Source of the DNA: a virus
Lineage: Duplodnaviria > Heunggongvirae > Uroviricota > Caudoviricetes
IMG/VR virus record: IMGVR_UViG_3300042890_003920
Length of the DNA stretch: 64,000 bases
Reading direction: 5' to 3' (one strand)
Below are positions 1 to 64,000 of the stretch, piece by piece (the stretch's first letter is position 1; each line of letters begins with the position of its first letter). The notes below the pieces were generated by a model, which was not told the origin of the DNA, did no database searches, and saw nothing but the letters and a program-made list of their open reading frames with translations. Position numbers and translations under genes: made by a program.

Positions 1-160
1 TACCAGAAGTACCAGAGGTTCCAGCTATACCAGAAGTTCCAGAAGTACCAGAGTTTGATTGTGTTAAACCAGCTAACTGATCTTCTAAATAGTGAAAGTT
101 GTTATCCATTTGAGCAACTGATAATGCTCCGTCTTGTTCTGATCTATATGTAATACCCAT
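1..160 (-). CDS. collagen-like repeat fibre protein, N-terminal part (gene runs off window start)
   Basis: minus-strand translation MGITYRSEQDGALSVAQMDNNFHYLEDQLAGLT followed by Gly-Thr-Ser triplet repeats; 95 bp at 66..160 near-identical to 1981..2075. Confidence 0.6.
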   Translation of the reverse strand, partial: MGITYRSEQDGALSVAQMDNNFHYLEDQLAGLTQSNSGTSGTSGIAGTSGTSG

Positions 161-266
161 TTTTTATATTTTTTTTATACTACTCTTTTATTTTGATATA
201 AATAAATGTAGCTCTCTGTGAAACAGTGTATAAAATCTGTACGTTTTTTATACACCTTTAACAAAT

Positions 267-2075
267 TTAGTTATATACTCTTATTTCGATTGGAGTTCTT
301 AATATTAAATCGTCTGCACCAGTACTACTCTGATTAGTTGCTATATATATATCATTAGAAGTAGTGTCTTCATTATCAACATAAAAGTCATAATCATTGA
401 TAGCCCAATGATTTTTACAAAAGAACACTACGGTTTTTAATAAAGGAAATCCACCAGTACTACTTAAAAAATATAAACCGGGAGAGTCTCTATTCCAAAC
501 GGGAGTAAAACCTAAAGTATTTTCTAACACAGAGGCTGTTGGTGATGCTGTACCACTCTGTGTTAATATAGCGGTATAAACTTTATATTTTGGTGCATAA
601 GCCGTAGTTTGAACCGAATTATCTGGGAATGTTATACTTCCAGTTGTACCAAATACCCAGTTTTCAGGTCCATCATTATCACCAGTTTGTATAGTAACAG
701 TTCCATTATCAGCAATCACTCTACCACTCTGATAACGAATTATTTCTATATCTATTCCAGTTATAGCCAAACTCGCAGTTGGTGCATTCTGGTCCACGGT
801 TAAAACTATTGGGTTTGACTGGACCTTATTCGTGATATTTAGGCTTACTGCTGTAGTTGGATCGTAAAACACTGTAAATATGTCTGTTGCTACTTGATAA
901 CCGTTTATGAAATTTACTAGAGTTGAATCTGGATTAGTAATAGTTATCAGATTGCCAGACCATGTAGCAGAATCATAGTTAGATCCTACAGAGCAACTTG
1001 CAGAATCTTGAGTGTATAAATTCTTTGAATTTATTTGTACTGTTTTACTAGTGTCACTAACTTTTAAGTTATTATCTTCACCACCAATGAATAGATCAGT
1101 TGCACTATCATCGATAGGACCACCTGCACGAATATGTATATGATTAGGACTTCCTTCAGTAGGATCTAATATAATGTATTGGTCAGTTTCTAAAGAAGAA
1201 TCTGGTTTTAATACTATTATTGGACCAAGACCAAGATTGACTGATTCTATTTGACTACCATTAGAATTTATAGCACCAGTAATATTCACATCACCATCTA
1301 CATCTAAAGCTACTGATGGATTGGTTGTTCCTATACCTATCTTACCATCATTAGTAATTCTCATTCTTTCATCACCATCAGTTTGCACGATTACGTTTCC
1401 TCCCGCGGTGCCTCCACCTCCTGCGTTTATAACGATATTACCACCAGTATTAGCTCCGTAACCAGATTCAATGTATACTTCACCACCATAACCATTATTA
1501 CTTTGTCCTGCATATATTTCAACAAAACCACCATCACCTGTATCTGTGTATCCACCTCTTATCTTAACTGTACCTCCTTCTGAGATACCTTCTCCTGCAT
1601 CAACTTTAATATCTCCACCATTTTGTCCTTTACCGGCCCATAGGTAAATGTCTCCACCTTCGCCACTGTAGGTAAGTCCATTTTGATAACTATCACCACC
1701 AGATATGACTAATCTTTCAACGGTCGGAGCAGATCCTGTTCCATCTTGAGTTGATATGATTTTTTGGTATACACTTCCTTTTTCAAATTGAAGGTTATCT
1801 CCGCTTCCTGTTCTTTGGTTACCTGGTAAGAATGGAAAACTAATTGCACCGGTTGTACCAAACCCTGCAGGTCCTGTAGCACCTTGTGGTCCAGTAGGTC
1901 CTTGAGGTCCTGTAGCACCATTTATACCAGAAGGTCCTGTAGCACCGGCAGGTCCAGTAGCACCAGAACCAGAGTTTGTTAAACCAGCTAACTGATCTTC
2001 TAAATAGTGAAAGTTGTTATCCATTTGAGCAACTGATAATGCACCGTCTTGTTCTGATCTATATGTAATACCCAT
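267..2075 (-). CDS. collagen-like (GxxGxxG) repeat fibre/tail-fibre-like protein, 602 aa
   Basis: long ORF; collagen triplet repeats GATGPAGATGPSGINGATGPQGPTGPQG near N-terminus then Gly/Thr/Asn-rich beta-rich body. Confidence 0.7.
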   Translation of the reverse strand: MGITYRSEQDGALSVAQMDNNFHYLEDQLAGLTNSGSGATGPAGATGPSGINGATGPQGPTGPQGATGPAGFGTTGAISFPFLPGNQRTGSGDNLQFEKGSVYQKIISTQDGTGSAPTVERLVISGGDSYQNGLTYSGEGGDIYLWAGKGQNGGDIKVDAGEGISEGGTVKIRGGYTDTGDGGFVEIYAGQSNNGYGGEVYIESGYGANTGGNIVINAGGGGTAGGNVIVQTDGDERMRITNDGKIGIGTTNPSVALDVDGDVNITGAINSNGSQIESVNLGLGPIIVLKPDSSLETDQYIILDPTEGSPNHIHIRAGGPIDDSATDLFIGGEDNNLKVSDTSKTVQINSKNLYTQDSASCSVGSNYDSATWSGNLITITNPDSTLVNFINGYQVATDIFTVFYDPTTAVSLNITNKVQSNPIVLTVDQNAPTASLAITGIDIEIIRYQSGRVIADNGTVTIQTGDNDGPENWVFGTTGSITFPDNSVQTTAYAPKYKVYTAILTQSGTASPTASVLENTLGFTPVWNRDSPGLYFLSSTGGFPLLKTVVFFCKNHWAINDYDFYVDNEDTTSNDIYIATNQSSTGADDLILRTPIEIRVYN

Positions 2076-2123
2076 GATTTATATTTATGTTTTTTTATAT
2101 ACTATATATTTAATATAAATATT

Positions 2124-2153
2124 AAAAAAACCCACTATTAAGCGGGTTTGTTT
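2124..2153 (-). terminator. rho-independent terminator after 2154..2705
   Basis: aaaccc..gggttt hairpin followed on minus strand by T-run. Confidence 0.5.
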
Positions 2154-2705
2154 TTATTTAACGGCTACTATTTCAAAGTAACCGTTATGATCAATTGAAC
2201 CAACATCAGCAACTCTAGCTTCTTCACCTTTATCTAAACGACAATAAATTCCTACTTCACCTTTCAACTGAGTAGTATTATAATAATTATTAGTCGGTAT
2301 ATCTTGATATTCTGTTCCATATGAAGAATAGATACCTATTTCACCAGCTTCTTTATTGTATTTTATAAAATAATTATTTGTTGGTATATCCTGACTACGA
2401 CTTCTATAATCTTCAATGTCTTTTGGATCGTAATTCTTGAATAGTAGGTAGTATTCACCATGTTTCATTTCCAAACCTTTAGCTTCTTTATGTGATAAAG
2501 AAGGAGTTGATGCTAAATCTATCCAACTACCGAAATAAAACCAGTTATCTCTTGGCGGCGTTAAAGCAATTGCCGATTTAATATAATTATCCCAAAATTT
2601 ATCATAACCACTCTGAGTAAATTTAACAACAATTTTATCAGGGTTGTTTTTCGTATTTTCATAATTATATTCATTAAACTCCTCAAATAATTTTACGTAT
2701 TTCAT
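2154..2705 (-). CDS. hypothetical protein with family-A-like N-terminus (MKYVKLFEEF)
   Basis: ORF 183 aa; N-terminal motif shared with 2756..3160 and family A. Confidence 0.6.
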   Translation of the reverse strand: MKYVKLFEEFNEYNYENTKNNPDKIVVKFTQSGYDKFWDNYIKSAIALTPPRDNWFYFGSWIDLASTPSLSHKEAKGLEMKHGEYYLLFKNYDPKDIEDYRSRSQDIPTNNYFIKYNKEAGEIGIYSSYGTEYQDIPTNNYYNTTQLKGEVGIYCRLDKGEEARVADVGSIDHNGYFEIVAVK

Positions 2706-2755
2706 AATCTTTTATATTTTTTTATATTAAGCGGTATTTCATAATTTTTTTAATT

Positions 2756-3160
2756 CTAATTGAAGATCAAACCATTTAATGTAGAAGGATCCACTTTACA
2801 ATCTCTTTCATCGAATGCCATAAGAATTTTATCACCTTCGTGTAATACACCGATAAGTTTATCATCCATTCCTTGATCAATAAGTTCTACTACAGAGAAT
2901 TTCTTCTCACCATTTACATATTGTTTCCAAAATGTTTCAGCTCTTGGTCTAGTTAATCCAAATCCTGTCTCGTACGATGGATTACCATAAAGACACCATA
3001 ACACTGGTTTATTATTTTCTTCAATCCATTCAGAAACAGTTAGACAAAAATCACCATGTTCTTCTGGTCCAAATGTATGTGTAGAAAACATCTTACCATT
3101 TGGGTTTTGATACTTAACTTCTTCATTAGTGAAGTTTTCAAATAATTTTACGTATTTCAT
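2756..3160 (-). CDS. hypothetical protein, paralog of 2154..2705 (MKYVKLFENF)
   Basis: ORF 134 aa; shared N-terminus; TAATATATAC-like motif about 25 nt upstream. Confidence 0.6.
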   Translation of the reverse strand: MKYVKLFENFTNEEVKYQNPNGKMFSTHTFGPEEHGDFCLTVSEWIEENNKPVLWCLYGNPSYETGFGLTRPRAETFWKQYVNGEKKFSVVELIDQGMDDKLIGVLHEGDKILMAFDERDCKVDPSTLNGLIFN

Positions 3161-3437
3161 AATTGTTTATTTTTTTTTCTTATAGTATATATTATTTAAT
3201 TTCTACTATATTTTTATTCTTTAACACAATAAATTGAGATAGGATAAAGCCAGTGACATTTAGTGGAGATAGAGTATAACATATCACCACCTAACATCTT
3301 TGTCATCTTGTGAATCAAGAGAATATTTTTTATAGTATATATATTATAGAAATTAAAATTTATTGATAAAAAGTGTGAATTATATAAAAATCGTTTTTTT
3401 TAATAAATATATACTTTTATAAAAAATAATTAAAATT

Positions 3438-3941
3438 ATGAAACACATTAAAGAATTTAATCAAATCAACGAAGGTAAAGGTGATTGGATAAGAACAATA
3501 CAAACACTTTTTGATAAATCTGACGTAGGATCTTTTTCTGGTGATGAAATGGATTTCGAAATGTTTCAGAAATGGGATAATTTATTACCATATCTTGATC
3601 AATATGGTGAAATAAATAACTCTAAGCCTTTAGGTCCTATTGAAGAAACTATTAGACATTTTGAAAATAAACAATTAAAGAAAGAATTTATTCCAATGCA
3701 AGATATTTCAAAAGAAGAGAAGGAAATCAAAAAGAGAGAAGGCACTCCAAAAGTTTATACTGCCTTCGGAGAACATGAATGGAATTTAGATAGTTATAAT
3801 AAAGAATATCAAGATGGTGTTAAAAAACTTAGAAAAGCTTGGATGAGTTTCTTAAAAGAGGCGGGTACATTTGCGGGAAAGGCTCATTTTGATATTGATA
3901 TTGAACCTGGTAGAAAAGTTATTGGAGTACCCAGAAAGTAA
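3438..3941 (+). CDS. hypothetical protein with MKHIKEFNQ N-terminus (family-A relative)
   Basis: ORF 167 aa; promoter-like aaatatatac motif upstream. Confidence 0.6.
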   Translation: MKHIKEFNQINEGKGDWIRTIQTLFDKSDVGSFSGDEMDFEMFQKWDNLLPYLDQYGEINNSKPLGPIEETIRHFENKQLKKEFIPMQDISKEEKEIKKREGTPKVYTAFGEHEWNLDSYNKEYQDGVKKLRKAWMSFLKEAGTFAGKAHFDIDIEPGRKVIGVPRK

Positions 3942-4042
3942 GATTTGAACCATTAAAATCATCATTGACACAAATTTAGATGCTGATTACAAATTCGTAG
4001 TTCTAAATAGAAACTAAAATAATAAATTATACAAACAAAATA

Positions 4043-4070
4043 AAAAAACCAGTTAAAGACTGGTTTTTTT
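4043..4070. terminator. bidirectional rho-independent terminator
   Basis: perfect hairpin accagt-ttaaag-actggt flanked by A-run and T-run between convergent genes. Confidence 0.8.
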
Positions 4071-4269
4071 ATTCTACCTTCTTTTCTATTCTATTTGTTT
4101 TCGTATTAAATAACATATCACCACCTATAATCTCATACGCTATCCCATTTATAACCTTTGTTTTACCGTGGTCTTTATGTGAACGTATTGTTTTGAGTAA
4201 GGTTGAATTATCTTCACAGAAAACTCTGTGAGGTGCTTTTCTAGTAGTAGTTGCCATTAGTTTATACAA
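4069..4269 (-). CDS. hypothetical small protein
   Basis: ORF 66 aa, first of a minus-strand block. Confidence 0.45.
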   Translation of the reverse strand: MYKLMATTTRKAPHRVFCEDNSTLLKTIRSHKDHGKTKVINGIAYEIIGGDMLFNTKTNRIEKKVE

Positions 4270-4457
4270 ACAGCATTTACATCTTCATCACCTTCTTGGA
4301 ACTCCATATCTTCATAGTAACCTTTGGATGGTGTATAATGAACTTCTTGGAACCCATTACCTTCATCATCACGTGAGTAGATAACATCCATATCTAATGT
4401 TTCTGGGTTTGCTTCGGCAAACTTTTGTAATTGTTCGATATATTCTCTTAGTTTCAT
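4257..4457 (-). CDS. hypothetical small acidic protein
   Basis: ORF 66 aa. Confidence 0.45.
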   Translation of the reverse strand: MKLREYIEQLQKFAEANPETLDMDVIYSRDDEGNGFQEVHYTPSKGYYEDMEFQEGDEDVNAVCIN

Positions 4458-4828
4458 TTTATATTTAATTGTTTTAGTTTATCTTCTCTTATTTCTGCAA
4501 TTGATCTAGTATGTAATAACATTTCTTTTTTAATCTTCCAATGCCAATATTGTGTATAAGGATCAAAAAACGGTATGAAGTCTTTATGTATGTAACCATT
4601 GGTTAGTTTAATAGTTTCATCTTGTTTAAAGTATAAAACTGCACCAGGTTTATCTTTAGATGTGAATGTAATGAATATTTCATTATTACTACTCAATATA
4701 TAATCTTTATTCTTTATAACAAGATAGGTTTCTTTATAATACTTATACTTTGGATAGTAAGTTAAGAATGAAGCAAGCCAAAATATACTTATTACTACCA
4801 GTAATACTGAAGTCAAGATTAGTATCAT
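4454..4828 (-). CDS. membrane-anchored hypothetical protein with family-B-like C-terminal tail (AEIREDKLKQLNIK)
   Basis: N-terminal TM helix; C-terminal RE.KL..L motif; ATGA overlap with upstream gene. Confidence 0.55.
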   Translation of the reverse strand: MILILTSVLLVVISIFWLASFLTYYPKYKYYKETYLVIKNKDYILSSNNEIFITFTSKDKPGAVLYFKQDETIKLTNGYIHKDFIPFFDPYTQYWHWKIKKEMLLHTRSIAEIREDKLKQLNIK

Positions 4829-5121
4829 TATATTTTAGGATAAACTCTTGATTTAGAAACTTCAATAACCATCTTAACTTTATCTTCTGTAACTTCAAGA
4901 ATTTCACCATTTATACTACCAGACATAACAGGAGTATAAACTAGGTCACCTTGCTTCATAGTAGGTGTATATTCTTTTCTTTTCTTTTCAGTTTGTAATG
5001 TTCTGTAAGCCGCATAAACTATAAATGAACCTAAGAAGGCTAATAGTAATAATAGAATTAGATTTGTATATAAGATTGCATCTTGCATTGCTAAATCAGT
5101 AACCGGTAGTTTTGCGTTCAT
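4828..5121 (-). CDS. hypothetical membrane protein
   Basis: ORF 97 aa with central hydrophobic segment. Confidence 0.5.
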   Translation of the reverse strand: MNAKLPVTDLAMQDAILYTNLILLLLLAFLGSFIVYAAYRTLQTEKKRKEYTPTMKQGDLVYTPVMSGSINGEILEVTEDKVKMVIEVSKSRVYPKI

Positions 5122-5122
5122 A

Positions 5123-5578
5123 TTATATTTCTAGTTTAATGTATTTCGAATCTTCTTTATAATCAATGAACGTAATGTCGGTCACCTCATCTTCAATACT
5201 ATCTTTTATCTTTTGTTTGGTTTCTTCTGAGATTGTGAATAGTTTCATTACTGATTTATAGATAGACCCAAAAGTCTGTTGTCTACTTTTTATATCATAT
5301 ACTTCTACTAAGCCATCCTTATAGTCATACGAGAACCATAATCCTTCCACCCATACACTCTGTTCTCTTTTTATATTTAGTGTCTTATCTAACGCTATAT
5401 CTCTCCAATATGATATAGTCAATGAGTCTACTATTGGTTTAATCCAAGTTAGTAAATTTCTATCATCTACTTCATCCTCTGGAAAGTTTACCCAATATGA
5501 TTTACCATCAGGTCTTTCGATGGTAGCTCTTCTTTCGTCCGTATTATGACCTGAGTATCTACAAGGTTGTTTTGTCAT
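5123..5578 (-). CDS. hypothetical protein (start moved to MTKQPCRYSG)
   Basis: host-type -7 box TATCTTTG (plus 5583..5590) sits between ORF-track start and this Met; the transcript would be near-leaderless. Confidence 0.5.
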   Translation of the reverse strand: MTKQPCRYSGHNTDERRATIERPDGKSYWVNFPEDEVDDRNLLTWIKPIVDSLTISYWRDIALDKTLNIKREQSVWVEGLWFSYDYKDGLVEVYDIKSRQQTFGSIYKSVMKLFTISEETKQKIKDSIEDEVTDITFIDYKEDSKYIKLEI

Positions 5579-5582
5579 ATTA

Positions 5583-5590
5583 CAAAGATA
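5583..5590 (-). promoter_or_regulatory. Bacteroidota sigmaA-type -7 box (TATCTTTG)
   Basis: reverse complement of caaagata immediately upstream of ATG at 5576..5578. Confidence 0.5.
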
Positions 5591-5594
5591 CAAT

Positions 5595-6245
5595 TTATAT
5601 TTCAGTCTCACAAGAAGACATCACTTCATTTATCTTCTTTTCTCTACTATCTGCAATTATCTGATAGATATAATCGGTAAGACCTTCTTGTTTAAGAGTA
5701 TCTATATTATTGAAAACACTTCTACTTTCTACATAATCTTCTATGAAGAATGGTTGATTCTGTTTTAACCAATCAATCCAAGCCCTTTGACTATTAATAT
5801 CAATATTTGGTTTATCCCATTCTTGTTGAATAACTTCACAGTTATCGAATGATGGTAAATGACCGATATATGAACCTATCAATTTAATATTTATTTTTAG
5901 ATGATCGTTATTTCTTGGATCAAACTGGTAAGAATTTATTAGTTTATCTTTGAGTGTTTTACCAACTAAAGTAAATTTTATCTGACCTTCGTGATAGATA
6001 CAAAGAGCTATCTTTGTGTTTTGTAGTTTTGATGGATAATTTCCCTGAGCTAACGCACCACCTTGATACAATCCTTCTTGATAAGCTTTGGTTTTTAAAG
6101 CCGTTTTTAGATGATTCTGTGGTGTATCATAGATTACTTTACCACCAATATAAAAACCTCTTAGTTCTTCTACTGGTGAGAATGAGCCGTCTTTTTTAAT
6201 GATTGGTAGTATTTTTATTATGTCACCGTCTTTTAGTTTGTACAT
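5595..6245 (-). CDS. hypothetical protein, 216 aa
   Basis: long ORF. Confidence 0.55.
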   Translation of the reverse strand: MYKLKDGDIIKILPIIKKDGSFSPVEELRGFYIGGKVIYDTPQNHLKTALKTKAYQEGLYQGGALAQGNYPSKLQNTKIALCIYHEGQIKFTLVGKTLKDKLINSYQFDPRNNDHLKINIKLIGSYIGHLPSFDNCEVIQQEWDKPNIDINSQRAWIDWLKQNQPFFIEDYVESRSVFNNIDTLKQEGLTDYIYQIIADSREKKINEVMSSCETEI

Positions 6246-6254
6246 GATTTTAAC

Positions 6255-6551
6255 TTAATTAAAGCAGATATAATTACCTACATAATATCTATTAAAAGTT
6301 TGAGGATCGATATAAACCGTTATAAATGTACCATTCTGATTTATATCAAATGAATATTGAGTGTTTCCATTATTTCTTTTAGAAGCGATTAAGCCACAAC
6401 CATAATATCTTTCAGTATAATTTGGATATAAAAATCCAATATTGTAATAAACTGGATTTATATAATTTGGAATTTGATAATTTGGAATTGGTTCTACAAC
6501 ACATCCACTTAATGTAAATGATAGTACAATTGCTAATATAATTTTTTTCAT
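6255..6551 (-). CDS. lipoprotein (signal peptide MKKIILAIVLSFTLSGC)
   Basis: lipobox-like LSGC, Tyr/Asn-rich mature part. Confidence 0.55.
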   Translation of the reverse strand: MKKIILAIVLSFTLSGCVVEPIPNYQIPNYINPVYYNIGFLYPNYTERYYGCGLIASKRNNGNTQYSFDINQNGTFITVYIDPQTFNRYYVGNYICFN

Positions 6552-6555
6552 AGTT

Positions 6556-6783
6556 TTATTTTTTTAGTTTTTTTATTTCAATTATAAATATGTATTTGAA
6601 TGCTGCCCACATCCAAAATACGGTAGCAGAGGTAACTACTAGATTTATGAACAATTGTTTTATCGAGAAACCTTGTTGGTATATATACCACCATCCACAT
6701 ATACTATTAACGATTAGTGATAGCATACATAAAATCATAAATGTTATATAAATAACATCACCAGGTGTTGGTTTTACTTTCAT
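6556..6783 (-). CDS. small membrane protein (2 TM)
   Basis: ORF 75 aa, two hydrophobic helices. Confidence 0.5.
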   Translation of the reverse strand: MKVKPTPGDVIYITFMILCMLSLIVNSICGWWYIYQQGFSIKQLFINLVVTSATVFWMWAAFKYIFIIEIKKLKK

Positions 6784-7067
6784 ATTAAATCGTTTTTATA
6801 TATCTCTACTGCTCTTTCTAAGATTCTTTTCAACTCTTTTTTATCCATTCTTGGGTCTTCAATATCAAAATCAACATTAAATGCAAATTTAGGTCGTTGT
6901 TCTACTATTTTATCACCAAAGAGCCAATATTTTTTATACACTTCTTCGGTATATCCAAAATAAAAGTTGTACCCTTTAAAGATGGCTGTTGATGCGGCAT
7001 CATTACTATGAGTGTAATGTTTTGAATAAAAATATTCTTCACCTAAAATTATTATACTTTTCATCAT
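6780..7067 (-). CDS. hypothetical protein
   Basis: ORF 95 aa, ATGA overlap. Confidence 0.5.
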   Translation of the reverse strand: MMKSIIILGEEYFYSKHYTHSNDAASTAIFKGYNFYFGYTEEVYKKYWLFGDKIVEQRPKFAFNVDFDIEDPRMDKKELKRILERAVEIYKNDLI

Positions 7068-7286
7068 TTATATCAATTTATTTAATTTTTTATCTCTTTC
7101 TACTTCTAAGGTAGCATCTTCAAATTGTCCCAATAAAAGATAGTATGAATCATTATCATAGTTATCATTGACTTTAACAATTAAATTAGCATCAAACTTT
7201 GAAGTACCAATATAGTCGATTACTTTATATACTTCACCTTCACTTAATCGGTAACCATCCTTTTTTATACATCTTACCCACTTCAT
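7068..7286 (-). CDS. family-B small protein (MKWVRCIKKDGY...ERDKKLNKLI)
   Basis: N-terminal MKxVxC motif, G.VYKV, C-terminal R.KKLNKLI tail. Confidence 0.6.
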   Translation of the reverse strand: MKWVRCIKKDGYRLSEGEVYKVIDYIGTSKFDANLIVKVNDNYDNDSYYLLLGQFEDATLEVERDKKLNKLI

Positions 7287-7675
7287 AACTCTCCTTTGTT
7301 TTTTAATTCTCTATATGTTTCATGTTCTACAAACTTACCCTCAACTTTATATCCCCACTGTCTCTTTGGTTTTGTCACGAAGAAAAGTGTATAAACAACT
7401 GGACTTAGCAGTTCTAGTATCTTATGATAGTCTTCACCGTTTCTTATATTGATATGACCAGGTGTTTGAAGATAAACACCCGTTTGTGTCAGTTCTTTAT
7501 AAGAACCTTTTAAAACGATTGATTTAAAGTCCCAAGGGTGGTTATGAAGATGTTTATCAGCATCGGCTTTATAAATAGCGTGTAACCAGATAGAACCCCA
7601 ACGTGTTTTAAGGATTTCCCAACGTTTGAAGTGTAGTTCACCGGTTTTCGACTTTATTTCTTTGATTAGTTTCAT
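7283..7675 (-). CDS. hypothetical protein
   Basis: ORF 130 aa. Confidence 0.5.
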   Translation of the reverse strand: MKLIKEIKSKTGELHFKRWEILKTRWGSIWLHAIYKADADKHLHNHPWDFKSIVLKGSYKELTQTGVYLQTPGHINIRNGEDYHKILELLSPVVYTLFFVTKPKRQWGYKVEGKFVEHETYRELKNKGEL

Positions 7676-7786
7676 ATTACATTAATAGTATTGTTAATAC
7701 AAGTATTATACCGAGTATTACTCTTGCTATAGACCAATACTTAGCTTCTTTGGCATTTTTCTTTGCGGTTTCTTCAAATGGATTCA

Positions 7787-8113
7787 TTACTTAGATTTTT
7801 TAATCACTATGATGGAATCATTCTCAGATATAACTGATTCTACATTGATAGTTGTTGGTGTTCCCTTATTTACAAGTATTACTGATTGTTGGTGTTTACC
7901 TGATTGATAAGTTGTAGAAACAACTTGGTTATTTAGAATACCTACTTTTACATATTCATTATCACCACAAGATACTCTATAGACTTTAAGTCCTTTTAGT
8001 TCTGCTGGTAAGGTTGGTTCGTCACCAGTTAGTCTTTGACTGGTTACACCTTTATCTTCACAGGAAATTGTTAGTAGTGCGATACAGAATAGGATTGTTA
8101 AGATTTTTTTCAT
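7787..8113 (-). CDS. lipoprotein (MKKILTILFCIALLTISCEDKG)
   Basis: Bacteroidota-type lipoprotein signal peptide. Confidence 0.55.
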   Translation of the reverse strand: MKKILTILFCIALLTISCEDKGVTSQRLTGDEPTLPAELKGLKVYRVSCGDNEYVKVGILNNQVVSTTYQSGKHQQSVILVNKGTPTTINVESVISENDSIIVIKKSK

Positions 8114-8135
8114 TGTTATTTAGTTTATTTTTTAT

Positions 8136-8480
8136 TTATGAGAAATGTGAGAAGATGAATAGGGTTGGTTCTGTTGTAGGGTATATACCAAATAATTCAA
8201 CATATTTGGATTTAACCTTTTCTGCATCACAAGAAGCAATGTCAAGGTTTACAAAGTCCCAACCTTCGTATTCATCATTACAGTGTTGTACATTAAGTCC
8301 AAAGACGTTATACCTACCACACATTCCATCTGTGATTAAAGCAAAGTCTTCTCCTTCAAATCCACACATAATGGATTCAAATTTTTCATGGTAAAGGTCA
8401 ATTTTATTACCTTCATTATCAAGTATTTCATATGGTAGTTTCCAACCATATACAATATAATCACTTCTGTCTATTCCCAT
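8136..8480 (-). CDS. hypothetical Cys-rich protein
   Basis: ORF 114 aa. Confidence 0.45.
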   Translation of the reverse strand: MGIDRSDYIVYGWKLPYEILDNEGNKIDLYHEKFESIMCGFEGEDFALITDGMCGRYNVFGLNVQHCNDEYEGWDFVNLDIASCDAEKVKSKYVELFGIYPTTEPTLFIFSHFS

Positions 8481-8481
8481 A

Positions 8482-8790
8482 TTAGTTAAGGTTTTGTAGT
8501 TGTAGTTGTAATCTTTCGATTTGTTGAGTAATCAATCTTCTTTGAGCTTCTCTTTGAGCTAAACGAATAGAATCCCATTGTGTTGGTATTTTAGTAGATA
8601 CTTTTGTTTCTGTATCAAAGATATAAGCACTTAGTATACCACAAGATGTTGTTGTAGCTGAGAATTTCTCGATAGCTTCGTTTATAGTAATTTCACTATT
8701 GCTATCACGTGTTTCTATAATACACATATCATCCTCGGTTAAAGGGACGTTAAATCTGTTGTAAGCACTGTTTAAAACTAATCTTCTCAT
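8482..8790 (-). CDS. hypothetical protein (start moved to MRRLVLNS)
   Basis: ORF-track start is a non-ATG codon; ATG at 8788..8790 lies about 13 nt downstream of -7 box TATCTTTG (8809..8816). Confidence 0.45.
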   Translation of the reverse strand: MRRLVLNSAYNRFNVPLTEDDMCIIETRDSNSEITINEAIEKFSATTTSCGILSAYIFDTETKVSTKIPTQWDSIRLAQREAQRRLITQQIERLQLQLQNLN

Positions 8791-8876
8791 TTCATTTTCA
8801 TTTAAGTACAAAGATAAACAAATTTTATGTAAAAAGATATTTTGGAAATGATATTTTTATTTAATATATACATAAT

Positions 8877-9293
8877 ATGAAGATAAAGAGAATAGGTGAA
8901 TTCAATACCACAAATATCAAGACAAAACAATATAAAGACTATCTTTTAGTCATAGGTAAAAGTTCAGACATATTCGACTATTTTGGAGTTGAAGAACTAC
9001 ACGGGTTAAAAAGATCTGAATGCTACGATACACCAGATGATGCATACATTGCCGGGCTTTGTAATCAATTCCCTGATGATCCATCAAAGCAGTTCTTATT
9101 CATAAATGAGATAAGAATTGGAAGAAGCTACAAAGACGTTCTTTTGATAATGCATGAGGCAATGCATCTATCATTGGAAGTACATGGATATAACCTACAA
9201 GGTGATACAGAAGAAGTAGCAATTACATATGGGGAAAATGTGGCTACAGAGATATGTGAATATCTAAAGTCGATAGGAATATTGAAGATATGA
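8877..9293 (+). CDS. putative zinc metallopeptidase-like protein (HEAMH motif)
   Basis: HExxH in LLIMHEAMHLSLEVHGYN; TAATATATACATAAT motif ends 2 nt before ATG. Confidence 0.4.
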   Translation: MKIKRIGEFNTTNIKTKQYKDYLLVIGKSSDIFDYFGVEELHGLKRSECYDTPDDAYIAGLCNQFPDDPSKQFLFINEIRIGRSYKDVLLIMHEAMHLSLEVHGYNLQGDTEEVAITYGENVATEICEYLKSIGILKI

Positions 9294-9296
9294 TAG

Positions 9297-9337
9297 AAAA
9301 AAAAGAGAGGGTCTTAATAAGACCCTCTCTTTTATTA
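9297..9337. terminator. bidirectional rho-independent terminator
   Basis: gagagggtc-ttaataa-gaccctctc hairpin with A-run and T-run between convergent genes. Confidence 0.8.
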
Positions 9338-10165
9338 TTTTAATCCTTTTATGACAGTTGTTCCTGCACCAAAGACGTTGTTATTACCATAACGTGATAC
9401 ACCTTTATCAGCCCACTTCTCTTCAATCTCAAGTTCTTTCAATCTCAAGATTGCTGGTTGAGACATAAGTGCTTTAGCTTTCGTATCATACTCAGCTGTT
9501 TCAAAACGTCCTCTAGCTGCTTCTACTGTAGATGCTGCGATATTTGTTTCATAAGCTTTCAATTTCTCTGCTTTCAAGTTAAGTTGCTCTTGTTCTTGTT
9601 TAGCGATAATAGCTGAAGCAATAGCAGATGGTAAATCAACATCGGTAACTTCGGCAAATGCAACGTGAATATTTTCTTTAGCTAGTGAAGTTCTAATACT
9701 TGTTTCGATTTCACTTTCAACGTTTTCACGTTTAGCTCCATATATTTGTTCGTATCCATATCTACCGATAGCATCTTTAATAGCTCCGGATGATTGTACA
9801 TCAATTACACTGGCTTCATAGCCTGGTCCGTGTTTAAGGTGGACAGATGGTGATTTACCTCGTAGTAAAGCGGCAGATACGGTTACAGATACGGTTACTT
9901 CGGTTCCGTCTTTATCAAGTACTTTGGCGGTGTACTTATAAGATTTATATTGTACATTATAGGTAATCATTTCTTTCCAAGGAAGGTATGGTGTATACCC
10001 TTCACTATAGGTCATGGTTTTATCGATACCGCCGCCGAAGCTATCGAAGAGGAAACCTTCTTCTCCGGGTTTGATTGTTTTACCACTAAAGGCAAAGATT
10101 AAGAATGTGATTACAAGACCGAGTCCTGCTAAAATTTTTACAATTGTAGAAAAGTTTAAGTTCAT
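9335..10165 (-). CDS. SPFH/band-7 (stomatin/prohibitin-like) membrane protein
   Basis: N-terminal TM helix, SPFH-like core, C-terminal coiled-coil/Ala-rich region; operon with small membrane partner. Confidence 0.7.
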   Translation of the reverse strand: MNLNFSTIVKILAGLGLVITFLIFAFSGKTIKPGEEGFLFDSFGGGIDKTMTYSEGYTPYLPWKEMITYNVQYKSYKYTAKVLDKDGTEVTVSVTVSAALLRGKSPSVHLKHGPGYEASVIDVQSSGAIKDAIGRYGYEQIYGAKRENVESEIETSIRTSLAKENIHVAFAEVTDVDLPSAIASAIIAKQEQEQLNLKAEKLKAYETNIAASTVEAARGRFETAEYDTKAKALMSQPAILRLKELEIEEKWADKGVSRYGNNNVFGAGTTVIKGLK

Positions 10166-10380
10166 TATTTTTTTGTTTTTTTTGTTATTAAATATTGTTG
10201 AAAGTCAGGATATTTGAAGATTGCCCATATGGAACCTAATGTTCCTAAAATTCCTATGATTTTAAGAGGTCTGGCGAGTCTTAGCATTTCGATTGATAGA
10301 AATAATAGGAAAGCTACTATTACCATATAAGCCATAAAGACAAAGATGTTGTCACGTGCTGATTTAAAGTATTTGTTCAT
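10165..10380 (-). CDS. small 2-TM membrane protein, likely SPFH partner (NfeD-like role)
   Basis: ATGA overlap with SPFH gene; host-type -7 box at 10399..10406. Confidence 0.5.
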   Translation of the reverse strand: MNKYFKSARDNIFVFMAYMVIVAFLLFLSIEMLRLARPLKIIGILGTLGSIWAIFKYPDFQQYLITKKTKK

Positions 10381-10398
10381 ATTTTTTAATTTGTTTTA

Positions 10399-10406
10399 CA
10401 AAGATA
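10399..10406 (-). promoter_or_regulatory. sigmaA-type -7 box TATCTTTG
   Basis: about 12 nt upstream of ATG 10380. Confidence 0.5.
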
Positions 10407-10431
10407 GGTATAAAAATTGAATAACCTAACT

Positions 10432-10818
10432 TTACTCTAATATTTTATTTAATTGTTTATCTCTATATAATTCAATAGAGAATAATTGTTTTATATTTTC
10501 TTTTGTTAGTTCGATATATTGTTTACCTTCCTTAAGCATTGCTCTATCTTTTATTCTTCTTAAAGCTTCTTTAACATCTACTGATAATGATAATGTAGAA
10601 TTATCAACACCTTCTTTTAATACTGGTTCTTGCCATACAGGATGAGTATAAACTTTATAGTTATCTATATCAAATGAGAGTTTAAGTGTTTCGAGTGATA
10701 TAATAGGTTCTGTTGAAAGACTTATATTTTGGTGGAGTTTTTCTAGGTCTTGATCTTTCGTTTCTAGATTGATAGTATATGGAAGTTGCATCATTGTTAT
10801 GATTGCGTCTATTGTCAT
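10432..10818 (-). CDS. hypothetical protein with family-B tail (ELYRDKQLNKILE)
   Basis: C-terminal motif. Confidence 0.55.
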   Translation of the reverse strand: MTIDAIITMMQLPYTINLETKDQDLEKLHQNISLSTEPIISLETLKLSFDIDNYKVYTHPVWQEPVLKEGVDNSTLSLSVDVKEALRRIKDRAMLKEGKQYIELTKENIKQLFSIELYRDKQLNKILE

Positions 10819-11006
10819 AGTATTTGATTTAGTTTATCTTCTCTTAATTCTTGTACAGTAGCAAAGTTTACTTTGTGATACCGAGAAGAGTTCCAAGGTA
10901 TATCAGTATGGTTTTCTAATTGGAATGATTGTGAGGAGGAAAGTATTACCTTATACCATTCTCCTTTTATCAGAAATCTTGAACCTCTTACACACAGAAC
11001 TTTCAT
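10815..11006 (-). CDS. family-B small protein (MKVLCVRGS...LREDKLNQIL)
   Basis: MKVxCV start, G.WYKV, C-terminal tail. Confidence 0.6.
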   Translation of the reverse strand: MKVLCVRGSRFLIKGEWYKVILSSSQSFQLENHTDIPWNSSRYHKVNFATVQELREDKLNQIL

Positions 11007-11022
11007 ATGGTTTATTTATTTG

Positions 11023-11122
11023 TAGTCAGGACAGGATTCGAACCTGTATGTAACTTTATGTTTCCACTCCGTCTATAGTTACTACGGTATACTTAGCGTC
11101 TTACCAATTCCGCCACCTGACT
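11023..11122 (-). tRNA. tRNA (class-II-like, isotype undetermined; D-arm resembles tRNA-Leu)
   Basis: 7-bp acceptor AGTCAGG/CCTGACT, D-arm GCG-GAATTGGTAAGA-CGC, T-arm ACAGG-TTCGAAT-CCTGT; about 99 nt with a non-canonical anticodon/variable region; own -7 box at 11187..11194. Confidence 0.65.
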
Positions 11123-11186
11123 AAAAATGAGAGTTCCATACTTCCGGGAAGTCACTCACAACCCACCTGCTTCTTTGTTTACTTTA

Positions 11187-11194
11187 CAAAGATA
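11187..11194 (-). promoter_or_regulatory. sigmaA-type -7 box TATCTTTG upstream of tRNA
   Basis: motif about 58 nt upstream of mature 5' end; leader contains cttccgggaag palindrome. Confidence 0.45.
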
Positions 11195-11208
11195 TGATAT
11201 ATATTTGA

Positions 11209-11442
11209 TTATATAATCTTATTTATTTGTTGTTCTCTCCATTTATCTAATTCCATAAAGTATTTCATCATGTAAGCATAGTACTGGTTATTATCATCAG
11301 TAATCCATACTGCTATATCACCATCTAAAGAAAATATCTTATCTACGGTATAAACTTTCTGTAGGGTTAGACCATCTATTTTAACACCATCAGGATAATG
11401 TTTGTTGATGGCTATATTATTTATACAAATGATTTGGTTCAT
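11209..11442 (-). CDS. family-B small protein (…LDKWREQQINKII)
   Basis: C-terminal tail motif. Confidence 0.55.
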   Translation of the reverse strand: MNQIICINNIAINKHYPDGVKIDGLTLQKVYTVDKIFSLDGDIAVWITDDNNQYYAYMMKYFMELDKWREQQINKII

Positions 11443-11450
11443 TATGGTAA

Positions 11451-11666
11451 CTATATTCCTATTTGTTTTAATTTTTGTAATCGATTATTAAGTTTTATTT
11501 GGTCTTCGTGTATTTCTAGTTCAGATTCAACGAATGGGAAATTAGAGTTCTCGACATAAACAAATAAAGCATCTATATTAGTTATAATACGTCTTGTGCC
11601 GGGAATACTTTTAATCTTTACTATATCACCAACATTCATATTAGTCAATGTTTTGAAATTCTTCAA
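11451..11666 (-). CDS. hypothetical small protein (tail …NNRLQKLKQIGI)
   Basis: ORF 71 aa; weaker family-B tail. Confidence 0.5.
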   Translation of the reverse strand: MKNFKTLTNMNVGDIVKIKSIPGTRRIITNIDALFVYVENSNFPFVESELEIHEDQIKLNNRLQKLKQIGI

Positions 11667-11952
11667 CTGCTAAGTTATATGCGTCTTGTAGATTTTTATC
11701 TGCAGGTCTATTGATAGTTTTGATTAGTTTTAATACTTGACTATGTTTTAACAAACCTTGTTTGATTTGATTATCAGTAGGGTTGTGGTATCTATTTACA
11801 ACCTTTAACAGAGACTTAAACTGTTCTGCTAATGAAGTAGCAGTATGTGCCAGTTTTAGTTCTTCTAAAGCTTTATTATAAGTAAAGTTAGTTGCTTTGA
11901 AGTTATTCATTTCTTCTTTATGTATTTCTTGTAATTCTTTGATAGATGTCAT
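11641..11952 (-). CDS. hypothetical helical protein
   Basis: ORF 103 aa; -7 box TATCTTTG at 11972..11979. Confidence 0.5.
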   Translation of the reverse strand: MTSIKELQEIHKEEMNNFKATNFTYNKALEELKLAHTATSLAEQFKSLLKVVNRYHNPTDNQIKQGLLKHSQVLKLIKTINRPADKNLQDAYNLAVEEFQNID

Positions 11953-12009
11953 ATGTCGTTATTTAATACAACAAAGATATGGATATTATTTTATAATATA
12001 TACATTATT

Positions 12010-12456
12010 ATGAAACATTTAAAAAAATTTAATGAAAGTTTAGAACCAGTTGAGATCGATGAGTTAAAAGACTTCTGTGAGACATCACTCGCTTATCTAT
12101 TAGATGATGGGTATCAAGTTAGTGTATATGAATCAAGATTTAAAGATGTATCTGTAAGAGATAAAGTAAAGTATCCTGAGAAAGAACATACAATTGTAAG
12201 TTTGGGTTTAAAAGGAAAAATGGGTTATAGGTTATTCGATTGGAATGATATAAAAGATTATTACATACCATTTCTTCAAATGTTAGTAAGAAGATATGAA
12301 TTACTACCTTTCGGAATGTATGATAAGATTTGTTATTTTAATACCGAAGGTGGTTTTAGATATTTATCATTAGATCAAGTTATAAATGATAGGGTTGGCT
12401 CAGAACTTGGTAGTCGTTTGTGGGGAATAAATATAATGATAGTAGATAAGATATGA
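12010..12456 (+). CDS. family-A protein (MKHLKKFNES…DFCETSLAYLLDDG…WNDIKDYYIPFL)
   Basis: true start at ATGAAACAT directly after TAATATATACATTATT motif; ORF-track N-extension rejected. Confidence 0.7.
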   Translation: MKHLKKFNESLEPVEIDELKDFCETSLAYLLDDGYQVSVYESRFKDVSVRDKVKYPEKEHTIVSLGLKGKMGYRLFDWNDIKDYYIPFLQMLVRRYELLPFGMYDKICYFNTEGGFRYLSLDQVINDRVGSELGSRLWGINIMIVDKI

Positions 12457-12893
12457 AACATTTGAAAAGATATAATGAAAGTTTACAACCTAATGAGGTT
12501 GACGAGTTAAAAGACTTCTGTGAGACTTCATTGGCTTATCTATTAGATGATGGATATAATGTTGATGTTTCTATAAGAAATTCAGTAGGGTATCCAGGAA
12601 ATAATCAAGTAATCGTAAGTTTGGGTTTACCTACATATAGTGAAAGTGGTTTACTGGATTATAAAAGGTTCCATTGGAATGATGTAAAAGATTATTACAT
12701 ACCATTTCTTCAAATCTTAGTAAGAAGATATGAGTTGCTGCCTTATAGAGGTGAGGGTTATGTTTATTTTAATGGTGAGATGGGATTTGACTATTTCTCA
12801 TTAGATGAAGTAATAGATGATACGGTCAGTGGTATGAATCACATTGGTAGTAGTTTATGGGGTATAAATATAAAAATAGTAGATAAGATATAA
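12453..12893 (+). CDS. family-A protein, recent tandem duplicate of previous
   Basis: high nucleotide identity of first about 100 bp to 12010..; ATGA overlap. Confidence 0.7.
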   Translation: MKHLKRYNESLQPNEVDELKDFCETSLAYLLDDGYNVDVSIRNSVGYPGNNQVIVSLGLPTYSESGLLDYKRFHWNDVKDYYIPFLQILVRRYELLPYRGEGYVYFNGEMGFDYFSLDEVIDDTVSGMNHIGSSLWGINIKIVDKI

Positions 12894-12958
12894 ACTATCT
12901 CCTTGAGACATATACACCCAGACTCAAACTTTTTAAAAATAATTTTAATATATACATT

Positions 12959-13735
12959 ATGAAATACTGTAGAAAACAAAGTGTAAGTTCAGGAAGAACT
13001 TTACGCTATATTAAAAGTTTTAATCAAACACTTGAGAACTACTCAACTGTTGCCAATACATTTAGAGGATTACGACCATCTATTAAAAATCTTGCCATAT
13101 TAACCGCACAGAACCCACATGGTGAGCAACATTCAAATGAGTTTAACAAATCTGCGAACCAAGAACTTGAAGAGGTTCTATCTAAAGCTAAATTAGGTTA
13201 TAAAAAGGTTAAAGGTTCGTATGTTCAAAAAGAGAAATCATTTATTGTTTTTAATATACCTTATGCAGTAGCTATAGAAATTGGTACAAGATTTAAACAA
13301 GATAGTATTATCTATGGTGAGATTAACGATAAACAAAGTTATGATGATGATGAATCAATGTTATTTAAAATTATAGGAACTGATCAAAGTAAGCCAGAAG
13401 AATATAAGAAAGTTTTGGCAGAAACTAGTGTTTTTGTTAGTAGAGATAATGCGGATGATTTTTATAGTGAGATTAAAGGTAGGAAATTTATATTACCATT
13501 TTATGATGTGATTGATCAATCTGATGATCCTACGATACTTAATATAAAAAAGGATTATACTGGAAGTAAATGGAAAGGTGGTAAAGCGGAACCTACATCA
13601 ACAACAACTTATCGACTTCCTGATTGGTTATTAAAATGGCAGCAAGATCAAAGGATAAAAGAACATGAGGAAAAACATTCAATGTACAATAAATCCAAAA
13701 AACCTTTCATTAGAAAGGTAACTGGTGATAACTAA
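12959..13735 (+). CDS. hypothetical protein, 258 aa
   Basis: ORF preceded by aattttaatatatacatt motif. Confidence 0.55.
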   Translation: MKYCRKQSVSSGRTLRYIKSFNQTLENYSTVANTFRGLRPSIKNLAILTAQNPHGEQHSNEFNKSANQELEEVLSKAKLGYKKVKGSYVQKEKSFIVFNIPYAVAIEIGTRFKQDSIIYGEINDKQSYDDDESMLFKIIGTDQSKPEEYKKVLAETSVFVSRDNADDFYSEIKGRKFILPFYDVIDQSDDPTILNIKKDYTGSKWKGGKAEPTSTTTYRLPDWLLKWQQDQRIKEHEEKHSMYNKSKKPFIRKVTGDN

Positions 13736-13749
13736 AAGTAAAGTATAAT

Positions 13750-15000
13750 ATGATACAATCTATAATAGGAACAAGTTTTACCGGAGGTTATAATCCACCT
13801 TTACCATTTGACATAACTGCTAACTGGAGTTTGACAACACCTGCTGTTGTAGATGAGGTATCTTTTAAAACTTTTCTAGAAAGTGGTGAAGATGGAGATG
13901 ATGAGACAAATGAGTTAACAGGTGTAGTCATTACTGACTTCTTACTTGAAGGAAACAGGTTAACTTGTAATCTTTCTGCTAGTGGTTATAATTTTTACCT
14001 TAGTTATACAGAAGTTTCAGTTGTAAATAGTATAGGTAATATTGTAGGATTAGAAAATTTGAATTTAAGTGTTAATCAAATAACATCATTCGATCCCTCT
14101 ATTGCATTACCTAGTTCATTACTTAGTTTAGCTTTAGGTGTCAATCAAATAACATCATTCGATCCCTCTATTGCTTTACCTAGCAGTTTACAACAATTAA
14201 GTTTAAGTGATAATCAATTAACATCATTTGATCCCTCTATTACTTTGCCTAGCAGTTTACAACAATTAAGTTTAAGTGATAATCAATTAACATCATTTGA
14301 TCCCTCTATTGCTTTACCTAATTCATTGTTAGAATTAAGTTTAAGTTATAATCAAGTATCGATGAACTTTACCCCAAGTTTACCATTACCCAGTTCATTA
14401 CAATATTTAAGCTTGGATAATTCTAATATAGTTACATTTGATCCAGCATATGATTTGCCTAGCAGTTTACAACAATTAAGTTTAAGTGATAATCAAATAG
14501 TGAATTTTACTCCAAGTAACTCGCTTGGGGGTGGATTACAATATTTAGATTTAAGTGATAATCAAATAGTAACATTTGATCCTGTTGCAGCATTACCAAG
14601 TTCATTACAATCAATATTCTTAAACCGCAATCAAATTGTGACATTTGATCCCACTATAGCTTTACCTACTGGATTAACAAGTTTAGATTTAACTGGTAAT
14701 CAAATTGTGACATTTGATCCCACTATAGCTTTACCTACTGGATTATTATACTTACAATTAGCGGATAATCAAATTGTTACATTTGATCCTAGCATTACGT
14801 TACCAAATTCATTAATTGTTTTAAATTTAGTTAATAATCAAATGACAACAGCTGGTTATACTGCATCTGAACCATGGGCAAATGCTATGTCTGTGATTCC
14901 TGGGAGAGGTAGTGTATATTTTGGTGCTAATCCAAATTCTGTAAGTGGAACAAATCTTGGAACAATATTACAATCTAAAGGTTGGAGTGTAAACGTATAA
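13750..15000 (+). CDS. leucine-rich-repeat protein (about 24-aa LRR units, L..L.LS.NQITSFDPS)
   Basis: about ten tandem LRR units encoded by 72-bp DNA repeats 14070..14830; N-terminus MIQSIIGTSFTGGYNP shared with next gene. Confidence 0.65.
   Translation: MIQSIIGTSFTGGYNPPLPFDITANWSLTTPAVVDEVSFKTFLESGEDGDDETNELTGVVITDFLLEGNRLTCNLSASGYNFYLSYTEVSVVNSIGNIVGLENLNLSVNQITSFDPSIALPSSLLSLALGVNQITSFDPSIALPSSLQQLSLSDNQLTSFDPSITLPSSLQQLSLSDNQLTSFDPSIALPNSLLELSLSYNQVSMNFTPSLPLPSSLQYLSLDNSNIVTFDPAYDLPSSLQQLSLSDNQIVNFTPSNSLGGGLQYLDLSDNQIVTFDPVAALPSSLQSIFLNRNQIVTFDPTIALPTGLTSLDLTGNQIVTFDPTIALPTGLLYLQLADNQIVTFDPSITLPNSLIVLNLVNNQMTTAGYTASEPWANAMSVIPGRGSVYFGANPNSVSGTNLGTILQSKGWSVNV
14070..14830 (+). repeat. 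tandem about 72-bp coding repeats (LRR units)
   Basis: repeated …aatcaaataacatcattcgatccctctattgctttacctag… blocks. Confidence 0.7.
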
Positions 15001-15014
15001 AAATAAAGTATAAT

Positions 15015-15752
15015 ATGATACAATCTATAATAGGAACAAGTTTTACAGGAGGTTATAATCCACAAGGTCCATCATTTAGACTTATGTTTACAGATATAAG
15101 TTTTGCTAATACCCTAGTAGGGGATGCGTCAAATGTTAATGATTGGAATACATATTTAGATTTACCTCTTTTGGGTACACCTTTCACTAGTGTAAACGTT
15201 AGTGGTGATGAAGTGTCTTTGTATGGCGGAGTAGGTATTACATTAAAAACTTCTGCATTTACTATTAATCTAAAAAAAAATGAAGTTCCTTATTTAGTTT
15301 CTGTAGATGATGAAAGTGGAGTGATTGTGGAATTACAAGAAGAAACTTTTTCAAGTCAATCATTATTAACAACTGTATCTTTACCACAACTAATTACTGC
15401 AGATATTTTCTGTTTTAATGGTTGTGACAATTTAGCCATTATTAATTTACCACAGTTAACAACTGCAGGTGTTGGCTGTTTTAATACTTGTGACAATTTA
15501 GCCATTATTAATTTACCACAGTTAACAACTGCAGGTGCTGGATGCTTTGCTGGTTGTAGTTTAACAACAGTAACATTACCTCTCTGTACAAACTTAGGTG
15601 GCGGTGTTTTAAATGATAATGTGTTTTCAGACATAATTGGAAACACAATTTCTTTAACTATACCTGAGTCTTTAATGACTTGTAATTCAGGAAATCCAGA
15701 TGGTGATATTCAATACTTGCAGGCAAATAACACAGTAACAATAATAAGTTAG
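15015..15752 (+). CDS. BspA-type LRR protein, N-terminal paralog of 13750..15000
   Basis: identical first 16 aa and upstream aaagtataat; internal repeat LPQLTTAG.GCF..CDNLAIINLPQLTTAG. Confidence 0.6.
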   Translation: MIQSIIGTSFTGGYNPQGPSFRLMFTDISFANTLVGDASNVNDWNTYLDLPLLGTPFTSVNVSGDEVSLYGGVGITLKTSAFTINLKKNEVPYLVSVDDESGVIVELQEETFSSQSLLTTVSLPQLITADIFCFNGCDNLAIINLPQLTTAGVGCFNTCDNLAIINLPQLTTAGAGCFAGCSLTTVTLPLCTNLGGGVLNDNVFSDIIGNTISLTIPESLMTCNSGNPDGDIQYLQANNTVTIIS

Positions 15753-15757
15753 ATTCA

Positions 15758-15825
15758 TTTAACAGAACTCTTGTAGTTCTTCTTTGAAGGTGTCACCTAC
15801 TAAATGGTTTTAAATGTTTCATATA
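15758..15825 (-). pseudogene. remnant of the 5' end of a family-A gene
   Basis: sequence cagaactcttgtagttcttctttgaaggtgtcacctac…aaatgtttcat almost identical to 17342..17406 (start of 16870..17406), followed by a stop. Confidence 0.55.
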
Positions 15826-16824
15826 TTATCGTTTACCTTTGAATGATTCAAATGTTTTAATCCATTTTTTATTAGAAGTTTTTTCCATAGTTAAATCAGG
15901 ATTACCTAAGATTCTTTTTATAATCTCAAACGCTTCTTCTTTAGTTTTACCAGCTATTTCTTTATTTATTTGACCAATCTGTGGACCTTTTGCACCATAT
16001 TTCATAATGTCTTGTGCAGTGAATAAAACAGGAGCTTTCTCTGCTTTAATCTCAACTAATTCTGATTTTTTGAATTGGTCTTTCAATGGGCATTCTTCAT
16101 CCCATTTATCATAAGATGGATTATCCCATTTTAAAGATTCTGCATTAAAGTCATTACCCATATTATCCATTTTAGAAAATACACATAACTTATAAAAAGA
16201 TTTAGCTTTTTCATTATTATCAACACCAGGAGCATCCGCGAATATTTTAAATCTTGTGTTTGGATTTAATTCACCACCTTCTGATGGTCCACCAGTCACA
16301 CTTGCCAACCAACCTTTAATAACCATATGTTTTGCACATATATAAACAACTAACTCATTCGCACCACCTGCAGAAGCTGACTCGGCACCTGCTTTATCAT
16401 GACCTAAAGAAGTTGGCCATCCCATCTTATTAAAAGAAACAGTATCAAACTTGGCTATATCGTGATAAAGTGCTGCAGTAATCAAATCTTGATCATTAGT
16501 TTCAATTCCTCTACTCATAACTATCTTAATATGAACTAAAGAGTTTCTTTCTGGATGCCACTTAGGATTTTCATTTATATAAACATTTCTAAGTAATTGT
16601 TTTTTTAAATCTGTGCCTAAACCACCAATAAGTGAATCACACTGATCAAAAGCACCTTTATACTTATTCTCTAGTTCCATACTAACTTGTTTTTCGGTTC
16701 TCATAGATTCTGATTTGCCTAAAGCTTCATCAACTATTGTTTGTTGTACATCATTCAAAGAAACACCTTCAAGTGGATCGACATTCCACTGATCTTTTAT
16801 TGTTTTTGCATTATCACTTTCCAT
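15826..16824 (-). CDS. HD-domain phosphohydrolase
   Basis: H…HD…H…D signature (VHIKIV…AALYHDIAKF…SLGHDKAG). Confidence 0.6.
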   Translation of the reverse strand: MESDNAKTIKDQWNVDPLEGVSLNDVQQTIVDEALGKSESMRTEKQVSMELENKYKGAFDQCDSLIGGLGTDLKKQLLRNVYINENPKWHPERNSLVHIKIVMSRGIETNDQDLITAALYHDIAKFDTVSFNKMGWPTSLGHDKAGAESASAGGANELVVYICAKHMVIKGWLASVTGGPSEGGELNPNTRFKIFADAPGVDNNEKAKSFYKLCVFSKMDNMGNDFNAESLKWDNPSYDKWDEECPLKDQFKKSELVEIKAEKAPVLFTAQDIMKYGAKGPQIGQINKEIAGKTKEEAFEIIKRILGNPDLTMEKTSNKKWIKTFESFKGKR

Positions 16825-16869
16825 AAAATATTATTTTTTTTATTGTTCTTTTTTCTAATAGACTATATA

Positions 16870-17406
16870 TTATTTAAAGAATGATTTTAATTTGGTTAGA
16901 ACAGATTTATTTTCTTGTTTATATCCATCTATTATAAATTCAAACTCTGTTATATAAGATTCTAAAACATCATCAGTATCAGTATCATAATAAAGACCTG
17001 ATTTTATATCATCATTGATTAGTTTATTTACTTGGTAAAATAATTCTGTTTTACGATGAGGCCAGTGTTGTCTAGCAGCTTCTAAGTCACGTGTTACTTC
17101 TATTATGACATCTTTTTTATTTTTACGAGTATGTCCCATTTGTCTAGCATATTGTTTAAGTTCATATTGATTAGTAAGTCTGGTTAAGAATGGTATCATA
17201 TGGTCTTTTATATCGGACCATAATCTAGGATTCTCATTTAATTCTAGTGTAAGTTTGAAACTTAAACCTAAACCACTTCTAACTAACGTTATAGAAATAT
17301 TTAATTCTTCATCTAATAGATAAGCTAGATTCATTTCACAGAAGTCTTGTAGTTCTTCTTTGAAGGTGTCACCTACTGCTTCATTGAATGGTTTAATATG
17401 TTTCAT
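16870..17406 (-). CDS. family-A protein (MKHIKPFNEA…DFCEMNLAYLLDEE…WSDIKDHMIPFL)
   Basis: family motifs. Confidence 0.65.
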   Translation of the reverse strand: MKHIKPFNEAVGDTFKEELQDFCEMNLAYLLDEELNISITLVRSGLGLSFKLTLELNENPRLWSDIKDHMIPFLTRLTNQYELKQYARQMGHTRKNKKDVIIEVTRDLEAARQHWPHRKTELFYQVNKLINDDIKSGLYYDTDTDDVLESYITEFEFIIDGYKQENKSVLTKLKSFFK

Positions 17407-17408
17407 AT

Positions 17409-18635
17409 TTAGAGAATGAATTTATTTACAATACTAGATATTTGACTGGCTCCATTTTTACATATATCATGGTGTTCTACTCCTGGTATAACTGTTAAAG
17501 ATGTTTTATCATTAGGAAAATTACCTTTGTCATCTTTTTCAGCTTGTTCCTTAGTAAGTACACCTGAGTCTGTTTTACCAGCTCTAATAATTAAACACTC
17601 AACACTATCATCTAACTTTTCTATTTCTTTTGGATCTCTCTGTAATGATCCAACCATACCAATCGCTTGACTGTGTAAGAAATCTATATTATATTTTCTA
17701 TCTCCATTTTCTATATCACAATAGTAGTTCTTTTTATCTGATGAATCAAATTTATCTTCTACTATCCAAACATTATTAGGATTTTTAATACCTGATGAAG
17801 TAATAATTGATTTGATGTATTCAATAGATGTTTTACCATCATTTGTTGGTATTTCTTCTTGCTTCACACCTTTTTTCCAAACTGATGATGGATTAGTTTT
17901 ACTAGGATAATGTTTACCTACTCTTTCTGTGAATGGTTCATCTATGAATTCAATTACAAGTTCTTTTGTTGCTCTCCATTTTTCATAATCTGATTGTAAT
18001 TTGAATTCAAAATCTGATAGTTTTGCTTTACTAAAATCAAAATCTGATGGATTTTTTTTATGTACTTCTGGTTTATATGTATATTTGAATTGAATAATTT
18101 CGTCTTTTGTTGGATTAGTTTGAGAATCTTTTTCATAAAAAGGAAAGGTAACACAATTATACCTTCTCATTGTGTTATTTTTCATTGTTGTACTTACATA
18201 TTTATCAGGTGCTATTGCATTAGGAGCGGCAGCATCTATACATATAAATTTACCTTTGAAATCTGATCCTAATTCTTTAATTATCCAAAATCCAAAAGTT
18301 GTACCCATTGAAAATCCTAGAATAGATAAATTAGGATATGATTTTAATTGTTTTGCGATTTCCTTACATCTATCTTTACCATTATCTTTAACGTTCTCAT
18401 CATATGAAAATGTTATTAAGTTAAATGTTTCTTTTAACAGAGAAGCAAGTACCTCGTAATCATCTATTGGATTACCACCACCACCTGGAATTAAAAGAAG
18501 TGTTGGTTTATTTTTATCATTATCTGATTCTATTGGATAAGGTTGAATAATAAATTTCTCAGGTGATAATTTTTCTTTATTATCTTCTAATATAAGTCTA
18601 AATTGTTTATATAACTTTAAGTGTTTCATAATCAT
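17409..18635 (-). CDS. alpha/beta-hydrolase-fold protein with family-A N-terminus (MIMKHLKLYKQF)
   Basis: GFSMG nucleophile-elbow motif, LLLIPGGGGN; 408 aa. Confidence 0.55.
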   Translation of the reverse strand: MIMKHLKLYKQFRLILEDNKEKLSPEKFIIQPYPIESDNDKNKPTLLLIPGGGGNPIDDYEVLASLLKETFNLITFSYDENVKDNGKDRCKEIAKQLKSYPNLSILGFSMGTTFGFWIIKELGSDFKGKFICIDAAAPNAIAPDKYVSTTMKNNTMRRYNCVTFPFYEKDSQTNPTKDEIIQFKYTYKPEVHKKNPSDFDFSKAKLSDFEFKLQSDYEKWRATKELVIEFIDEPFTERVGKHYPSKTNPSSVWKKGVKQEEIPTNDGKTSIEYIKSIITSSGIKNPNNVWIVEDKFDSSDKKNYYCDIENGDRKYNIDFLHSQAIGMVGSLQRDPKEIEKLDDSVECLIIRAGKTDSGVLTKEQAEKDDKGNFPNDKTSLTVIPGVEHHDICKNGASQISSIVNKFIL

Positions 18636-18643
18636 TAATTTTT

Positions 18644-18868
18644 TTATTCTAATTCATCAAGAAATTTTTTATAGTCAAACTTAATCTTCTCTTTTTTGAA
18701 TTGTTTAACCATATCATTGGCTATCTCTATTCTATTTTCTTTATCTTTGACTTTCTTTAGTATATCAATTATACCTGATACCATTTGGTAATAGTTATTA
18801 TTACCAAGCTCTGCTTTTATTTCAGATTTAGATTCTTTTACTTGTGAGTATGTTTTTAAATGTTTCAT
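18644..18868 (-). CDS. small protein with MKHLKTYSQ N-terminus
   Basis: ORF 74 aa; phage-type motif taatttaatatataaact upstream. Confidence 0.5.
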   Translation of the reverse strand: MKHLKTYSQVKESKSEIKAELGNNNYYQMVSGIIDILKKVKDKENRIEIANDMVKQFKKEKIKFDYKKFLDELE

Positions 18869-18878
18869 AGTTTATATA

Positions 18879-20207
18879 TTAAATTATATAAGAGGTAGGA
18901 TTTAAACTTCCGTAACTTCCATACCCTAAATCAGATATTAAGTCAACTCTATCAGTAAAATCATTATACTTTATTTTTATTAGTTTAGTTGTAGGGTTTG
19001 GTATTTTATTAGGATCTATATCCCAAGATCCTGTTGCATATGTATTAGTTGGTGCCTCACCATTAAGATAAATATATCCATCTGAAAAAATTGAATTATC
19101 ATCTGTTATTAATGTATCTATTGGAATGGATTCTTCGATAGCTAACGTATCAATATTCATTCGCACTAAACTTCTATGTGAAGTAGTAGTACCCATTATA
19201 GCATTACTTATTATTAACTTATCATTATAAACTCCCATCCAGTGTGGCAAAGGTATAAATGATGGAGTTCCTGCATTTATAGTTTGACTATAAATTTGTC
19301 TTTTTCTAATACCATCTAATCCCCATACTTCCATTCCCATTTGACTAAATCCTGAACCGCCGGCAGCATTATTAACAATAGGTATGTAAATCTCATCATT
19401 ATAAATTAAATATGAGGAAAAAGTTCTTACTCTTCTAGATGGAACTGATAAGGTTCCAGTTATTAGTAATTCACTATATGTTCCAAGTGTTAAATCCATT
19501 TTTAAAATAATACCATTGGAAGTAGTTAATGATGGCATTATATATACATAATCTTTATAAGCTATAATATCAGTTGTTTGTTTATTCAAATATTTAGCGG
19601 GTAAAGTAAGTGTGATAATATTATCAATATTACCAGAATCTATTCTAGCGACAGTAGTTGTGGCAGATCTTGATGCTAAATAAAGGTAACCTTTATAGAA
19701 ACACATACCGTGTACTAGATTTATATTAGATGTTATAAGTTTATATTCAATTTTATCAAACTGAAGAATAAGACCATTTTTTAATTTACAATTTGTTAAT
19801 TTTAAAAAGTAAGTATCTGAAGGTCCAAAATTACCACATAAATAAAAATCAGAACCATTTCTAACAATTTCATTACTGTTTCTAACATTTATACTTGGAT
19901 CCAAATAACTTTCTAAATCTATTCTACGAAAAGAATCTGTATAATATAATAGCTCACTGCTATTTACTAAAGTAGATATATAAAAGTCTTCTGGTATATC
20001 TTTAAATATACCTCCCCCTGAGTTACTACTCGCGACTGCATTATTAGCCATTTGTAAAGAGTTTTCATAAATCTTGAGTCTTCTAAGATGTTCTTCTTTT
20101 TGTTTTTGTTGAATTTCTAACGCATCTACTAAATATTTTGTTTCTTTTAAATCTCTCTCCCTCTTTTCTTCTTCAATTTTCATAAGAATCTCTTCAATTG
20201 ATTTCAT
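18879..20207 (-). CDS. hypothetical protein, N-terminal coiled coil and beta-rich body, 442 aa
   Basis: long ORF; ttttaatatatacat motif about 15 nt upstream. Confidence 0.55.
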   Translation of the reverse strand: MKSIEEILMKIEEEKRERDLKETKYLVDALEIQQKQKEEHLRRLKIYENSLQMANNAVASSNSGGGIFKDIPEDFYISTLVNSSELLYYTDSFRRIDLESYLDPSINVRNSNEIVRNGSDFYLCGNFGPSDTYFLKLTNCKLKNGLILQFDKIEYKLITSNINLVHGMCFYKGYLYLASRSATTTVARIDSGNIDNIITLTLPAKYLNKQTTDIIAYKDYVYIMPSLTTSNGIILKMDLTLGTYSELLITGTLSVPSRRVRTFSSYLIYNDEIYIPIVNNAAGGSGFSQMGMEVWGLDGIRKRQIYSQTINAGTPSFIPLPHWMGVYNDKLIISNAIMGTTTSHRSLVRMNIDTLAIEESIPIDTLITDDNSIFSDGYIYLNGEAPTNTYATGSWDIDPNKIPNPTTKLIKIKYNDFTDRVDLISDLGYGSYGSLNPTSYII

Positions 20208-20286
20208 AAATAAAAAACTTTTTATGTATATATTAAAATAAAATCAGTATAAATGATTTTAAATATCTTATTTTTATATATACTTT

Positions 20287-20901
20287 ATGAAATACTTAAA
20301 ATCATTTAATGAAGGTTCTACTACGACTGATGTAGATTATTATAAATCCGCTATACATTACTTCAATAATAATTTGAATAATGATAGAGCATTAGAATAT
20401 ATCAATAAAGCCATTGAGTTATCAGATAGAAAAAGTAATCCATACTATTTCGCTTTAAAACAAATGATTGAGGAAAAAGGACCTGAACCAAAGTTTGAAA
20501 GTAATGAGCAACAGATAGAAGCTTTAAAAGATTTATGTGATACTAATCTAGCTTATCTAAAAGATGATAATTTCATTGTAAGGGTTGTTCCTTCTAGACC
20601 TGATAGTTTCTATATATTTATTGGATCAGATGGATTTAATCCAAGTGGTGAAAGATATTATTTTAGTTGGTTATCTGTAAAGAATCATTTAATACCATTC
20701 TTTCATTACCTACTAAAAGATTTTAAGATACAAGATAATCCAAAGGGTACTAATAACAGAGGTGTATCATTTGTTAGTTATGGTACTTTTAATGATACTA
20801 ATGAGTATGTTAAGGTTGATCAAATCTTAAATGATGAGATAGAAGATGATAAACAAATAGCGGGTATATCTATTTATATTAAGTCGGAATACTTTATTTA
20901 A
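20287..20901 (+). CDS. divergent family-A protein (MKYLKSFNEG … LKDLCDTNLAYLKDD … LSVKNHLIPFF)
   Basis: family motifs with an inserted segment. Confidence 0.6.
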   Translation: MKYLKSFNEGSTTTDVDYYKSAIHYFNNNLNNDRALEYINKAIELSDRKSNPYYFALKQMIEEKGPEPKFESNEQQIEALKDLCDTNLAYLKDDNFIVRVVPSRPDSFYIFIGSDGFNPSGERYYFSWLSVKNHLIPFFHYLLKDFKIQDNPKGTNNRGVSFVSYGTFNDTNEYVKVDQILNDEIEDDKQIAGISIYIKSEYFI

Positions 20902-20938
20902 TATAATTATTTAATATATAAAAGAAAAAATAATAAAA

Positions 20939-21394
20939 ATGGAAAATATGTCAAGAAAAGAAATGTGTAATATGTTATGTAATATGGGACACGATATGCG
21001 AGATCTAGAAGTTTGTTCAAATGAAGAACTAGCACAAATGTGTAGTGGTATGAACCACGATATGGATAAAGAAATAGTGGAAAATCAATCATCCAGAATC
21101 ATTAAAAGTTTTAAAGACTTTAGAAAAACATTCGAAGAATTAAGTCCAGAGATTTATAAAAGAGCCGCTGCTGGTTTTAGAAAAAGAGATGAAAAAGATA
21201 GATCTCAACGTAAAATGTTAGGTATGTCGGATGAATATGAAGAAGACTTTCTTTTAGATAAAGAAGGTAATCTAGTTGAGGACGAAAAAGGCAATTTTAT
21301 TAGAAAGGCTGATGCTTCAGCAAAGAACTTAGAAGATCATGCCAAAGAAAGAGAAGGAAGAACCATAACTTGGGCAAATCAATCTACGAAATGA
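20939..21394 (+). CDS. hypothetical acidic protein, 151 aa
   Basis: ORF followed by terminator. Confidence 0.5.
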   Translation: MENMSRKEMCNMLCNMGHDMRDLEVCSNEELAQMCSGMNHDMDKEIVENQSSRIIKSFKDFRKTFEELSPEIYKRAAAGFRKRDEKDRSQRKMLGMSDEYEEDFLLDKEGNLVEDEKGNFIRKADASAKNLEDHAKEREGRTITWANQSTK

Positions 21395-21411
21395 CTTTAG
21401 ATAATTAGAAA

Positions 21412-21441
21412 AGAAGTGTGGTGAAAACTACACTTCTTTTA
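21412..21441 (+). terminator. rho-independent terminator
   Basis: 8-bp stem agaagtgt/acacttct followed by T-run. Confidence 0.55.
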
Positions 21442-21610
21442 TTATACCTACATAGTAACCTTTAAAGCTACTTTCTTCAATAAGGTTCTCTGTAACTAAC
21501 CTTTCTATTTGTTGTTTAGTTGATTGCATATCCTCTTTGGTGATATAAGAACTTATATAAGTTATATGGGTTGGTAGCTTTAAATGTTTTATTAGAACTT
21601 CATCTTTCAT
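21428..21610 (-). CDS. hypothetical small protein
   Basis: ORF 60 aa overlapping rpiB stop. Confidence 0.35.
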   Translation of the reverse strand: MKDEVLIKHLKLPTHITYISSYITKEDMQSTKQQIERLVTENLIEESSFKGYYVGIIKEV

Positions 21611-22038
21611 TATCTATCAATCTTAGCAATTCTATCTAAATGTCTTCCACCTTCAAATCCTGTATTGATGAATTCATCTACACATTCAAACGCAGTTTCA
21701 TCAGAGATATATCTTGCTGGTAAAGTAAGTATATTCGCATCATTATGTAATCTAGCCATATTAGCTATCTCTGCGCTCCAACAAACCGCTGATCTAACAC
21801 CAGACCATTTATTGGCGGTCATACTGATACCATTACCGGAACCACAGATTAGGATACCGAAGTCACAATTTTGATTGGTAACATCATTGGCAACTGCGTG
21901 AGCGAAGTCTGGATAGTCACATCGTTCTTCTGAGTGACAACCAAAGTCATTTACTTCGATATTTTTGGTGGTTAGATATTGTTTAACCTTTTCTTTAAGT
22001 TCGTATGCTGCGTGGTCGCAACCGATAGATATTTTCAT
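21610..22038 (-). CDS. rpiB: ribose-5-phosphate isomerase B (RpiB/LacAB family)
   Basis: MKISIGCDHAAYELKEKV…GILICGSGNGISMTANKW… typical RpiB signature, 142 aa. Confidence 0.85.
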   Translation of the reverse strand: MKISIGCDHAAYELKEKVKQYLTTKNIEVNDFGCHSEERCDYPDFAHAVANDVTNQNCDFGILICGSGNGISMTANKWSGVRSAVCWSAEIANMARLHNDANILTLPARYISDETAFECVDEFINTGFEGGRHLDRIAKIDR

Positions 22039-22068
22039 AGTGGTTTTTATTTATTATAGAATCTTATA

Positions 22069-22257
22069 TTATTCTAATTCTATTTGTTTATTTTTTCTTC
22101 TATCAGCTTTTCTTCTAGCTACTTTCGCTTTGGCTCTTGCTTTTCTAGCATTACCATAACGTTCACCTCTTTCTTCTTGCCACGTTGCTTCGCCTCGGTC
22201 GGCGTTTAAACTGATGGTGTAACCAGTTCGTGTCGATAGTTTTGATACTTTTTTCAT
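22069..22257 (-). CDS. small highly basic protein (Arg/Lys-rich C-terminus)
   Basis: ORF 62 aa. Confidence 0.4.
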   Translation of the reverse strand: MKKVSKLSTRTGYTISLNADRGEATWQEERGERYGNARKARAKAKVARRKADRRKNKQIELE

Positions 22258-22493
22258 ATTCCCAATTCTTTTAACTTGTTATCTCTTGACATTGATTTTG
22301 TGATAAACATATTTTTCTTGTAGTAAACTTTCATATCACCTAAGTCGGTTCTAATGAAAAGGTGTTTACTTTCTACACCATTATAAACAAAACCTCCAAA
22401 CTCATAAGACTTACCTTTGGTTAGTTCCTTTACTTTGCCTTGACCTGGTATATTTCGGTAGAAGTCTCTTACTGGTATTACTATATCTATCAT
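22254..22493 (-). CDS. small protein with family-B-like tail (…SRDNKLKELGI)
   Basis: C-terminal motif. Confidence 0.5.
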   Translation of the reverse strand: MIDIVIPVRDFYRNIPGQGKVKELTKGKSYEFGGFVYNGVESKHLFIRTDLGDMKVYYKKNMFITKSMSRDNKLKELGI

Positions 22494-22498
22494 ATTCT

Positions 22499-23218
22499 TT
22501 ACTTTTTAAATTCAAATTGTATTAAACCCCAATCAACTTCAAGGCCGTTTGCGGTAGATTTTATTCCTAATATATCACGAATCCCATCATAAATAATATT
22601 TTCATTGACTTTATCTAACCCAAAGAAATAAGAAAAGAAACAAAGCATCTCAGATTTATCTTTAAATACAAACGGATACTGGTTATATTGTGTTCTTATA
22701 ATCTTTTGTTGTAATAATGGAAATTCATTAAATGAATCTTCTGTAAAGAAAATTCCATTATGACCTAATGAATTATATTCATTAACAAATTCATTTAAAA
22801 AAATATCAACTGCGGTATCTTTTTTTACATCAGAGAAGATAAATGAACCATTTGCTTTCAAAACTCTCAAACATTCGTTCACAAATTTAGGAACATCATT
22901 CAAATGATGTAAACCACTTAAAGAAAGAACTAAGTCAAATGAATTATCCGAATATGAAAATTGTGTAGGATCTACAAGTTGTATATTTTCATTTGTAAAA
23001 CCTTCTGAAAAGTCTGCCGAGATAAGTTCAATATTGTTAGGAAGATATTTTTTTAAATACCCACCACCAGATGGAATATCTAAAACGTTCTTAATGTTTG
23101 AAAAATCGGTACTACCGATTAAACTTTCAAATTCATAAGAACGAACATCTGGATATTTCTGCATCGCCCAGTGATAATCATTTGCTCTTTTTTCAAAAAT
23201 CTTTTGGTAGTCGTTCAT
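22499..23218 (-). CDS. class I SAM-dependent methyltransferase
   Basis: motif I VLDIPSGGGY, 239 aa. Confidence 0.6.
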   Translation of the reverse strand: MNDYQKIFEKRANDYHWAMQKYPDVRSYEFESLIGSTDFSNIKNVLDIPSGGGYLKKYLPNNIELISADFSEGFTNENIQLVDPTQFSYSDNSFDLVLSLSGLHHLNDVPKFVNECLRVLKANGSFIFSDVKKDTAVDIFLNEFVNEYNSLGHNGIFFTEDSFNEFPLLQQKIIRTQYNQYPFVFKDKSEMLCFFSYFFGLDKVNENIIYDGIRDILGIKSTANGLEVDWGLIQFEFKK

Positions 23219-24109
23219 TTACTTATTTATAAAATTTTTCATTTTCCAAGCTTCCAATGTATTTAGAATCAATCCCGATATAGTCATTGGTCCAACACCT
23301 CCAGGTACTGGAGTTATTCTAGCTTTCTTTACAATTTCTTCATAGTCACAATCACCTACTAGTTTACCATTATCTAGTTTATTGATACCAACATCAATCA
23401 CAACTGCACCTTCTTTAATCATATCTGCTGTTACTAAATTAGGTTTACCAACTGCTACAATAACAATATCTGCTTTTAAACACTCTTCATTTAGAAGCAA
23501 CTTAGGTGTATTTATATCACACGTGGTTACTGTTGATCTTCCAATGTTAAAATCATTAGATAACATAATAGAGATAGGTTTACCAACGTGATTTGATTTC
23601 CCTATAACAACGACATGTTTTCCTTTTGTTTCAATTTGGTAATACTCTAGAAGTTTCAGAATACCATAAGCGGTGGCGGGTCTCATTGATTTTTGACCTA
23701 AACACATTTTACCAAAGTTAAGTGGATGAAAACCATCAATATCTTTGTAAGCACTTATTTCATTGATAATTGGTTCAGGTCGGATATGATTAGGTAGTGG
23801 TAGTTGAACTATGAATCCATCGTGGTGAGATTTATTTAGATTTTTGACTTCTAGTAATAAATCATACTCGGATATAGTTTCATCAAATCTAATTAGGTTG
23901 TAGTTGATGTTAGCGGATTCACAAGCTTTTAATTTGGCTTTGACATATGATTCGGATGCGGGGTTATTACCGACAAGAATGATTGCTATACTAGGTTTAG
24001 CAATTTTATATCCTAATCTGATTTTAGATTCATTTATATGTTCGTCAACTGACTCTTTAATTTGGTTGATAATTTTATCTGCTACTAGTTTGCCGTTTAA
24101 TCTATTCAT
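23219..24109 (-). CDS. folD: bifunctional methylenetetrahydrofolate dehydrogenase/methenyl-THF cyclohydrolase FolD
   Basis: PSIAIILVGNNPASESYVKAK…GFHP.N.GK…VVVIGKSNHVGKP…PVPGGVGPMT signature, 296 aa. Confidence 0.85.
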   Translation of the reverse strand: MNRLNGKLVADKIINQIKESVDEHINESKIRLGYKIAKPSIAIILVGNNPASESYVKAKLKACESANINYNLIRFDETISEYDLLLEVKNLNKSHHDGFIVQLPLPNHIRPEPIINEISAYKDIDGFHPLNFGKMCLGQKSMRPATAYGILKLLEYYQIETKGKHVVVIGKSNHVGKPISIMLSNDFNIGRSTVTTCDINTPKLLLNEECLKADIVIVAVGKPNLVTADMIKEGAVVIDVGINKLDNGKLVGDCDYEEIVKKARITPVPGGVGPMTISGLILNTLEAWKMKNFINK

Positions 24110-24338
24110 TATTTAATAGTTGATTTAATTTTTGTTCTCTTATATTTTGTATAGTCATAAAGTAGGTAATTATTTTACCACTTTCATAACCATAAAGTGA
24201 AGGCCAACCTCTCACACCACGATCATTTAGAATGTCTAGGTTAAAACCAGTTAAATCACTTATTAGTTGGTATTTCTTACCTTTAGTAAAGTTAGCAAAT
24301 CTGTGATCAACACATACTACCCAATCACCTTTTTTCAT
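24102..24338 (-). CDS. family-B small protein (tail IREQKLNQLLNNE)
   Basis: member 1 of a 9-gene head-to-tail array. Confidence 0.6.
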   Translation of the reverse strand: MKKGDWVVCVDHRFANFTKGKKYQLISDLTGFNLDILNDRGVRGWPSLYGYESGKIITYFMTIQNIREQKLNQLLNNE

Positions 24339-24562
24339 ATCAATTTATCTAATTGTTGTTCTCTCCACTGTTCTATGGTAAGAAAGTATTTTCTATCTAA
24401 AGCATATTCTGTACCTTCTTTAACAAAGAAGTATCTAGTTTTTAGAAATGGTTCAGAATCTTCTGAGTAATCATTTCTAGATTTTTCAGTTACATCAATC
24501 CATTCACCTAACTTAATACGAAGAGTTCTTAAATGAGTATTTGATACACATATTACTTTCAT
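24335..24562 (-). CDS. family-B small protein (MKVICVSNT…EQWREQQLDKLI)
   Basis: array member. Confidence 0.6.
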   Translation of the reverse strand: MKVICVSNTHLRTLRIKLGEWIDVTEKSRNDYSEDSEPFLKTRYFFVKEGTEYALDRKYFLTIEQWREQQLDKLI

Positions 24563-24906
24563 ATACCTAGTTTATTTAATTTCTTCTCTCTTGTCTTATC
24601 TATACGATTCAGAAAATCTGGTATATCAGGAACTTCGTGATATTCCCACCACTCTGAACCATCATACTCACCTCTTGTTGTCCAAGTACCGTCTTCATAC
24701 CAAATCATACCATCTAGTTCTTGGCCACCATACCCGTTATTATACTCTCTATCTATATCAGATAAAAACTGATTATATTCATCTTCGGTGTATCCGGTTG
24801 TAAGTGAGAACCTTTCATCTTCATAATCTAACTCTATATAAGCACATTTGATTACTTTACTTTTGGTGTGTCTAACAAACTCTTCTTTTGCATTTATTAT
24901 AGCCAT
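24559..24906 (-). CDS. family-B-tail protein (…TREKKLNKLGI)
   Basis: array member. Confidence 0.55.
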   Translation of the reverse strand: MAIINAKEEFVRHTKSKVIKCAYIELDYEDERFSLTTGYTEDEYNQFLSDIDREYNNGYGGQELDGMIWYEDGTWTTRGEYDGSEWWEYHEVPDIPDFLNRIDKTREKKLNKLGI

Positions 24907-24907
24907 A

Positions 24908-25153
24908 TTATATTCCCAGTTTTTCTAATTGGTTATTTCTCCATTTTTGTTTGTAATCTTCTGCCTTGACAAAATATCCAGGTGGTATCCATCTTTGTTC
25001 TTCCTCAACCCAATTTGAGAAAGTTTCCCAATTATCTATATCAGTTTGCATTACTAATCCAGATAATGTATATTCTTTACCTATTACTAGTAATGGTTCG
25101 CTTCTTTTATAATTATTTATTACGATAGTATTTGATACACATATTACTTTCAT
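24908..25153 (-). CDS. family-B small protein (MKVICVSNT…KWRNNQLEKLGI)
   Basis: array member. Confidence 0.6.
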   Translation of the reverse strand: MKVICVSNTIVINNYKRSEPLLVIGKEYTLSGLVMQTDIDNWETFSNWVEEEQRWIPPGYFVKAEDYKQKWRNNQLEKLGI

Positions 25154-25377
25154 ATACCTAGTTTATCTAATTTATCTTGTCTATCTTGTTGAATATCTGC
25201 TTCAATAAATTCACCTGTGTGGTTTATAAAGATGTTACACGTATTCGAGAAACCTTTATCACAATTGTGTTTAACCCCATAGAAGTTTTTACCAATATGA
25301 AATACAACACCTTTTACGTTATAGATTTCGGATATCCTTTTGGTTATGATTACGTTATCTCCTATTTTAAAATTCAT
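25150..25377 (-). CDS. family-B-tail protein (…DRQDKLDKLGI)
   Basis: array member. Confidence 0.55.
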   Translation of the reverse strand: MNFKIGDNVIITKRISEIYNVKGVVFHIGKNFYGVKHNCDKGFSNTCNIFINHTGEFIEADIQQDRQDKLDKLGI

Positions 25378-25615
25378 CTAATAGTTCTTCTAATTGTTTA
25401 TTTCTCCATTCTGGTAAAGATATGAAATCTTGTTGTAATACAGTAACCGCATAATTTTTACCATCAATAAAATCTATTACAATATTTATCTTATCTCCGC
25501 TCAGTTGATAATAAACAGGTTGTAATCGTGCTACTTCAAATTGGTCACCTATATTGAAATAATAATCTAAATGGTTGAATGAATACAAACATTCTTTAAT
25601 ACATACTACTTTCAT
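25367..25615 (-). CDS. family-B small protein (MKVVCIKE…EWRNKQLEELL)
   Basis: array member. Confidence 0.6.
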   Translation of the reverse strand: MKVVCIKECLYSFNHLDYYFNIGDQFEVARLQPVYYQLSGDKINIVIDFIDGKNYAVTVLQQDFISLPEWRNKQLEELLDEF

Positions 25616-25970
25616 CTAATATACTATTTAATTTATTATCTCTTAGTATTTGTGTAAAGTTTACAAAAGTATAATCATCCCAATCACCATAGACATCATA
25701 GTCCCTATTAGACCTAGAATATAGTTGGTATTCAAATCTTACACCAAATTCCATACTTATTATTCTTTTCCTTACTAAAATGATAGAACTATGTTTCGTG
25801 GATAGAAATTGAGTATATTTTTCAAACATATCTTCTTCTTCACTTTCTTTCCAATCCATCTTCTGATAAGTAATGCCTTCTTGTTTACTTATCTCGATAA
25901 ATTGTTTTATATGTTCGAATGTATCACATATAAATGCGGTATTACCGTTTTCTATTATTTCTTTAATCAT
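25596..25970 (-). CDS. family-B-tail protein (…LRDNKLNSILDES)
   Basis: array member. Confidence 0.55.
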   Translation of the reverse strand: MIKEIIENGNTAFICDTFEHIKQFIEISKQEGITYQKMDWKESEEEDMFEKYTQFLSTKHSSIILVRKRIISMEFGVRFEYQLYSRSNRDYDVYGDWDDYTFVNFTQILRDNKLNSILDESSMY

Positions 25971-26181
25971 TTAAAATCTGATTTATTTTATTATCTCTTA
26001 ATTGTTGAATTGTAATAAAGCTTTCTTTCCGAAACTGACTTTGTATATTATTATCTGCAATAAGTAAATATCCATGTTCATTGATGGATTCCACCTCATA
26101 TATTTCACCTACTGTTAGAAATCTATAGTGTATAGTATTCGGATTTTCATTTGCCGCAGTTGATATACATTTAACTTTCAT
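25963..26181 (-). CDS. family-B small protein (MKVKCIST…LRDNKINQILND)
   Basis: array member. Confidence 0.6.
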   Translation of the reverse strand: MKVKCISTAANENPNTIHYRFLTVGEIYEVESINEHGYLLIADNNIQSQFRKESFITIQQLRDNKINQILND

Positions 26182-26392
26182 TTAAAATCTGATTTATTTT
26201 ATTCTCTCTTACCTCTGCGGTCGCATCTTCGAACCATGTATGAATATCATATGTACATTCAAAATCTGCATCATTTGTTAGTATGATATAGGTAAGATTA
26301 CTCCAATCTGATGTCCAGTAACGTTTGACCTCATATACTTTTTGATACGTTAGATTGACTGCCAATGGATTCACACACTTAACCCAGTTCAT
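26171..26392 (-). CDS. family-B small protein (MNWVKCVN…VRENKINQILNES)
   Basis: array member. Confidence 0.6.
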   Translation of the reverse strand: MNWVKCVNPLAVNLTYQKVYEVKRYWTSDWSNLTYIILTNDADFECTYDIHTWFEDATAEVRENKINQILNES

Positions 26393-26616
26393 TACAATCG
26401 TCTTAGTTCAAAGATTTCATCTTCAAAGGTTTTATCTAAATAATCTTGGGCTTCTTGCTCTGAGTCGTCTTCTAATGATAAACCTAATAGTTCAATTTGT
26501 TTTGGTTCATTATCAATGATTTCGTATATGGTAACAAGTTTGCTACCGGTACATTCTAGTACATCGTCTCCGTAATCTTCTACGGCGATGTCTACTACAT
26601 AGTAAAATTTTCTCAT
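26392..26616 (-). CDS. small acidic protein
   Basis: ORF 74 aa. Confidence 0.45.
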   Translation of the reverse strand: MRKFYYVVDIAVEDYGDDVLECTGSKLVTIYEIIDNEPKQIELLGLSLEDDSEQEAQDYLDKTFEDEIFELRRL

Positions 26617-26617
26617 A

Positions 26618-26890
26618 TTAGTTTTCTTCTGTTTGTTCTACTTCTTCTACATAAACATCGATTTCATCACCATCATCACCTTGATAGTCTAATTCATACT
26701 TATATGAATCTTTGACGTAGGTTCCTGGGAAATGTTCTGATTCTGGACTGAATCTAGCTAATCTAGACCAATCTTCTGTTGCTTCATAGATTTCTTCTTC
26801 TAAGTCTTCTAATGCCAAGTCTGATTCGATTTCTAGTTCAACTCTAACCTGTGCGGTTACATACTGGTTTAAATAAATTTTGTACTTCAT
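26618..26890 (-). CDS. small very acidic protein
   Basis: ORF 90 aa. Confidence 0.45.
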   Translation of the reverse strand: MKYKIYLNQYVTAQVRVELEIESDLALEDLEEEIYEATEDWSRLARFSPESEHFPGTYVKDSYKYELDYQGDDGDEIDVYVEEVEQTEEN

Positions 26891-26891
26891 A

Positions 26892-27164
26892 TTATTGTTT
26901 TAGTGTTATTTTTCGTATATCTGGTTTAACAAAACATAAGTCAATACCTTTATTTTGAATTATTTGTTTTAATTGATCTTCATTCCAATGATTAAGTTGA
27001 ATAGAAGGTGCTGCAATGTTATGTATCGGTGTTAAAACACTGACATCACCTTCGTCTTCACCTACTGGTGTAAAGAATATATAATCATTTTCTGATACGT
27101 CAAATTGTTCCATTACTAGATTCAATTTATCAATCAGTTGTTTTATTGTTAAAGGTTGTATCAT
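26892..27164 (-). CDS. hypothetical protein
   Basis: ORF 90 aa. Confidence 0.45.
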   Translation of the reverse strand: MIQPLTIKQLIDKLNLVMEQFDVSENDYIFFTPVGEDEGDVSVLTPIHNIAAPSIQLNHWNEDQLKQIIQNKGIDLCFVKPDIRKITLKQ

Positions 27165-27180
27165 AATTTATTTGTTTTAA

Positions 27181-27360
27181 AAATCCTCACTGATTGAATC
27201 TAATCTAGATGTCGTATTTACTTTATCCACCTTTTGATTGATAGATTCACATGCAGTTAGATATCCTTTAATTTCTTCTTCTGACCAACCTTCAAATGAT
27301 TGTTCTTTTAAAGTTTTGATATATCGTTTTATCTCTTCAAAATAATAGTTGTTCATATTT
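27181..27360 (-). CDS. hypothetical small protein (MNNYYFEEIKRYIK…, 59 aa; below ORF-track cutoff)
   Basis: uninterrupted ORF filling an otherwise empty gap in the minus-strand operon. Confidence 0.4.
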
Positions 27361-27362
27361 TT

Positions 27363-27788
27363 TTATAATTGAATTGGTAATAAGTGTTCTGGTAAGTATT
27401 GTTCTGGACAAACGATTGTATAACTATCTATATTGTATTCATACTTTAATAGGTAGTTTATATCTTCCGCCTTCTTATCATGATAATTGATTATCACATA
27501 AGGAATCTTAACTTTATTATCAAGTTTGATACGTATCTTCTGAAAGTCCATTTGTAAGTATCTATATTCTCCATCAACGGCTCCCATCGCTTTGACATCA
27601 GTAGTGGTATAAGTACCAGAACTAGCGGATCCTGCAATCAAAAAGAATGATGCTGATGAATAGGTTTCCTTTGTCTCACTTTTGACAAGTTGACGTAAAG
27701 GAATTTTTTTTGTATGTCTATCTGTATAAGGTTGACCACACGAAGTTAAAAGCACTATGGCTACAAGTAAAAGGATTAGTTTTTTCAT
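27363..27788 (-). CDS. lipoprotein (MKKLILLLVAIVLLTSCGQ)
   Basis: lipoprotein signal peptide. Confidence 0.55.
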   Translation of the reverse strand: MKKLILLLVAIVLLTSCGQPYTDRHTKKIPLRQLVKSETKETYSSASFFLIAGSASSGTYTTTDVKAMGAVDGEYRYLQMDFQKIRIKLDNKVKIPYVIINYHDKKAEDINYLLKYEYNIDSYTIVCPEQYLPEHLLPIQL

Positions 27789-27799
27789 ATTTATTTTAT

Positions 27800-28093
27800 T
27801 TATTTAAGTTGAATCATTGCTATACCTCTGGAGTCATTATACAGAAGTATTTCCTTACCATCTTGTAAGGTTACTTTGTACAATCCAATACTACGACCAT
27901 TGGTATGTAATTCACCAGTGATGTATTCGATACTTTTAGCTTTATGATTTTTTGTGGTTACTTCTATAGGTTCAGTTGGTTTATCTGGTGCGAATAGATC
28001 ACAAGATGTTGCGGTGATAGCAAGTAATAATAAGATTATTTTTTTCATATTTAGTAATTTATTTAATTTTTTATTTAATTTAATTCCCAACAT
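27800..28093 (-). CDS. lipoprotein (…LLLLAITATSCD)
   Basis: signal peptide with lipobox. Confidence 0.5.
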   Translation of the reverse strand: MLGIKLNKKLNKLLNMKKIILLLLAITATSCDLFAPDKPTEPIEVTTKNHKAKSIEYITGELHTNGRSIGLYKVTLQDGKEILLYNDSRGIAMIQLK

Positions 28094-28461
28094 AAGTCAG
28101 ATAAAAGTTTATCTCTTTCATCTATCGACTGTATGATTTCTAGTTTATGTTGTTCTGATTTTTCACCATTATCTTTCCAACAAGTTTCTTGGTCGAAATC
28201 ATTTAATGTAGCTGATCTAACTAACTCGTTATAATCTTCATCACGTAGATAACCTTTTAGTGGCATTAAACGACCTACACATGTATTCCATGTTAGTTTT
28301 CTACCATCATAGGTGATCCAATACAAATCGTGTTCGTCTTCACCTATCGCTACTAATCTTTCGATTTTATGGCTTTGAGTGATTACGAACTGGCCTTTTA
28401 GTGATTCAAACTCTTGTTTTACTCTTTCTTCTGGTGTCATATTATATTTTTTCGTGTTCAA
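28075..28461 (-). CDS. hypothetical protein
   Basis: ORF 128 aa. Confidence 0.5.
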   Translation of the reverse strand: MNTKKYNMTPEERVKQEFESLKGQFVITQSHKIERLVAIGEDEHDLYWITYDGRKLTWNTCVGRLMPLKGYLRDEDYNELVRSATLNDFDQETCWKDNGEKSEQHKLEIIQSIDERDKLLSDLCWELN

Positions 28462-28813
28462 TTAGTCTAGAGGCAGTAGCATAATTTGTTGCTAAAGGTA
28501 TATCATAAACATTACATAGTCTCATAAGCATGTGAATATCTACTGAATGTGGATGTGAAAACATTGGATCTATAAAGAATAGAACCATATCAATTTTACC
28601 TTCTACGATAAGAGTCGCGATTTGTGCGTCTCCACCTAATGGTCCCGACTTCAAACATTCGACTTCTAAACCACCTGCGTGTATGATATGTGAACCGGTT
28701 GTACCGGTTGCGAATAATTTTACATCTTTTTGTTTAAAGAATTTTAATCGTTTCATAACGAAAGCGACCATATCGGCTTTCTTATTATCGTGTGCAATGA
28801 TTGCTATGTTCAT
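28442..28813 (-). CDS. mgsA: methylglyoxal synthase
   Basis: IAIIAHD.KK…LFATGTTG…LKSGPLGGD.QI..LI.EGKID…FF.DP…PH..D…L.RLC.V..IP.ATN signature; -7 box TAACTTTG at 28834..28841. Confidence 0.8.
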   Translation of the reverse strand: MNIAIIAHDNKKADMVAFVMKRLKFFKQKDVKLFATGTTGSHIIHAGGLEVECLKSGPLGGDAQIATLIVEGKIDMVLFFIDPMFSHPHSVDIHMLMRLCNVYDIPLATNYATASRLIEHEKI

Positions 28814-28833
28814 ATTATATCTTTTTATTTATA

Positions 28834-28841
28834 CAAAGTTA
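28834..28841 (-). promoter_or_regulatory. sigmaA-type -7 box TAACTTTG upstream of mgsA operon
   Basis: about 15 nt upstream of ATG. Confidence 0.45.
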
Positions 28842-28861
28842 CGTATAAAGATTTATATAAC

Positions 28862-29182
28862 CTAATATAAATCTTCCGAGTATAAAGTCGTCTTTAACTC
28901 TTCAGTCTGACCTGCCATAAAAGCTATTTGACCTGCTTCTTTTCTATCAACAAATCTATTAGTATTGGTTAAGAACCCTTGTTCGTATTCACCAACACCA
29001 TCAACCGCGTTTGTGACACTTCTTAGTCCAGTTAAAGAAGCCATAGTCCACATACATTGACCGTGACGATGGCCTAGAACAACTAAGCCTTTATCACAGT
29101 TTTTTGGTAGAACTTGAGGTATTTCTTTCTTTAAAGGGATTTCTTTGTACCAGATAGCGGCACATAGTATGTACTCTTTCAT
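28862..29182 (-). CDS. hypothetical protein
   Basis: ORF 106 aa. Confidence 0.5.
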   Translation of the reverse strand: MKEYILCAAIWYKEIPLKKEIPQVLPKNCDKGLVVLGHRHGQCMWTMASLTGLRSVTNAVDGVGEYEQGFLTNTNRFVDRKEAGQIAFMAGQTEELKTTLYSEDLY

Positions 29183-29757
29183 TAAGCTATATTTAATTCG
29201 TTAAGTTTCATTTCTCTTAGAACTTCTAAGTTTATTGATAATGGTTCATTCTTTGAAGCATATCTTTTATTATGTTTAATAAGATACTCTTCAATTGTTA
29301 TTTCATTATCTCCCATATCACTAGGGGATATACCATAAGGAATTACTAGTTTATCACCTAACATGTATGAACTAATATAATTCATTTTAAGGTCCCAATC
29401 TTTTATCATGGTGTAAACCTTTTGGTAGTTAAGAAAAGCATTGAATAGTACTTCCCATTTAGAGACTAATTCTTTTTTAATAATACGCTGGGCTATATCA
29501 TCTGTTATAGGATAAACTTTATAAGCAAAAACTTGATTATCATATTTAGATGAATAGTGTCTAGGTGTATTTATGATGTCGTGTTCAAAGTAGTAGTATT
29601 GGTTACCTTGTTTAGTTAAACCATCTCTTATATGGTCGGAAGATCTTGGATAATCTTCGTGTTTTACAAAAGCGATAGCCGTTTCATCGGTGATTACATC
29701 GATGAAAGGTTCGCATTTAGTTAAGGTTTTTATGGATTTATCTCTTATTACTATCAT
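29182..29757 (-). CDS. hypothetical protein with tail EVLREMKLNELNIA (start probably at MKMIVIRD)
   Basis: ORF; N-terminal extension would overlap upstream gene. Confidence 0.45.
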   Translation of the reverse strand: MIVIRDKSIKTLTKCEPFIDVITDETAIAFVKHEDYPRSSDHIRDGLTKQGNQYYYFEHDIINTPRHYSSKYDNQVFAYKVYPITDDIAQRIIKKELVSKWEVLFNAFLNYQKVYTMIKDWDLKMNYISSYMLGDKLVIPYGISPSDMGDNEITIEEYLIKHNKRYASKNEPLSINLEVLREMKLNELNIA

Positions 29758-29941
29758 TTTCATATTTTTTTCTACCCACACATTTTGTTTTTTCTTTTGT
29801 GTCCCATAGGTCACCTCGTTTATCTTGAGGTATCATATGACAATTATGTGCTTTATCATATTTCTTTGAGTGTTCGATAATCATATCATTGAATTTATTT
29901 CTAACAACCCACGGACATTCTTTACAGGGAGTCTTACACAT
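29738..29941 (-). CDS. small Cys/His-rich (zinc-binding-like) protein
   Basis: CKTPCKEC…HNCHM…C pattern. Confidence 0.45.
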   Translation of the reverse strand: MCKTPCKECPWVVRNKFNDMIIEHSKKYDKAHNCHMIPQDKRGDLWDTKEKTKCVGRKKYENDSNKR

Positions 29942-30033
29942 TATTTACGTTTGATTAAAGATAAAAGGTCTGATAAAATTGGTACAACTAAAAAACATAT
30001 AATTAGTGCGATACCTGCGGCTGAGTCTGTCAT
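29941..30033 (-). CDS. 30-aa hydrophobic peptide MTDSAAGIALIICFLVVPILSDLLSLIKRK
   Basis: -7 box TATCTTTG (30048..30055) about 8 nt upstream of its ATG; TAATG overlap with next gene. Confidence 0.4.
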   Translation of the reverse strand: MTDSAAGIALIICFLVVPILSDLLSLIKRK

Positions 30034-30094
30034 ATAATTTCTTTTCACAAAGATAGTAAAAATAATTATAAAATAAAAATATGTATTGACTAAC

Positions 30095-30805
30095 TTAGGT
30101 ATTATTATTGATAATAAATTTAGAGCATTCTAATAAAAAATTCATATCCCAAATACTTTTAAACATATTTATACTATGCCATACTAATTGAATATTATCT
30201 AACTCATAAGTTCCTCCATTCTTTTTGGGATTTATTCTATCTATTGATGGTAATTTTGGACTTCCATTTTTTAATTCAAAGTCCTGTCCAGTTATTGCAC
30301 ATTTATAATTTTGTTTTTCTAGGACAGACATTAAATCATTTATGGAAAAATAATCCTTTCTATTTCTTTTATTCATTAGTGATTGGAAATATTTTTCAAA
30401 TGAAGAGTATCTATTTAGGTTCAAATTATATTTATTCAAATAGTAATAATCTTTTTTCTGATCTAATGCACAATCAGTACAATATTTATGTCCCCATTTA
30501 AAGGATGATTCTAGTTTATATTCCTCACATCGATAACATAGAAAATCTCCATTTAAACACTTTAACTCTTTTAAAACTCTTTTATTTTTATTTCTGACAA
30601 TCTCTATTCCTTTTTCGACAACTTGGTCTATAGCATCAAATGCGTCATTCCAACTTGGGAAAAATGCAACATGTTTTCCGTCGAATACTAACTGATAAGG
30701 ATTTTTTGAATATTGTTTACAGTTTGCTATTGTAAGTTTACTAATACCTAAATCTTTTTTCTTTTGAAAAAGTATTTTAGTTTCGTTTGTCCATTTCTTT
30801 CCCAT
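30095..30805 (-). CDS. HNH-family homing-endonuclease-like protein
   Basis: C-terminal …SIDRINPKKNGGTYELDNIQLVWHSINMFK HNH-type motif plus Cys-rich N-terminal half. Confidence 0.55.
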   Translation of the reverse strand: MGKKWTNETKILFQKKKDLGISKLTIANCKQYSKNPYQLVFDGKHVAFFPSWNDAFDAIDQVVEKGIEIVRNKNKRVLKELKCLNGDFLCYRCEEYKLESSFKWGHKYCTDCALDQKKDYYYLNKYNLNLNRYSSFEKYFQSLMNKRNRKDYFSINDLMSVLEKQNYKCAITGQDFELKNGSPKLPSIDRINPKKNGGTYELDNIQLVWHSINMFKSIWDMNFLLECSKFIINNNT

Positions 30806-30886
30806 ATATATTGTTTTTAATTTTATATATTATTTCTCACAATACCTATACTGATTTTTATTGAAAAAAAAATTTATATATACTTA

Positions 30887-31471
30887 ATGAAACATTTGAA
30901 AACATTTGATGAGATTACCGAATCTTATAATAAACCAAGAGCTGGTGGTAAGAAACGCTGGTCGGTCAAATATAAGAAGTCAATAAATTGCTCTAATGCA
31001 AAGGGGTTTTCTCAAAAGCAGTATTGTAAGAGGAAAAGAAAAGGTGGTTCTTATAAGAATGAGTCTGTTGAATCTGTGATGGGTGGTTTAATTCAAAAAG
31101 TTGGTAAGGTTATTGAAGGTGTTGATGAATTGTGTGAACAACATTTAGTTTACTTACAGGATGATGGGTTTAAATATTTCATTGATATAAATGAAGATCT
31201 AAACAGTGATTTATATAATCAAGGTGATGTTATCTTTATTTTAGAGAGAAATCGAGAAGAATTTTCTTGGGATCAGGTCAAGGATAGGTTTATACCATTT
31301 TTGATTATGTTGAAAAGGGATTTCAAACCGTTATCAGATATTGAATTCGCTTTGGGTACTAACTGGAGGTATGCGACTAATAATGAGAAGTTTGAAATAA
31401 ATCTTCTTATAAATGATGCTATTGATTCGTATAGTAACATAGTAGAAATAATTATAAAGATAAACGTATAA
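30887..31471 (+). CDS. family-A protein with basic insert (MKHLKTFDEI … CEQHLVYLQDDG … FSWDQVKDRFIPFL)
   Basis: family motifs; atatatactta motif upstream. Confidence 0.6.
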   Translation: MKHLKTFDEITESYNKPRAGGKKRWSVKYKKSINCSNAKGFSQKQYCKRKRKGGSYKNESVESVMGGLIQKVGKVIEGVDELCEQHLVYLQDDGFKYFIDINEDLNSDLYNQGDVIFILERNREEFSWDQVKDRFIPFLIMLKRDFKPLSDIEFALGTNWRYATNNEKFEINLLINDAIDSYSNIVEIIIKINV

Positions 31472-31472
31472 T

Positions 31473-31982
31473 TTATATATCTAATTTTACTTGATTTTTC
31501 TTTACCTTTATAATAACACCAATACTTATCAAATCTGGATCTGGTGTCCACTTATAATATATATGATCCTTCCAATAACCTTCTGAATCAAATACATCAT
31601 CATTAATGACTCTGGCATAACTGAAATTTTTACTAACATTTACAAATGAATAATCGTTCTTTTGACGGTATCTAAATCTAACACTTGGTTCACGTGAATC
31701 TACATCACCATCGAAAAAAGTACCTATATCATATCTATTAGATAATAATTGTAAGAAAGGAATATAATAATCCTTTACATCATCCCATTTAAAAAACTCT
31801 CTACCATTATTCTTTGCTAAAAAAATACCAAACTGTCCCGTAGTTGCCCTTGCACGTGGATCGTCACCGCCCCTAATAGTAACGTTGAAGCTCTCATCCA
31901 TTAGATAAGCTAATGATGATTCACAGAAGTCTTGTAGGTCTTCTTGGGTTACTCCCTCGTTAAATCTTTTCAAATGTTTCAT
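31473..31982 (-). CDS. family-A protein (MKHLKRFNEG…DFCESSLAYLMDES)
   Basis: family motifs. Confidence 0.65.
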   Translation of the reverse strand: MKHLKRFNEGVTQEDLQDFCESSLAYLMDESFNVTIRGGDDPRARATTGQFGIFLAKNNGREFFKWDDVKDYYIPFLQLLSNRYDIGTFFDGDVDSREPSVRFRYRQKNDYSFVNVSKNFSYARVINDDVFDSEGYWKDHIYYKWTPDPDLISIGVIIKVKKNQVKLDI

Positions 31983-32374
31983 TTTAGAAAGAATACTATT
32001 TTTTCGACAATCTTTTCTTGTGGAAGATTTTCTAATTCATCATATGAAAGATAAAGTTCTTTGCTATAATTACCCACAAAATTTCGATTTGAAACTTGTA
32101 CTATAATGAATTTATCAGAACCATCTTCTAAACTATTTATTTCATAAACATTATTAAATCTATGTAAGAATGGTATAATCTGATCTTTGATTTCTGACCA
32201 CGGTCTACCGTGTCCATTAGATTGGTAAAGGTATAGTGTAACAAATAAATCTGATCGGTCATTATCAATTCTAACTTCTAATCCTTCATCCATTAGATAA
32301 GCTAGATGGGTTTCACAATAATCTTTTAGATCATATTCGTTTATACTTTCATTAAATCTTTTCAAATATCTCAT
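31979..32374 (-). CDS. family-A protein (MRYLKRFNES…DYCETHLAYLMDEG)
   Basis: family motifs. Confidence 0.65.
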   Translation of the reverse strand: MRYLKRFNESINEYDLKDYCETHLAYLMDEGLEVRIDNDRSDLFVTLYLYQSNGHGRPWSEIKDQIIPFLHRFNNVYEINSLEDGSDKFIIVQVSNRNFVGNYSKELYLSYDELENLPQEKIVEKIVFFLK

Positions 32375-32438
32375 AAACTATATATAAATAAAAGTGATTT
32401 AATTTTTTAATATATACATTATAAAAATAATATACATT

Positions 32439-32648
32439 ATGAAAAACTTACTAATCTTTGAAGACTTTAAAGAGGTTCTTATTGTAGAGAAAAATGTGCC
32501 GACAAATTCTGAATTGTGGAATACTTGTAAAGCTTGGGCTAAGTCGAAGTATGATGTATGGCCATCTGCGTATGCTTGTGGTGCTGCTGCAAAAAGATAT
32601 AAGGCTAAAGGTGGTAAGTGGAAAAAAGCTAAAAAGAAAAAGAAATAA
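32439..32648 (+). CDS. small protein with Lys-rich tail (MKNLLIFEDF…KKAKKKKK)
   Basis: two tandem copies of taatatatacattat motif upstream. Confidence 0.5.
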   Translation: MKNLLIFEDFKEVLIVEKNVPTNSELWNTCKAWAKSKYDVWPSAYACGAAAKRYKAKGGKWKKAKKKKK

Positions 32649-32941
32649 TGGAACATATATTATTATTTGAACAATTTATTTTAGAGGAAAAGAAAACTAA
32701 AGGTGGTTTAGACAAATGGTTTAAAGAAAAATGGGTAGATATATCTAAAACCAATGCTGATGGTTCACACCCACCTTGTGGTCGTGATGATGCTGACAAA
32801 GGTGGTTATCCAAAATGTAGAAAGGTTAGAGTTGCTGCAAGGATGTCTGCAAAAGAGAAAAAAGCATCTGTTGCAAGAAAGAGAAAAGTAGAGAAAACCG
32901 GTTCGAAAGGTGAAGGTAGAAAACCAAACTATGCAAAATAA
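32648..32941 (+). CDS. small protein with basic tail (MEHILLFEQF…)
   Basis: paralogous N-terminus to previous; ATGA-type coupling. Confidence 0.5.
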   Translation: MEHILLFEQFILEEKKTKGGLDKWFKEKWVDISKTNADGSHPPCGRDDADKGGYPKCRKVRVAARMSAKEKKASVARKRKVEKTGSKGEGRKPNYAK

Positions 32942-33024
32942 TACAAAAGTGATATAATATTTTATATCACTTTTTTTATACATTATATTTATCAACAAAG
33001 TTATACTCAAATTATATAACGTGT

Positions 33025-34128
33025 ATGAATAAATTAGATAAACAATACACAGACTTGCTACTAGACATTTTACATAATGGTCAAGCAAAAGGTGATAGAA
33101 CCGGTACAGGAACAATCTCAGTATTCGGTAGACAGATCAGACATGATATGAAGGATGGTTTTCCTTTACTAACAACCAAAAAGATGCCATTCAAAACAAT
33201 CGTAACAGAATTGTTATGGTTTTTAAATGGTGATACTAATATAAAGTATCTAGTTGATAATGGTTGTAACATTTGGAATGGTGATGCTTATAAAAACTAT
33301 GTCACAAAATTCAAAGAGTATTGGAGTGGAAAAGGATATGATGTACCTACAATGGAAACCTTCGTCGATAGAATTAAGAATCAACAAGGATTTTCTGAAG
33401 AGAATGGTCAGCTAGGTCCAATTTACGGAGCTCAGTGGAGATCTTGGAGAGTTGGTAAGGGAATTGAAACTACATTAAAAACTGAAGATGGTGAATCTAT
33501 ATATGAGGCAGGTTCAATGTATATTGACCAAATTGCAAACCTAATCAAAGATTTAAAAACAAATCCAGATTCTAGACGATTGATGGTTTCTGCTTGGAAT
33601 GTGGGAGAATTGGAGAATATGGTTTTACCACCTTGTCATTATGGATTTCAAGTTTATACCAGAGAGTTAGATGCAGAGACTAGATATAACATCTGGTTTA
33701 ATAACAATTATGAAACAGGTATGGAAAGATTCTTTGATCCTAACAAACTACCTGATTATGATAATACATATTATATACCGACACCTACCAGAGCAATCTC
33801 ACTTATGTGGAATCAACGTTCAGTAGATACATTCTTAGGATTGCCATTTAATATAGCTTCTTATGCTCTTTTATTAGAGATTATTGCAAGAGAAGTGAAT
33901 ATGGTGCCGGATCAATTGATTGGAAATTTAGGTGATGTTCATTTATATTCTAATCATATTGAACAAGCTAAGGAACAGATTGCGAGAAAAGGATTGGATT
34001 TACCTAGTATAATTATAAATAAAGTTATGAAGAAAGCAGATGATTCATTACCTTTATACAATATAACTGACTTTAAATTAAATGATTATAAGTCACACGA
34101 AACAATTAAAGCAAAATTAAGTAATTAA
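33025..34128 (+). CDS. thyA: thymidylate synthase (ThyA, long 367-aa form)
   Basis: DRTGTGT…, LPPCHY.FQ.Y, …FLGLPFNIASYALL…, two insertions relative to 264-aa enzymes. Confidence 0.85.
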   Translation: MNKLDKQYTDLLLDILHNGQAKGDRTGTGTISVFGRQIRHDMKDGFPLLTTKKMPFKTIVTELLWFLNGDTNIKYLVDNGCNIWNGDAYKNYVTKFKEYWSGKGYDVPTMETFVDRIKNQQGFSEENGQLGPIYGAQWRSWRVGKGIETTLKTEDGESIYEAGSMYIDQIANLIKDLKTNPDSRRLMVSAWNVGELENMVLPPCHYGFQVYTRELDAETRYNIWFNNNYETGMERFFDPNKLPDYDNTYYIPTPTRAISLMWNQRSVDTFLGLPFNIASYALLLEIIAREVNMVPDQLIGNLGDVHLYSNHIEQAKEQIARKGLDLPSIIINKVMKKADDSLPLYNITDFKLNDYKSHETIKAKLSN

Positions 34129-34131
34129 GAT

Positions 34132-34671
34132 ATGGCAAACATTATGACAACTTATGTTAAGGTAGGTAACCTTAATGAAGAAACCCACAAAAGATTTGTG
34201 GATCTATTTGAAGATACAGAGGATTTACTATCACACTTCAATAAAATATATTCTACTGAATTTTCAGACTATGATGAATTAGATAGAGATTGGATGGTAG
34301 AAAACATTGGATCTAAATGGATATCTATAGAATGTGACGACGATTTATCTTATAATGATAGTATGGATTTAGTTTTAGAAACAGCTTGGTCAGTACCAAC
34401 TGAATACCTTCAAAAGGTGGTTGAATTTATTGGTGATGATGTTGTTGTATATGGAACTTATGAGGATGAATCTTATGATCCAATCGGTGCATTCGTATAT
34501 GCAGTTGATTATGATGATATTGAGGATTATGAAGAGGTTGAATTAGAGCGTATTCATGAAGATGATGATTATATGGAATCGATGTATGATGAATTATACC
34601 AACTTCGTGATTCTTTATATGAATCATATCTTGAAGTAATTTATGAGAGAGCAAACGAAGAACAAATATGA
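34132..34671 (+). CDS. highly acidic hypothetical protein
   Basis: ORF 179 aa. Confidence 0.5.
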   Translation: MANIMTTYVKVGNLNEETHKRFVDLFEDTEDLLSHFNKIYSTEFSDYDELDRDWMVENIGSKWISIECDDDLSYNDSMDLVLETAWSVPTEYLQKVVEFIGDDVVVYGTYEDESYDPIGAFVYAVDYDDIEDYEEVELERIHEDDDYMESMYDELYQLRDSLYESYLEVIYERANEEQI

Positions 34672-35171
34672 AAAGAATACTAACAACACTTTTACTAATA
34701 GTTTCAATAGTATGTACCGCTCAAACACCAGTAACTCTCGTATTTGACAATGGTATGACTGTGGTAAATGGATTTGTAGATGATGGTGTTCAGATTATTC
34801 TACCACCGAAATATAACTTCTTTATGTATGGTGAGAGAAACATTATGGGTATTGAACAGTTTGATTCGATTGAACAATATAGATTAGTTGAGAAGGAGTT
34901 TCGGTATATGTATCAAGCTAGATTATATGGAGATACAGAAGTATCGATAGAGATTCAAGATCATCCAATGTTTGAATATTGTACTGTGATTTACTTCTTT
35001 TATGAGTCTGGCATGTCTACTAATGGTATAACAAATATGTGGACTTCGATGGGTAATGGGGATCATCATATTATTATAACGACTTATGAAGGTATTTACT
35101 ATAAAGCTTTTATAAGAATAAAAGATGGATGTTTGGTAGAACAAAGAGAGTTACCGATATATCATGAGTAA
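34668..35171 (+). CDS. secreted hypothetical protein (signal peptide)
   Basis: MKRILTTLLLIVSIVCTAQ. Confidence 0.5.
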   Translation: MKRILTTLLLIVSIVCTAQTPVTLVFDNGMTVVNGFVDDGVQIILPPKYNFFMYGERNIMGIEQFDSIEQYRLVEKEFRYMYQARLYGDTEVSIEIQDHPMFEYCTVIYFFYESGMSTNGITNMWTSMGNGDHHIIITTYEGIYYKAFIRIKDGCLVEQRELPIYHE

Positions 35172-35536
35172 TTATATTTGTAGTGTTGATTTAGTAACTG
35201 ATAATCCAACGGTTATTATTACGTCAACACCTTATGGAAGTAATTGGTCAAGTTTTATAGGCTTCCATTTCAAATTAAGACGTATAGAAAAGATTAGACG
35301 AATTTTCAATGGGTAAAAATAAATGGAGAAATATATTTCGAGCTAGATTAAGAAAGCATAAAATTAGAAGGATATTCTCTATGGGAATACCTGAATACTG
35401 GCAAAATATTTAAAAGAAATGTATCAAAAAACATCAGGAAAATGGAATCCAATTACTAGACATAGTATATTACGATCAAATGTAAGAAAGATTAAGATAA
35501 TGAATATCTTTATGAATATAAAAAAATAAAAAATAA

Positions 35537-35965
35537 ATGAAAAAGGAAATACAATTAAGATCAATACTAGATGATGAAGGTCATTTAGCTAGTCCACAAT
35601 TACCATCTGATATTAAAAATTATCTAATAGATATTGATGGTACTATTACAGATGATGTACCTAATGAAGAGCATGAACGTATGTCAGTAGTTATACCTTA
35701 CTCTGATTCTGTAGAAACATTAAATAGATGGTATGATGAAGGACATGTTATCACATTCTTTACTTCTAGAACAGAAGAGCATAGAGACATAACTGAGGCT
35801 TGGTTAAACAAGTGGGGTTATAAGTATCATGGATTACTAATGAATAAACCAAGAGGTGGTAACTATCATTGGGTAGATAATCATATTGTAAAGGGAACTA
35901 GATACGAGGGTGTTTGGAGTGATCTTGTTAGAGAAGAAAGAACGATAGAAGTTTTCCCATCATAA
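35537..35965 (+). CDS. HAD-superfamily phosphatase-like protein
   Basis: motif I DIDGTIT. Confidence 0.45.
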   Translation: MKKEIQLRSILDDEGHLASPQLPSDIKNYLIDIDGTITDDVPNEEHERMSVVIPYSDSVETLNRWYDEGHVITFFTSRTEEHRDITEAWLNKWGYKYHGLLMNKPRGGNYHWVDNHIVKGTRYEGVWSDLVREERTIEVFPS

Positions 35966-35995
35966 GTAATTAAACAATTAAAAATAATAATAAAT

Positions 35996-36325
35996 ATGAA
36001 AAAACATTTTAGAGCGACTGAATATTTTACTATTTACGCAGCAACAGAACCAATTGAATTAGACAGTGATTTATTCCCAGAGTTTGAGGGAACAACTGAA
36101 CAGGAATTTTTTGACTACATATCAGAGAATTATAATGACTTAGCAGAGGATGAATCTTTACCAGAAGAAGTAAGAAATTCTCTTTGGACACTTATTGAAG
36201 GTGAGAAGTTTGATTACTTTAATTCATCATATAAAGGTTATGAAGGTGATATTCAAATGGGTAAACCAAATGAAACTTGGCATAAGACTGGTGGATTTGA
36301 AGTTGAACTTACAACTGGATACTAA
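35996..36325 (+). CDS. acidic family-C protein (ATEYFT.Y…EPIEL)
   Basis: paralog of 39783..40043 and 40046..40339. Confidence 0.5.
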   Translation: MKKHFRATEYFTIYAATEPIELDSDLFPEFEGTTEQEFFDYISENYNDLAEDESLPEEVRNSLWTLIEGEKFDYFNSSYKGYEGDIQMGKPNETWHKTGGFEVELTTGY

Positions 36326-36583
36326 TTGAATCTCGACAATATACAAAAGGTTATCTGTATAAAAAATACACGTGAGATTGATGGTGAGATATTTGTAGAA
36401 AATAGATTACAGGTTGGTAAGATATATGATATGCAACGTATTTTATATACTGATGATAACTCCTGGGACTTATGGAATTGTTATATACATGATGGAGAGG
36501 TTTTTATAGTACCTTTAGATTTTTTTGAGTATTTAGAACAGTGGAGAGATAAACAATTAAATATTTTATTAAATAGCAAATGA
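36326..36583 (+). CDS. family-B small protein (…LEQWRDKQLNILLNSK)
   Basis: tail motif. Confidence 0.55.
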   Translation: MNLDNIQKVICIKNTREIDGEIFVENRLQVGKIYDMQRILYTDDNSWDLWNCYIHDGEVFIVPLDFFEYLEQWRDKQLNILLNSK

Positions 36584-36789
36584 GAAAAATAATAACATTA
36601 CTTGCCATTTTACTTCTTTTTAGTTGTAAAACAGCAGAAGAAAGAATATACAAACATAGTTATACTGATTCTTGGTATTATACAGACAGCGGAGAAAGAT
36701 ACCAAGTATACCAAACTTCTATGGGTAATAAGTATATTTTAGTTATAAACAAGAAACAAACAAAAACTATTAGAAAATACATAAAATGA
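36580..36789 (+). CDS. lipoprotein (MRKIITLLAILLLFSCK)
   Basis: signal peptide with lipobox. Confidence 0.5.
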   Translation: MRKIITLLAILLLFSCKTAEERIYKHSYTDSWYYTDSGERYQVYQTSMGNKYILVINKKQTKTIRKYIK

Positions 36790-36940
36790 GTAACCCGGCA
36801 AGACAAATTCGTAAGAGATTTAGTGATGAAGTAATCAGTAAGTTATTAGAATTGAAATGGTGGGATAAAACTGAGTCTGAGATAAATGATATATCTGATA
36901 TTCTTTGCTCTGATGATATACAAAAATTAAATAAATTATA

Positions 36941-37522
36941 ATGAAAAGAACAGATATTATAAATAAACTTGTTGTAAAATATAACTACAAATCATATTTA
37001 GAGGTTGGTACTCAAGATCCATCATCTAACTTTGATCTAATAAATATAGAACATAAGGTTTCTATTGACCCATTTCCTAGAGGTGCAGTTACTTTTGTTG
37101 GAACATCTGATGAATATTTTGATTCAATTACTAAGGATGTAAAGTATGATATTATTTTTATTGATGGTTTACATCATTCAGAACAAGTATTAAAAGATAT
37201 TGAAAATTCATTAAATCATTTATCTGATAATGGAACAATTGTTTGTCATGATTGTTTACCAACAACTGAAAAGATGCAATATAGAGAAGATCACGGTGAA
37301 GAATGGACTGGTGATGTTTGGAAAGCAATTGCCGAATTAAGAGTTGTACGAACTGATTTAGATATAAAGGTAGTAGATAGTGATTATGGTTGTGGTATAA
37401 TTAGAAGAGGTACTAATATACCATATCAAACATCTGAGGATTATAAAACATATTCTCACTTTTCATTAAATAGAAATCATTTAATGAATGTTATCTCAAC
37501 CAATGATTTATTAAAAATATGA
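36941..37522 (+). CDS. putative SAM-dependent methyltransferase (TylF/CmcI-like fold)
   Basis: …YLEVGTQDP…IIFIDGLHHSEQ…DNGTIVCHD…. Confidence 0.4.
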   Translation: MKRTDIINKLVVKYNYKSYLEVGTQDPSSNFDLINIEHKVSIDPFPRGAVTFVGTSDEYFDSITKDVKYDIIFIDGLHHSEQVLKDIENSLNHLSDNGTIVCHDCLPTTEKMQYREDHGEEWTGDVWKAIAELRVVRTDLDIKVVDSDYGCGIIRRGTNIPYQTSEDYKTYSHFSLNRNHLMNVISTNDLLKI

Positions 37523-37699
37523 TAAAATTTGATTTAGACTTAGGACAGAAAGATTGGACTGAAAAAGATTGGATAGAACTTGATTCACGTATGAGAGCTA
37601 TCCGAAGAATGATGAAGATAAAAGATATATTTGAACATGACTGATTAAAATTTAATAGAAGATTCTAAATTTTTAGAGTCTTTTTTTTATATATAAGTA

Positions 37700-38110
37700 A
37701 TGAAGTATTTAAAAAGTATTTTTGAGTCTAGGAGTGAAAAAGATCTTACTGAGTTACAAGATACTTGTGAGATGTATCTAGCTTATTTAATTGATAATGG
37801 ATTTCATGTTGAGATACAAGATTTTGATATAATAGATATAGACATTAGAAATGATTTAGATGCTAATGAGGAAGAAACTTTTAAATGGTCGGACGTAAAG
37901 GATCATGTGATACCTTTAATAACTTTATTTAAGAATGATCATTTTAGATATAAATTAAAAGAGACTGTTTTATTCTATAAGGGTAAGCCAGATGATATGG
38001 TGAGTATTTCTAATTTTAATTCTGGTAGACGCCACATAGGATTAGATGAGAATTTAGAATCAATAAAAGAAGATCAAGAAATAATTTGCTTAACAATAAG
38101 AGTTCGATAG
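37700..38110 (+). CDS. family-A protein
   Basis: MKYLKSIFES…DTCEMYLAYLIDNG…WSDVKDHVIPLI. Confidence 0.65.
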   Translation: MKYLKSIFESRSEKDLTELQDTCEMYLAYLIDNGFHVEIQDFDIIDIDIRNDLDANEEETFKWSDVKDHVIPLITLFKNDHFRYKLKETVLFYKGKPDDMVSISNFNSGRRHIGLDENLESIKEDQEIICLTIRVR

Positions 38111-38111
38111 T

Positions 38112-38558
38112 ATGAGATATTTAAGAAAATTTGAGAATTTACAGGATAGATTTACCACTGATGAATTGTCTGAAATAAGGAATAAGTGTGAGATGTATCT
38201 GGCTTATTTAGTTGATAATGGATTTGATATTGATATAGATAATACAGAAAGTACTCATAGTTGTATAGATATAACACAATCTAATACACTGGATGCTAAA
38301 CTACATTTTACTGAAACTGGTGATGGTGTATCTTGGTCAGAAATAAAGGATAATATTATTCCTTTAATTTCTTTATTTATGAAAGGTGACTTTGATTGTC
38401 AATTATTAAATATAGAATTTTTCTTTTGGAGAAAAAGACCTATACTAGTGGAAGCTGAAGATTTTGAGGATTTTATTAATGATAGACCTCATTCATTTTC
38501 ATTGAAAGATTTAGAAGGTAATGGTATATCGTGTATAACATTAGAAATAAAGAAATAA
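38112..38558 (+). CDS. family-A protein
   Basis: MRYLRKFENL…NKCEMYLAYLVDNG…WSEIKDNIIPLI. Confidence 0.65.
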   Translation: MRYLRKFENLQDRFTTDELSEIRNKCEMYLAYLVDNGFDIDIDNTESTHSCIDITQSNTLDAKLHFTETGDGVSWSEIKDNIIPLISLFMKGDFDCQLLNIEFFFWRKRPILVEAEDFEDFINDRPHSFSLKDLEGNGISCITLEIKK

Positions 38559-38560
38559 GT

Positions 38561-39031
38561 ATGAGATATTTAAAAAAATTTTTTGAGAGTTTTGAAGAAA
38601 ATGTATTACAAGACTTCTGTGAAACCCATCTAGCTTATTTGTTAGATGAAGGATATGAATTATATATTGGTGATGAACGTGGTAAGAAAACAATCAGTAT
38701 AACTATACCGAGTGATGTAAGTGATGAAGATGGTGAGTATGATACTGGTGAATTTGAATGGAATAATGTTAAAGATCATTACATAACATTTTTAACACAT
38801 TTGAATAATAAGTATAACGTTGTTCCTTATTTTGATCAAAACTCTTTTGTAGCGTACGATTGGTTTACGAGAGATGAAAAAGATGTCGTCGAATTTTTTA
38901 CTAACTCTGCCGGAGTGAAGCCAGGAGAAGAACAATATAGACATTATTATTCAGTACAAGAAGTACTTGATGATAAACCTTCAGAATTAGATAGTTGTTT
39001 ATATGAAATAACTGTAAAGGTGCAATTATAA
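38561..39031 (+). CDS. family-A protein (start MRYLKKFFES)
   Basis: family motifs; ORF-track N-extension rejected. Confidence 0.65.
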   Translation: MRYLKKFFESFEENVLQDFCETHLAYLLDEGYELYIGDERGKKTISITIPSDVSDEDGEYDTGEFEWNNVKDHYITFLTHLNNKYNVVPYFDQNSFVAYDWFTRDEKDVVEFFTNSAGVKPGEEQYRHYYSVQEVLDDKPSELDSCLYEITVKVQL

Positions 39032-39682
39032 TATTGGTTTATAAACGGTATTTACAAATACCATTTTTTCGTTACTATTGTATATTAGTTGTTTATAAGG
39101 TTCATAATTGATTGATTTCATAAAGTTATTATAATCTACTGCTCTCGTATCTATCTCTAGTACTATGATAGGTTTGTCTCTTTCTATAAGCTCTTTAGCA
39201 CCTTTTAAAGCATTAAACTCATATCCTTCGAGGTCTAAATGTATTAAATCGATTTTTTCAATAAGAAAATCATCTAATTTGATCATATCTATTCTAATAC
39301 CTTCTCCGATTTCACTTCGAGGTCCCATTTCTAATCCTGATTCATCGATATGTTTTAGACTACTTTTACAATTACTTTCACCTAAAGCTTGTTTATATAA
39401 GCTAACATTGGTTAAATTATTTAGTACTATTGTTTGTAAAGTACATTTGTGCATTAAAGGATTAGGCTCAAAAACAAATACTCGATTACAATCTTTTAGT
39501 GCTGGTAGAAAATCACCAAATCCGGAACCTGCGTGTATAACATTTCCACCAATTGATTTTATGTATTCGATTGTAGTTTCTTCGTGAACACCACCGTCTA
39601 TAATAGTTTGAGCGGTATATGTGTATTTGATTTCTTCGGGTATTACGTATACTCCGTATTTATTCTGTGCTTTTAACATCAT
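39026..39682 (-). CDS. FkbM-family methyltransferase
   Basis: …NVIHAGSGFGDF…VFVFEPNP…IHLDLEGYEFNALKGAKELI…. Confidence 0.65.
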   Translation of the reverse strand: MMLKAQNKYGVYVIPEEIKYTYTAQTIIDGGVHEETTIEYIKSIGGNVIHAGSGFGDFLPALKDCNRVFVFEPNPLMHKCTLQTIVLNNLTNVSLYKQALGESNCKSSLKHIDESGLEMGPRSEIGEGIRIDMIKLDDFLIEKIDLIHLDLEGYEFNALKGAKELIERDKPIIVLEIDTRAVDYNNFMKSINYEPYKQLIYNSNEKMVFVNTVYKPIL

Positions 39683-39690
39683 ATTATTTG

Positions 39691-39772
39691 ATATTGGGAT
39701 AGGACTCGAACCTACAACGATACAACCTTTGAAAGGATGACATGCCTTTTTGCCATTACGTACTACCCAATA
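39691..39772 (-). tRNA. tRNA-like element (perfect acceptor and T-arm; other arms non-canonical)
   Basis: acceptor TATTGGG/CCCAATA, T-arm GTAGG-TTCGAGT-CCTAT; one fold places UCA in the anticodon position. Confidence 0.45.
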
Positions 39773-39782
39773 ATTGTTCTAT

Positions 39783-40043
39783 TTAATCAGTAAGAACTTC
39801 TGTTTCATCACCAGTGATTTTGTTTTTAACAATCTCTTGATCCATTAATTCATCCCATAGTGAATAGTAGTTATCAGTATCTTCTCCTTCTTTATACATA
39901 TCAGAAGAATTCCATTTGATGTAATCTTTTGCTTCTTCTTCGGACATTCCTTTTAATTCATGGTAGTCCTCAGTATTGATTATAAGTTCATCCCTTACTA
40001 TATAAGTGGTGAAGTATTCTGTTGCTTGTGCTTTAATTTCCAT
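39783..40043 (-). CDS. acidic family-C protein
   Basis: ATEYFTTYIVRDELIINTEDYHELKGMSEEEAKDY. Confidence 0.5.
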   Translation of the reverse strand: MEIKAQATEYFTTYIVRDELIINTEDYHELKGMSEEEAKDYIKWNSSDMYKEGEDTDNYYSLWDELMDQEIVKNKITGDETEVLTD

Positions 40044-40045
40044 TA

Positions 40046-40339
40046 TTAGAACATTTCTAATTGAGCATTGATTTCTTGAGTCTCATTTGTGATTTTATCT
40101 CTACGGATATCTTGATCATTAAGTTCATCTGCCAATGAATCATACATATCTGGATTTGTTGATGGCATTTCCCATGCATTAGACTCAACATAGTCAATTG
40201 CTTCTTCTGCACTCATACCTTCCAATTCTGGATAATCTTCAATGTTTAATTCAATAGGTTCTCTAGTGATAGATGTTTCGTAATACTCAGTTGCGAATAC
40301 TGCGATTGTTTTCTGGGTTGTTTCTGTTTGTTCTGACAT
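40046..40339 (-). CDS. acidic family-C protein
   Basis: ATEYYETSITREPIELNIEDYPELEGMSAEEAIDY. Confidence 0.5.
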   Translation of the reverse strand: MSEQTETTQKTIAVFATEYYETSITREPIELNIEDYPELEGMSAEEAIDYVESNAWEMPSTNPDMYDSLADELNDQDIRRDKITNETQEINAQLEMF

Positions 40340-40541
40340 AATTTATATTTGTTTTAATTGTTACGTTGTTTAGATTTCGTGTATAGGTTTTCAGATTTCT
40401 TTTGAAGAGAACCGTCACGAACCGCCATTTCGGCAATGAGTTTAGAAAATTTATTTGTTGTTAGTAGAAGACCTGAGCCAGACACTATGAAACCTAACTT
40501 TCTGAAAATGTAATTTATCATTATATTATATTGTTGAAAAT

Positions 40542-40748
40542 TTATTTGTTTAGTAAATCATTTAATAATTTATCTCTTTTTTCTTCAATTGGTTCAAAAC
40601 GATCTTTAGTGAACCAAAAGTTTCTACCTAAATCATCAATTATTCGGTAGCCAATCGTATCTATATCAGTTAGTTGATAGTAAGCATCTATTCTTAATCC
40701 TTTTAATCTACCTACACCATCATGATCTTTAATACATTTAACTTTCAT
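40542..40748 (-). CDS. family-B small protein (MKVKCIKDHDG…EEKRDKLLNDLLNK)
   Basis: family motifs. Confidence 0.6.
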   Translation of the reverse strand: MKVKCIKDHDGVGRLKGLRIDAYYQLTDIDTIGYRIIDDLGRNFWFTKDRFEPIEEKRDKLLNDLLNK

Positions 40749-40753
40749 TGGAC

Positions 40754-42214
40754 TTATCTTTTTATTTTATAAGTTGTTATTGTATCGTTACTTATTGATT
40801 TTACAATATAGATACCTTGTTGTAGATCATCTATATTATCTCCGACAAAAACACCCGACATATCAAATATCTTTACAGAATTTACTTTAGCAGCAACAGT
40901 GTTTACTACAACAGTTTGAAATAAATCATTATATCCTTTAGTTGGTACCCAAGTATTTATGTTGGCAAATTGTATAGCATAATTTACATTTGTACTATTT
41001 GGATCTGGTATATGAAGGTAAAGCTTGTAAGTACCGATTGGTAGATTATAGTTTAGTGGTACACTAATTGTTTTAGTAGTGCCTTCTAACCATTGATTGG
41101 GACTACTGACTTCAAATTTATATTCTGTTCCTAATGTATTTTGAAAAATCAAAAAAACTTTTCTTGTTTTGAAAACATTGGCCCAACCAGTATTCTTAAT
41201 ATTTACTGTTAAAACATTATTAGTTATATTAGAATTGACCAATTCATATCTATATCCTAATTTCTTTTGTATTTCAGTAAAACATCCATTAGTTTGCCAG
41301 TTTGATATAACTGTTGGGAAATAATCTTTATTGATAAGACTCCAATTATATCTATTTAGTTCTATCATAGCGTTAGCACAATCTGTTCTTGGAGCGTTAA
41401 CCATATTTGATTCCCCACTTACCGGATTGTTTACTGTATTGGTTTGCCAATATGTTACATCAGCAGCAGATGGTGTACCATATTTTGAACTAACATTGAA
41501 TGTACCACTATCACCCCATGTTCCTAAGAAGCTGTCATTGTAAAATCCAATTCTGCCTACAAAAGTATTTCCATACATTTTTTGTTTAGCAAAAACATAT
41601 CTAACTTGTAACGGAATAGAAGAATCAAATGAACTAATCATTGAATCCATTACTTTTTTTCTATTATTCCATTGTGTAGTTGTCAATACTGTAAAATTAC
41701 CATCCCCAAATTCTGATGATCCAGTGTAGTACCATTCACCATACCTACCTATAAACCCAGCTTGTATACTAACAATGACATCTTTATTAGCATTTATTAC
41801 TGGTGATAATTGTTGTATATGTGCTAGAATTTGATTTTTGGTTGGTTGATATACTGTAGCTGAACTAGACGTATATGTAAATCTAACAATCACTTTAGCA
41901 CCCGCTGCTCTGATTCTATTAAAATCAGTTTGCATGTTAGCTAGGTATGTAGAAGTAATTGGAGTACCAGTAATGAAAGGTCTCAAAAAGAATTGTCTTT
42001 GTATTACGGTTATGTTTTCGGTAGTTCGGTAACCTTCTAAAGTTGATTGGTTTATTAGGTTATATCCACCAGATGAACCAGTAGATGTGTAATGGTAGAA
42101 TCCTACTTCAGGATTGTTGATTACTAGATTTGATGTAAGATAAGTTACATTTTGTGAGTTGATTACATTGAATGTAATTAGGAATAATATTATTCCAAAG
42201 ATTTTAGATTTCAT
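40754..42214 (-). CDS. secreted DUF4832/DUF4874-like (glycoside-hydrolase-like) protein with T9SS C-terminal sorting domain
   Basis: signal peptide MKSKIFGIILFLITFNVINSQ; C-terminus …VKIFDMSGVFVGDN…GIYIVKS…TYKIKR resembles Bacteroidota type-A CTD. Confidence 0.55.
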   Translation of the reverse strand: MKSKIFGIILFLITFNVINSQNVTYLTSNLVINNPEVGFYHYTSTGSSGGYNLINQSTLEGYRTTENITVIQRQFFLRPFITGTPITSTYLANMQTDFNRIRAAGAKVIVRFTYTSSSATVYQPTKNQILAHIQQLSPVINANKDVIVSIQAGFIGRYGEWYYTGSSEFGDGNFTVLTTTQWNNRKKVMDSMISSFDSSIPLQVRYVFAKQKMYGNTFVGRIGFYNDSFLGTWGDSGTFNVSSKYGTPSAADVTYWQTNTVNNPVSGESNMVNAPRTDCANAMIELNRYNWSLINKDYFPTVISNWQTNGCFTEIQKKLGYRYELVNSNITNNVLTVNIKNTGWANVFKTRKVFLIFQNTLGTEYKFEVSSPNQWLEGTTKTISVPLNYNLPIGTYKLYLHIPDPNSTNVNYAIQFANINTWVPTKGYNDLFQTVVVNTVAAKVNSVKIFDMSGVFVGDNIDDLQQGIYIVKSISNDTITTYKIKR

Positions 42215-42257
42215 TTTTATTGGATATTTTTATAATTGTTTAACAATCAAATATATA

Positions 42258-42641
42258 TTATTTTTCTATCAGTTTCAATTCAATGAAATCTATTGGCTCG
42301 GTAATTGATGTCTTACTGAATGACTTTAAATCAAAGTAAAGTGTTTTTACTAAACTACCTTGTTTGTGTGAGTAGATTGTTATTAAAACCGGTTCAGTTT
42401 CTACTTCAAATTCTACTATAAAATTTTGAAGGAAACTAACCAATCTATCTTTATAAGTATTTAAGTTATATGGTTTATAAACATAGGTTTCCGTACCAGG
42501 ACTATTATCAATAATACGTATAAGGTGTTGTGTGTATGGCTCGGGATTTGTATAACGATTTGAATTATTAGTCATAGTTAGATCGTTCAGATCATAATAA
42601 TCTAAAAATTCTTTACTAAACGAAATTATTTCTTTTAACAT
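42258..42641 (-). CDS. hypothetical protein
   Basis: ORF 127 aa. Confidence 0.5.
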   Translation of the reverse strand: MLKEIISFSKEFLDYYDLNDLTMTNNSNRYTNPEPYTQHLIRIIDNSPGTETYVYKPYNLNTYKDRLVSFLQNFIVEFEVETEPVLITIYSHKQGSLVKTLYFDLKSFSKTSITEPIDFIELKLIEK

Positions 42642-42886
42642 ATTTTCTTTTTATCTAACATTTTTCTAAGATTGGTCTTCCATTGTTCTACTGTAATAAA
42701 TCTATTTGTACTATACATATAAAATTCACCAGTATCATCTTTGACCTTCAAAAGATTATATGAATGTTCATTAATAAAGGGTTTTGCCTCATACTTCTTA
42801 CCTTTGGTAAGTCTATCTGATGGATTTATACAAACGAGTATCATTATAATAGTGTACATAATAAGATAAATACTAACCAACCCCAA
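42635..42886 (-). CDS. hypothetical small membrane protein
   Basis: ORF 83 aa. Confidence 0.4.
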   Translation of the reverse strand: MGLVSIYLIMYTIIMILVCINPSDRLTKGKKYEAKPFINEHSYNLLKVKDDTGEFYMYSTNRFITVEQWKTNLRKMLDKKKIC

Positions 42887-42992
42887 CCGTCCAAGTCATT
42901 ACAAGCCAATATTACTATACCTGCAACTAATGCAATTTGTAGTAAAGTTTTATTATCGTAGTTTTTATTTGACATAGTTTATTTATTTTTTA

Positions 42993-43000
42993 CAAAGATA
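42993..43000 (-). promoter_or_regulatory. sigmaA-type -7 box TATCTTTG
   Basis: about 17 nt upstream of ATG at 42973..42975 of a 43-aa hydrophobic peptide ORF (42847..42975). Confidence 0.4.
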
Positions 43001-43013
43001 GAAATTTAATTTA

Positions 43014-43196
43014 TTAAAACCAATAATCTTGTTTCATTTTTATAAGTCCGGTAGAGTGAGTGAGTTCTATTCTGCCGAGTAATCGATTTATTTTTCTCAT
43101 ACGGTCATAGGTCTTTAAGTTCATACTTGCTCTAACAAGTTGTCCTTTTCTTAATCCTCCACTAAATTCAGTATTTCTAAACGGATTTCTAAACAT
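43014..43196 (-). CDS. hypothetical small basic protein
   Basis: ORF 60 aa. Confidence 0.4.
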   Translation of the reverse strand: MFRNPFRNTEFSGGLRKGQLVRASMNLKTYDRMRKINRLLGRIELTHSTGLIKMKQDYWF

Positions 43197-43404
43197 CTTT
43201 GATTACTTTTTTTATTTTTGTTCTACGAGTTGCAGATCTCCATTGTGATTTTACTTGGTTATAATCTGATTCTGTAATTTCCATAGATATAGAACCGCCA
43301 CATATACCAGAAGTTCTATATGATGCAGGTAAAGTACACATTGCACTATCCCAATTTACTGCGACTGATCCACCACATCTACTACATTGATAGTATTTAT
43401 CCAT
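43189..43404 (-). CDS. small zinc-ribbon-like protein
   Basis: CSRCGG…C…C spacing. Confidence 0.45.
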   Translation of the reverse strand: MDKYYQCSRCGGSVAVNWDSAMCTLPASYRTSGICGGSISMEITESDYNQVKSQWRSATRRTKIKKVIKDV

Positions 43405-43666
43405 TTAATATATTCTCTAAATTATAATCTCTCCATTGTTGTTTTGTCATAAATACTTTCGTTTGGTATACATCTTTATTACCACCTCTATCATTAGATA
43501 AGTTACTGTAAAAGTAATTGTCTATTTTTAATGTATGTAGATAACTATGTGATACTTCACCTTTATACCATTTATGTAAGGTTAGAAATCCTTCATATCC
43601 AGTATTATCAACACATATTAAATCTATCCTCTTTTGATCCATCTTAACCATATAAAGGTTGTCCAC
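43397..43666 (-). CDS. family-B-tail protein (…QQWRDYNLENILNG)
   Basis: tail motif. Confidence 0.5.
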   Translation of the reverse strand: MDNLYMVKMDQKRIDLICVDNTGYEGFLTLHKWYKGEVSHSYLHTLKIDNYFYSNLSNDRGGNKDVYQTKVFMTKQQWRDYNLENILNG

Positions 43667-43705
43667 GTTAGTAACCAGGTAATGAATTGTTTTTTAATTG
43701 ACATA

Positions 43706-44377
43706 TTATCTTAAATCAAATAATATAATTTCGGATTCAGTTGAGGTAACAATTTCTATTTTATCTTCTTCGATAAAGCTTAGTCCATCACCTTCAATCA
43801 AAGGTATGTTATTTATTATTACTTCACCTGAAATAACATATAGGTAATACTTACGAGTATTATTAAGTTCAAATGAAAAGTCTTGTGTGAATATACCTGA
43901 TAAAAATCTTGCGTCTTGTTTTATAGGTAATTTTTCGGTAACATCACAAAACTTATTAAGTTTATCTTCTCTGGTAAACTGATACCATTCGTGTATTGGT
44001 TCGGTATCAAGTTGATTAGGTCTAACCCATAATTGAAGATACCTATTAGGTTTATCTGATGCGTTTCCTTCGGTATGTTTTATTCCACTACCTGTGCTCA
44101 TTCTTTGTATAGAACCCGCTGGTATATCTAAAGTATTTCCATGACTATCAGTATGACGACAAACACCTTCTACTACATAACCGAATATTTCCATATTCTT
44201 ATGTTCGTGTATTGGAACGTGACCACCGGGTTGTACTCGATCATCATTGATTGTTTGTAAGTCACTAAAGTTCATATAACGAGCATCGTAGTAAGCAGGG
44301 AAACTGAATGTTCTATACGAATTGATCCAATCTGCTTTACGATTTCCTCTTGTATGTGCAGGTCTATGTATTATCAT
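43706..44377 (-). CDS. pirin-family cupin protein
   Basis: H.H…E…YV.EG…H.DS.GN…Q.M..G.GI.H.E.N.S…LQLWV.P pattern. Confidence 0.65.
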   Translation of the reverse strand: MIIHRPAHTRGNRKADWINSYRTFSFPAYYDARYMNFSDLQTINDDRVQPGGHVPIHEHKNMEIFGYVVEGVCRHTDSHGNTLDIPAGSIQRMSTGSGIKHTEGNASDKPNRYLQLWVRPNQLDTEPIHEWYQFTREDKLNKFCDVTEKLPIKQDARFLSGIFTQDFSFELNNTRKYYLYVISGEVIINNIPLIEGDGLSFIEEDKIEIVTSTESEIILFDLR

Positions 44378-44592
44378 TATAGAATTGGGAAGCTACCATT
44401 AGCTTCAGTCATTTGTTTTTTTAATTGGTTGAATGATTCTACCAATTCGTTTTTGATAAAAACATCACCTAGTCCAGAAAATTGAGATTCATTTCTAAAT
44501 TCTGAATCTGGAAATTGATCAAGGAATCCTTGTTCTGAAATTTGTTGAAATGTTGATTTCATTGTTTTACCTACTTTTACTAACTCGCTCAT
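44377..44592 (-). CDS. hypothetical protein
   Basis: ORF 71 aa. Confidence 0.45.
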   Translation of the reverse strand: MSELVKVGKTMKSTFQQISEQGFLDQFPDSEFRNESQFSGLGDVFIKNELVESFNQLKKQMTEANGSFPIL

Positions 44593-44598
44593 AATTTT

Positions 44599-44868
44599 TT
44601 ATTTAGTTATTATATTTAATTTTATCTCTCTTGTTTCCTGTAATGAAATGTTTATATAAGCCCACCCATCAATTATATCTACCGGAACTTTTGTACCCAT
44701 TGATTTAATTGCTTTATCAACTTTAAATTCTATGATAACATCTTGTTTATCTGCGTTTATATATATAAATTCTTTTACTACTATTTCATATAAACGTATG
44801 TTATCAGATGAGTATACACCATAGTATTTACCATCTGGAACATCTAATTTATTTAATGATTTAGTCAT
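44599..44868 (-). CDS. hypothetical protein
   Basis: ORF 89 aa. Confidence 0.45.
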   Translation of the reverse strand: MTKSLNKLDVPDGKYYGVYSSDNIRLYEIVVKEFIYINADKQDVIIEFKVDKAIKSMGTKVPVDIIDGWAYINISLQETREIKLNIITK

Positions 44869-45083
44869 TATTGTTTAAAGTATTTACTACGTGCCAAAAT
44901 ATTTCCACTAATTGCTGATACAAAACCTATTGTATAGATAAACCAATTAGGATATCTAAATCCATAGTAATGACCTGTATCGATGTCATACGTCATAATA
45001 CTTAAAAGTAATGGTGATGTTAGTATAATATAGATACCAACTGTTAGTGCAAAAACTAACTTTAATGTTTTAAAATTTGTCAT
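44868..45083 (-). CDS. small membrane protein (start MTNFKTLK)
   Basis: -7 box TATCTTTG at 45103..45110 lies downstream of the ORF-track start, so the start is moved. Confidence 0.45.
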   Translation of the reverse strand: MTNFKTLKLVFALTVGIYIILTSPLLLSIMTYDIDTGHYYGFRYPNWFIYTIGFVSAISGNILARSKYFKQ

Positions 45084-45190
45084 ATTAAATAATTTAATCC
45101 TCCAAAGATACAATAAATATTTATTTTATTTAAAAAATATAGTTTTATATTTTATAATAATAATATATAATAAAAAAATAAGTAATTTTT

Positions 45191-47590
45191 ATGAACATTG
45201 TAAAATACTCAGAGTTTCAATATATCAATGAAGAAGGTGGATGGGAAACTATAAAATATGGTTTATCCAAACTTGGTCGTTATAAAGCCAATGGTAAAAT
45301 ACGTGGTAAAGGTGAAACTGATAGAAAAGCTAAAGAAGAAATAGATGAAATAATGAAAGATACTGCAAATGCAGTTATAAAATCTACTTTTGAACAAGTA
45401 AAAAAAGTAGCACCGGAATTTCCTAATGATAGAAAGAGAGCTGTTTTTTTAGAAGGTATTATATTATATGGTCAATTATATGATTCTATTGTTGCTGGTG
45501 CTAATAAAAAGCCAGATGAGAAGGGGTATTTAGATCCAAATATTGCAAATAAACTTATCGAAAATCTAAGAGTAGTTGTTAAAAAAGCGTTAGATACTGA
45601 TTTAAAAGCTGTTTATTCAGTTATGGATTCTAAAGAAAATATTGATTTAGAAAAAGAGGAATTGATTTTTGAAAGATTATTTGCACAACAAGATGAAGAA
45701 GTAAATGAAGAGTTTCTTAAAGGTATTACTAAGTTTAAGGATAAGATGATGGATAAGATGTTTGGTAAAAAAGATGGTGATTCTGAAAAAAGAGTTTCTG
45801 GAACTAGACAATCTGCTAAATTTCAAACTGCTGGTGATGATAAGACTGTTGATAGTGAAAGAATGAAAACTCTAGCATCTAACAAGTTACCTTTAATATT
45901 GGCTGGTGCTGGTGCTGCATTAGGAGCATTAGGTTGGATGGCTCAAACAGAATGGTTTAAAGTTTGGTTACAAAGTATAATAGGTACTACTAAAATTGTA
46001 CAAACCGCTGCGATAACTAAAGATATTGCAGGTAATGCCCCTAAAGAAGGATTTGTTCATTGGGCTAGTCAGCTTGGTGGTCAGGAAATTAAAACGGGTG
46101 CTGATATGCAAGGATTTATCAACAAATTTGGAGCAGAAAATGTTAGTCACATGTTTGATAATAATGGTGGAGGAGATGCTATGGGTCAAGTACAGAAACT
46201 ACAACAAATGGTTAGTTCTGATCCACAGGCTAGTATGGGAGACATATTCAACAAAGCGGATCAAACTTTTGGTGATGCAACAGGTGGACAAAATTTATTT
46301 AGTGTAGATGCGTCAGCAAAATTCTTCGCAACTATTATTGTAAAACAAGGAGTAAAATTTGCAGTAAAAACTGGTGCAGGAGTTGTTGCTGCGGCTGTAG
46401 GATTAGGTCCTATTTTAGCAGCAGTTGGTGTTGGACTAATTACTGGTGGTTTAGTTGTTAAACTTTTGAGAGAAAAAGGATTGAGACAATCAAGAGCAAA
46501 AACTCTTAATGATTTACTTCAATCTTTAAAATTGGTTAAGATTACTTCTGTTAATAGTGATGATGTAAATAAAGGTGATGATGCAAGTAAAGATGATGAT
46601 GCAAGTAAAGATGATGCAAATAAAGGTGATGATAAGGTAGTTGATAGTTCTTCAATTTATAAAATAATGATTAAAAACTTAACAGCACTTAATAGTATGC
46701 TTATAACATATAAAGGAGTTACTCTTGAAGGTGAAGATGATGGTACTAGAAAAGGTGGAGATAATATACCTAAAAGTGATGAAACTGGACTTAAAGTTGG
46801 AAAAGAATATATTTATACTAACAAAGATGGTCAAAAGAAAAGAGTTAAGTTGATTTCTTTGAAAACAAATACACGTCCTGGTGGAGATAAGAAATGGTTA
46901 ACAAGAGACGATGAGAATATAGGACCATTGGCAGATGATAAAGTAGCTGTTTTATTTAAAGATAAACAAGGTGAATTTACAGTTTCGTCTCCAAAGATGG
47001 CTGTTCCTACAAAAAGTTTACAACCAGTTAAGGTTGCTACAACAGAGAGTTTCTTATTTGAAAAACAGTTTACTAAGGGACCAAGAAGATCAGTTGTTAA
47101 TAAAGATGAAGCTTATTTAACACAAGCGGTTCAAAACGTAAGAAAATCTATAAAATCTATTACAGATGAAAAAGATAAAGGTATTGCGATAACAGCAAAC
47201 TTTATTCAAGATATATTAGATGTTAAGATGTCTTCTGATTCAAAAAAACCAATTAAAGATTTATACAAAGAGATATATGAATATCTTTATGGTAAAAAAT
47301 CTCAAACTTTAGGAGAATTTGGTCCTCTTTATAAGGAAAGTATAAATTACTTATTACCTAAAACTTCTCAAAATACACAAGGTGGAAAATTACAAGTTGT
47401 TGCAGAGAAGATTGCTAGACTTTCAAAAAGAACATTACAATTTGAAGGACAAGGATTCTATAGTGGAATAGGAGAGTTTGGTGAAGATCTAAGAGATTTT
47501 AATGAAACACTTAAACAGATTATGGATTATTATAAAAATAATGGAAACACAAATGAAAGTAGAATAGTTTCATTTACAAACTTTAAATAA
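45191..47590 (+). CDS. large hypothetical protein with TM/Gly-Ala-rich segments and KDDDAS tandem repeats (virion or membrane protein?)
   Basis: 799-aa ORF; strong terminator follows. Confidence 0.6.
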   Translation: MNIVKYSEFQYINEEGGWETIKYGLSKLGRYKANGKIRGKGETDRKAKEEIDEIMKDTANAVIKSTFEQVKKVAPEFPNDRKRAVFLEGIILYGQLYDSIVAGANKKPDEKGYLDPNIANKLIENLRVVVKKALDTDLKAVYSVMDSKENIDLEKEELIFERLFAQQDEEVNEEFLKGITKFKDKMMDKMFGKKDGDSEKRVSGTRQSAKFQTAGDDKTVDSERMKTLASNKLPLILAGAGAALGALGWMAQTEWFKVWLQSIIGTTKIVQTAAITKDIAGNAPKEGFVHWASQLGGQEIKTGADMQGFINKFGAENVSHMFDNNGGGDAMGQVQKLQQMVSSDPQASMGDIFNKADQTFGDATGGQNLFSVDASAKFFATIIVKQGVKFAVKTGAGVVAAAVGLGPILAAVGVGLITGGLVVKLLREKGLRQSRAKTLNDLLQSLKLVKITSVNSDDVNKGDDASKDDDASKDDANKGDDKVVDSSSIYKIMIKNLTALNSMLITYKGVTLEGEDDGTRKGGDNIPKSDETGLKVGKEYIYTNKDGQKKRVKLISLKTNTRPGGDKKWLTRDDENIGPLADDKVAVLFKDKQGEFTVSSPKMAVPTKSLQPVKVATTESFLFEKQFTKGPRRSVVNKDEAYLTQAVQNVRKSIKSITDEKDKGIAITANFIQDILDVKMSSDSKKPIKDLYKEIYEYLYGKKSQTLGEFGPLYKESINYLLPKTSQNTQGGKLQVVAEKIARLSKRTLQFEGQGFYSGIGEFGEDLRDFNETLKQIMDYYKNNGNTNESRIVSFTNFK
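46562..46636 (+). repeat. 18-bp imperfect tandem repeat encoding KDDDASKDDDASKDDANKGDD
   Basis: seen directly. Confidence 0.7.
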
Positions 47591-47591
47591 T

Positions 47592-47622
47592 AAAAAAGCC
47601 TCGAAATATCGAGGCTTTTTTT
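47592..47622. terminator. bidirectional rho-independent terminator
   Basis: gcctcg-aaatat-cgaggc hairpin with A-run and T-run. Confidence 0.85.
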
Positions 47623-47983
47623 ATTGTATATAATGTATTCTTGTTATTTTTATTGTTACATCGGTTGCTCCTTTAACTAAACAACCCATTGTAACTTGTA
47701 CTTCTTTACCGGGTTCAATTGGTTTACTTGTATCTATTGTAAATGTATTACCTGAACTCCACTGCTCATCTTTTTTTATTTCTTTAACATCACCAAACTT
47801 ATCAACAAAAGTTGCAGTCCATTCGATTGCATCAATTGTTTTATTAGAGTTATTCTTCATTGTGGCATGATAACCAATTACTCTACCGAAACTTCTTTGA
47901 GTAGAGATTTTAATTACTTCAATCTGTGCGAATGATGTAAGCGAAAATAATAATGTGAATAGTAAGTATTTAATTGATTTCAT
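47621..47983 (-). CDS. secreted hypothetical protein
   Basis: signal peptide; -7 box TATCTTTG at 48004..48011. Confidence 0.55.
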   Translation of the reverse strand: MKSIKYLLFTLLFSLTSFAQIEVIKISTQRSFGRVIGYHATMKNNSNKTIDAIEWTATFVDKFGDVKEIKKDEQWSSGNTFTIDTSKPIEPGKEVQVTMGCLVKGATDVTIKITRIHYIQ

Positions 47984-48038
47984 ATTTGTTAGTTTTTAGA
48001 TTACAAAGATAAGTAAATAATTTATATAAAAAAAATTA

Positions 48039-48296
48039 TTATTGAATTCTTATAAAATCTCCTTCTTGTAAACTCTGATCTTGTATATCATCAACATGTA
48101 TCATTTTATCTTTTTTAAAGACTACTACTCTGTCACTATCTGGATTTATTGGATTTACCATATCACCTTTTAGCTTAACAACTATACCTGTATTTTCTTC
48201 AAGTATAAGTGAGAGTGTTCTTCCAAAAATTAAAGCAGAGTTTAACCAATCTTTTGGTGTATCTGGTTCATCACTATTTGGTCTTGTATAATTCAT
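48039..48296 (-). CDS. hypothetical protein
   Basis: ORF 85 aa. Confidence 0.45.
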   Translation of the reverse strand: MNYTRPNSDEPDTPKDWLNSALIFGRTLSLILEENTGIVVKLKGDMVNPINPDSDRVVVFKKDKMIHVDDIQDQSLQEGDFIRIQ

Positions 48297-48305
48297 TTTA
48301 TATTT

Positions 48306-48464
48306 ATATTATTGTTCCCATTCCTAACCATTGTTCTTTATCACAATGTTTACACTTATGTAAGTTAGTGAAGCTGATCTGTTCTCCTTTTCCCGGAATT
48401 GGAGTTATTGGACGTATGTTCTTCCAATTATGAAATCCAAAAAAACATTTTATTTTATTTATCA
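48306..48464 (-). CDS. 52-aa Cys/His-rich small protein (MINKIKCFFGFHNW…HKCKHCDKEQW)
   Basis: open frame in an otherwise unannotated gap. Confidence 0.35.
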
Positions 48465-48466
48465 TA

Positions 48467-48637
48467 TTATTTTTTTTTATTGGTTAAAGGTATTAAAATT
48501 TCGTAATAATGGTAAAATATGTCATTATCTACTGCATAATGTGATAGTTTTATCTCACCACGAACTATTCTATTACTTATTTCTATACGTTTTTCTATGT
48601 TAGCACTACTTTCTAATCTTATATACTTCAATACCAT
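48467..48637 (-). CDS. hypothetical small protein (start MVLKYIRLES)
   Basis: -7 box TATATTTG (48664..48671) about 20 nt upstream; longer ORF-track form would cover the divergent promoter region. Confidence 0.4.
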   Translation of the reverse strand: MVLKYIRLESSANIEKRIEISNRIVRGEIKLSHYAVDNDIFYHYYEILIPLTNKKK

Positions 48638-48720
48638 ATTAGTTGATTTTATATTTATAAATGCAAATATACAAAAAATAATATTTTTTTTAATATATAC
48701 ATTATAAAAAAAAGTAAAAA

Positions 48721-50202
48721 ATGATATACCCAGGAACCTTCTCTTTAACACTTAGAGAAACAGAAGAAACAAGATTATCCGTTAAGCAAATGGATGACAA
48801 TTTAAAATTTTTAAACAACTTAGCTGATTCAGGTGGAAGTGGAACATCTGGTTCTTCTGGAACATCTGGTTCTTCTGGAACATCTGGTTCTTCTGGAACA
48901 TCTGGAGAACAAGGAATTCAAGGAGTTCAAGGTAATCAAGGTGGGCAAGGTATTGAAGGTCCAGTTGGTGTTTCGGGTTTAACTTGGCAAGGTTCTTGGA
49001 GTAATAACTCTTTATATGATATGAATGATGCTGTCGGTTATGCGTCAGCTTCTTGGTGGTGTGTTGCGACAGTTAGTTCAACAGCATCTGTAATAGCACC
49101 AGATTTAGATATAACAAATATAAATTGGACATTATTGGCCGCTCAAGGATCTCAAGGCCCAATGGGTGCACAAGGTGTTCAAGGACCAACAGGACCTCAA
49201 GGTATTCAAGGACCAACAGGACCTGGAGGATCTTCTACACAAACTTATGGTATAATGTCTCTTAATACAAACAATCCGAATGGAGAAACACTTGCGTATG
49301 ATATAAATAGAATTACTGCATTGGTAACTTGTCCAGTACGTTTACCAGCTTCAGCTCCAATAGGAAAAGAAATAAGTGTTTTTTCAGAAGTAAGTAGTGC
49401 TAGTGTAACAATATTCGGTGATAGTGTATTAAGTCTACCATTTCCATTCTTAATGGGTTCTGCAAATCAACAAACAGGTGCATTTTCAATTTTTGCTGGG
49501 GAGTCCTACGTATTTACTAGTTTGGGAAATGGTTTATGGAAAGTTAATAGCATATCTAAAACTATAATGTCTGGCTCTTCTGCTAGAACAAATGCCACAA
49601 GTACCACGATAAATGCAACAAATGTGTCTGTTTTGAATATAAATAATTCAGAAGGAAATATATTATCTAAAGATTCACTGAGATTTAGAAGAGACAATGG
49701 CTCTGGAACTAATAAATATATTGATTTATTAGTTCCTACTAACATTACTAATGATAGAACTATTACATTTCCAGACGCTACAGGTACTGTTGCTTTGACA
49801 AGTGCTATAGTTACTAAATCTGTGAAAGTAACGTTATCTTCTGCTGATTTATTAGGTTTAAATACAACTCCAAAAGTAATAATACCTGCGGTCTCAGGAA
49901 AGATTATAATTCCAACTCATATGTATCAAAATTATACATACAATAGTGCAAGTTATAATGTAAGTTCAAACGCTACTATTGGTTACCAAGGATTCAGTCC
50001 TCTATCACAAGTCGCATATGCACAAGTTGGTCTTACAATTACACCGTCTACAGATTCTTTTGCTATTAATGCACTATTTATGAGTTGGGTAACTTCTCAA
50101 TCATTAGTTAACACAAACATAACATTAGTATCTTCTACTGCAATAACATCCGGTAATGGTACACTGGATGTTTATGTGACATATTTTGAAATCGATGCAT
50201 AA
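48721..50202 (+). CDS. collagen-like repeat fibre protein, 493 aa
   Basis: GSSGTSGSSGTSG… and GEQGIQGVQGNQGGQGIEGPVG triplets; N-terminus related to 267..2075. Confidence 0.7.
   Translation: MIYPGTFSLTLRETEETRLSVKQMDDNLKFLNNLADSGGSGTSGSSGTSGSSGTSGSSGTSGEQGIQGVQGNQGGQGIEGPVGVSGLTWQGSWSNNSLYDMNDAVGYASASWWCVATVSSTASVIAPDLDITNINWTLLAAQGSQGPMGAQGVQGPTGPQGIQGPTGPGGSSTQTYGIMSLNTNNPNGETLAYDINRITALVTCPVRLPASAPIGKEISVFSEVSSASVTIFGDSVLSLPFPFLMGSANQQTGAFSIFAGESYVFTSLGNGLWKVNSISKTIMSGSSARTNATSTTINATNVSVLNINNSEGNILSKDSLRFRRDNGSGTNKYIDLLVPTNITNDRTITFPDATGTVALTSAIVTKSVKVTLSSADLLGLNTTPKVIIPAVSGKIIIPTHMYQNYTYNSASYNVSSNATIGYQGFSPLSQVAYAQVGLTITPSTDSFAINALFMSWVTSQSLVNTNITLVSSTAITSGNGTLDVYVTYFEIDA
48841..48906 (+). 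repeat. perfect 18-bp microsatellite (ggaacatctggttcttct) x3.6 in collagen-like gene
   Basis: seen directly. Confidence 0.9.
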
Positions 50203-50222
50203 TTTCCAACATCATAATAAAT

Positions 50223-50251
50223 AAAAAAGAGACTTAAAAGTCTCTTTTTTA
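50223..50251. terminator. bidirectional rho-independent terminator
   Basis: agagac-ttaaaa-gtctct hairpin flanked by A-run and T-run. Confidence 0.8.
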
Positions 50252-50512
50252 TTTTATAAATTGTACTAGTAATGTTGGTACACAACCTAACATTGTCCAA
50301 ACCCAATCCATAAAATCTGGAGTTGAACCTGGTGTATATTTATCATGTAGTTCTTTTAATGCAGCAATCACTGCTACTACAATCAAAGAGTATAAAACTG
50401 GTTCGATATGTAGTAATGTAAATAAAACACATGATAGTGAATAAATTACCGCACCATATGCAAAATGGTTTGCTTTGTCTTCTACGATAACCGGTAATGG
50501 TAGTCTTTTCAT
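50249..50512 (-). CDS. small membrane protein
   Basis: -7 box TATCTTTG at 50530..50537. Confidence 0.5.
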   Translation of the reverse strand: MKRLPLPVIVEDKANHFAYGAVIYSLSCVLFTLLHIEPVLYSLIVVAVIAALKELHDKYTPGSTPDFMDWVWTMLGCVPTLLVQFIK

Positions 50513-50578
50513 ATTTTTGATTTGATTTACAAAGATACTAATTAAGATTTATAAAATCTATTTTTAATATATAATTTT

Positions 50579-51019
50579 ATGAAATATTTAAAACCATTTA
50601 ATGAATCACTTAAAGAAGAAACTGAATTGTTACAGGAGTTCTGTGATCTTAACTTGGCTTATCTTGTTGATGACGGTTTTAAAACTACAATAGAATCTGA
50701 TAATTATTCAAAAAGTCTTTACTTTACTAAAAACTATGATGGTAGGTTGTATTATAGTGATACATTCGAGTGGGATGAAATCAAGAATACGTTTATTCCT
50801 TTTCTGACATTATTAGAAAGAAGATATGGTGAGTACTATAAATTAGGTGAAAGTAGATTTAGATTACTTACGATAACGTATATTGAGTTTAATGATGCCG
50901 GTGAGAGAAATGGATTAAACACTGACAATATTTCATTAGATGATATAATAGATGTCAATGATGGTAATGTAGGTATTGATTCAATCGTATGTATAAAAAT
51001 TACATTAAGAAAGAAATGA
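50579..51019 (+). CDS. family-A protein
   Basis: MKYLKPFNES…EFCDLNLAYLVDDG…FEWDEIKNTFIPFL. Confidence 0.65.
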   Translation: MKYLKPFNESLKEETELLQEFCDLNLAYLVDDGFKTTIESDNYSKSLYFTKNYDGRLYYSDTFEWDEIKNTFIPFLTLLERRYGEYYKLGESRFRLLTITYIEFNDAGERNGLNTDNISLDDIIDVNDGNVGIDSIVCIKITLRKK

Positions 51020-51438
51020 TGTATTTAAAACGTTTTAATGAAGCTTCTTTCTTACCAAAAGACATAAGTGAACTGCAATATTTTTGTGAGAATTATTTAG
51101 CTTATTTACTGGATGAAGGATTTGGTATTCGTGTTAGACATGGTTCTCGTGAAGATAGAGCTCGTATAGAGTTTTATAAAGATGATGTACACTTTCCAGT
51201 TCCTTTTAACTGGAATGATGTTAAAGATCATTATATTCCTTTTTATCAAATGCTATCTAAAGAATATGAGATTAGTACAATGAGAAATTGTTCTGTTAAG
51301 TTTGAATATAGAAAACCTGCTAAACAATTATGGGAAACAGAAGCAAAATGGTTCACAGAAGAAGAAATAATAAATGATGAAGTAGGTGACTTGGGTAGTT
51401 ATGTTGGAGTCATTTCAATTTTCTTAGACAATAATTAA
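51016..51438 (+). CDS. family-A protein (start MMYLKRFNEAS)
   Basis: ATGATG overlap with previous stop; family motifs. Confidence 0.65.
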   Translation: MMYLKRFNEASFLPKDISELQYFCENYLAYLLDEGFGIRVRHGSREDRARIEFYKDDVHFPVPFNWNDVKDHYIPFYQMLSKEYEISTMRNCSVKFEYRKPAKQLWETEAKWFTEEEIINDEVGDLGSYVGVISIFLDNN

Positions 51439-51447
51439 ATATAGATT

Positions 51448-51621
51448 ATGAAATACTTAAAAAGTTTTAATGAAATGATTGAAGTACCAATCAAAGTTGG
51501 TGACACTGTTCTTTCGGGAAAATTCAAGAACAAGAAAGTCGTTGTTAAAAAGATTTCTAAAAATAAAAAAGGTGACATCACTATAAATGATAAACCATTA
51601 TTAAGATTTAGAATAATATAA
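51448..51621 (+). CDS. 57-aa protein with family-A N-terminus (MKYLKSFNEM) and KOW-like GDTV…KKVVVKKI segment
   Basis: short ORF below track cutoff. Confidence 0.4.
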   Translation: MKYLKSFNEMIEVPIKVGDTVLSGKFKNKKVVVKKISKNKKGDITINDKPLLRFRII

Positions 51622-51822
51622 TTATAAACTTAGTAACTTATCTATTTGTTTCTTTCTAAACTCTGAAATTGATATAAATTGTTCACGTCTTCCGATTACA
51701 CGTGGTCTTGAATCCCAACCATAAACATAAACATGAGTAGTGTACTCAGATGAGGCAGCATCGTATTTTTTACCGGTTCTTATATCAACTACTTTAAATG
51801 TTTGTCTCATATTACTCATCAA
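51622..51822 (-). CDS. family-B-tail small protein (…FRKKQIDKLLSL)
   Basis: tail motif. Confidence 0.5.
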   Translation of the reverse strand: MMSNMRQTFKVVDIRTGKKYDAASSEYTTHVYVYGWDSRPRVIGRREQFISISEFRKKQIDKLLSL

Positions 51823-52039
51823 GTATTATATTTAATTTATCCTCTCTTGCTTGTTGTATTGATATAAATCTCTGTGGTCCATAAAGACCAGGGTTTCCAA
51901 CATCATTTTTAATAGTTATCACACCATCATACTTAACCGCAAAAACTTCATATTGTTTTCCGATGGTTAGTGCTGGTTGATAATGAGTATCAGTGTTATT
52001 GATACAAACTATAAAATCTCCTTTATTGAACATATACAA
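51812..52039 (-). CDS. family-B small protein (…AREDKLNIILDE)
   Basis: tail motif. Confidence 0.55.
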   Translation of the reverse strand: MYMFNKGDFIVCINNTDTHYQPALTIGKQYEVFAVKYDGVITIKNDVGNPGLYGPQRFISIQQAREDKLNIILDE

Positions 52040-52048
52040 ATATACAAA

Positions 52049-52288
52049 TTAAATTCCTAATTCATTTAATTTTTTTTCACGTACTTCTTGTAAATCCTGG
52101 AATTGACTTGTATTTAAAGAAGCTGGATAATCATTTACTTTTCTATATTTATCATCATCACATTTCATGATAAAAGATTTATGTGGTTTAAAATATGAAT
52201 CATAAATAGTAGGACCTGCTTCTAGATCATAAATTTGACCAGCCGTTATAAAGTATCCGGGTAAAGTTTCTATAGCGACTAGTCTCAT
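52049..52288 (-). CDS. family-B small protein (…VREKKLNELGI)
   Basis: tail motif. Confidence 0.55.
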   Translation of the reverse strand: MRLVAIETLPGYFITAGQIYDLEAGPTIYDSYFKPHKSFIMKCDDDKYRKVNDYPASLNTSQFQDLQEVREKKLNELGI

Positions 52289-52292
52289 TTAT

Positions 52293-52481
52293 TTATTTTT
52301 TAGATGGTGTTACATGTAATTTGTACATACTTCCGTTGTAAACGATATAGCTTTGTTCAACTACATTAGTTTTTACCCATACTTGGGTTGTTCCTTCTTG
52401 ACCTTCAAATGGTTTTGTTGTCAATTTTTCGTCTGTGATTTTAATAGTTCCTTTCATATGTATTATACAAAAATACGACAA
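52293..52481 (-). CDS. hypothetical small protein
   Basis: ORF 62 aa. Confidence 0.4.
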   Translation of the reverse strand: MSYFCIIHMKGTIKITDEKLTTKPFEGQEGTTQVWVKTNVVEQSYIVYNGSMYKLHVTPSKK

Positions 52482-52517
52482 TTAGTTTTACTAAAAAATA
52501 TTTTTTATATATACTAA

Positions 52518-52937
52518 ATGAAGTACTTGAAAACATTTAACGAAGGTTTATCCGATTTAACTTATTTAGAGATTTTAGATTTTTGTGAAGAAAACTTAGC
52601 TTATTTAATGGATGATGGTTTTAATGTTAGTGTACAGTCTGATAGATTTATGGATGAAATAGATTGGGAAGTAAGATTGAGAAATGATGAGAATCTTAAA
52701 TGGGATTATATTGAAAATCATTTAGTTCCGTTTTTTATACATTTAGATAAAGAATTTGAACTATGTAATATATCCAGTACTCATTCAGAATTAGAATTTT
52801 TTGTACGAGAATATGGTATAAATCACGGTTATAAGTGGCTTTCTATAAAAGATTTACTAAATCATGAAGGTGATTATGATAAATTAGTCGGTAATGTAGT
52901 AGAAAGTATAACATTTTATATAAAAAGTAGAAAATAA
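52518..52937 (+). CDS. family-A protein
   Basis: MKYLKTFNEG…DFCEENLAYLMDDG…LKWDYIENHLVPFF. Confidence 0.65.
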   Translation: MKYLKTFNEGLSDLTYLEILDFCEENLAYLMDDGFNVSVQSDRFMDEIDWEVRLRNDENLKWDYIENHLVPFFIHLDKEFELCNISSTHSELEFFVREYGINHGYKWLSIKDLLNHEGDYDKLVGNVVESITFYIKSRK

Positions 52938-53362
52938 TGAGATATATTAAGACATTTGAAGCAGATAATTGGTGGGTTGATAAGGTTGATAAAACTGAAT
53001 TAAAATCATTTGCGGAGTCATATTTAGCATATTTAATGGACGAAGGTTTTGTAATAGGTATAAATTTAGATCGTCATGAAGATGATGCTGCGGTTGATTT
53101 ACATTTAACTAATCCAGATAATACGATATATGAGAACGATATACCTTTTTTATGGGAAGATATAAAAGATCATTTTATTCCGTTTATGACAATGTTTAGT
53201 AAGAAATATAGTTTTTCTGTTTTGAAGTTATATGCTTCTCCTGGTTCTGAGGTTAGATCATTTAGATCGGGAACTGATAGTTTATTCCGTTTATTATCCG
53301 ATAGATTTGAAGTTGAAGAAGAGTTAAGAGAAATAGAAATAAGTAATATAAGAAGAGTATAA
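52937..53362 (+). CDS. family-A protein
   Basis: MRYIKTFEAD…FAESYLAYLMDEG…WEDIKDHFIPFM. Confidence 0.6.
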   Translation: MRYIKTFEADNWWVDKVDKTELKSFAESYLAYLMDEGFVIGINLDRHEDDAAVDLHLTNPDNTIYENDIPFLWEDIKDHFIPFMTMFSKKYSFSVLKLYASPGSEVRSFRSGTDSLFRLLSDRFEVEEELREIEISNIRRV

Positions 53363-53823
53363 TGAAATATTTAAAAAGATTTAACGAGTCTCGTCATGAA
53401 ATACTTACCAATCCTAAAAGATTTACTTTTGAATTTCAGGAAGGGTTAAAAGATTTCTGTGAAACACATTTAGCTTATTTAGTTGATGATGGTTATTCAA
53501 TTAAGGTTGCTACTAATACTATGTCATTAAAAAGATTTGATGAACAAAATGATAATCAAATTTATGCTAGTTTAGTTGATTGTGGTGAAGAGATTGTTGA
53601 TACTATAGATGATCCACGTAACTTTAATTGGGATAATATAAAAAATAGTTTCATACCATTTATCCAACACTTATCTAAACAATATAATATAGGTAAAATT
53701 TATGTGTATGGATATTCACAGAATGGTGAGGAAATGTTATCTTATACTTATACACTACAACAAGTATTAGATGATGATAATATTGCACCAGTAATTTACT
53801 CTATATTTTTAAGGATTGACTAA
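53362..53823 (+). CDS. family-A protein
   Basis: MKYLKRFNES…DFCETHLAYLVDDG…FNWDNIKNSFIPFI. Confidence 0.65.
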   Translation: MKYLKRFNESRHEILTNPKRFTFEFQEGLKDFCETHLAYLVDDGYSIKVATNTMSLKRFDEQNDNQIYASLVDCGEEIVDTIDDPRNFNWDNIKNSFIPFIQHLSKQYNIGKIYVYGYSQNGEEMLSYTYTLQQVLDDDNIAPVIYSIFLRID

Positions 53824-53991
53824 CAATCCTTTTTTTATTTATATAATTTATGTATATTTGTAAATTATGAAAGAAGAAAGTAAAACTTGGATAGAAGTAA
53901 AGCAATCACAACTTGATCTATTAAATAAAAAATTTGGTATTGCATTAAAGTTAGTTAAAAGAAAACAAGCTATTAGAAAATTATTTGGAAT

Positions 53992-54207
53992 ATGAAGTAT
54001 GTAAAGTGTTTATATGTTGAAATTGGTTCAAGACTAACGGTAAATAAAATCTATGAAGTATTTAATCACCTTGTAATTGGTGATGATAGTTATGTTGAAA
54101 TTATAGATAATACTGGTGATAGATCTACGTATTTAGTAAATAAAGATTGGTTTGAAGATGCGAGTGCAGAAATAAGAGATAAGAAATTAAATGATTTAGG
54201 AATATGA
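53992..54207 (+). CDS. family-B small protein (MKYVKCLYVE…IRDKKLNDLGI)
   Basis: family motifs. Confidence 0.6.
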   Translation: MKYVKCLYVEIGSRLTVNKIYEVFNHLVIGDDSYVEIIDNTGDRSTYLVNKDWFEDASAEIRDKKLNDLGI

Positions 54208-54521
54208 AATTAAGTACTACAAACCAAACAATCAAAGATGATTTACAATCATTTGTAGATGGAACTTATGATGGTATTTTAACACCAGAACAATTAAAAA
54301 TGGCACTTGAATTATCATTCTTATTTAATCATATTACTACTGATATAGATACAATTATATTCGAGTATGATACTTTTAAAGTAAAGGTTTCTGGTGTTCA
54401 TGACTTACCTTTTGAGTACTCAGAGGAAACGGTTATACATACTATAATAAAAGAAGAAGGTTTTAAATCCGCATTAAAACAATTTATTAGAGATAATAGA
54501 ATTACAAAATTATTACAATGA
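54204..54521 (+). CDS. hypothetical protein (tail …RDNRITKLLQ)
   Basis: ORF 105 aa. Confidence 0.5.
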   Translation: MKLSTTNQTIKDDLQSFVDGTYDGILTPEQLKMALELSFLFNHITTDIDTIIFEYDTFKVKVSGVHDLPFEYSEETVIHTIIKEEGFKSALKQFIRDNRITKLLQ

Positions 54522-54778
54522 TATTATCAAGAGATCAAAATTATAAAGTAGGAGACTTAGTAAATAACACTAGTGTTCATATGAATGAGCAAGCAATTGT
54601 TTTAAAAGTTCATGAGAATGAAGGTTTCTATAGTAGATGTTTAATTGAGTATCAACATTCACTAACAGTTCAAGGAAGAAAAGTTCAAAGTTGGGTCAGT
54701 GCTAAAGATTTAAGATATGATTTACAATTTTTAAGAGATAAAAAGTTAGAAGTAATTTTACAATCTACATCCTTATGA
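54518..54778 (+). CDS. family-B-tail protein (…LRDKKLEVILQST)
   Basis: tail motif. Confidence 0.5.
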   Translation: MILSRDQNYKVGDLVNNTSVHMNEQAIVLKVHENEGFYSRCLIEYQHSLTVQGRKVQSWVSAKDLRYDLQFLRDKKLEVILQSTSL

Positions 54779-54954
54779 AACTATGTAAGATAACTGGACA
54801 CTTTTGGAAACACAACTATGAACTTATAAAAAAGGATGATCCTATTTTAACAGAGGTTAGAATTTGTAGCTTCTGTAAAAGAAAAGATATTATAGTTGAA
54901 CCAACTCTAGCAGATAAACGAGATATGAAGTTAAGACAATTAGGAATAAAGTAA
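54775..54954 (+). CDS. 59-aa CxxC…CxxC protein with family-B tail (…RDMKLRQLGIK)
   Basis: ATGA overlap with previous gene; below track cutoff. Confidence 0.4.
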   Translation: MKLCKITGHFWKHNYELIKKDDPILTEVRICSFCKRKDIIVEPTLADKRDMKLRQLGIK

Positions 54955-54981
54955 TTGGTTTACTATTTTACTAACTCGTAT

Positions 54982-55332
54982 TTAATAGAAAAAGTCGTCA
55001 AGGGTTGATTTTTTATTATAGTACTCTTTCTCTAACCTTTGTTGTTCTAATAGTTGTTGTATTTTTTTATTCTCAACTATACTAGCAACTTTCTTGTCAC
55101 GTACCAATACGGTGGTCGTATAACAATCTTTATCAATTTTATGACTTCTTCCTACAACCGAATAAGTTTCTTCACCTAAAGTGATTATTTCGTCGTTATT
55201 AGGTATTGGTATTGGATAATCAGATTCAATTTCAGTAACTATATCTTGTGAAACTAAATCTAATTTATAATCTCTGATTTCATCTTTCTCAAGTCCGTTA
55301 TAATCAAACTCTATTTGTAATTTATATTTCAT
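54982..55332 (-). CDS. hypothetical protein
   Basis: ORF 116 aa. Confidence 0.5.
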   Translation of the reverse strand: MKYKLQIEFDYNGLEKDEIRDYKLDLVSQDIVTEIESDYPIPIPNNDEIITLGEETYSVVGRSHKIDKDCYTTTVLVRDKKVASIVENKKIQQLLEQQRLEKEYYNKKSTLDDFFY

Positions 55333-55834
55333 ATAGTAATTGTCTTAATTTTAATTCTCTTAGTAATTTTGTATCTCCTTTTCTTTTAATGTAAGAAACT
55401 ATTTCTTTATTTATTTCTTGTTCGGTTTTTTCAACTTTAAGCCAATCAGATTCTCTTTCATATCCGATACTTGTTTTAAATATATCATCATGAAAACAAT
55501 TTAGATTTACTGTAATTGTTGGTAAACCATCACCTTTAAACTTATAGTCATTGTCAAGAAATCTTCTTTCACTACCATAGTAACTTTCATCGATTTCATA
55601 TCCCCAACCTTGTAGAAATGAGAATACTCTTTCAAAGAATTGTGATTTTGTTCTGTTGTATTGTTTACTTACTTTTACTTCACCAGTTAAAAATTCCATA
55701 CCAGATGTACGAACTTTATCAAACTTTGAGAAACGTACATTAGGATCTTCGGCAGATTCTGATTTATCAATCATATTCTTTATCCCAAGTTTATCATATA
55801 TTTCTTTGATAGTAAGTATTCCTTTATCTTCCAT
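55322..55834 (-). CDS. hypothetical protein
   Basis: ORF 170 aa. Confidence 0.5.
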   Translation of the reverse strand: MEDKGILTIKEIYDKLGIKNMIDKSESAEDPNVRFSKFDKVRTSGMEFLTGEVKVSKQYNRTKSQFFERVFSFLQGWGYEIDESYYGSERRFLDNDYKFKGDGLPTITVNLNCFHDDIFKTSIGYERESDWLKVEKTEQEINKEIVSYIKRKGDTKLLRELKLRQLLYEI

Positions 55835-56298
55835 TATCCTAATAAAAATTTTAATTTTTCATTACGTTCAACCATTACTTTGAATTGTGGATTTTTAAAT
55901 ACCCATTCTCCAAATACTTTTGCAGGAATTCTTTTAACTCTGCAATTATCATCTTCACTATGTACCCAAGCCCCAGTTGTAGTAGCAGTACGTTGATTTC
56001 TATCCCACGATCTATGGAATACTTTTACGGTAACCGACTTTTTATTTTTTCTGATAACACGAACTTTATCATTTGGATGTAATCCACCTTCGTATCTACC
56101 TTTGTTATTGAATTCTATTACTTCATCTTTGTTGATATTCTCAACAACAATTTCAAAGATAGCTTGTTTCTTTTCAGCTTCTCTTGCTTTATTTTCCGTT
56201 TGTAACTGAATAATTTCTCTTTCTAAACTTTTTATAGTTCTGAATCGGGCTCTAATTTGTTCTTGTGTTTCGTTATACTTAACAATTACTTCTCTCAT
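55834..56298 (-). CDS. hypothetical protein
   Basis: ORF 154 aa, ATGA overlap. Confidence 0.5.
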   Translation of the reverse strand: MREVIVKYNETQEQIRARFRTIKSLEREIIQLQTENKAREAEKKQAIFEIVVENINKDEVIEFNNKGRYEGGLHPNDKVRVIRKNKKSVTVKVFHRSWDRNQRTATTTGAWVHSEDDNCRVKRIPAKVFGEWVFKNPQFKVMVERNEKLKFLLG

Positions 56299-56307
56299 AT
56301 TGAATTT

Positions 56308-56607
56308 TTATAGTATTTTGTTTATTTGTTGTTCTCTCCAGTCTTCTACTTTCATAAATAGATTTGCTGGTAACCATCCTTGTTTTGATGGTCCACCATT
56401 GCCACGAAAATCTTTTAAGATAACTGCATCTATAAGTTCATTTGTTTCTATATCAATAAAAACCTTACCTATCATATTTTCTACATCATAGATTGTACCA
56501 GGTGTTAGCCAGTCAAATGTGAATGGAGTTCTATCGTTATATAACGCTTTCCCGTTAGAATGGAACTCTACATCAGATATATTTGATATACAAATCATTT
56601 GTAACAT
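56308..56607 (-). CDS. family-B small protein (MLQMICISN…VEDWREQQINKIL)
   Basis: family motifs. Confidence 0.6.
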   Translation of the reverse strand: MLQMICISNISDVEFHSNGKALYNDRTPFTFDWLTPGTIYDVENMIGKVFIDIETNELIDAVILKDFRGNGGPSKQGWLPANLFMKVEDWREQQINKIL

Positions 56608-56679
56608 ATTAGTGAAATTTTTTATAAAGATATAAAAAGATTATCAATGTAACAAATAATTTTTTTTAATATATAATCT

Positions 56680-57369
56680 ATGACATTAAATGAAAAAGAT
56701 AAACAAAGATTGTTATTATTCTTAGAAGACAATGAATTAGACTATACTCCAATTGATAATGGTATAATTCGTTTTCATCTTATTGCTGAGGATGGTATGA
56801 CTTTTTATGTAATAAACAACGAAGATGAGTATTTAATCACCAAATATAACAAGGATAAAGACAGACCAGGGTCAGTTCCATACGAAAACTATCAATTTAA
56901 GACACTTTCAGAGGTTTTAGAGCAATTAAAGTTCTATGACAATAATTTACCTAAAGTATACTGGGAACCTACATTAGAGTCAATACAAATAGGTTTTGAT
57001 AAAGATAATCATATAGAGGATTGGTATTCATCATTTATTAAAGATGATTGTTATAAAGTTGAAGAAGATGATCAATATAAATACTTTTCTTATACAAATG
57101 AAGGTTATAAACCAGAATTGATTTCACCATTTAATACTTTACACGAAGTAAGTGCTTTTAATGATTTGCAATTAGAAAAGATTGATAAGTTATACTTTGA
57201 AGTACATCCAATTTCTTGTGTAAAGAAAAGGGAAAGTTATTTAGTAAAGTTATTATGTAATAATGATAACATTTTCAAAGAGTATATAAACTATAAAGTT
57301 TATAAAGAAAAGGGATTAAAACTAATGTTGAATACTTTATTCAATGATATGGAAAAATATAAATTATAA
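56680..57369 (+). CDS. hypothetical protein, 229 aa
   Basis: ORF; ttaatatataatct motif upstream. Confidence 0.55.
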   Translation: MTLNEKDKQRLLLFLEDNELDYTPIDNGIIRFHLIAEDGMTFYVINNEDEYLITKYNKDKDRPGSVPYENYQFKTLSEVLEQLKFYDNNLPKVYWEPTLESIQIGFDKDNHIEDWYSSFIKDDCYKVEEDDQYKYFSYTNEGYKPELISPFNTLHEVSAFNDLQLEKIDKLYFEVHPISCVKKRESYLVKLLCNNDNIFKEYINYKVYKEKGLKLMLNTLFNDMEKYKL

Positions 57370-57866
57370 TGAAGTATTTAAAAACATTTGAAACAATTGA
57401 CTTTAATGACATTTTTAGTTTAAATGGATCAAGAGCTAAAAGAGAAGAACTTAAAGATTTCTGTGAGACATATTTGGCTTATCTTATGGATGATAGTATA
57501 AAAGAATTGAAAGTTGGTAAACCAACACTATTACAAACTGAAAAATATGTTTGTTATAATGTTGAGATATACTTTAATAAAAGTGTACACTGGAACCAAA
57601 TTAAAGATCAATTTATACCTTTTCTTCAAATGATTCAAAAAGAATATGTTTTTAGAGAAGATAATATAGGAAGAATGTGTTCTATTGCATGGAGAGTAGA
57701 AGATAGTTTGGTTACAATACCTAAACAATATACTTTAAAAGAATTATTAGAAGATAAAATAGAAACTAATTTTACTTTTGAGTTAGGTTCTGATCGCAAA
57801 GCATCTATACAGGGTAATGTTGGTTCAATAAAATTAGATATATTAGAAGAAGTTAGTAAAGGCTAA
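57369..57866 (+). CDS. family-A protein
   Basis: MKYLKTFETI…DFCETYLAYLMDDS…VHWNQIKDQFIPFL. Confidence 0.65.
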   Translation: MKYLKTFETIDFNDIFSLNGSRAKREELKDFCETYLAYLMDDSIKELKVGKPTLLQTEKYVCYNVEIYFNKSVHWNQIKDQFIPFLQMIQKEYVFREDNIGRMCSIAWRVEDSLVTIPKQYTLKELLEDKIETNFTFELGSDRKASIQGNVGSIKLDILEEVSKG

Positions 57867-57873
57867 CTTCTTC

Positions 57874-58188
57874 TTAGATTTCTTTCAAACCATTAAAAAC
57901 AATTTTTTTATAATCACAATCAATAAAAGCTCTTTTCACTTTATCACCTTGACCACCTCTCCATTGATTTTCATTAAACCATTGTGCAAACTTAACAAGT
58001 TGTGTTCTGGTTATAAGTCCAAACTCTTCTGGATATTCCAAAATATATTTTTGTGAAAATTCTCTTGGCTCAGGAATAAGTTCTAATGTTTGAGACCAAC
58101 GAGAAGTGTTATTTTCATCGTGCCATAGATAACCATTATCTTTTTTAGTTCCTTGTGCGTCGTATTTTTTACCTGTAATTATATTCAT
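57874..58188 (-). CDS. hypothetical protein (start MNIITGKKYD)
   Basis: -7 box TATATTTG at 58208..58215 preceded by TTTG; ORF-track start lies upstream of the promoter. Confidence 0.45.
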   Translation of the reverse strand: MNIITGKKYDAQGTKKDNGYLWHDENNTSRWSQTLELIPEPREFSQKYILEYPEEFGLITRTQLVKFAQWFNENQWRGGQGDKVKRAFIDCDYKKIVFNGLKEI

Positions 58189-58268
58189 ACTTTTAATTTT
58201 AGAACTACAAATATACAAACTTATTTTAAAGTGTGAAAATATAAAAGTATAATTTAATATATACTTTT

Positions 58269-58604
58269 ATGAAACACTTAAAACAATTTGAAAGTTACTT
58301 TGATAAAGACTCTCTATGGACTGAGGCGGATGGAGATGTAATCTTAAACGCATTTGATAATGAAACAATCACTGATGCAACAAAAGAAATAGAAACTAAA
58401 CCTGCTTATCGTTCAAATGGTGACCAAGTTGAAACAACATTTACATTTAAAATAGATGGTAGATCAATCTTTGTTCAGTATATAGAGTATCCTAATAGAG
58501 ATCCACATATTGTTATTAGAATAGGTGGTTATTTTACTACTATACCAACAGATAGTGAATACCGTACAGAGATTTTAAAAAGGTGTATGGATACTATAAA
58601 ATAA
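58269..58604 (+). CDS. small protein with MKHLKQFESY N-terminus
   Basis: taatttaatatatactttt motif abuts ATG. Confidence 0.55.
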   Translation: MKHLKQFESYFDKDSLWTEADGDVILNAFDNETITDATKEIETKPAYRSNGDQVETTFTFKIDGRSIFVQYIEYPNRDPHIVIRIGGYFTTIPTDSEYRTEILKRCMDTIK

Positions 58605-58606
58605 AT

Positions 58607-58635
58607 AAAAACCACTCATATGAGTGGTTTTTTTA
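58607..58635 (+). terminator. rho-independent terminator
   Basis: accactca-ta-tgagtggt hairpin followed by T-run. Confidence 0.8.
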
Positions 58636-58787
58636 TTATACTAATTCTGCTTTTAACTTTGAAAGAACAATTTCATTTTGTTTAATTCTTCTAAGTTTTT
58701 TAACTTGGTTAGCTCTGTTCTTTTTAGGTTTCCCTTCTTTTTTTGATTTTGACATAATGAGTGAGTAATTTTTTTTATATTTAATTG

Positions 58788-59522
58788 TTAGACTAAATCT
58801 CGTAGTATGATTGACTTCTTTGCTAATGGTTCTTTATAAACCATTCTTAAAGTAATTCTTTTAAAATTTTGATTTATAAATGTTGGTGATTGCCATTGTG
58901 TTATGGTACTAATAAATGTGAAATATTGTGAAAATACTTCAGACATTTTTTCAAGCATTGTTTGTAATTCATTTTGACTATGATCTGTTTTATACTTAAA
59001 TGAAAAAATAAACTGATTTACATATTGATTGGATCCACCTTGTAAAATACCAGATTCTCTGGTTCTATGAATTGCTTGTTCAAAACTCCATTCATTTACA
59101 TCTAATCCTAATGTTCTAAATAAATTTATTTTACTAATTACAATTGATGATGGATTTACTTTAAACACTGTTGTATTTGTATTAAACCAAAATGTAATCA
59201 TCACTGATGTATCACTGTTATTCCAAATCTTAGTAGATGTTTGTAATCCTTCTTTCATGTTAGTAAGTTGATTACAACCAGTTATAATGTTTTCTAATAG
59301 TGTATAGTAAGTAATTATTTTATTAGAGAAGTCGTGTATATCTAAACTAGTATCTGGTAGTATTCTAGGAAAACTAACTAGTACAATTCCACCAGTTTTT
59401 TTCTCGATTACTATATTTGGATATTCATCTATTTGATATGCAAATACTAATTGTATATCTTCTATTAGTTCTGCTAATGGATCAACACGTTTTTTTGCTT
59501 CAAAAATCTTTAAATATTTCAT
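58788..59522 (-). CDS. hypothetical protein with MKYLKIFEAK N-terminus, 244 aa
   Basis: ORF. Confidence 0.55.
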   Translation of the reverse strand: MKYLKIFEAKKRVDPLAELIEDIQLVFAYQIDEYPNIVIEKKTGGIVLVSFPRILPDTSLDIHDFSNKIITYYTLLENIITGCNQLTNMKEGLQTSTKIWNNSDTSVMITFWFNTNTTVFKVNPSSIVISKINLFRTLGLDVNEWSFEQAIHRTRESGILQGGSNQYVNQFIFSFKYKTDHSQNELQTMLEKMSEVFSQYFTFISTITQWQSPTFINQNFKRITLRMVYKEPLAKKSIILRDLV

Positions 59523-59573
59523 ATTTTTTATATATTATTTTATAGAAATACTTTTTTAAATAAAAAATCCTGA

Positions 59574-59786
59574 TTACTCAGGATTTATAATGCTATCTAT
59601 TTTCTTATCTCTTACTTCTGCCTTTCTTAAACTTGCGTAGTAATCATATTTATTTTTGAAACCTAACTCTTCTAAAAGTAATCTTTCGTGTTTGTAAAAG
59701 TCATCTTGTGTTAAAACTCCTAATGTTTTACAAAAATGATTATAATCATCTAAATCATCATAATATGCGCTTCTCGAATCTCCCAT
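59574..59786 (-). CDS. small protein with family-B-like tail (…EVRDKKIDSIINPE)
   Basis: tail motif. Confidence 0.5.
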   Translation of the reverse strand: MGDSRSAYYDDLDDYNHFCKTLGVLTQDDFYKHERLLLEELGFKNKYDYYASLRKAEVRDKKIDSIINPE

Positions 59787-59824
59787 AATTTTATATTTTA
59801 TTTCTTTATTATAAGAAAAAAATG

Positions 59825-59832
59825 TATCTTTG
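59825..59832 (+). promoter_or_regulatory. plus-strand sigmaA-type -7 box TATCTTTG
   Basis: upstream of 59871..60347. Confidence 0.4.
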
Positions 59833-59870
59833 TTTCTTAAAACAATTAAGAATATAATAATATAATTGTA

Positions 59871-60347
59871 ATGATATTAAAATGTGTAACTGATAAATTT
59901 CCAGATCGTGTAACACGTGGTAAGTTATATCCGGTAGTGTTTACAGATGTATGGGGAAATAAACTACCACAGATAATTCAAAAGGGTTATTGTAGTATTA
60001 TCGATGATAATAAAAAAATAGCAACTGTTGATTTAGGAAAAAAGGAATACTTTATTGATTTAGAAGAGTGGAGAGAACAACAAATAAAAATAATAATAAA
60101 AAATAGTATGAGTCATTTAGAAGGTTACAATCAGTATTTAGTAAGTAATGCAAACACATTACTTAATTATATAAAGGAAAACAATGTTGAATATAACATA
60201 TCAAGTTTAGTTGAGTTGATAGATAATATAAATAACTCACTTGGAGATAAGTTAGATTTTTATGCTGAGCAGTTGGATAGGACTATTGCAATGGCACAGC
60301 TCGACTTTGGATACGTTCATAACAGAGAGCATAATTCAGTTCACTAA
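59871..60347 (+). CDS. protein with internal family-B motif (…DLEEWREQQIKIII…) plus C-terminal extension
   Basis: ORF 158 aa. Confidence 0.55.
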   Translation: MILKCVTDKFPDRVTRGKLYPVVFTDVWGNKLPQIIQKGYCSIIDDNKKIATVDLGKKEYFIDLEEWREQQIKIIIKNSMSHLEGYNQYLVSNANTLLNYIKENNVEYNISSLVELIDNINNSLGDKLDFYAEQLDRTIAMAQLDFGYVHNREHNSVH

Positions 60348-60382
60348 AAAAATACCACTCATTTGAGTGGTATTTTTTTTTA
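60346..60382 (+). terminator. rho-independent terminator (near-copy of 58607..58635 hairpin)
   Basis: ataccactca-ttt-tgagtggtat followed by T-run. Confidence 0.8.
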
Positions 60383-60393
60383 ATATATAGTAT

Positions 60394-60843
60394 ATGATAT
60401 ATATAAAACTCTTTGATAATTTTAATCCAAATCACTATATTATAAGTTCTGATAAAATAGACGAAAGTTTATTGAATGGAATTGATGCAATACTTGCACC
60501 TATCGGTGATGATGGTTACAAGTACAATCATTTTATTTATGATAAAGACAAAGTTCATAATGATAATAGAAGATTAGAGATAAGTATTTATGTAGAAGGT
60601 GAAGATACTTTTACGGAAAAATCTAATATTATTATCGGTTCTGAAATAAAAGAAGCGGTACTTACTTTACTTGATTTCTTGAAAAGAAGAACTGGGAATG
60701 AAGCAAGTATTTATGTTTGGGATCATAATGATTATCAATTCATTGATATGAAAGATACTGATACACACGGTCTTGAAGATCTTGATGATTTAAGAGAGGA
60801 ATATGCGGAAACAGATTCTATGAAAATAGTTGTATTATTATGA
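60394..60843 (+). CDS. hypothetical acidic protein
   Basis: ORF 149 aa; ttaatatatagtat motif abuts ATG. Confidence 0.5.
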   Translation: MIYIKLFDNFNPNHYIISSDKIDESLLNGIDAILAPIGDDGYKYNHFIYDKDKVHNDNRRLEISIYVEGEDTFTEKSNIIIGSEIKEAVLTLLDFLKRRTGNEASIYVWDHNDYQFIDMKDTDTHGLEDLDDLREEYAETDSMKIVVLL

Positions 60844-61250
60844 AGCATTTAAAAATATATGAAGCATTTGATGTTTTTAAAGACAAATTAGATGAATTAC
60901 AAGACTTTTGTGATACATATTTGGCTTATATGACAGATAAAGGTGTAGTTTTAACAGTTACTCCTAATAGTCGTTTATCTAGTACTATATTTGTACTTTC
61001 TGTTAGGTCTGTTGAAAGTAGAGATTTTGAATGGAATGACATAAAAGATTATTTCATACCATTTTTAGAAGTACTTACTAATAAAATTGGTCGTGGAAAC
61101 ATCATGACAAATTCTGATCCAAATCATGAATTTAAGTTTGTAAACAATAGAGGTGTATTTTATCGTAGTTTAGAAGATGTTATCGCTGATAAAGTTCCTA
61201 ATATTATGCCTTCAATAGAATCATTATCGTTCGCTATTAAGTATTATTGA
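60840..61250 (+). CDS. family-A protein
   Basis: MKHLKIYEAF…DFCDTYLAYMTDKG…FEWNDIKDYFIPFL. Confidence 0.65.
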   Translation: MKHLKIYEAFDVFKDKLDELQDFCDTYLAYMTDKGVVLTVTPNSRLSSTIFVLSVRSVESRDFEWNDIKDYFIPFLEVLTNKIGRGNIMTNSDPNHEFKFVNNRGVFYRSLEDVIADKVPNIMPSIESLSFAIKYY

Positions 61251-61532
61251 TAGTTTTTCATTTCTAATTTCTTGTAAGGCAAATGCTTCTAACCCTTCTA
61301 ATTCAACCAATTCAGGTGAATGTTTTATTCCTTTTTCATCTATTATAACTGTGAAGTGTGTACCATTTTTTTTGAATGTTATAAGTTTCATTGTACCATT
61401 CCAACCATATGATGATTTCACACCTAATTGTTTATCAACAAAATTTAATAAAATCGGTGAGGTTTCTTCGGTAAGCCAATTGTAAATTATCATATTAAAA
61501 TTTGTGTGATACTGGTATATTCTGACCAACAA
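61224..61532 (-). CDS. family-B-tail protein (…LQEIRNEKLSIILNSER)
   Basis: tail motif. Confidence 0.5.
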   Translation of the reverse strand: MLVRIYQYHTNFNMIIYNWLTEETSPILLNFVDKQLGVKSSYGWNGTMKLITFKKNGTHFTVIIDEKGIKHSPELVELEGLEAFALQEIRNEKLSIILNSER

Positions 61533-61953
61533 TTGCTAAAACACTTTTCTCAAATCTATTACCATCATTATCAATAAATATAACTTGATGAATACCTGGG
61601 GTTACTTTTACTTTCATTTTTGGTGTATCTCCTAACACTTTACCATCCAAAACCACTTTTGATGTTGGAGTTGAACTTATATTTAAGTAACCTGTTGGTT
61701 CTGATCTTAAATATTTTAGTAGAAGATTACCTATTCCCATAATAATTAGACCGAGTAGTCCAATCGCAATGGCACCAAGTACAATTACTAAATAAATTGC
61801 AACACCGATCCATAAAGGTGAAGTGACCCACCACCAAGACCAAGTCGCGACTTGTCCTACTCCACCTAGTTTAAGACCTAGAAATAAAAGAAAAAGTAAT
61901 CCAGCAAAGCTGATACCACTTGATTGTTGTTGTTTTGTTATAGTTTTCTTCAT
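61495..61953 (-). CDS. membrane protein (multiple TM helices)
   Basis: ORF 152 aa. Confidence 0.5.
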   Translation of the reverse strand: MKKTITKQQQSSGISFAGLLFLLFLGLKLGGVGQVATWSWWWVTSPLWIGVAIYLVIVLGAIAIGLLGLIIMGIGNLLLKYLRSEPTGYLNISSTPTSKVVLDGKVLGDTPKMKVKVTPGIHQVIFIDNDGNRFEKSVLAIVGQNIPVSHKF

Positions 61954-62001
61954 TTATATTTTATTTATTTTTTTGAAAAAGTTGAATTTAATATATACTT
62001 A

Positions 62002-62469
62002 ATGAAGTATTTAAAAAGATTTAATGAATCGGTAGATTTTGAAGAAAAGTTAAGAGATTTTTGTGAAACACATTTAGCTTACCTATTAGATGAGGGATTT
62101 GAAGTAGTTTTAAACGATTTAGATGAAACTTATGATTGTGAGATTACTATTAAAAGAGAAGATCAAAGAACATTTACTTGGGATGAAGTTAAAGATCATA
62201 TAGTTCCTTTTATAATACATCTTAACAAAGAATATGAATTATATAAAAGTGATGACTGTGATGATGATGAATATTTACCTGTAAAAGTTGGAGATGTTGG
62301 TTATATTCAATCTGAACTTTCTTCTTTATACGAACCATTCTCAATCGAAAATATTTCTGATGAGAGTTATGAACCATTCTTAGGTTACAAAATTGGACCT
62401 GATGAGTATAAAAATGATATGGGTACAAGATTATCTTCTATTGTTATTTACGCTGCTCTCGCAAACTAA
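62002..62469 (+). CDS. family-A protein (start MKYLKRFNES)
   Basis: family motifs; aatttaatatatactta abuts ATG; ORF-track N-extension rejected. Confidence 0.65.
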   Translation: MKYLKRFNESVDFEEKLRDFCETHLAYLLDEGFEVVLNDLDETYDCEITIKREDQRTFTWDEVKDHIVPFIIHLNKEYELYKSDDCDDDEYLPVKVGDVGYIQSELSSLYEPFSIENISDESYEPFLGYKIGPDEYKNDMGTRLSSIVIYAALAN

Positions 62470-62493
62470 TAATCTACTTTTCATATAATCTGT

Positions 62494-62706
62494 ATGAGTT
62501 ACGTTATAGATTTTGGTGGTACAATTATGGAAGTTCCCTTAACATTTTTCAAAAAAAACTTAGAATATAAAATAATTCGTCATGATCTTATTGGAGATAC
62601 GCACTTCATAAATTATGGTGGAATGACTATTTCTGTTCATAATAACATTTGGCAAAAAGTTCAAATAGATTTAAGAGATAGTAAAATAGATATTATATTA
62701 GAATAA
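62494..62706 (+). CDS. small protein with tail QIDLRDSKIDIILE
   Basis: ORF 70 aa. Confidence 0.45.
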   Translation: MSYVIDFGGTIMEVPLTFFKKNLEYKIIRHDLIGDTHFINYGGMTISVHNNIWQKVQIDLRDSKIDIILE

Positions 62707-62713
62707 TTTTTTA

Positions 62714-62721
62714 TATCTTTG
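62714..62721 (+). promoter_or_regulatory. plus-strand -7 box TATCTTTG giving near-leaderless start at 62727
   Basis: box ends 5 nt before ATG. Confidence 0.4.
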
Positions 62722-62726
62722 CGGTT

Positions 62727-62939
62727 ATGATAGTAGTATGTATAAATGAAAAATTAGCGGGGTTCACCTATGGTAGAATCTATCGTGTCACCGTCAAAGA
62801 TGATATTTACGGTTCAGGTTTACATTGGGTTATTTCAGATAGTGGTTTAGGTAAAGGAGTATTTTTAAGAAACTCTTTTATGACAATAAGTGAATGGAAA
62901 GCAGCAATAAAAAAAGAAAGTTATAATGATCTTATATGA
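62727..62939 (+). CDS. family-B-like small protein (MIVVCINEK…)
   Basis: MxVVCI start, G.IYRV. Confidence 0.5.
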   Translation: MIVVCINEKLAGFTYGRIYRVTVKDDIYGSGLHWVISDSGLGKGVFLRNSFMTISEWKAAIKKESYNDLI

Positions 62940-63327
62940 TATAGATAGTAATGAAATTATTAAAGTATTAAACTTTACTTATGATGAAGATTTTTCTAAC
63001 TACCGAAATTTGAGGAGAGCAGAAATGAAAAATATATCTTTTGATGTAGGTGAAGAATCTCATGAGTATATTAAGGATTGGTATTTAGAAAGTTTACCAG
63101 GTGGTAAACTACGTTTTGCTTCAGAATATAAACGTGATTTATATATTACTGATTTAAAAGATAAACAAATCAAACTAATAAATTGTTTTATCAAGTCTGT
63201 TGATGATAAAGATACATTTCTTACTGTTGGAATATATTGTGATAACTATATTATTGGTGATTCTACTACCTTCCCTGAATTAAAATCACTTTATCGAAAT
63301 GCGGTTTTATCTGTTTTAGGAATATAA
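62926..63327 (+). CDS. hypothetical protein
   Basis: ORF 133 aa. Confidence 0.5.
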   Translation: MILYDIDSNEIIKVLNFTYDEDFSNYRNLRRAEMKNISFDVGEESHEYIKDWYLESLPGGKLRFASEYKRDLYITDLKDKQIKLINCFIKSVDDKDTFLTVGIYCDNYIIGDSTTFPELKSLYRNAVLSVLGI

Positions 63328-63356
63328 AAAAAGAGAACTAATGTTCTCTTTTTTAT
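63326..63356. terminator. bidirectional rho-independent terminator
   Basis: agagaac-taat-gttctct hairpin with A-run and T-run. Confidence 0.8.
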
Positions 63357-63610
63357 TTTAATATATCATTGATTTTTTCGTCTCTTATTTGAGCTTCTGT
63401 TTTTAAGTATTCACTTTTATGTGGGCAAAGTCCTGTACCAAACTTAACTAAGTACCAACCATCAACATGATTTTGTTTTGCATCTATTAAAACATCATAT
63501 GATTGTCCTTCGATAAGAGAACAGTCTCCCCATACTCTATCAGTAAACTCAATAGATTCTACACAAATCATTTTAATAAATCTAGTCGGGTCTTTCGGAG
63601 CTTGCATCAT
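63353..63610 (-). CDS. family-B small protein (…AQIRDEKINDILK)
   Basis: MICVES…G.SYDV, tail motif. Confidence 0.55.
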   Translation of the reverse strand: MMQAPKDPTRFIKMICVESIEFTDRVWGDCSLIEGQSYDVLIDAKQNHVDGWYLVKFGTGLCPHKSEYLKTEAQIRDEKINDILK

Positions 63611-63613
63611 AAT

Positions 63614-63934
63614 TTACTTAATCAAAGTTATCTTACCATTTTTAATATTAAACTTTACAGTTCTAACATCATCTTTAATTTTTAAAAGATAATTACCATC
63701 TAAGTGCTGAGGTACAAAGTAATTAGTTACATAACAATCACCTTTTGTTTTTAAATCATATAATTCAAATTGTACTTTACCAATAGTTTCTATTGTAATT
63801 TCACTTTTCGGATTTAAGGTTTTTACAATAGATAGTGTTTTATTTTCTAATGTAATATCATACACTTGTTGTGCTGATAATGTAGTCGATAAGAATAAAA
63901 TTACTATCGATAAAAATTTAATTATTTTTTTCAT
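63614..63934 (-). CDS. secreted beta-rich protein (signal peptide; possible CTD-like domain)
   Basis: MKKIIKFLSIVILFLSTTLSAQQ. Confidence 0.5.
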   Translation of the reverse strand: MKKIIKFLSIVILFLSTTLSAQQVYDITLENKTLSIVKTLNPKSEITIETIGKVQFELYDLKTKGDCYVTNYFVPQHLDGNYLLKIKDDVRTVKFNIKNGKITLIK

Positions 63935-64000
63935 ACTTGTTTTTATTTTTATATATTATTTTTCTGTTTTTGTTTTATACCCATTTAATTTTTTTCGGAG

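Follow-up and report, generated by a model that had tools for sequence, protein, structure and literature searches.

Some RNAs resemble part of a tRNA and thereby engage tRNA-processing or tRNA-binding proteins, yet take no part in decoding; examples are the bacterial Y-RNA-like RNAs YrlA, the mascRNA of MALAT1, the 3′ tRNA-like structures (TLS) of plant viruses and the small stable RNAs of the phage T4 tRNA cluster. The tRNA-like domain of tmRNA follows the order acceptor 5′ strand, D-loop analogue, a helix enclosing the insert, T arm and acceptor 3′ strand. Here, we describe an element found in a 64,000 nt stretch of phage DNA, which was analysed as a whole and is referred to below as the window. 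The element is almost certainly a genuine member of a family of conserved, tRNA-shaped RNA genes of large uncultured phages, and by analogy it belongs in concept with the tRNA mimics. None of the Rfam families among those mimics gave a sequence or covariance-model match to the element; unlike it, YrlA has its ends at the opposite pole, and TLS elements are the 3′ ends of RNA genomes.

The element is intergenic, lying 10 nt past the stop codon of the ORF at 39783-40043 (minus strand) and, as an earlier reading of the sequence without database searches (the sequence-only reading) had stated, directly upstream of an FkbM methyltransferase gene (39026-39682, minus strand), with 8 nt to its ATG. 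Its minus-strand sequence is 5′-TATTGGG TA GTAC GTAATGGCAAAAAG GCAT G TCAT CCTT TCA AAGG TT GTAT CGTT GTAGG TTCGAGT CCTAT CCCAATA T-3′, of which the 3′ half is CGTTGTAGGTTCGAGTCCTATCCCAATA, also written GTAGGTTCGAGYCCTAYCCCAATA. CCA is not encoded in the gene; the discriminator T is followed by a C at 39690, as is also the case for the other genes of tRNAs and tRNA-like RNAs inspected in these phages. The parts of the window copy and its two neighbours are as follows.

39783..40043, minus strand: upstream neighbour outside the RNA, an 86 aa acidic protein with paralogues at 40046-40339 and 35996-36325.
39691..39772, minus strand: tRNA-like RNA gene, 81 nt plus the discriminator T at 39691 (nt 1 is 39772, nt 82 is 39691).
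39766..39772, minus strand: acceptor stem 5′ strand TATTGGG (nt 1-7), 7/7 Watson-Crick with 39692-39698.
39764..39765, minus strand: T8 A9 connector, invariant in every family member.
39760..39763, minus strand: putative P2 helix 5′ strand GTAC (nt 10-13), pairing with nt 50-53, at the position of the tRNA D-stem 5′ strand.
39745..39759, minus strand: conserved block GTAATGGCAAAAAGG (nt 14-28), with TAATGGCAAA and GG invariant in 14 distinct sequences.
39737..39756, minus strand: predicted H1 hairpin ATGGCA-AAAAGGCA-TGTCAT (nt 17-36), found independently by RNAalifold and constrained minimum free energy (MFE) folding.
39726..39736, minus strand: predicted H2 hairpin CCTT-TCA-AAGG (nt 37-47), which includes the proposed 'UCA'; two closing pairs conserved.
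39728..39734, minus strand: proposed anticodon loop TTTCAAA (nt 39-45), not conserved in length or sequence among homologues.
39720..39723, minus strand: putative P2 helix 3′ strand GTAT (nt 50-53), covarying with nt 10-13.
39716..39719, minus strand: CGTT linker (nt 54-57) at the tRNA variable-loop position; GT conserved, 3 nt in L016 and L088.
39699..39715, minus strand: T arm GTAGG-TTCGAGT-CCTAT (nt 58-74), stem 100% paired in the family, loop TTCGARY.
39692..39698, minus strand: acceptor stem 3′ strand CCCAATA (nt 75-81), pairing with 39766-39772.
39026..39682, minus strand: downstream neighbour, an FkbM-family methyltransferase (Pfam PF05050, E = 5.7e-16); adjacency not conserved.

The outer half of the element is that of a tRNA. 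The acceptor stem TATTGGG/CCCAATA is perfect and the T arm is canonical, with one G.U and four Watson-Crick pairs and the loop TTCGAGT, both as the sequence-only reading had described them; it was also right that there is no clean D arm, GTAC/GCAT forming only three of four pairs around a 14 nt loop. Exactly two sites in the window combine a perfect 7 bp acceptor, a 5 bp T stem and a TTCRANN loop, at 39691-39772 and 11023-11122 (both minus strand), against 0.023 per window expected by chance (first-order Markov simulation, 300 runs). These two elements stand alone; the 64 kb window holds no canonical tRNA gene.

The family was defined by the order acceptor, UA, P2, RTAATGGCAAA...GG...GTCA, short hairpin, P2′, a linker of 3-4 nt and T arm, together with a score of at least 66 bits against a covariance model, R1, built from five sequences, with which unrelated tRNAs score below 28 bits. 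Eighteen copies (14 distinct sequences) were recovered from phage and metagenome contigs, scoring 66-105 bits, and only about 7-8 independent lineages are known. The window copy scored 97.8 bits against the 66-bit cut, at full length (model positions 1-83) and with E ~4e-26 (3.8e-26). Unbiased homologues, reached via neighbouring proteins, are L010, L057-L062 and L074-L076, and those from pattern scans of IMG/VR are L016 and L082-L094; a pattern in which nt 21-50 were left free gave the same set of members.

Searches beyond the family returned little. Locus L009 shares the 17-mer GGGTAGTAYGTAATGGC within a different, longer tRNA-like gene, and was taken as unrelated or very distant because its R1 score is only 17 bits; a motif-only viral scan was also discarded, nine of its ten matches being one unrelated coding family. 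No family in Rfam 15 matches the element, the exact 3′-half pattern gave zero matches in IMG/VR, and no close DNA relative of the locus or of the element was found among GenBank phage isolates. When 185,579 bacterial and archaeal genomes were scanned for the motif plus T loop, the 31 matches were all due to chance and had no stems. A full-text search of the literature found no description of such an RNA family.

The outer stems are supported by extensive compensatory change. In the 14 distinct sequences, pairing is 100% both in the acceptor stem, where six of seven pairs have changed on both sides (TATTGGG, GTGGGTG, AGTCAAG, GGTTAGG, AACCAAG, AGTACGG and GGGTGAG in different lineages), and in the T stem, where three of five pairs covary. 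P2 (nt 10-13 with nt 50-53) is 96% paired, with three of four pairs covarying (GTAC/GTAT, ATAC/GTAT, TCC/GGA, TCT/AGA), its register in L016 and L088 having been set by hand (a 1 nt shift) and A6 fitted to our own model. In L074, G14A and C55U lengthen P2. None of 500 shuffles reached the observed values for stem pairing, and slid controls were 34-45% paired. Covariation supports the RNA family, which Rfam 15 does not contain and tRNA finders miss.

T8 A9, TAATGGCAAA, GG, GTCA, CC...GG and AGGTTCGA are invariant family-wide, although the invariance of the H1 core within this set is due in part to the search itself, because three of the member-finding patterns demanded TAATGGCAAA and GTCA. In the best-supported fold, P2 would close a three-way junction with an invariant H1 (TGGC/GUCA core) and a short, variable H2, followed by the 4 nt linker. 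An independent MAFFT alignment given to RNAalifold yielded H1 and the base of H2 as well as the acceptor and the T arm. When acceptor and T-arm pairing was constrained, the MFE fold combined H1 with H2 in the five window-like and L074-type sequences folded, with P2 within ~1 kcal of it; the MFE fold of L016 differed. The H1 core would pair T18 G19 G20 C21 with G32 T33 C34 A35 around an A-rich loop with GG; as these 4 bp never vary, covariation cannot test H1. The closing pairs of H2 switch to C-G/G-C in L016, its distal part is variable and its loops measure 3-8 nt. Alternatively, nt 10-13 could form a D stem with nt 28-31, which would be 86% paired across the family but would require bulges. 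In L016 and L088 both candidate partners of nt 10-13 track its change, and the P2/H1/H2 arrangement is the best-supported model of the inner fold.

Set beside elongator tRNA (RF00005), the family shares the 7 bp acceptor, U8 A9, the 5 bp T stem with its TTCGARY loop, a segment, TAATGGCA, that resembles the tRNA D loop with G18 G19, the lack of an encoded CCA, and a place in phage tRNA arrays. It differs in having no conserved anticodon arm or anticodon and in being uncalled by the Rfam tRNA model and ARAGORN, and the 5′ strand of its 'D stem' pairs best with the strand just before the variable-loop position. Judged as a tRNA, the element has the acceptor and the T arm and lacks the anticodon arm and the model score. 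Alignment to array tRNAs yielded no convincing parental isotype, the T arm driving the scores. The invariant A-U/G-G-U-C-A-Y resembles the loop CUGUCAC of canonical phage tRNA-Asp genes, and the 3′ strand of H1 can also be read as an Asp-like A-U-G-U-C-A-Y motif; this likeness may reflect descent from tRNA-Asp or mimicry of its loop.

In topology, the element most resembles a minimal tRNA-like domain of the tmRNA type (RF00023; permuted form RF04321), the order of its parts matching that of the tmRNA domain if P2 is taken as the analogue of the enclosing helix. Unlike tmRNA, however, it is only 82 nt long and has neither pseudoknots nor a conserved tag frame. A small ORF beginning ATG GCA AAA was set aside, its length and frame not being conserved among homologues (the frame stops after 4 to >24 codons, or 3 to >23 when counted from GCA). 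G3.U70 occurs in one of the 14 family sequences, that of L086, and the Rfam tmRNA models do not match the element; a tmRNA-like reading was rejected on tag, G3.U70 and pseudoknots alike.

A companion in the same phages is a second tRNA-like family, represented in the window by 11023-11122, with which the element shares a tRNA-type acceptor, a T arm and a discriminator followed by C. Members of both families occur in the same contigs, often adjoining (L084, L085, L090, L092, L093 and L094), and some members of the element family have the acceptor AGTCAAG, one base from the AGTCAGG of the second family. The second family differs in having a normal Leu-type D arm and in reaching the Rfam tRNA threshold (32-42 bits), and its middle is hypervariable, whereas the middle of the element family is the conserved part.

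The genomic surroundings of the element vary between lineages. In the P0022 group (L057-L062) it is placed as in the window. In L010, where FkbM is 86% identical to that of the window and the element ~92% identical, it stands directly after a 97 aa acidic ORF, with different genes next; this ORF has 162 metagenome relatives, on contigs of up to 378 kb. In the P0029 group (L074-L076), the element follows a DUF4832 gene instead. Groups P0018, P0041, P0057 and P0084 have no element within 2.5-3 kb, and its absence from these close relatives indicates that it is dispensable. IMG/VR loci that share the DUF4832 gene (L002-L008) have neither downstream synteny nor an element.

Elsewhere, the element sits among tRNA genes. 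Arrays of 11-21 canonical tRNA genes enclose it in L085, L088, L091 and L093; it lies between tRNA-Ile and tRNA-Ser in L085, and in L088 it adjoins tRNA-Trp, with a permuted tmRNA gene 18 nt downstream. No conserved protein partner is common across lineages (all-against-all ORF clustering, Pfam). Linkage to FkbM was rejected, FkbM being nearby only in window-like loci and L016, and the position of the element before that gene is incidental. A search for trans targets with complements of the invariant block, in the window and related loci, returned only the element's own antisense strand.

Comparison across the family shows a conserved, structured, tRNA-derived RNA gene that has kept the acceptor/T-arm half and the D-loop-like segment. 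A conserved inner module stands in place of the anticodon arm and, it seems, of the 3′ strand of the D stem, and there is no conserved anticodon. We propose that the RNA is co-transcribed with its neighbours, which in other phages would be the tRNA genes of an array, and that RNase P and 3′-end tRNA-processing enzymes would then excise it, after which CCA would be added. We infer excision by these enzymes because the acceptor, T-arm and elbow features are intact and the element has its place among tRNA genes. A stable, tRNA-shaped RNA would accumulate, with its function carried by the conserved inner module and not by an anticodon. Its partner would most plausibly be a tRNA-recognising protein that is bound or titrated, so that the RNA would act as a mimic or decoy on a natural tRNA scaffold; the sequence-only reading had listed a tRNA-like decoy among its alternatives, and this is possible.

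Both the maturation pathway and the mimic or decoy role are what we infer from shape and context. Taken as a whole, a small non-decoding tRNA-like RNA that is matured like a tRNA and has a functional inner module is the probable account, in which we place moderate confidence. The chances of the mimic or scaffold mechanism in particular seem to us evenly balanced. A more ambitious proposal, tentative and one that we would not bet on, takes the element and the AGTCAGG...CCTGACT family together as tRNA-scaffolded effector RNAs of large freshwater phages. Here, the top half would serve RNase P/Z processing, CCA addition and stability, and the anticodon arm would have been swapped for cargo modules (one invariant in this family, many in the other) that might bind or titrate factors of the host, such as immune nucleases directed at tRNA or tRNA-modifying enzymes recognising an Asp-type UGUCA loop.

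Among the alternatives, the one that survives best, though we consider it unlikely, is a cis-acting processing signal ('tRNA punctuation'), in which the tRNA-like fold would recruit RNase P and RNase Z to free a downstream mRNA, here that of FkbM, with a short leader; the RNA cut out would have no function of its own. The element shares the strand of its neighbours and tightly fills the intergenic gap, and in the window, L010, L057 and L074 it is separated from the next start codon by 2-14 nt. However, the acceptor/T-arm shape would suffice for such a role, which leaves the invariant inner block unexplained. Furthermore, the neighbours in L085, L088, L091 and L093 are tRNA or tmRNA genes rather than protein genes, the next ORF in L016 is 47 nt away, and the downstream genes are unrelated to one another.

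A decaying, functionless tRNA pseudogene left over from a phage tRNA array, the 'degenerate tRNA' of the sequence-only reading, is very unlikely. Phages with flanking ORFs 77-89% identical to those of the window lack the element, its identity to the L010 copy (~0.92) is barely above the third-codon identity of flanking genes (0.77-0.90), and the D-stem alternative is weaker in the window copy than in L010, all as might be expected of a relic. Against this, the acceptor and T stems are perfect in all copies, and the window copy has the high R1 score given above. Stems have been wholly replaced by compensatory changes across lineages while the inner block stayed fixed, which disfavours a neutral relic because it is not expected of one.

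An unusual but working decoding tRNA was the central proposal of the sequence-only reading, which drew a UCA anticodon, reading UGA, in the loop of a CATCC/GGTTG stem. That fold does leave the loop TTTCAAA, but the stem is not clean, having a central T-T mismatch and four of five pairs; the alternative AAAGG/CCTTT fold that it mentioned does exist. The window copy can be drawn with a 7 nt UUUCAAA loop with U33 and A37, although ARAGORN returns the TCA anticodon only in its metazoan-mitochondrial mode, without a D arm. At default settings ARAGORN calls no tRNA anywhere in the window, and a 271 nt search with the Rfam tRNA model finds nothing at the element even at E<=10, the sole window match of this model at the curated threshold being 11023-11122, at 37.3 bits. 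Under relaxed thresholds (-ps), ARAGORN returns another cloverleaf, an Asp GTC tRNA whose variable arm is long. Three competing folds are therefore on offer for the window copy, none of them at a standard threshold. Default ARAGORN is equally silent for all family members, and their best RF00005 match, a partial one, scores 19.1 bits against a threshold of 29.

The proposed anticodon is also confined to the window copy. The loop TTTCAAA is unique to the window; relatives that are 92-95% identical have TGTCAAAA or TATCAAAA, loops of 8 nt with G or A at 'position 33', and the equivalents are TGTAATAA in L074 and TTAAT or TTTAT in L092 and L093. TCA stands in the right register only in the window, with TAAT in L074 and TTAAT in L092, and L016 and L088 carry a different hairpin at the anticodon-arm position, with a TAAA tetraloop in L016. 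In the 13 other distinct homologues the proposed loop has 5-12 nt, UCA is not conserved, and neither is 'U33', a position taken by T, G or A; family-wide, the proposed stem is 73% paired and includes a pair that never forms.

Recoding of TGA, about which the sequence-only reading had itself voiced genome-wide doubt, is unsupported, and that doubt was well placed. Non-overlapping ORFs in the window number 130 under code 11 (90.4% coverage) and 126 under code 4 (89.7%), and reading through TGA lengthens 25 TGA-ending ORFs by a median of 2 codons. With the standard code, the ThyA and DUF4832/4874 domains are spanned end to end by Pfam profiles. With no default tRNA call, no conserved anticodon loop and no recoding, we are nearly certain that the element is not an opal suppressor.

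The other decoding version is an aberrant tRNA-Asp with an AUGUCAY loop and the anticodon GUC. Every member has the G-U-C-A of this loop, in agreement with the tRNA-Asp CUGUCAC, ARAGORN -ps calls tRNA-Asp(gtc), and the element lives among tRNA genes. However, the loop is flanked only by GG/CC. Nucleotide 29, which faces C37, is never a G; many lineages have T-T or C-T as the third pair; and Ts are inserted next to the loop. In addition, L093 also carries a canonical tRNA-Asp(GTC), and the discriminator varies across the family (A, U or G). The invariant Asp-like loop and the ARAGORN Asp(GTC) call leave some room for a decoding or AspRS-related role, but a working decoding tRNA of either kind is highly improbable.

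Lastly, a DNA-level recombination site (attP- or attB-like) mimicking part of a host tRNA gene is scarcely credible; an attB-like site was another alternative of the sequence-only reading. Phage att sites often lie in tRNA genes, and the window, L010 and L074 differ in gene content on both sides of the element, which suggests a hot spot of recombination. However, acceptor and T-stem sequences differ completely between lineages with pairing kept, which points to selection at the level of RNA and not of DNA identity. None of the five ORFs near the element that were scanned against Pfam and PHROGs (FkbM and DUF4832/4874 in the window, three in L016) is an integrase, two Pfam-annotated gene lists contain no integrase, and the bacterial and archaeal genomes gave only chance matches to the 5′ motif plus T loop. 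The phages are large, with contigs up to 378 kb, and no sign of a prophage context appeared, although viral-only or phage-gene-anchored searches supplied 13 of the 18 loci.

As well as removing a false lead, since this phage has no opal-suppressor tRNA and no stop-codon recoding, the preferred reading of the element as a non-decoding tRNA-like RNA bears on how phage tRNA arrays are viewed. The family is uncalled by tRNA finders yet lies inside such arrays, and phage 'tRNA repertoires' therefore contain non-adaptor genes. Should the RNA turn out to be a stable mimic of tRNA whose inner module is dedicated to its role, engineered tRNA scaffolds would have a natural counterpart, and the RNA would become a candidate agent of interference with host defences or with enzymes of the host that recognise tRNA. 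A Leu-type scaffold with a hypervariable middle, as found in the companion family, makes modularity worth testing. Were the effector-RNA proposal true, phage tRNA arrays would hold a modular, RNA-based system of counter-defence or host takeover that is invisible to tRNA finders.

The Bacteroidota-type -33/-7 promoter consensus is not enriched in the window. In L074, a TAnnTTTG sequence, a promoter motif of the Bacteroidota type, stands just upstream of the element.

The other tRNA-like gene of the window, at 11023-11122 (-), belongs to a second tRNA-like family, whose members among the phage and metagenome loci compared with the window are as follows.

Members of the second tRNA-like family
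window 11023-11122 (-), family member
L092 1423-1533 and ~1170-1297, two members
L085 4714-4823 (-), family member
L093 8313-8400 and ~8570-8690, two members
L084 3331-3428 (-), family member
L090 9150-9241 and 9470-9554, two members
L094 3930-4033 (-), family member

Common to these members are the acceptor stem AGTCAGG/CCTGACT, a D arm of Leu type (GCGG-AATTGGTAGA-CGC), the T arm ACAGG-TTCGAAT-CCTGT and an A at the discriminator position. From the D arm to the T arm lie 40-70 nt that are wholly unlike from member to member in both sequence and length; total length is 88-125 nt. The Rfam tRNA model scored the members at 32-42 bits, and ARAGORN left most of them uncalled. The family may represent a scaffold of Leu type that carries variable cargo, or else tRNAs that contain insertions.

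A conserved spacer, ACTCTACTTAAGCTAGTTTATGAACAGCCTTTGAG...GATGCTCTCATTAnAAA, lies 3′ or 5′ of tRNA-like genes: downstream of the element (the tRNA-like gene at 39691-39772) in L084 and L090, at L092 1534-1591 and at window ~11123-11140, where its version, ...GGAACTCTCATTTTT, stands directly before 11122. This spacer may act as a promoter or processing signal, or may encode a further small RNA.

Several other RNA genes and motif matches were found in related phage loci.

Other RNA genes and matches
L088 3628-3819 (+), tmRNA gene of the permuted, two-piece type, carried by the phage (Rfam RF04321)
L093 13623-13684 (+), freshwater-1 RNA motif (RF02979), match just under threshold
L002 2705-2826 (-), long tRNA-like gene
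L009 11193-11316 (+), long tRNA-like gene
L002 1392-1465 (-) and L093 6407-6480 (+), ARAGORN tRNAs with an abnormal anticodon loop

The tmRNA matched its model at 53.7 bits (threshold 47); its gene sits within a tRNA array, 18 nt 3′ of the element's family member, and is mirrored in L091. The freshwater-1 match, at 70.5 bits below the threshold of 72 and also inside a tRNA array, fits a freshwater origin of these phages. In the long tRNA-like genes of L002 and L009, neither called by ARAGORN, the acceptor, D and T arms are well formed and the anticodon region holds an insert of about 70 nt; the L009 insert includes GGGTAGTATGTAATGGC, the same 17-mer as in the 5′ part of the element. The abnormal anticodon loops in the related arrays were of four bases ('agac') and two bases ('ct').

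In every tRNA or tRNA-like gene printed for L082-L094 and the window, the discriminator base is followed by C (for example, ...CCTGACT-AC and ...CCCAATA-TC). From these sequences, the first C of the CCA end appears to be encoded in the gene.

The element is absent from L063-L067 at the position matching window 39683-39782. These loci carry the same pair of 97-aa and 86-aa ORFs, the former 89% identical to that of the window, and before FkbM, in place of the element, an Ala/Gly-rich repeat protein (354-412 aa), a 2OG-Fe(II) oxygenase and MbnP. The replacement at the element's position is cassette-like.

Protein genes of the window
33025-34128 (+), thymidylate synthase, 367 aa
35996-36325 (+), 39783-40043 (-) and 40046-40339 (-), three paralogous small acidic proteins
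36941-37522 (+), Methyltransf_24 gene (Pfam match)
39026-39682 (-), FkbM/Methyltransf_21 gene

The end-to-end match of the 266-position Pfam profile within the 367 aa of the thymidylate synthase implies that roughly 100 aa are inserted. The 97-aa acidic protein has 162 metagenome relatives (72-94% identity), none with a Pfam domain, and tandem copies of the small acidic protein genes recur in related phages. The two methyltransferase genes lie on opposite strands within 2 kb, with three paralogous ORFs of 136-166 aa between them (37700-39031).

What the first reader, a model, noticed from the sequence alone, without database searches (positions are those of the whole stretch)
40754..42214. Secreted hydrolase-like protein with a type IX secretion C-terminal domain in a phage-like region
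It has a signal peptide, a DUF4832/DUF4874-like (GH-like) body and a C-terminus (…VKIFDMSGVFVGDN…GIYIVKS…TYKIKR) resembling the Bacteroidota T9SS CTD. This pins the host to T9SS-bearing Bacteroidota. It suggests a moron exported by host T9SS during infection or lysogeny, for example polysaccharide or capsule degradation benefiting phage spread or the host. 63614..63934 may carry a similar CTD.
Basis: partly seen in the sequence, partly recalled or inferred. Interest (0 to 1): 0.62.

Follow-up and report, generated by a model that had tools for sequence, protein, structure and literature searches.

The report
Phage-borne secreted glycosidase, shortened T9SS tag
A very large, uncultured phage of freshwater Flavobacterium-like bacteria carries a conserved gene for an exported sugar-cleaving enzyme whose tail is a naturally shortened version of the host's type IX secretion tag; phage-encoded T9SS cargo has been reported once before, so this is a solid but not unprecedented case.

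Summary
The ORF at 40754..42214 (minus strand, 486 aa) is real. It has a Sec-type signal peptide with an invariant Gln at +1, strong DUF4874 and DUF4832 hits, and a clan GH-A-like (β/α)8 barrel with invariant E160 and E268.

The C-terminal tail is homologous to the T9SS type-A CTD:
- 25 of 27 relatives hit TIGR04183.
- The tail profile and tail model retrieve solved CTDs.

However, the window copy scores below the curated cutoff (20.2 vs 23 bits). Its subclade has lost strands β1–β2. It keeps β3-loop-β4 (FDMSG), β6 (GIYIVK) and the terminal YKIKR.

The locus is phage, not chromosome. Copies at 49% identity or more form one 105-tip clade with no genome-collection sequence inside; every context examined was a short-ORF contig (up to about 430 kb, one with a terminase-like gene 2.2 kb away). 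The sister clade is chromosomal freshwater Flavobacterium (53% or less).

The gene is under purifying selection (dN/dS about 0.15) but mosaic, and more divergent than its neighbours.

The best reading is an exported polysaccharide hydrolase, probably still routed through the host T9SS.

ORF 63614..63934 has no CTD.

Precedent exists: Cryophage (Bellas 2020). I class it as a new member of a known kind.

The parts
40754..42214 (-). Complete ORF, 486 aa plus stop: signal peptide, DUF4874/DUF4832 glycoside-hydrolase-like body and shortened T9SS type-A CTD
   Evidence: ORF list; Pfam; NCBIfam; an identical protein, P0001, is in public metagenomes
42155..42214 (-). Sec/SPase-I signal peptide (residues 1-20, MKSKIFGIILFLITFNVINS), with cleavage predicted before Q21
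   Evidence: Sequence layout. Q21 is invariant in A1 and in 105 of 105 phage copies. Low-pLDDT N-terminal helix in the model. Q-rule from PMC5837995.
41257..42103 (-). (β/α)8 barrel, about residues 38-320 (DUF4874 plus the first part of DUF4832). Candidate catalytic Glu E160 (41735..41737) lies after β4, and E268 (41411..41413) lies at the end of β7.
40904..41256 (-). β-sandwich accessory domain, about residues 321-437 (C-terminal part of DUF4832)
   Evidence: Strand pattern in the model. An equivalent seven-strand DUF4832 β-domain is described for SIR_1591 (PMC12345266).
40757..40882 (-). Reduced type-A CTD, residues 445-486. It has β3 with loop β3-β4 (F450-D-M-S-G454) and β4, then β6 (G467-I-Y469-I-V-K) and β7 (Y482-K-I-K-R486). 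β1-β2 are missing.
   Evidence: TIGR04183 at 20.2 bits; alignments A1 and A3; PDB profile hits to RgpB, HBP35 and mirolase CTDs; tail model and Foldseek; motif definitions from PMC11285876 and PMC5445135
42248..42255 (-). TATATTTG in the 43-nt upstream spacer. It matches the Bacteroidota -7 promoter consensus TAnnTTTG and is a possible own promoter.
   Evidence: Sequence. The motif is only marginally enriched in the window: 126 observed vs 107 ± 10.5 expected, with 3 of 100 shuffles reaching 126. This is inconclusive.

Best explanation
The gene belongs to a very large, uncultured phage whose host is most probably a freshwater Flavobacterium or Flavobacteriaceae species. It encodes a glycoside hydrolase of the DUF4874-DUF4832 family.

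Proposed mechanism:
1. During infection the host Sec machinery exports the protein. The signal peptide is cleaved before Q21.
2. The C-terminal tail is a reduced type-A CTD. It keeps the four-stranded sheet (β4-β3-β6-β7) that carries the two motifs known to be needed for T9SS recognition. It hands the enzyme to the host PorV/SprA type IX translocon.
3. The enzyme is then released or displayed outside the cell.
4. There it cleaves an extracellular or capsular polysaccharide of the host or of neighbouring cells. That would clear matrix or receptor-bearing glycan, which could ease progeny escape, reduce adsorption to dead ends, or block superinfection.

Shown: phage location, domain composition, the barrel fold, invariant acidic residues, homology of the tail to type-A CTDs and its truncation, purifying selection, and the mosaic pattern.

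Inferred: Sec cleavage, T9SS use by the shortened tail, enzymatic activity, the substrate, and the benefit to the phage.
For: Phage location:
- The colinear 433-kb contig L001 and other carriers (L003 and L004 at about 430 kb, L091, L093 at 305 kb, L096, and IMG/VR contigs L005-L011) have about 40-50 short ORFs per 21 kb, almost none with Pfam hits.
- A terminase-large-subunit-like ORF lies 2.2 kb from the homolog in L003 (phrog_5989, 1.2e-19).
- The window has tail-fibre-like collagen-repeat proteins, endonuclease VII, HNH endonucleases, PNK and ThyA, and none of the ORFs of 100 aa or more that I scanned matched an informational housekeeping family (ribosomal, tRNA-related, replication core).
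- Chromosomal relatives sit among aconitase, GAPDH and DapF instead.

Enzyme:
- DUF4874 and DUF4832 hits.
- E160, E268, D145, D227, R111 and R205 are invariant in about 203 sequences.
- dN/dS is about 0.15 against L001.
- A DUF4832 protein, SIR_1591, is an experimentally active GH that disperses Pel aggregates (PMC12345266).
- DUF4832 genes lie in EPS or capsule loci.

Export:
- Q21 is kept in 105 of 105 phage copies.
- GxY is present in the last 30 residues in 104 of 105.
- The FDMSG loop resembles the essential FDMNGRR loop of RgpB, and the terminal Lys is retained.
- 25 of 27 relatives hit TIGR04183.
- PDB hits to CTDs by profile and by fold, including F. johnsoniae translocon-bound substrates 8glk_D and 8gl8_D.

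Precedent: Cryophage T9SS-tagged GHs (PMC7468147).
Against: - The window copy fails the curated TIGR04183 cutoff and Pfam PF18962.
- Type-A CTDs are described as seven-stranded sandwiches whose overall fold integrity matters for export (PMC11285876). Here β1-β2 are deleted and only 4 confident strands are predicted.
- The P/T linker that precedes the CTD in chromosomal relatives is missing.
- No substrate is known for this subfamily. Neither the phage nor the chromosomal neighbourhoods point to a specific glycan.
- The host is inferred, not demonstrated.
- No signal-peptide predictor was available.
- For distant pairs dS is saturated, so constraint on the tail rests mainly on motif retention and on the one close pair, which has only 2 amino-acid changes in 49 codons.
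Confidence: 0.55

Rival explanations
1. The tail is a decaying, no longer functional CTD remnant. The enzyme is exported by Sec only and acts in the periplasm, for example by cutting nascent exopolysaccharide or capsule as periplasmic GHs of EPS systems do. Alternatively it is simply released at lysis.
For: - The tail scores below threshold and lacks β1-β2.
- Fold integrity of the CTD is reported as necessary for export.
- Tail lengths shrink stepwise across the phage clade, from 74 to 64-71 to 53-57 aa, compared with about 105 aa in chromosomal copies.
- Tail identity (45-59%) is lower than that of the catalytic body (69-82%).
Against: - The motifs shown to be needed for T9SS recognition are kept: the loop β3-β4 Gly, GxY, and the C-terminal Lys strand. 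G454, G467 and Y469 are invariant in the 27-sequence alignment A1, and a GxY motif is present in the last 30 residues of 104 of 105 phage copies.
- The reading frame always ends right after the K-I-K-type strand.
- Tail lengths cluster tightly within subclades, which is not the pattern of random decay.
- dN/dS of the tail in the close pair is 0.18.
Confidence: 0.25
2. It is a nutritional auxiliary metabolic gene. The secreted enzyme degrades environmental, algal or plant-derived polysaccharide, which boosts carbon supply to the infected cell during the long infection cycle of a huge phage. It does not act on host surface glycans.
For: - The window also carries central-metabolism genes: RpiB at 21610-22038, methylglyoxal synthase, and FolD.
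- DUF4874-DUF4832 occurs with a dockerin in a Ruminococcus cellulosome (PMC7480376).
- Flavobacteria are polysaccharide degraders, and their T9SS exports many glycanases (established knowledge).
Against: - Chromosomal relatives are not in SusC/SusD utilisation loci.
- The only characterised DUF4832 enzyme acts on a self-made biofilm polysaccharide.
- A single enzyme without uptake or processing partners gives little nutritional gain.
Confidence: 0.13
3. The locus is host chromosome or a misassembled bacterial fragment, and the gene is an ordinary bacterial T9SS cargo.
For: Chromosomal homologs exist in many Flavobacterium genomes. The window itself shows no capsid, portal or terminase gene.
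Against: - The median ORF is about 100 aa, with almost no Pfam hits. Chromosomal loci have a median of 320-550 aa.
- Colinear 433-kb and roughly 430-kb contigs recur in independent samples.
- IMG/VR contigs carry clade members.
- A TerL-like gene lies next to a homolog.
- No sequence from the GTDB species-representative genome collection falls inside the 105-tip clade.
Confidence: 0.03
4. It is a virion-associated depolymerase (tail spike or fibre enzyme), and the C-terminal Ig-like piece is a virion decoration or adhesion domain rather than a secretion tag.
For: Phage depolymerases are common. Tail-fibre-like genes lie 6.5 kb away at 48721-50202.
Against: - A conserved cleavable Sec signal peptide with Q at +1 sends the protein out of the cytoplasm, where virions assemble.
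- There is no β-helix fold and no N-terminal particle-binding domain.
- The tail is specifically homologous to T9SS CTDs.
Confidence: 0.03

Closest known systems
Phage-encoded T9SS type-A CTD cargo of 'Cryophage' (Bellas et al. 2020, Nat Commun, PMC7468147)
   Same: A phage of a Bacteroidota host encodes glycoside hydrolases carrying T9SS type-A sorting domains. Those genes are variable or flexible between otherwise near-identical phage genomes. Here too the GH is more divergent than its neighbours (92% vs 96-100%, and 64% vs 84-90%) and is mosaic.
   Different: - The enzyme family differs: DUF4874-DUF4832 rather than endoglucanase, GH39 or PA14.
- The carriers here are much larger genomes, with contigs up to about 430 kb.
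- The CTD is shortened to about 42-55 residues and falls below the curated threshold.
- The gene forms a deep phage-only clade instead of looking like a recent acquisition.
Chromosomal DUF4874-DUF4832 T9SS cargo proteins of freshwater Flavobacterium (e.g. Flavobacterium sp. CYK-55, F. lotistagni; P0106-P0120)
   Same: Same architecture: signal peptide with Q at +1, barrel, β-sandwich and type-A CTD. They are 49-55% identical over the body, share the same invariant residues, and form the sister clade in the tree.
   Different: The chromosomal copies have a P/T-rich linker of about 40 aa and a full-length CTD (tail about 105 aa). They sit among housekeeping genes.
Streptococcus intermedius SIR_1591 (DUF4832 glycoside hydrolase of the Gram-positive pel locus; PMC12345266)
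   Different: SIR_1591 is membrane-anchored by an N-terminal TM helix, comes from a Gram-positive bacterium, and has no CTD. Sequence relatedness to the window protein was not measured here, and substrate identity (Pel) cannot be transferred.
Canonical T9SS type-A CTDs with solved structures (RgpB 5AG8/5HFS, HBP35 5Y1A, F. johnsoniae NucA CTD in 8GLK)
   Same: The loop β3-β4 motif with a conserved Gly, GxY in β6, and a Lys-containing C-terminal strand are shared. These structures are hit by the profile and are the best fold matches.
   Different: Canonical CTDs have seven strands (a 3+4 sandwich) and 59-108 residues. The window tail lacks β1-β2 and has a shortened β5 region.

Membership tests
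T9SS type-A CTD cargo (TIGR04183 / PF18962) | C-terminal domain scoring above the curated model threshold | tested here: not met
   TIGR04183 gives 20.2 bits against a cutoff of 23, E 4.4e-4. PF18962 does not hit. Relatives do match: 25 of 27 at E<=0.01, best 2e-8. So homology holds, but the window copy is sub-threshold.
T9SS type-A CTD cargo (TIGR04183 / PF18962) | Seven-stranded Ig-like 3+4 β-sandwich | tested here: not met
   There is an 18-19-residue deletion of β1-β2 and a 2-residue loss near β5, relative to full-length relatives. Models show 4 confident strands plus 1 weak one. The definition is from PMC11285876.
T9SS type-A CTD cargo (TIGR04183 / PF18962) | Function-critical motifs: loop β3-β4 with a conserved Gly; PxGxYVV-like β6; Lys-containing C-terminal strand within the last 22 residues | tested here: met
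   F450-D-M-S-G454, G467-I-Y469-I-V-K and Y-K483-I-K-R486 are present. G454, G467 and Y469 are invariant in A1. GxY is present in 104 of 105 phage copies.
T9SS type-A CTD cargo (TIGR04183 / PF18962) | N-terminal Sec signal peptide | tested here: met
   Heuristic n/h/c regions, a cleavage site NS|Q, and an invariant Q21. No dedicated predictor was available.
T9SS type-A CTD cargo (TIGR04183 / PF18962) | Actual PorV/SprA-dependent secretion in a T9SS-bearing host | not testable with these tools
   The host is inferred from the sister clade (Flavobacterium) and from the Q-rule. Secretion needs an experiment.
DUF4874 + DUF4832 family (PF16173 / PF16116) | Both Pfam models above gathering threshold, in the order DUF4874 then DUF4832 | tested here: met
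   134.6 bits (cutoff 30.1) and 152.9 bits (cutoff 29.2), at residues 34-206 and 221-418.
Clan GH-A-like glycoside hydrolases | (β/α)8 barrel fold | tested here: met
Clan GH-A-like glycoside hydrolases | Two catalytic carboxylates at the C-terminal ends of β4 and β7 | tested here: inconclusive
   E268 directly follows β7 (strand 265-267). E160 lies 9 residues after β4 (strand 147-151). Both are invariant in about 203 sequences. No residue-level superposition or activity data are available.
Phage moron / flexible accessory gene | Located in a phage genome, and dispensable or variable between related phages | tested here: met
   Phage context. The gene is more divergent than its flanks in L001 and L093, and it is the only shared gene with L003, L091, L096 and L009. 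The barrel is mosaic, with dS 0.55 vs 0.10-0.13.
Phage moron / flexible accessory gene | Compositional deviation and own promoter or terminator, indicating recent insertion | tested here: not met
   Gene GC is 0.306 against 0.294 in the flanks. No terminator lies next to the gene. The single TAnnTTTG upstream is not statistically informative. The gene lies in a co-directional run of minus-strand ORFs.
Virion-associated depolymerase (tailspike) | β-helix or comparable tailspike fold with an N-terminal virion-attachment domain and no export signal | tested here: not met
   The fold is a TIM barrel plus β-sandwich, and a Sec signal peptide is present.

The most novel reading that the evidence does not exclude
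A whole subclade of phage-borne enzymes (25 of the 105 sequences) uses a natural 'minimal' type-A CTD. It has only the β4-β3-β6-β7 sheet (about 42 residues), with no linker, fused directly onto the enzyme's own β-sandwich, and is still exported by the host T9SS. If so, the phage has evolved a compact secretion tag. That would define the true minimal recognition unit for PorV/SprA, and huge Flavobacterium phages would routinely remodel their host's surface or matrix through the host's own T9SS.
Probability: 0.3. Interest if true: 0.65.

Novelty: new member of a known kind. Interest (0 to 1): 0.42.

Why it matters
- It adds a second, independent and much broader example of phages equipping infected Bacteroidota cells with T9SS-addressed glycoside hydrolases: 105 sequences, with every context examined phage-like and several on contigs of about 300-430 kb.
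- It ties an otherwise uncharacterised huge-phage lineage to Flavobacterium-like hosts.
- It offers a natural deletion series of the type-A CTD (about 74, then 64-71, then 53-57 residue tails) that could be used to map the minimal T9SS signal.
- It gives a phage-derived candidate exopolysaccharide or capsule depolymerase from a DUF family with only one characterised member.

Tried and rejected
- INPHARED phage searches gave no match. I tried tblastn of the target, blastn of the 7.9-kb neighbourhood, and tblastn of the 799-aa and 442-aa neighbours. One call failed on the length limit.
- An IMG/VR scan with the 799-aa neighbour found no relative.
- phmmer of the full protein against PDB sequences returned only chance-level hits to Shiga toxin A at E of 0.06 or more. 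I rejected these.
- In the tail-profile PDB search, the top hits were β-propeller, NHL and WD40 proteins. These are sums of many short repeats matching the 'vkvwD' strand, not CTD homologs, so I discounted them.
- The sigma-70 promoter scan was no better than shuffles: 39 found vs 40.4 expected.
- TAnnTTTG is only marginally enriched, so it was not used as evidence.
- No tRNAs were found, so they give no host clue.
- dN/dS for distant pairs was unusable for the tail because dS is saturated or undefined.
- The identical-protein lookup returned only a 2.6-kb contig without DNA, so the window's own full contig could not be examined.
Full report
**Observation**

Pfam gives two strong, ordered hits. 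DUF4874 covers residues 34-206 (E 3e-39) and DUF4832 covers 221-418 (E 1e-44).

The N-terminus, MKSKIFGIILFLITFNVINS|QNV, has the layout of a Sec/SPase-I signal peptide. NCBIfam's T9SS type-A sorting-domain model TIGR04183 matches residues 434-484, but only at 20.2 bits (E 4.4e-4), below the curated 23-bit cutoff. Pfam PF18962 does not hit.

No curated model hits it, and a CTD HMM built from this family gives E 0.26 among 279 window ORFs.

**Is the tail a T9SS CTD?**

Homology is secure at the family level:
- 25 of 27 aligned relatives hit TIGR04183 at E<=0.01, best 2e-8.
- A profile of the tails retrieves solved type-A CTDs as single full-length matches: RgpB 5hfs (4e-5), 7pq4 and 5ag8; HBP35 5y1a (2.5e-4); mirolase 8qb1; and 8glk_D. 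The higher-ranked β-propeller hits there are repeat-summed artefacts.
- A tail-only AlphaFold model (residues 428-486, pLDDT 73) has three T9SS CTDs as its top three matches among 350,542 PDB chains. Two are substrate CTDs captured in the Flavobacterium johnsoniae translocon (8glk_D and 8gl8_D; probability 0.99-1.0, 25-30% identity). The third is HBP35. E-values are weak (0.13-0.6), as expected for 59 residues.

The domain is truncated, however. Alignments A1 and A3 show that the window subclade lacks the 18-19 residues that form β1-β2 in full-length relatives, plus two residues near β5. After the conserved GYNDL motif the tail is:
- 53-57 aa in the window subclade;
- 64-74 aa in other phage copies;
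- about 105 aa in chromosomal copies, which have a P/T linker and a full CTD.

What remains is precisely the β4-β3-β6-β7 sheet, and it holds the elements the literature identifies as functionally critical. Loop β3-β4 has an essential Gly: RgpB has F-D-M-N-G-R-R and the window protein has F450-D-M-S-G454 (PMC11285876). The PxGxYVV-like and KxxxK-like motifs lie in the last 22 residues (PMC5445135); here these are G467-I-Y-I-V-K and Y-K-I-K-R486. G454, G467 and Y469 are invariant in the 27-sequence alignment, and GxY is present in 104 of 105 phage copies.

**Phage or chromosome?**

The window has about 30% GC throughout and no tRNA. Its many short ORFs mostly lack any family hit. Those that do hit are tail-fibre-like collagen-repeat proteins, ThyA, FolD, endonuclease VII, HNH endonucleases, polynucleotide kinase and methyltransferases. 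It has no relative in INPHARED.

- A 92%-identical copy lies on a colinear 433-kb contig, L001.
- A 63% copy lies on contigs of about 430 kb that recur in several samples, with nearly the same length but different start offsets. That pattern suggests a complete permuted genome; this is my inference.
- Other copies lie on a 305-kb contig, a 112-kb contig, a 19-kb contig and seven IMG/VR contigs.

All these loci have about 40-50 ORFs per 21 kb, with a median length of 90-215 aa. Loci from bacterial genomes have a median ORF of 320-550 aa and housekeeping neighbours such as aconitase, GAPDH, DapF and YceG. A terminase-large-subunit-like ORF (phrog_5989, 1.2e-19) lies 2.2 kb from the homolog on the roughly 430-kb element. 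I therefore treat the locus as part of a huge phage, with confidence of about 0.9. The window itself contains no capsid, portal or terminase gene.

**Evolution**

In a neighbour-joining tree of 202 sequences over the catalytic body, all context-verified phage copies fall in one clade of 105 tips (with P0110 and P0117). No sequence from the GTDB species-representative genome collection falls inside it. Only about ten of the 105 tips had their genomic context examined, all phage-like; the rest are assigned by tree position. The sister clade is chromosomal and comes from freshwater Flavobacterium or Flavobacteriaceae, at 53% identity or less to the window protein. This supports a Flavobacterium-like host and a single old capture; the direction of transfer is inferred.

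Independent host evidence comes from the signal peptides. All four clear SPase-I-type signal peptides in the window expose Gln at +1, which is the Bacteroidota Q-rule (PMC5837995).

The gene's GC (0.306) equals that of its flanks (0.294), so it is not a recent insertion. It nonetheless behaves as a flexible gene:
- In colinear L001 the neighbours are 96-100% identical, but this protein is 92% identical.
- In related L093 the flanking genes are 84-90% identical, but this protein is 64% identical.
- Four other phage backbones share nothing else with the window within 10 kb either side.

Against L001, dS is 0.55 in the barrel (codons 21-320). It is 0.10-0.13 in the rest of the gene and 0-0.15 in the neighbours. 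That is a recombination mosaic. dN/dS is about 0.15 throughout, which indicates purifying selection.

**Function**

E160 (after β4) and E268 (at the end of β7) are invariant in about 203 sequences, as are D145, D227, R111 and R205. I infer a catalytic pair from this.

The DUF pair has almost no literature. The exception is S. intermedius SIR_1591, a DUF4832 protein with a β-amylase-like barrel. It is an active hydrolase that disperses Pel-exopolysaccharide aggregates (PMC12345266). DUF4832 genes also accompany Gram-positive pel loci and a Klebsiella capsule/EPS cluster, and a DUF4874-DUF4832-dockerin protein occurs in a cellulosome.

The best-supported reading is an exported polysaccharide hydrolase, most plausibly acting on exopolysaccharide or capsule. 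The substrate is unknown.

**Comparison with what is known, and verdict**

Phage-encoded T9SS cargo is not new. Bellas et al. 2020 described an endoglucanase, a GH39 and a PA14 protein with type-A sorting domains in 'Cryophage', and noted that these genes vary between phage variants (PMC7468147). The present case matches that kind, including the variability.

It differs in four ways:
- the enzyme family;
- the size and diversity of the carrier phages;
- the depth of the phage-only clade;
- the shortened CTD.

Membership in 'T9SS type-A CTD cargo' by curated criteria fails on two tested features, the model threshold and the seven-strand fold. It passes on the functional motifs and the signal peptide. 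I therefore claim 'works like' rather than 'is a canonical member'.

The main rival is that the tail is a non-functional remnant, with the enzyme acting in the periplasm or after lysis (about 0.25).

I rate this as a new member of a known kind, interest 0.42. The more novel possibility is a functional four-strand minimal CTD, at about 0.3 probability.

Noticed in passing
window 43706-44377 (-): A pirin/quercetinase-like cupin gene (Pirin 1.6e-23, Pirin_C_2 3.4e-16) lies 1.5 kb upstream of the target. It has no counterpart in the otherwise colinear 433-kb relative L001, where a 78-aa ORF occupies the slot. This is a second flexible gene in the same neighbourhood.
   Followed up: partly
window 21610-22038 (-), 23219-24109 (-), 33025-34128 (+); methylglyoxal synthase and phosphoheptose-isomerase-like ORFs not pinned: The window carries a set of auxiliary metabolic genes:
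- RpiB (1e-58);
- FolD (phrog_7320, 7e-90);
- ThyA (phrog_160, 7.5e-109; 367 aa, only 82% identical to the 344-aa L001 copy, so it is another fast-diverging gene);
- a methylglyoxal synthase (NCBIfam 5.5e-48);
- cysteine-dioxygenase-like and phosphoheptose-isomerase-like PHROG hits.

   Followed up: partly
window 34668-35171 (+), 47621-47983 (-), 63614-63934 (-); lipobox ORFs 6255-6551 (-), 27363-27788 (-), 7787-8113 (-), 36580-36789 (+): The phage region encodes several other predicted exported proteins. Three more SPase-I-type signal peptides have Gln at +1 (Q-rule), and about four ORFs have lipoprotein-like signals. All are of unknown function, and none has a CTD by the family HMM.
   Followed up: partly
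L091 11529-12383 (+): On the 112-kb phage contig that carries the full-CTD copy P0094, a second, truncated DUF4832-only paralog (284 aa, 52% identical to the window protein over 273 aa) sits immediately downstream. This looks like tandem duplication or decay of the cargo gene.
   Followed up: no
window 39783-40043 (-) and 40046-40339 (-): Two adjacent small acidic ORFs (86 and 97 aa) look like tandem paralogs, sharing an ...EDY.EL.GMS.EEA.DY... motif. They are conserved next to the GH gene in L001 (92-95%) and in L093 (84-87%). Function unknown.
   Followed up: no
window 13750-15000 (+) and 267-2075 (-), 48721-50202 (+): There is a leucine-rich-repeat protein (LRR_4 6e-31, LRR_8 2e-25) and two collagen-triple-helix-repeat, tail-fibre-like proteins. 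The 48721-50202 protein is 91% identical to its L001 counterpart, with dN 0.051 and dS 0.153, so it is relatively fast-evolving, as expected for a host-recognition protein.
   Followed up: no
L094 5581-8106 (+); L095 8152-9699 (+): In chromosomal Flavobacterium loci the homolog is flanked by another T9SS-CTD protein (Sortilin-Vps10/BNR, 841 aa) or by a second DUF4874-DUF4832 paralog, and by one or two Acyl_transf_3 genes. The locus is always between aconitase and an amino-acid permease and is not a SusC/SusD locus.
   Followed up: no
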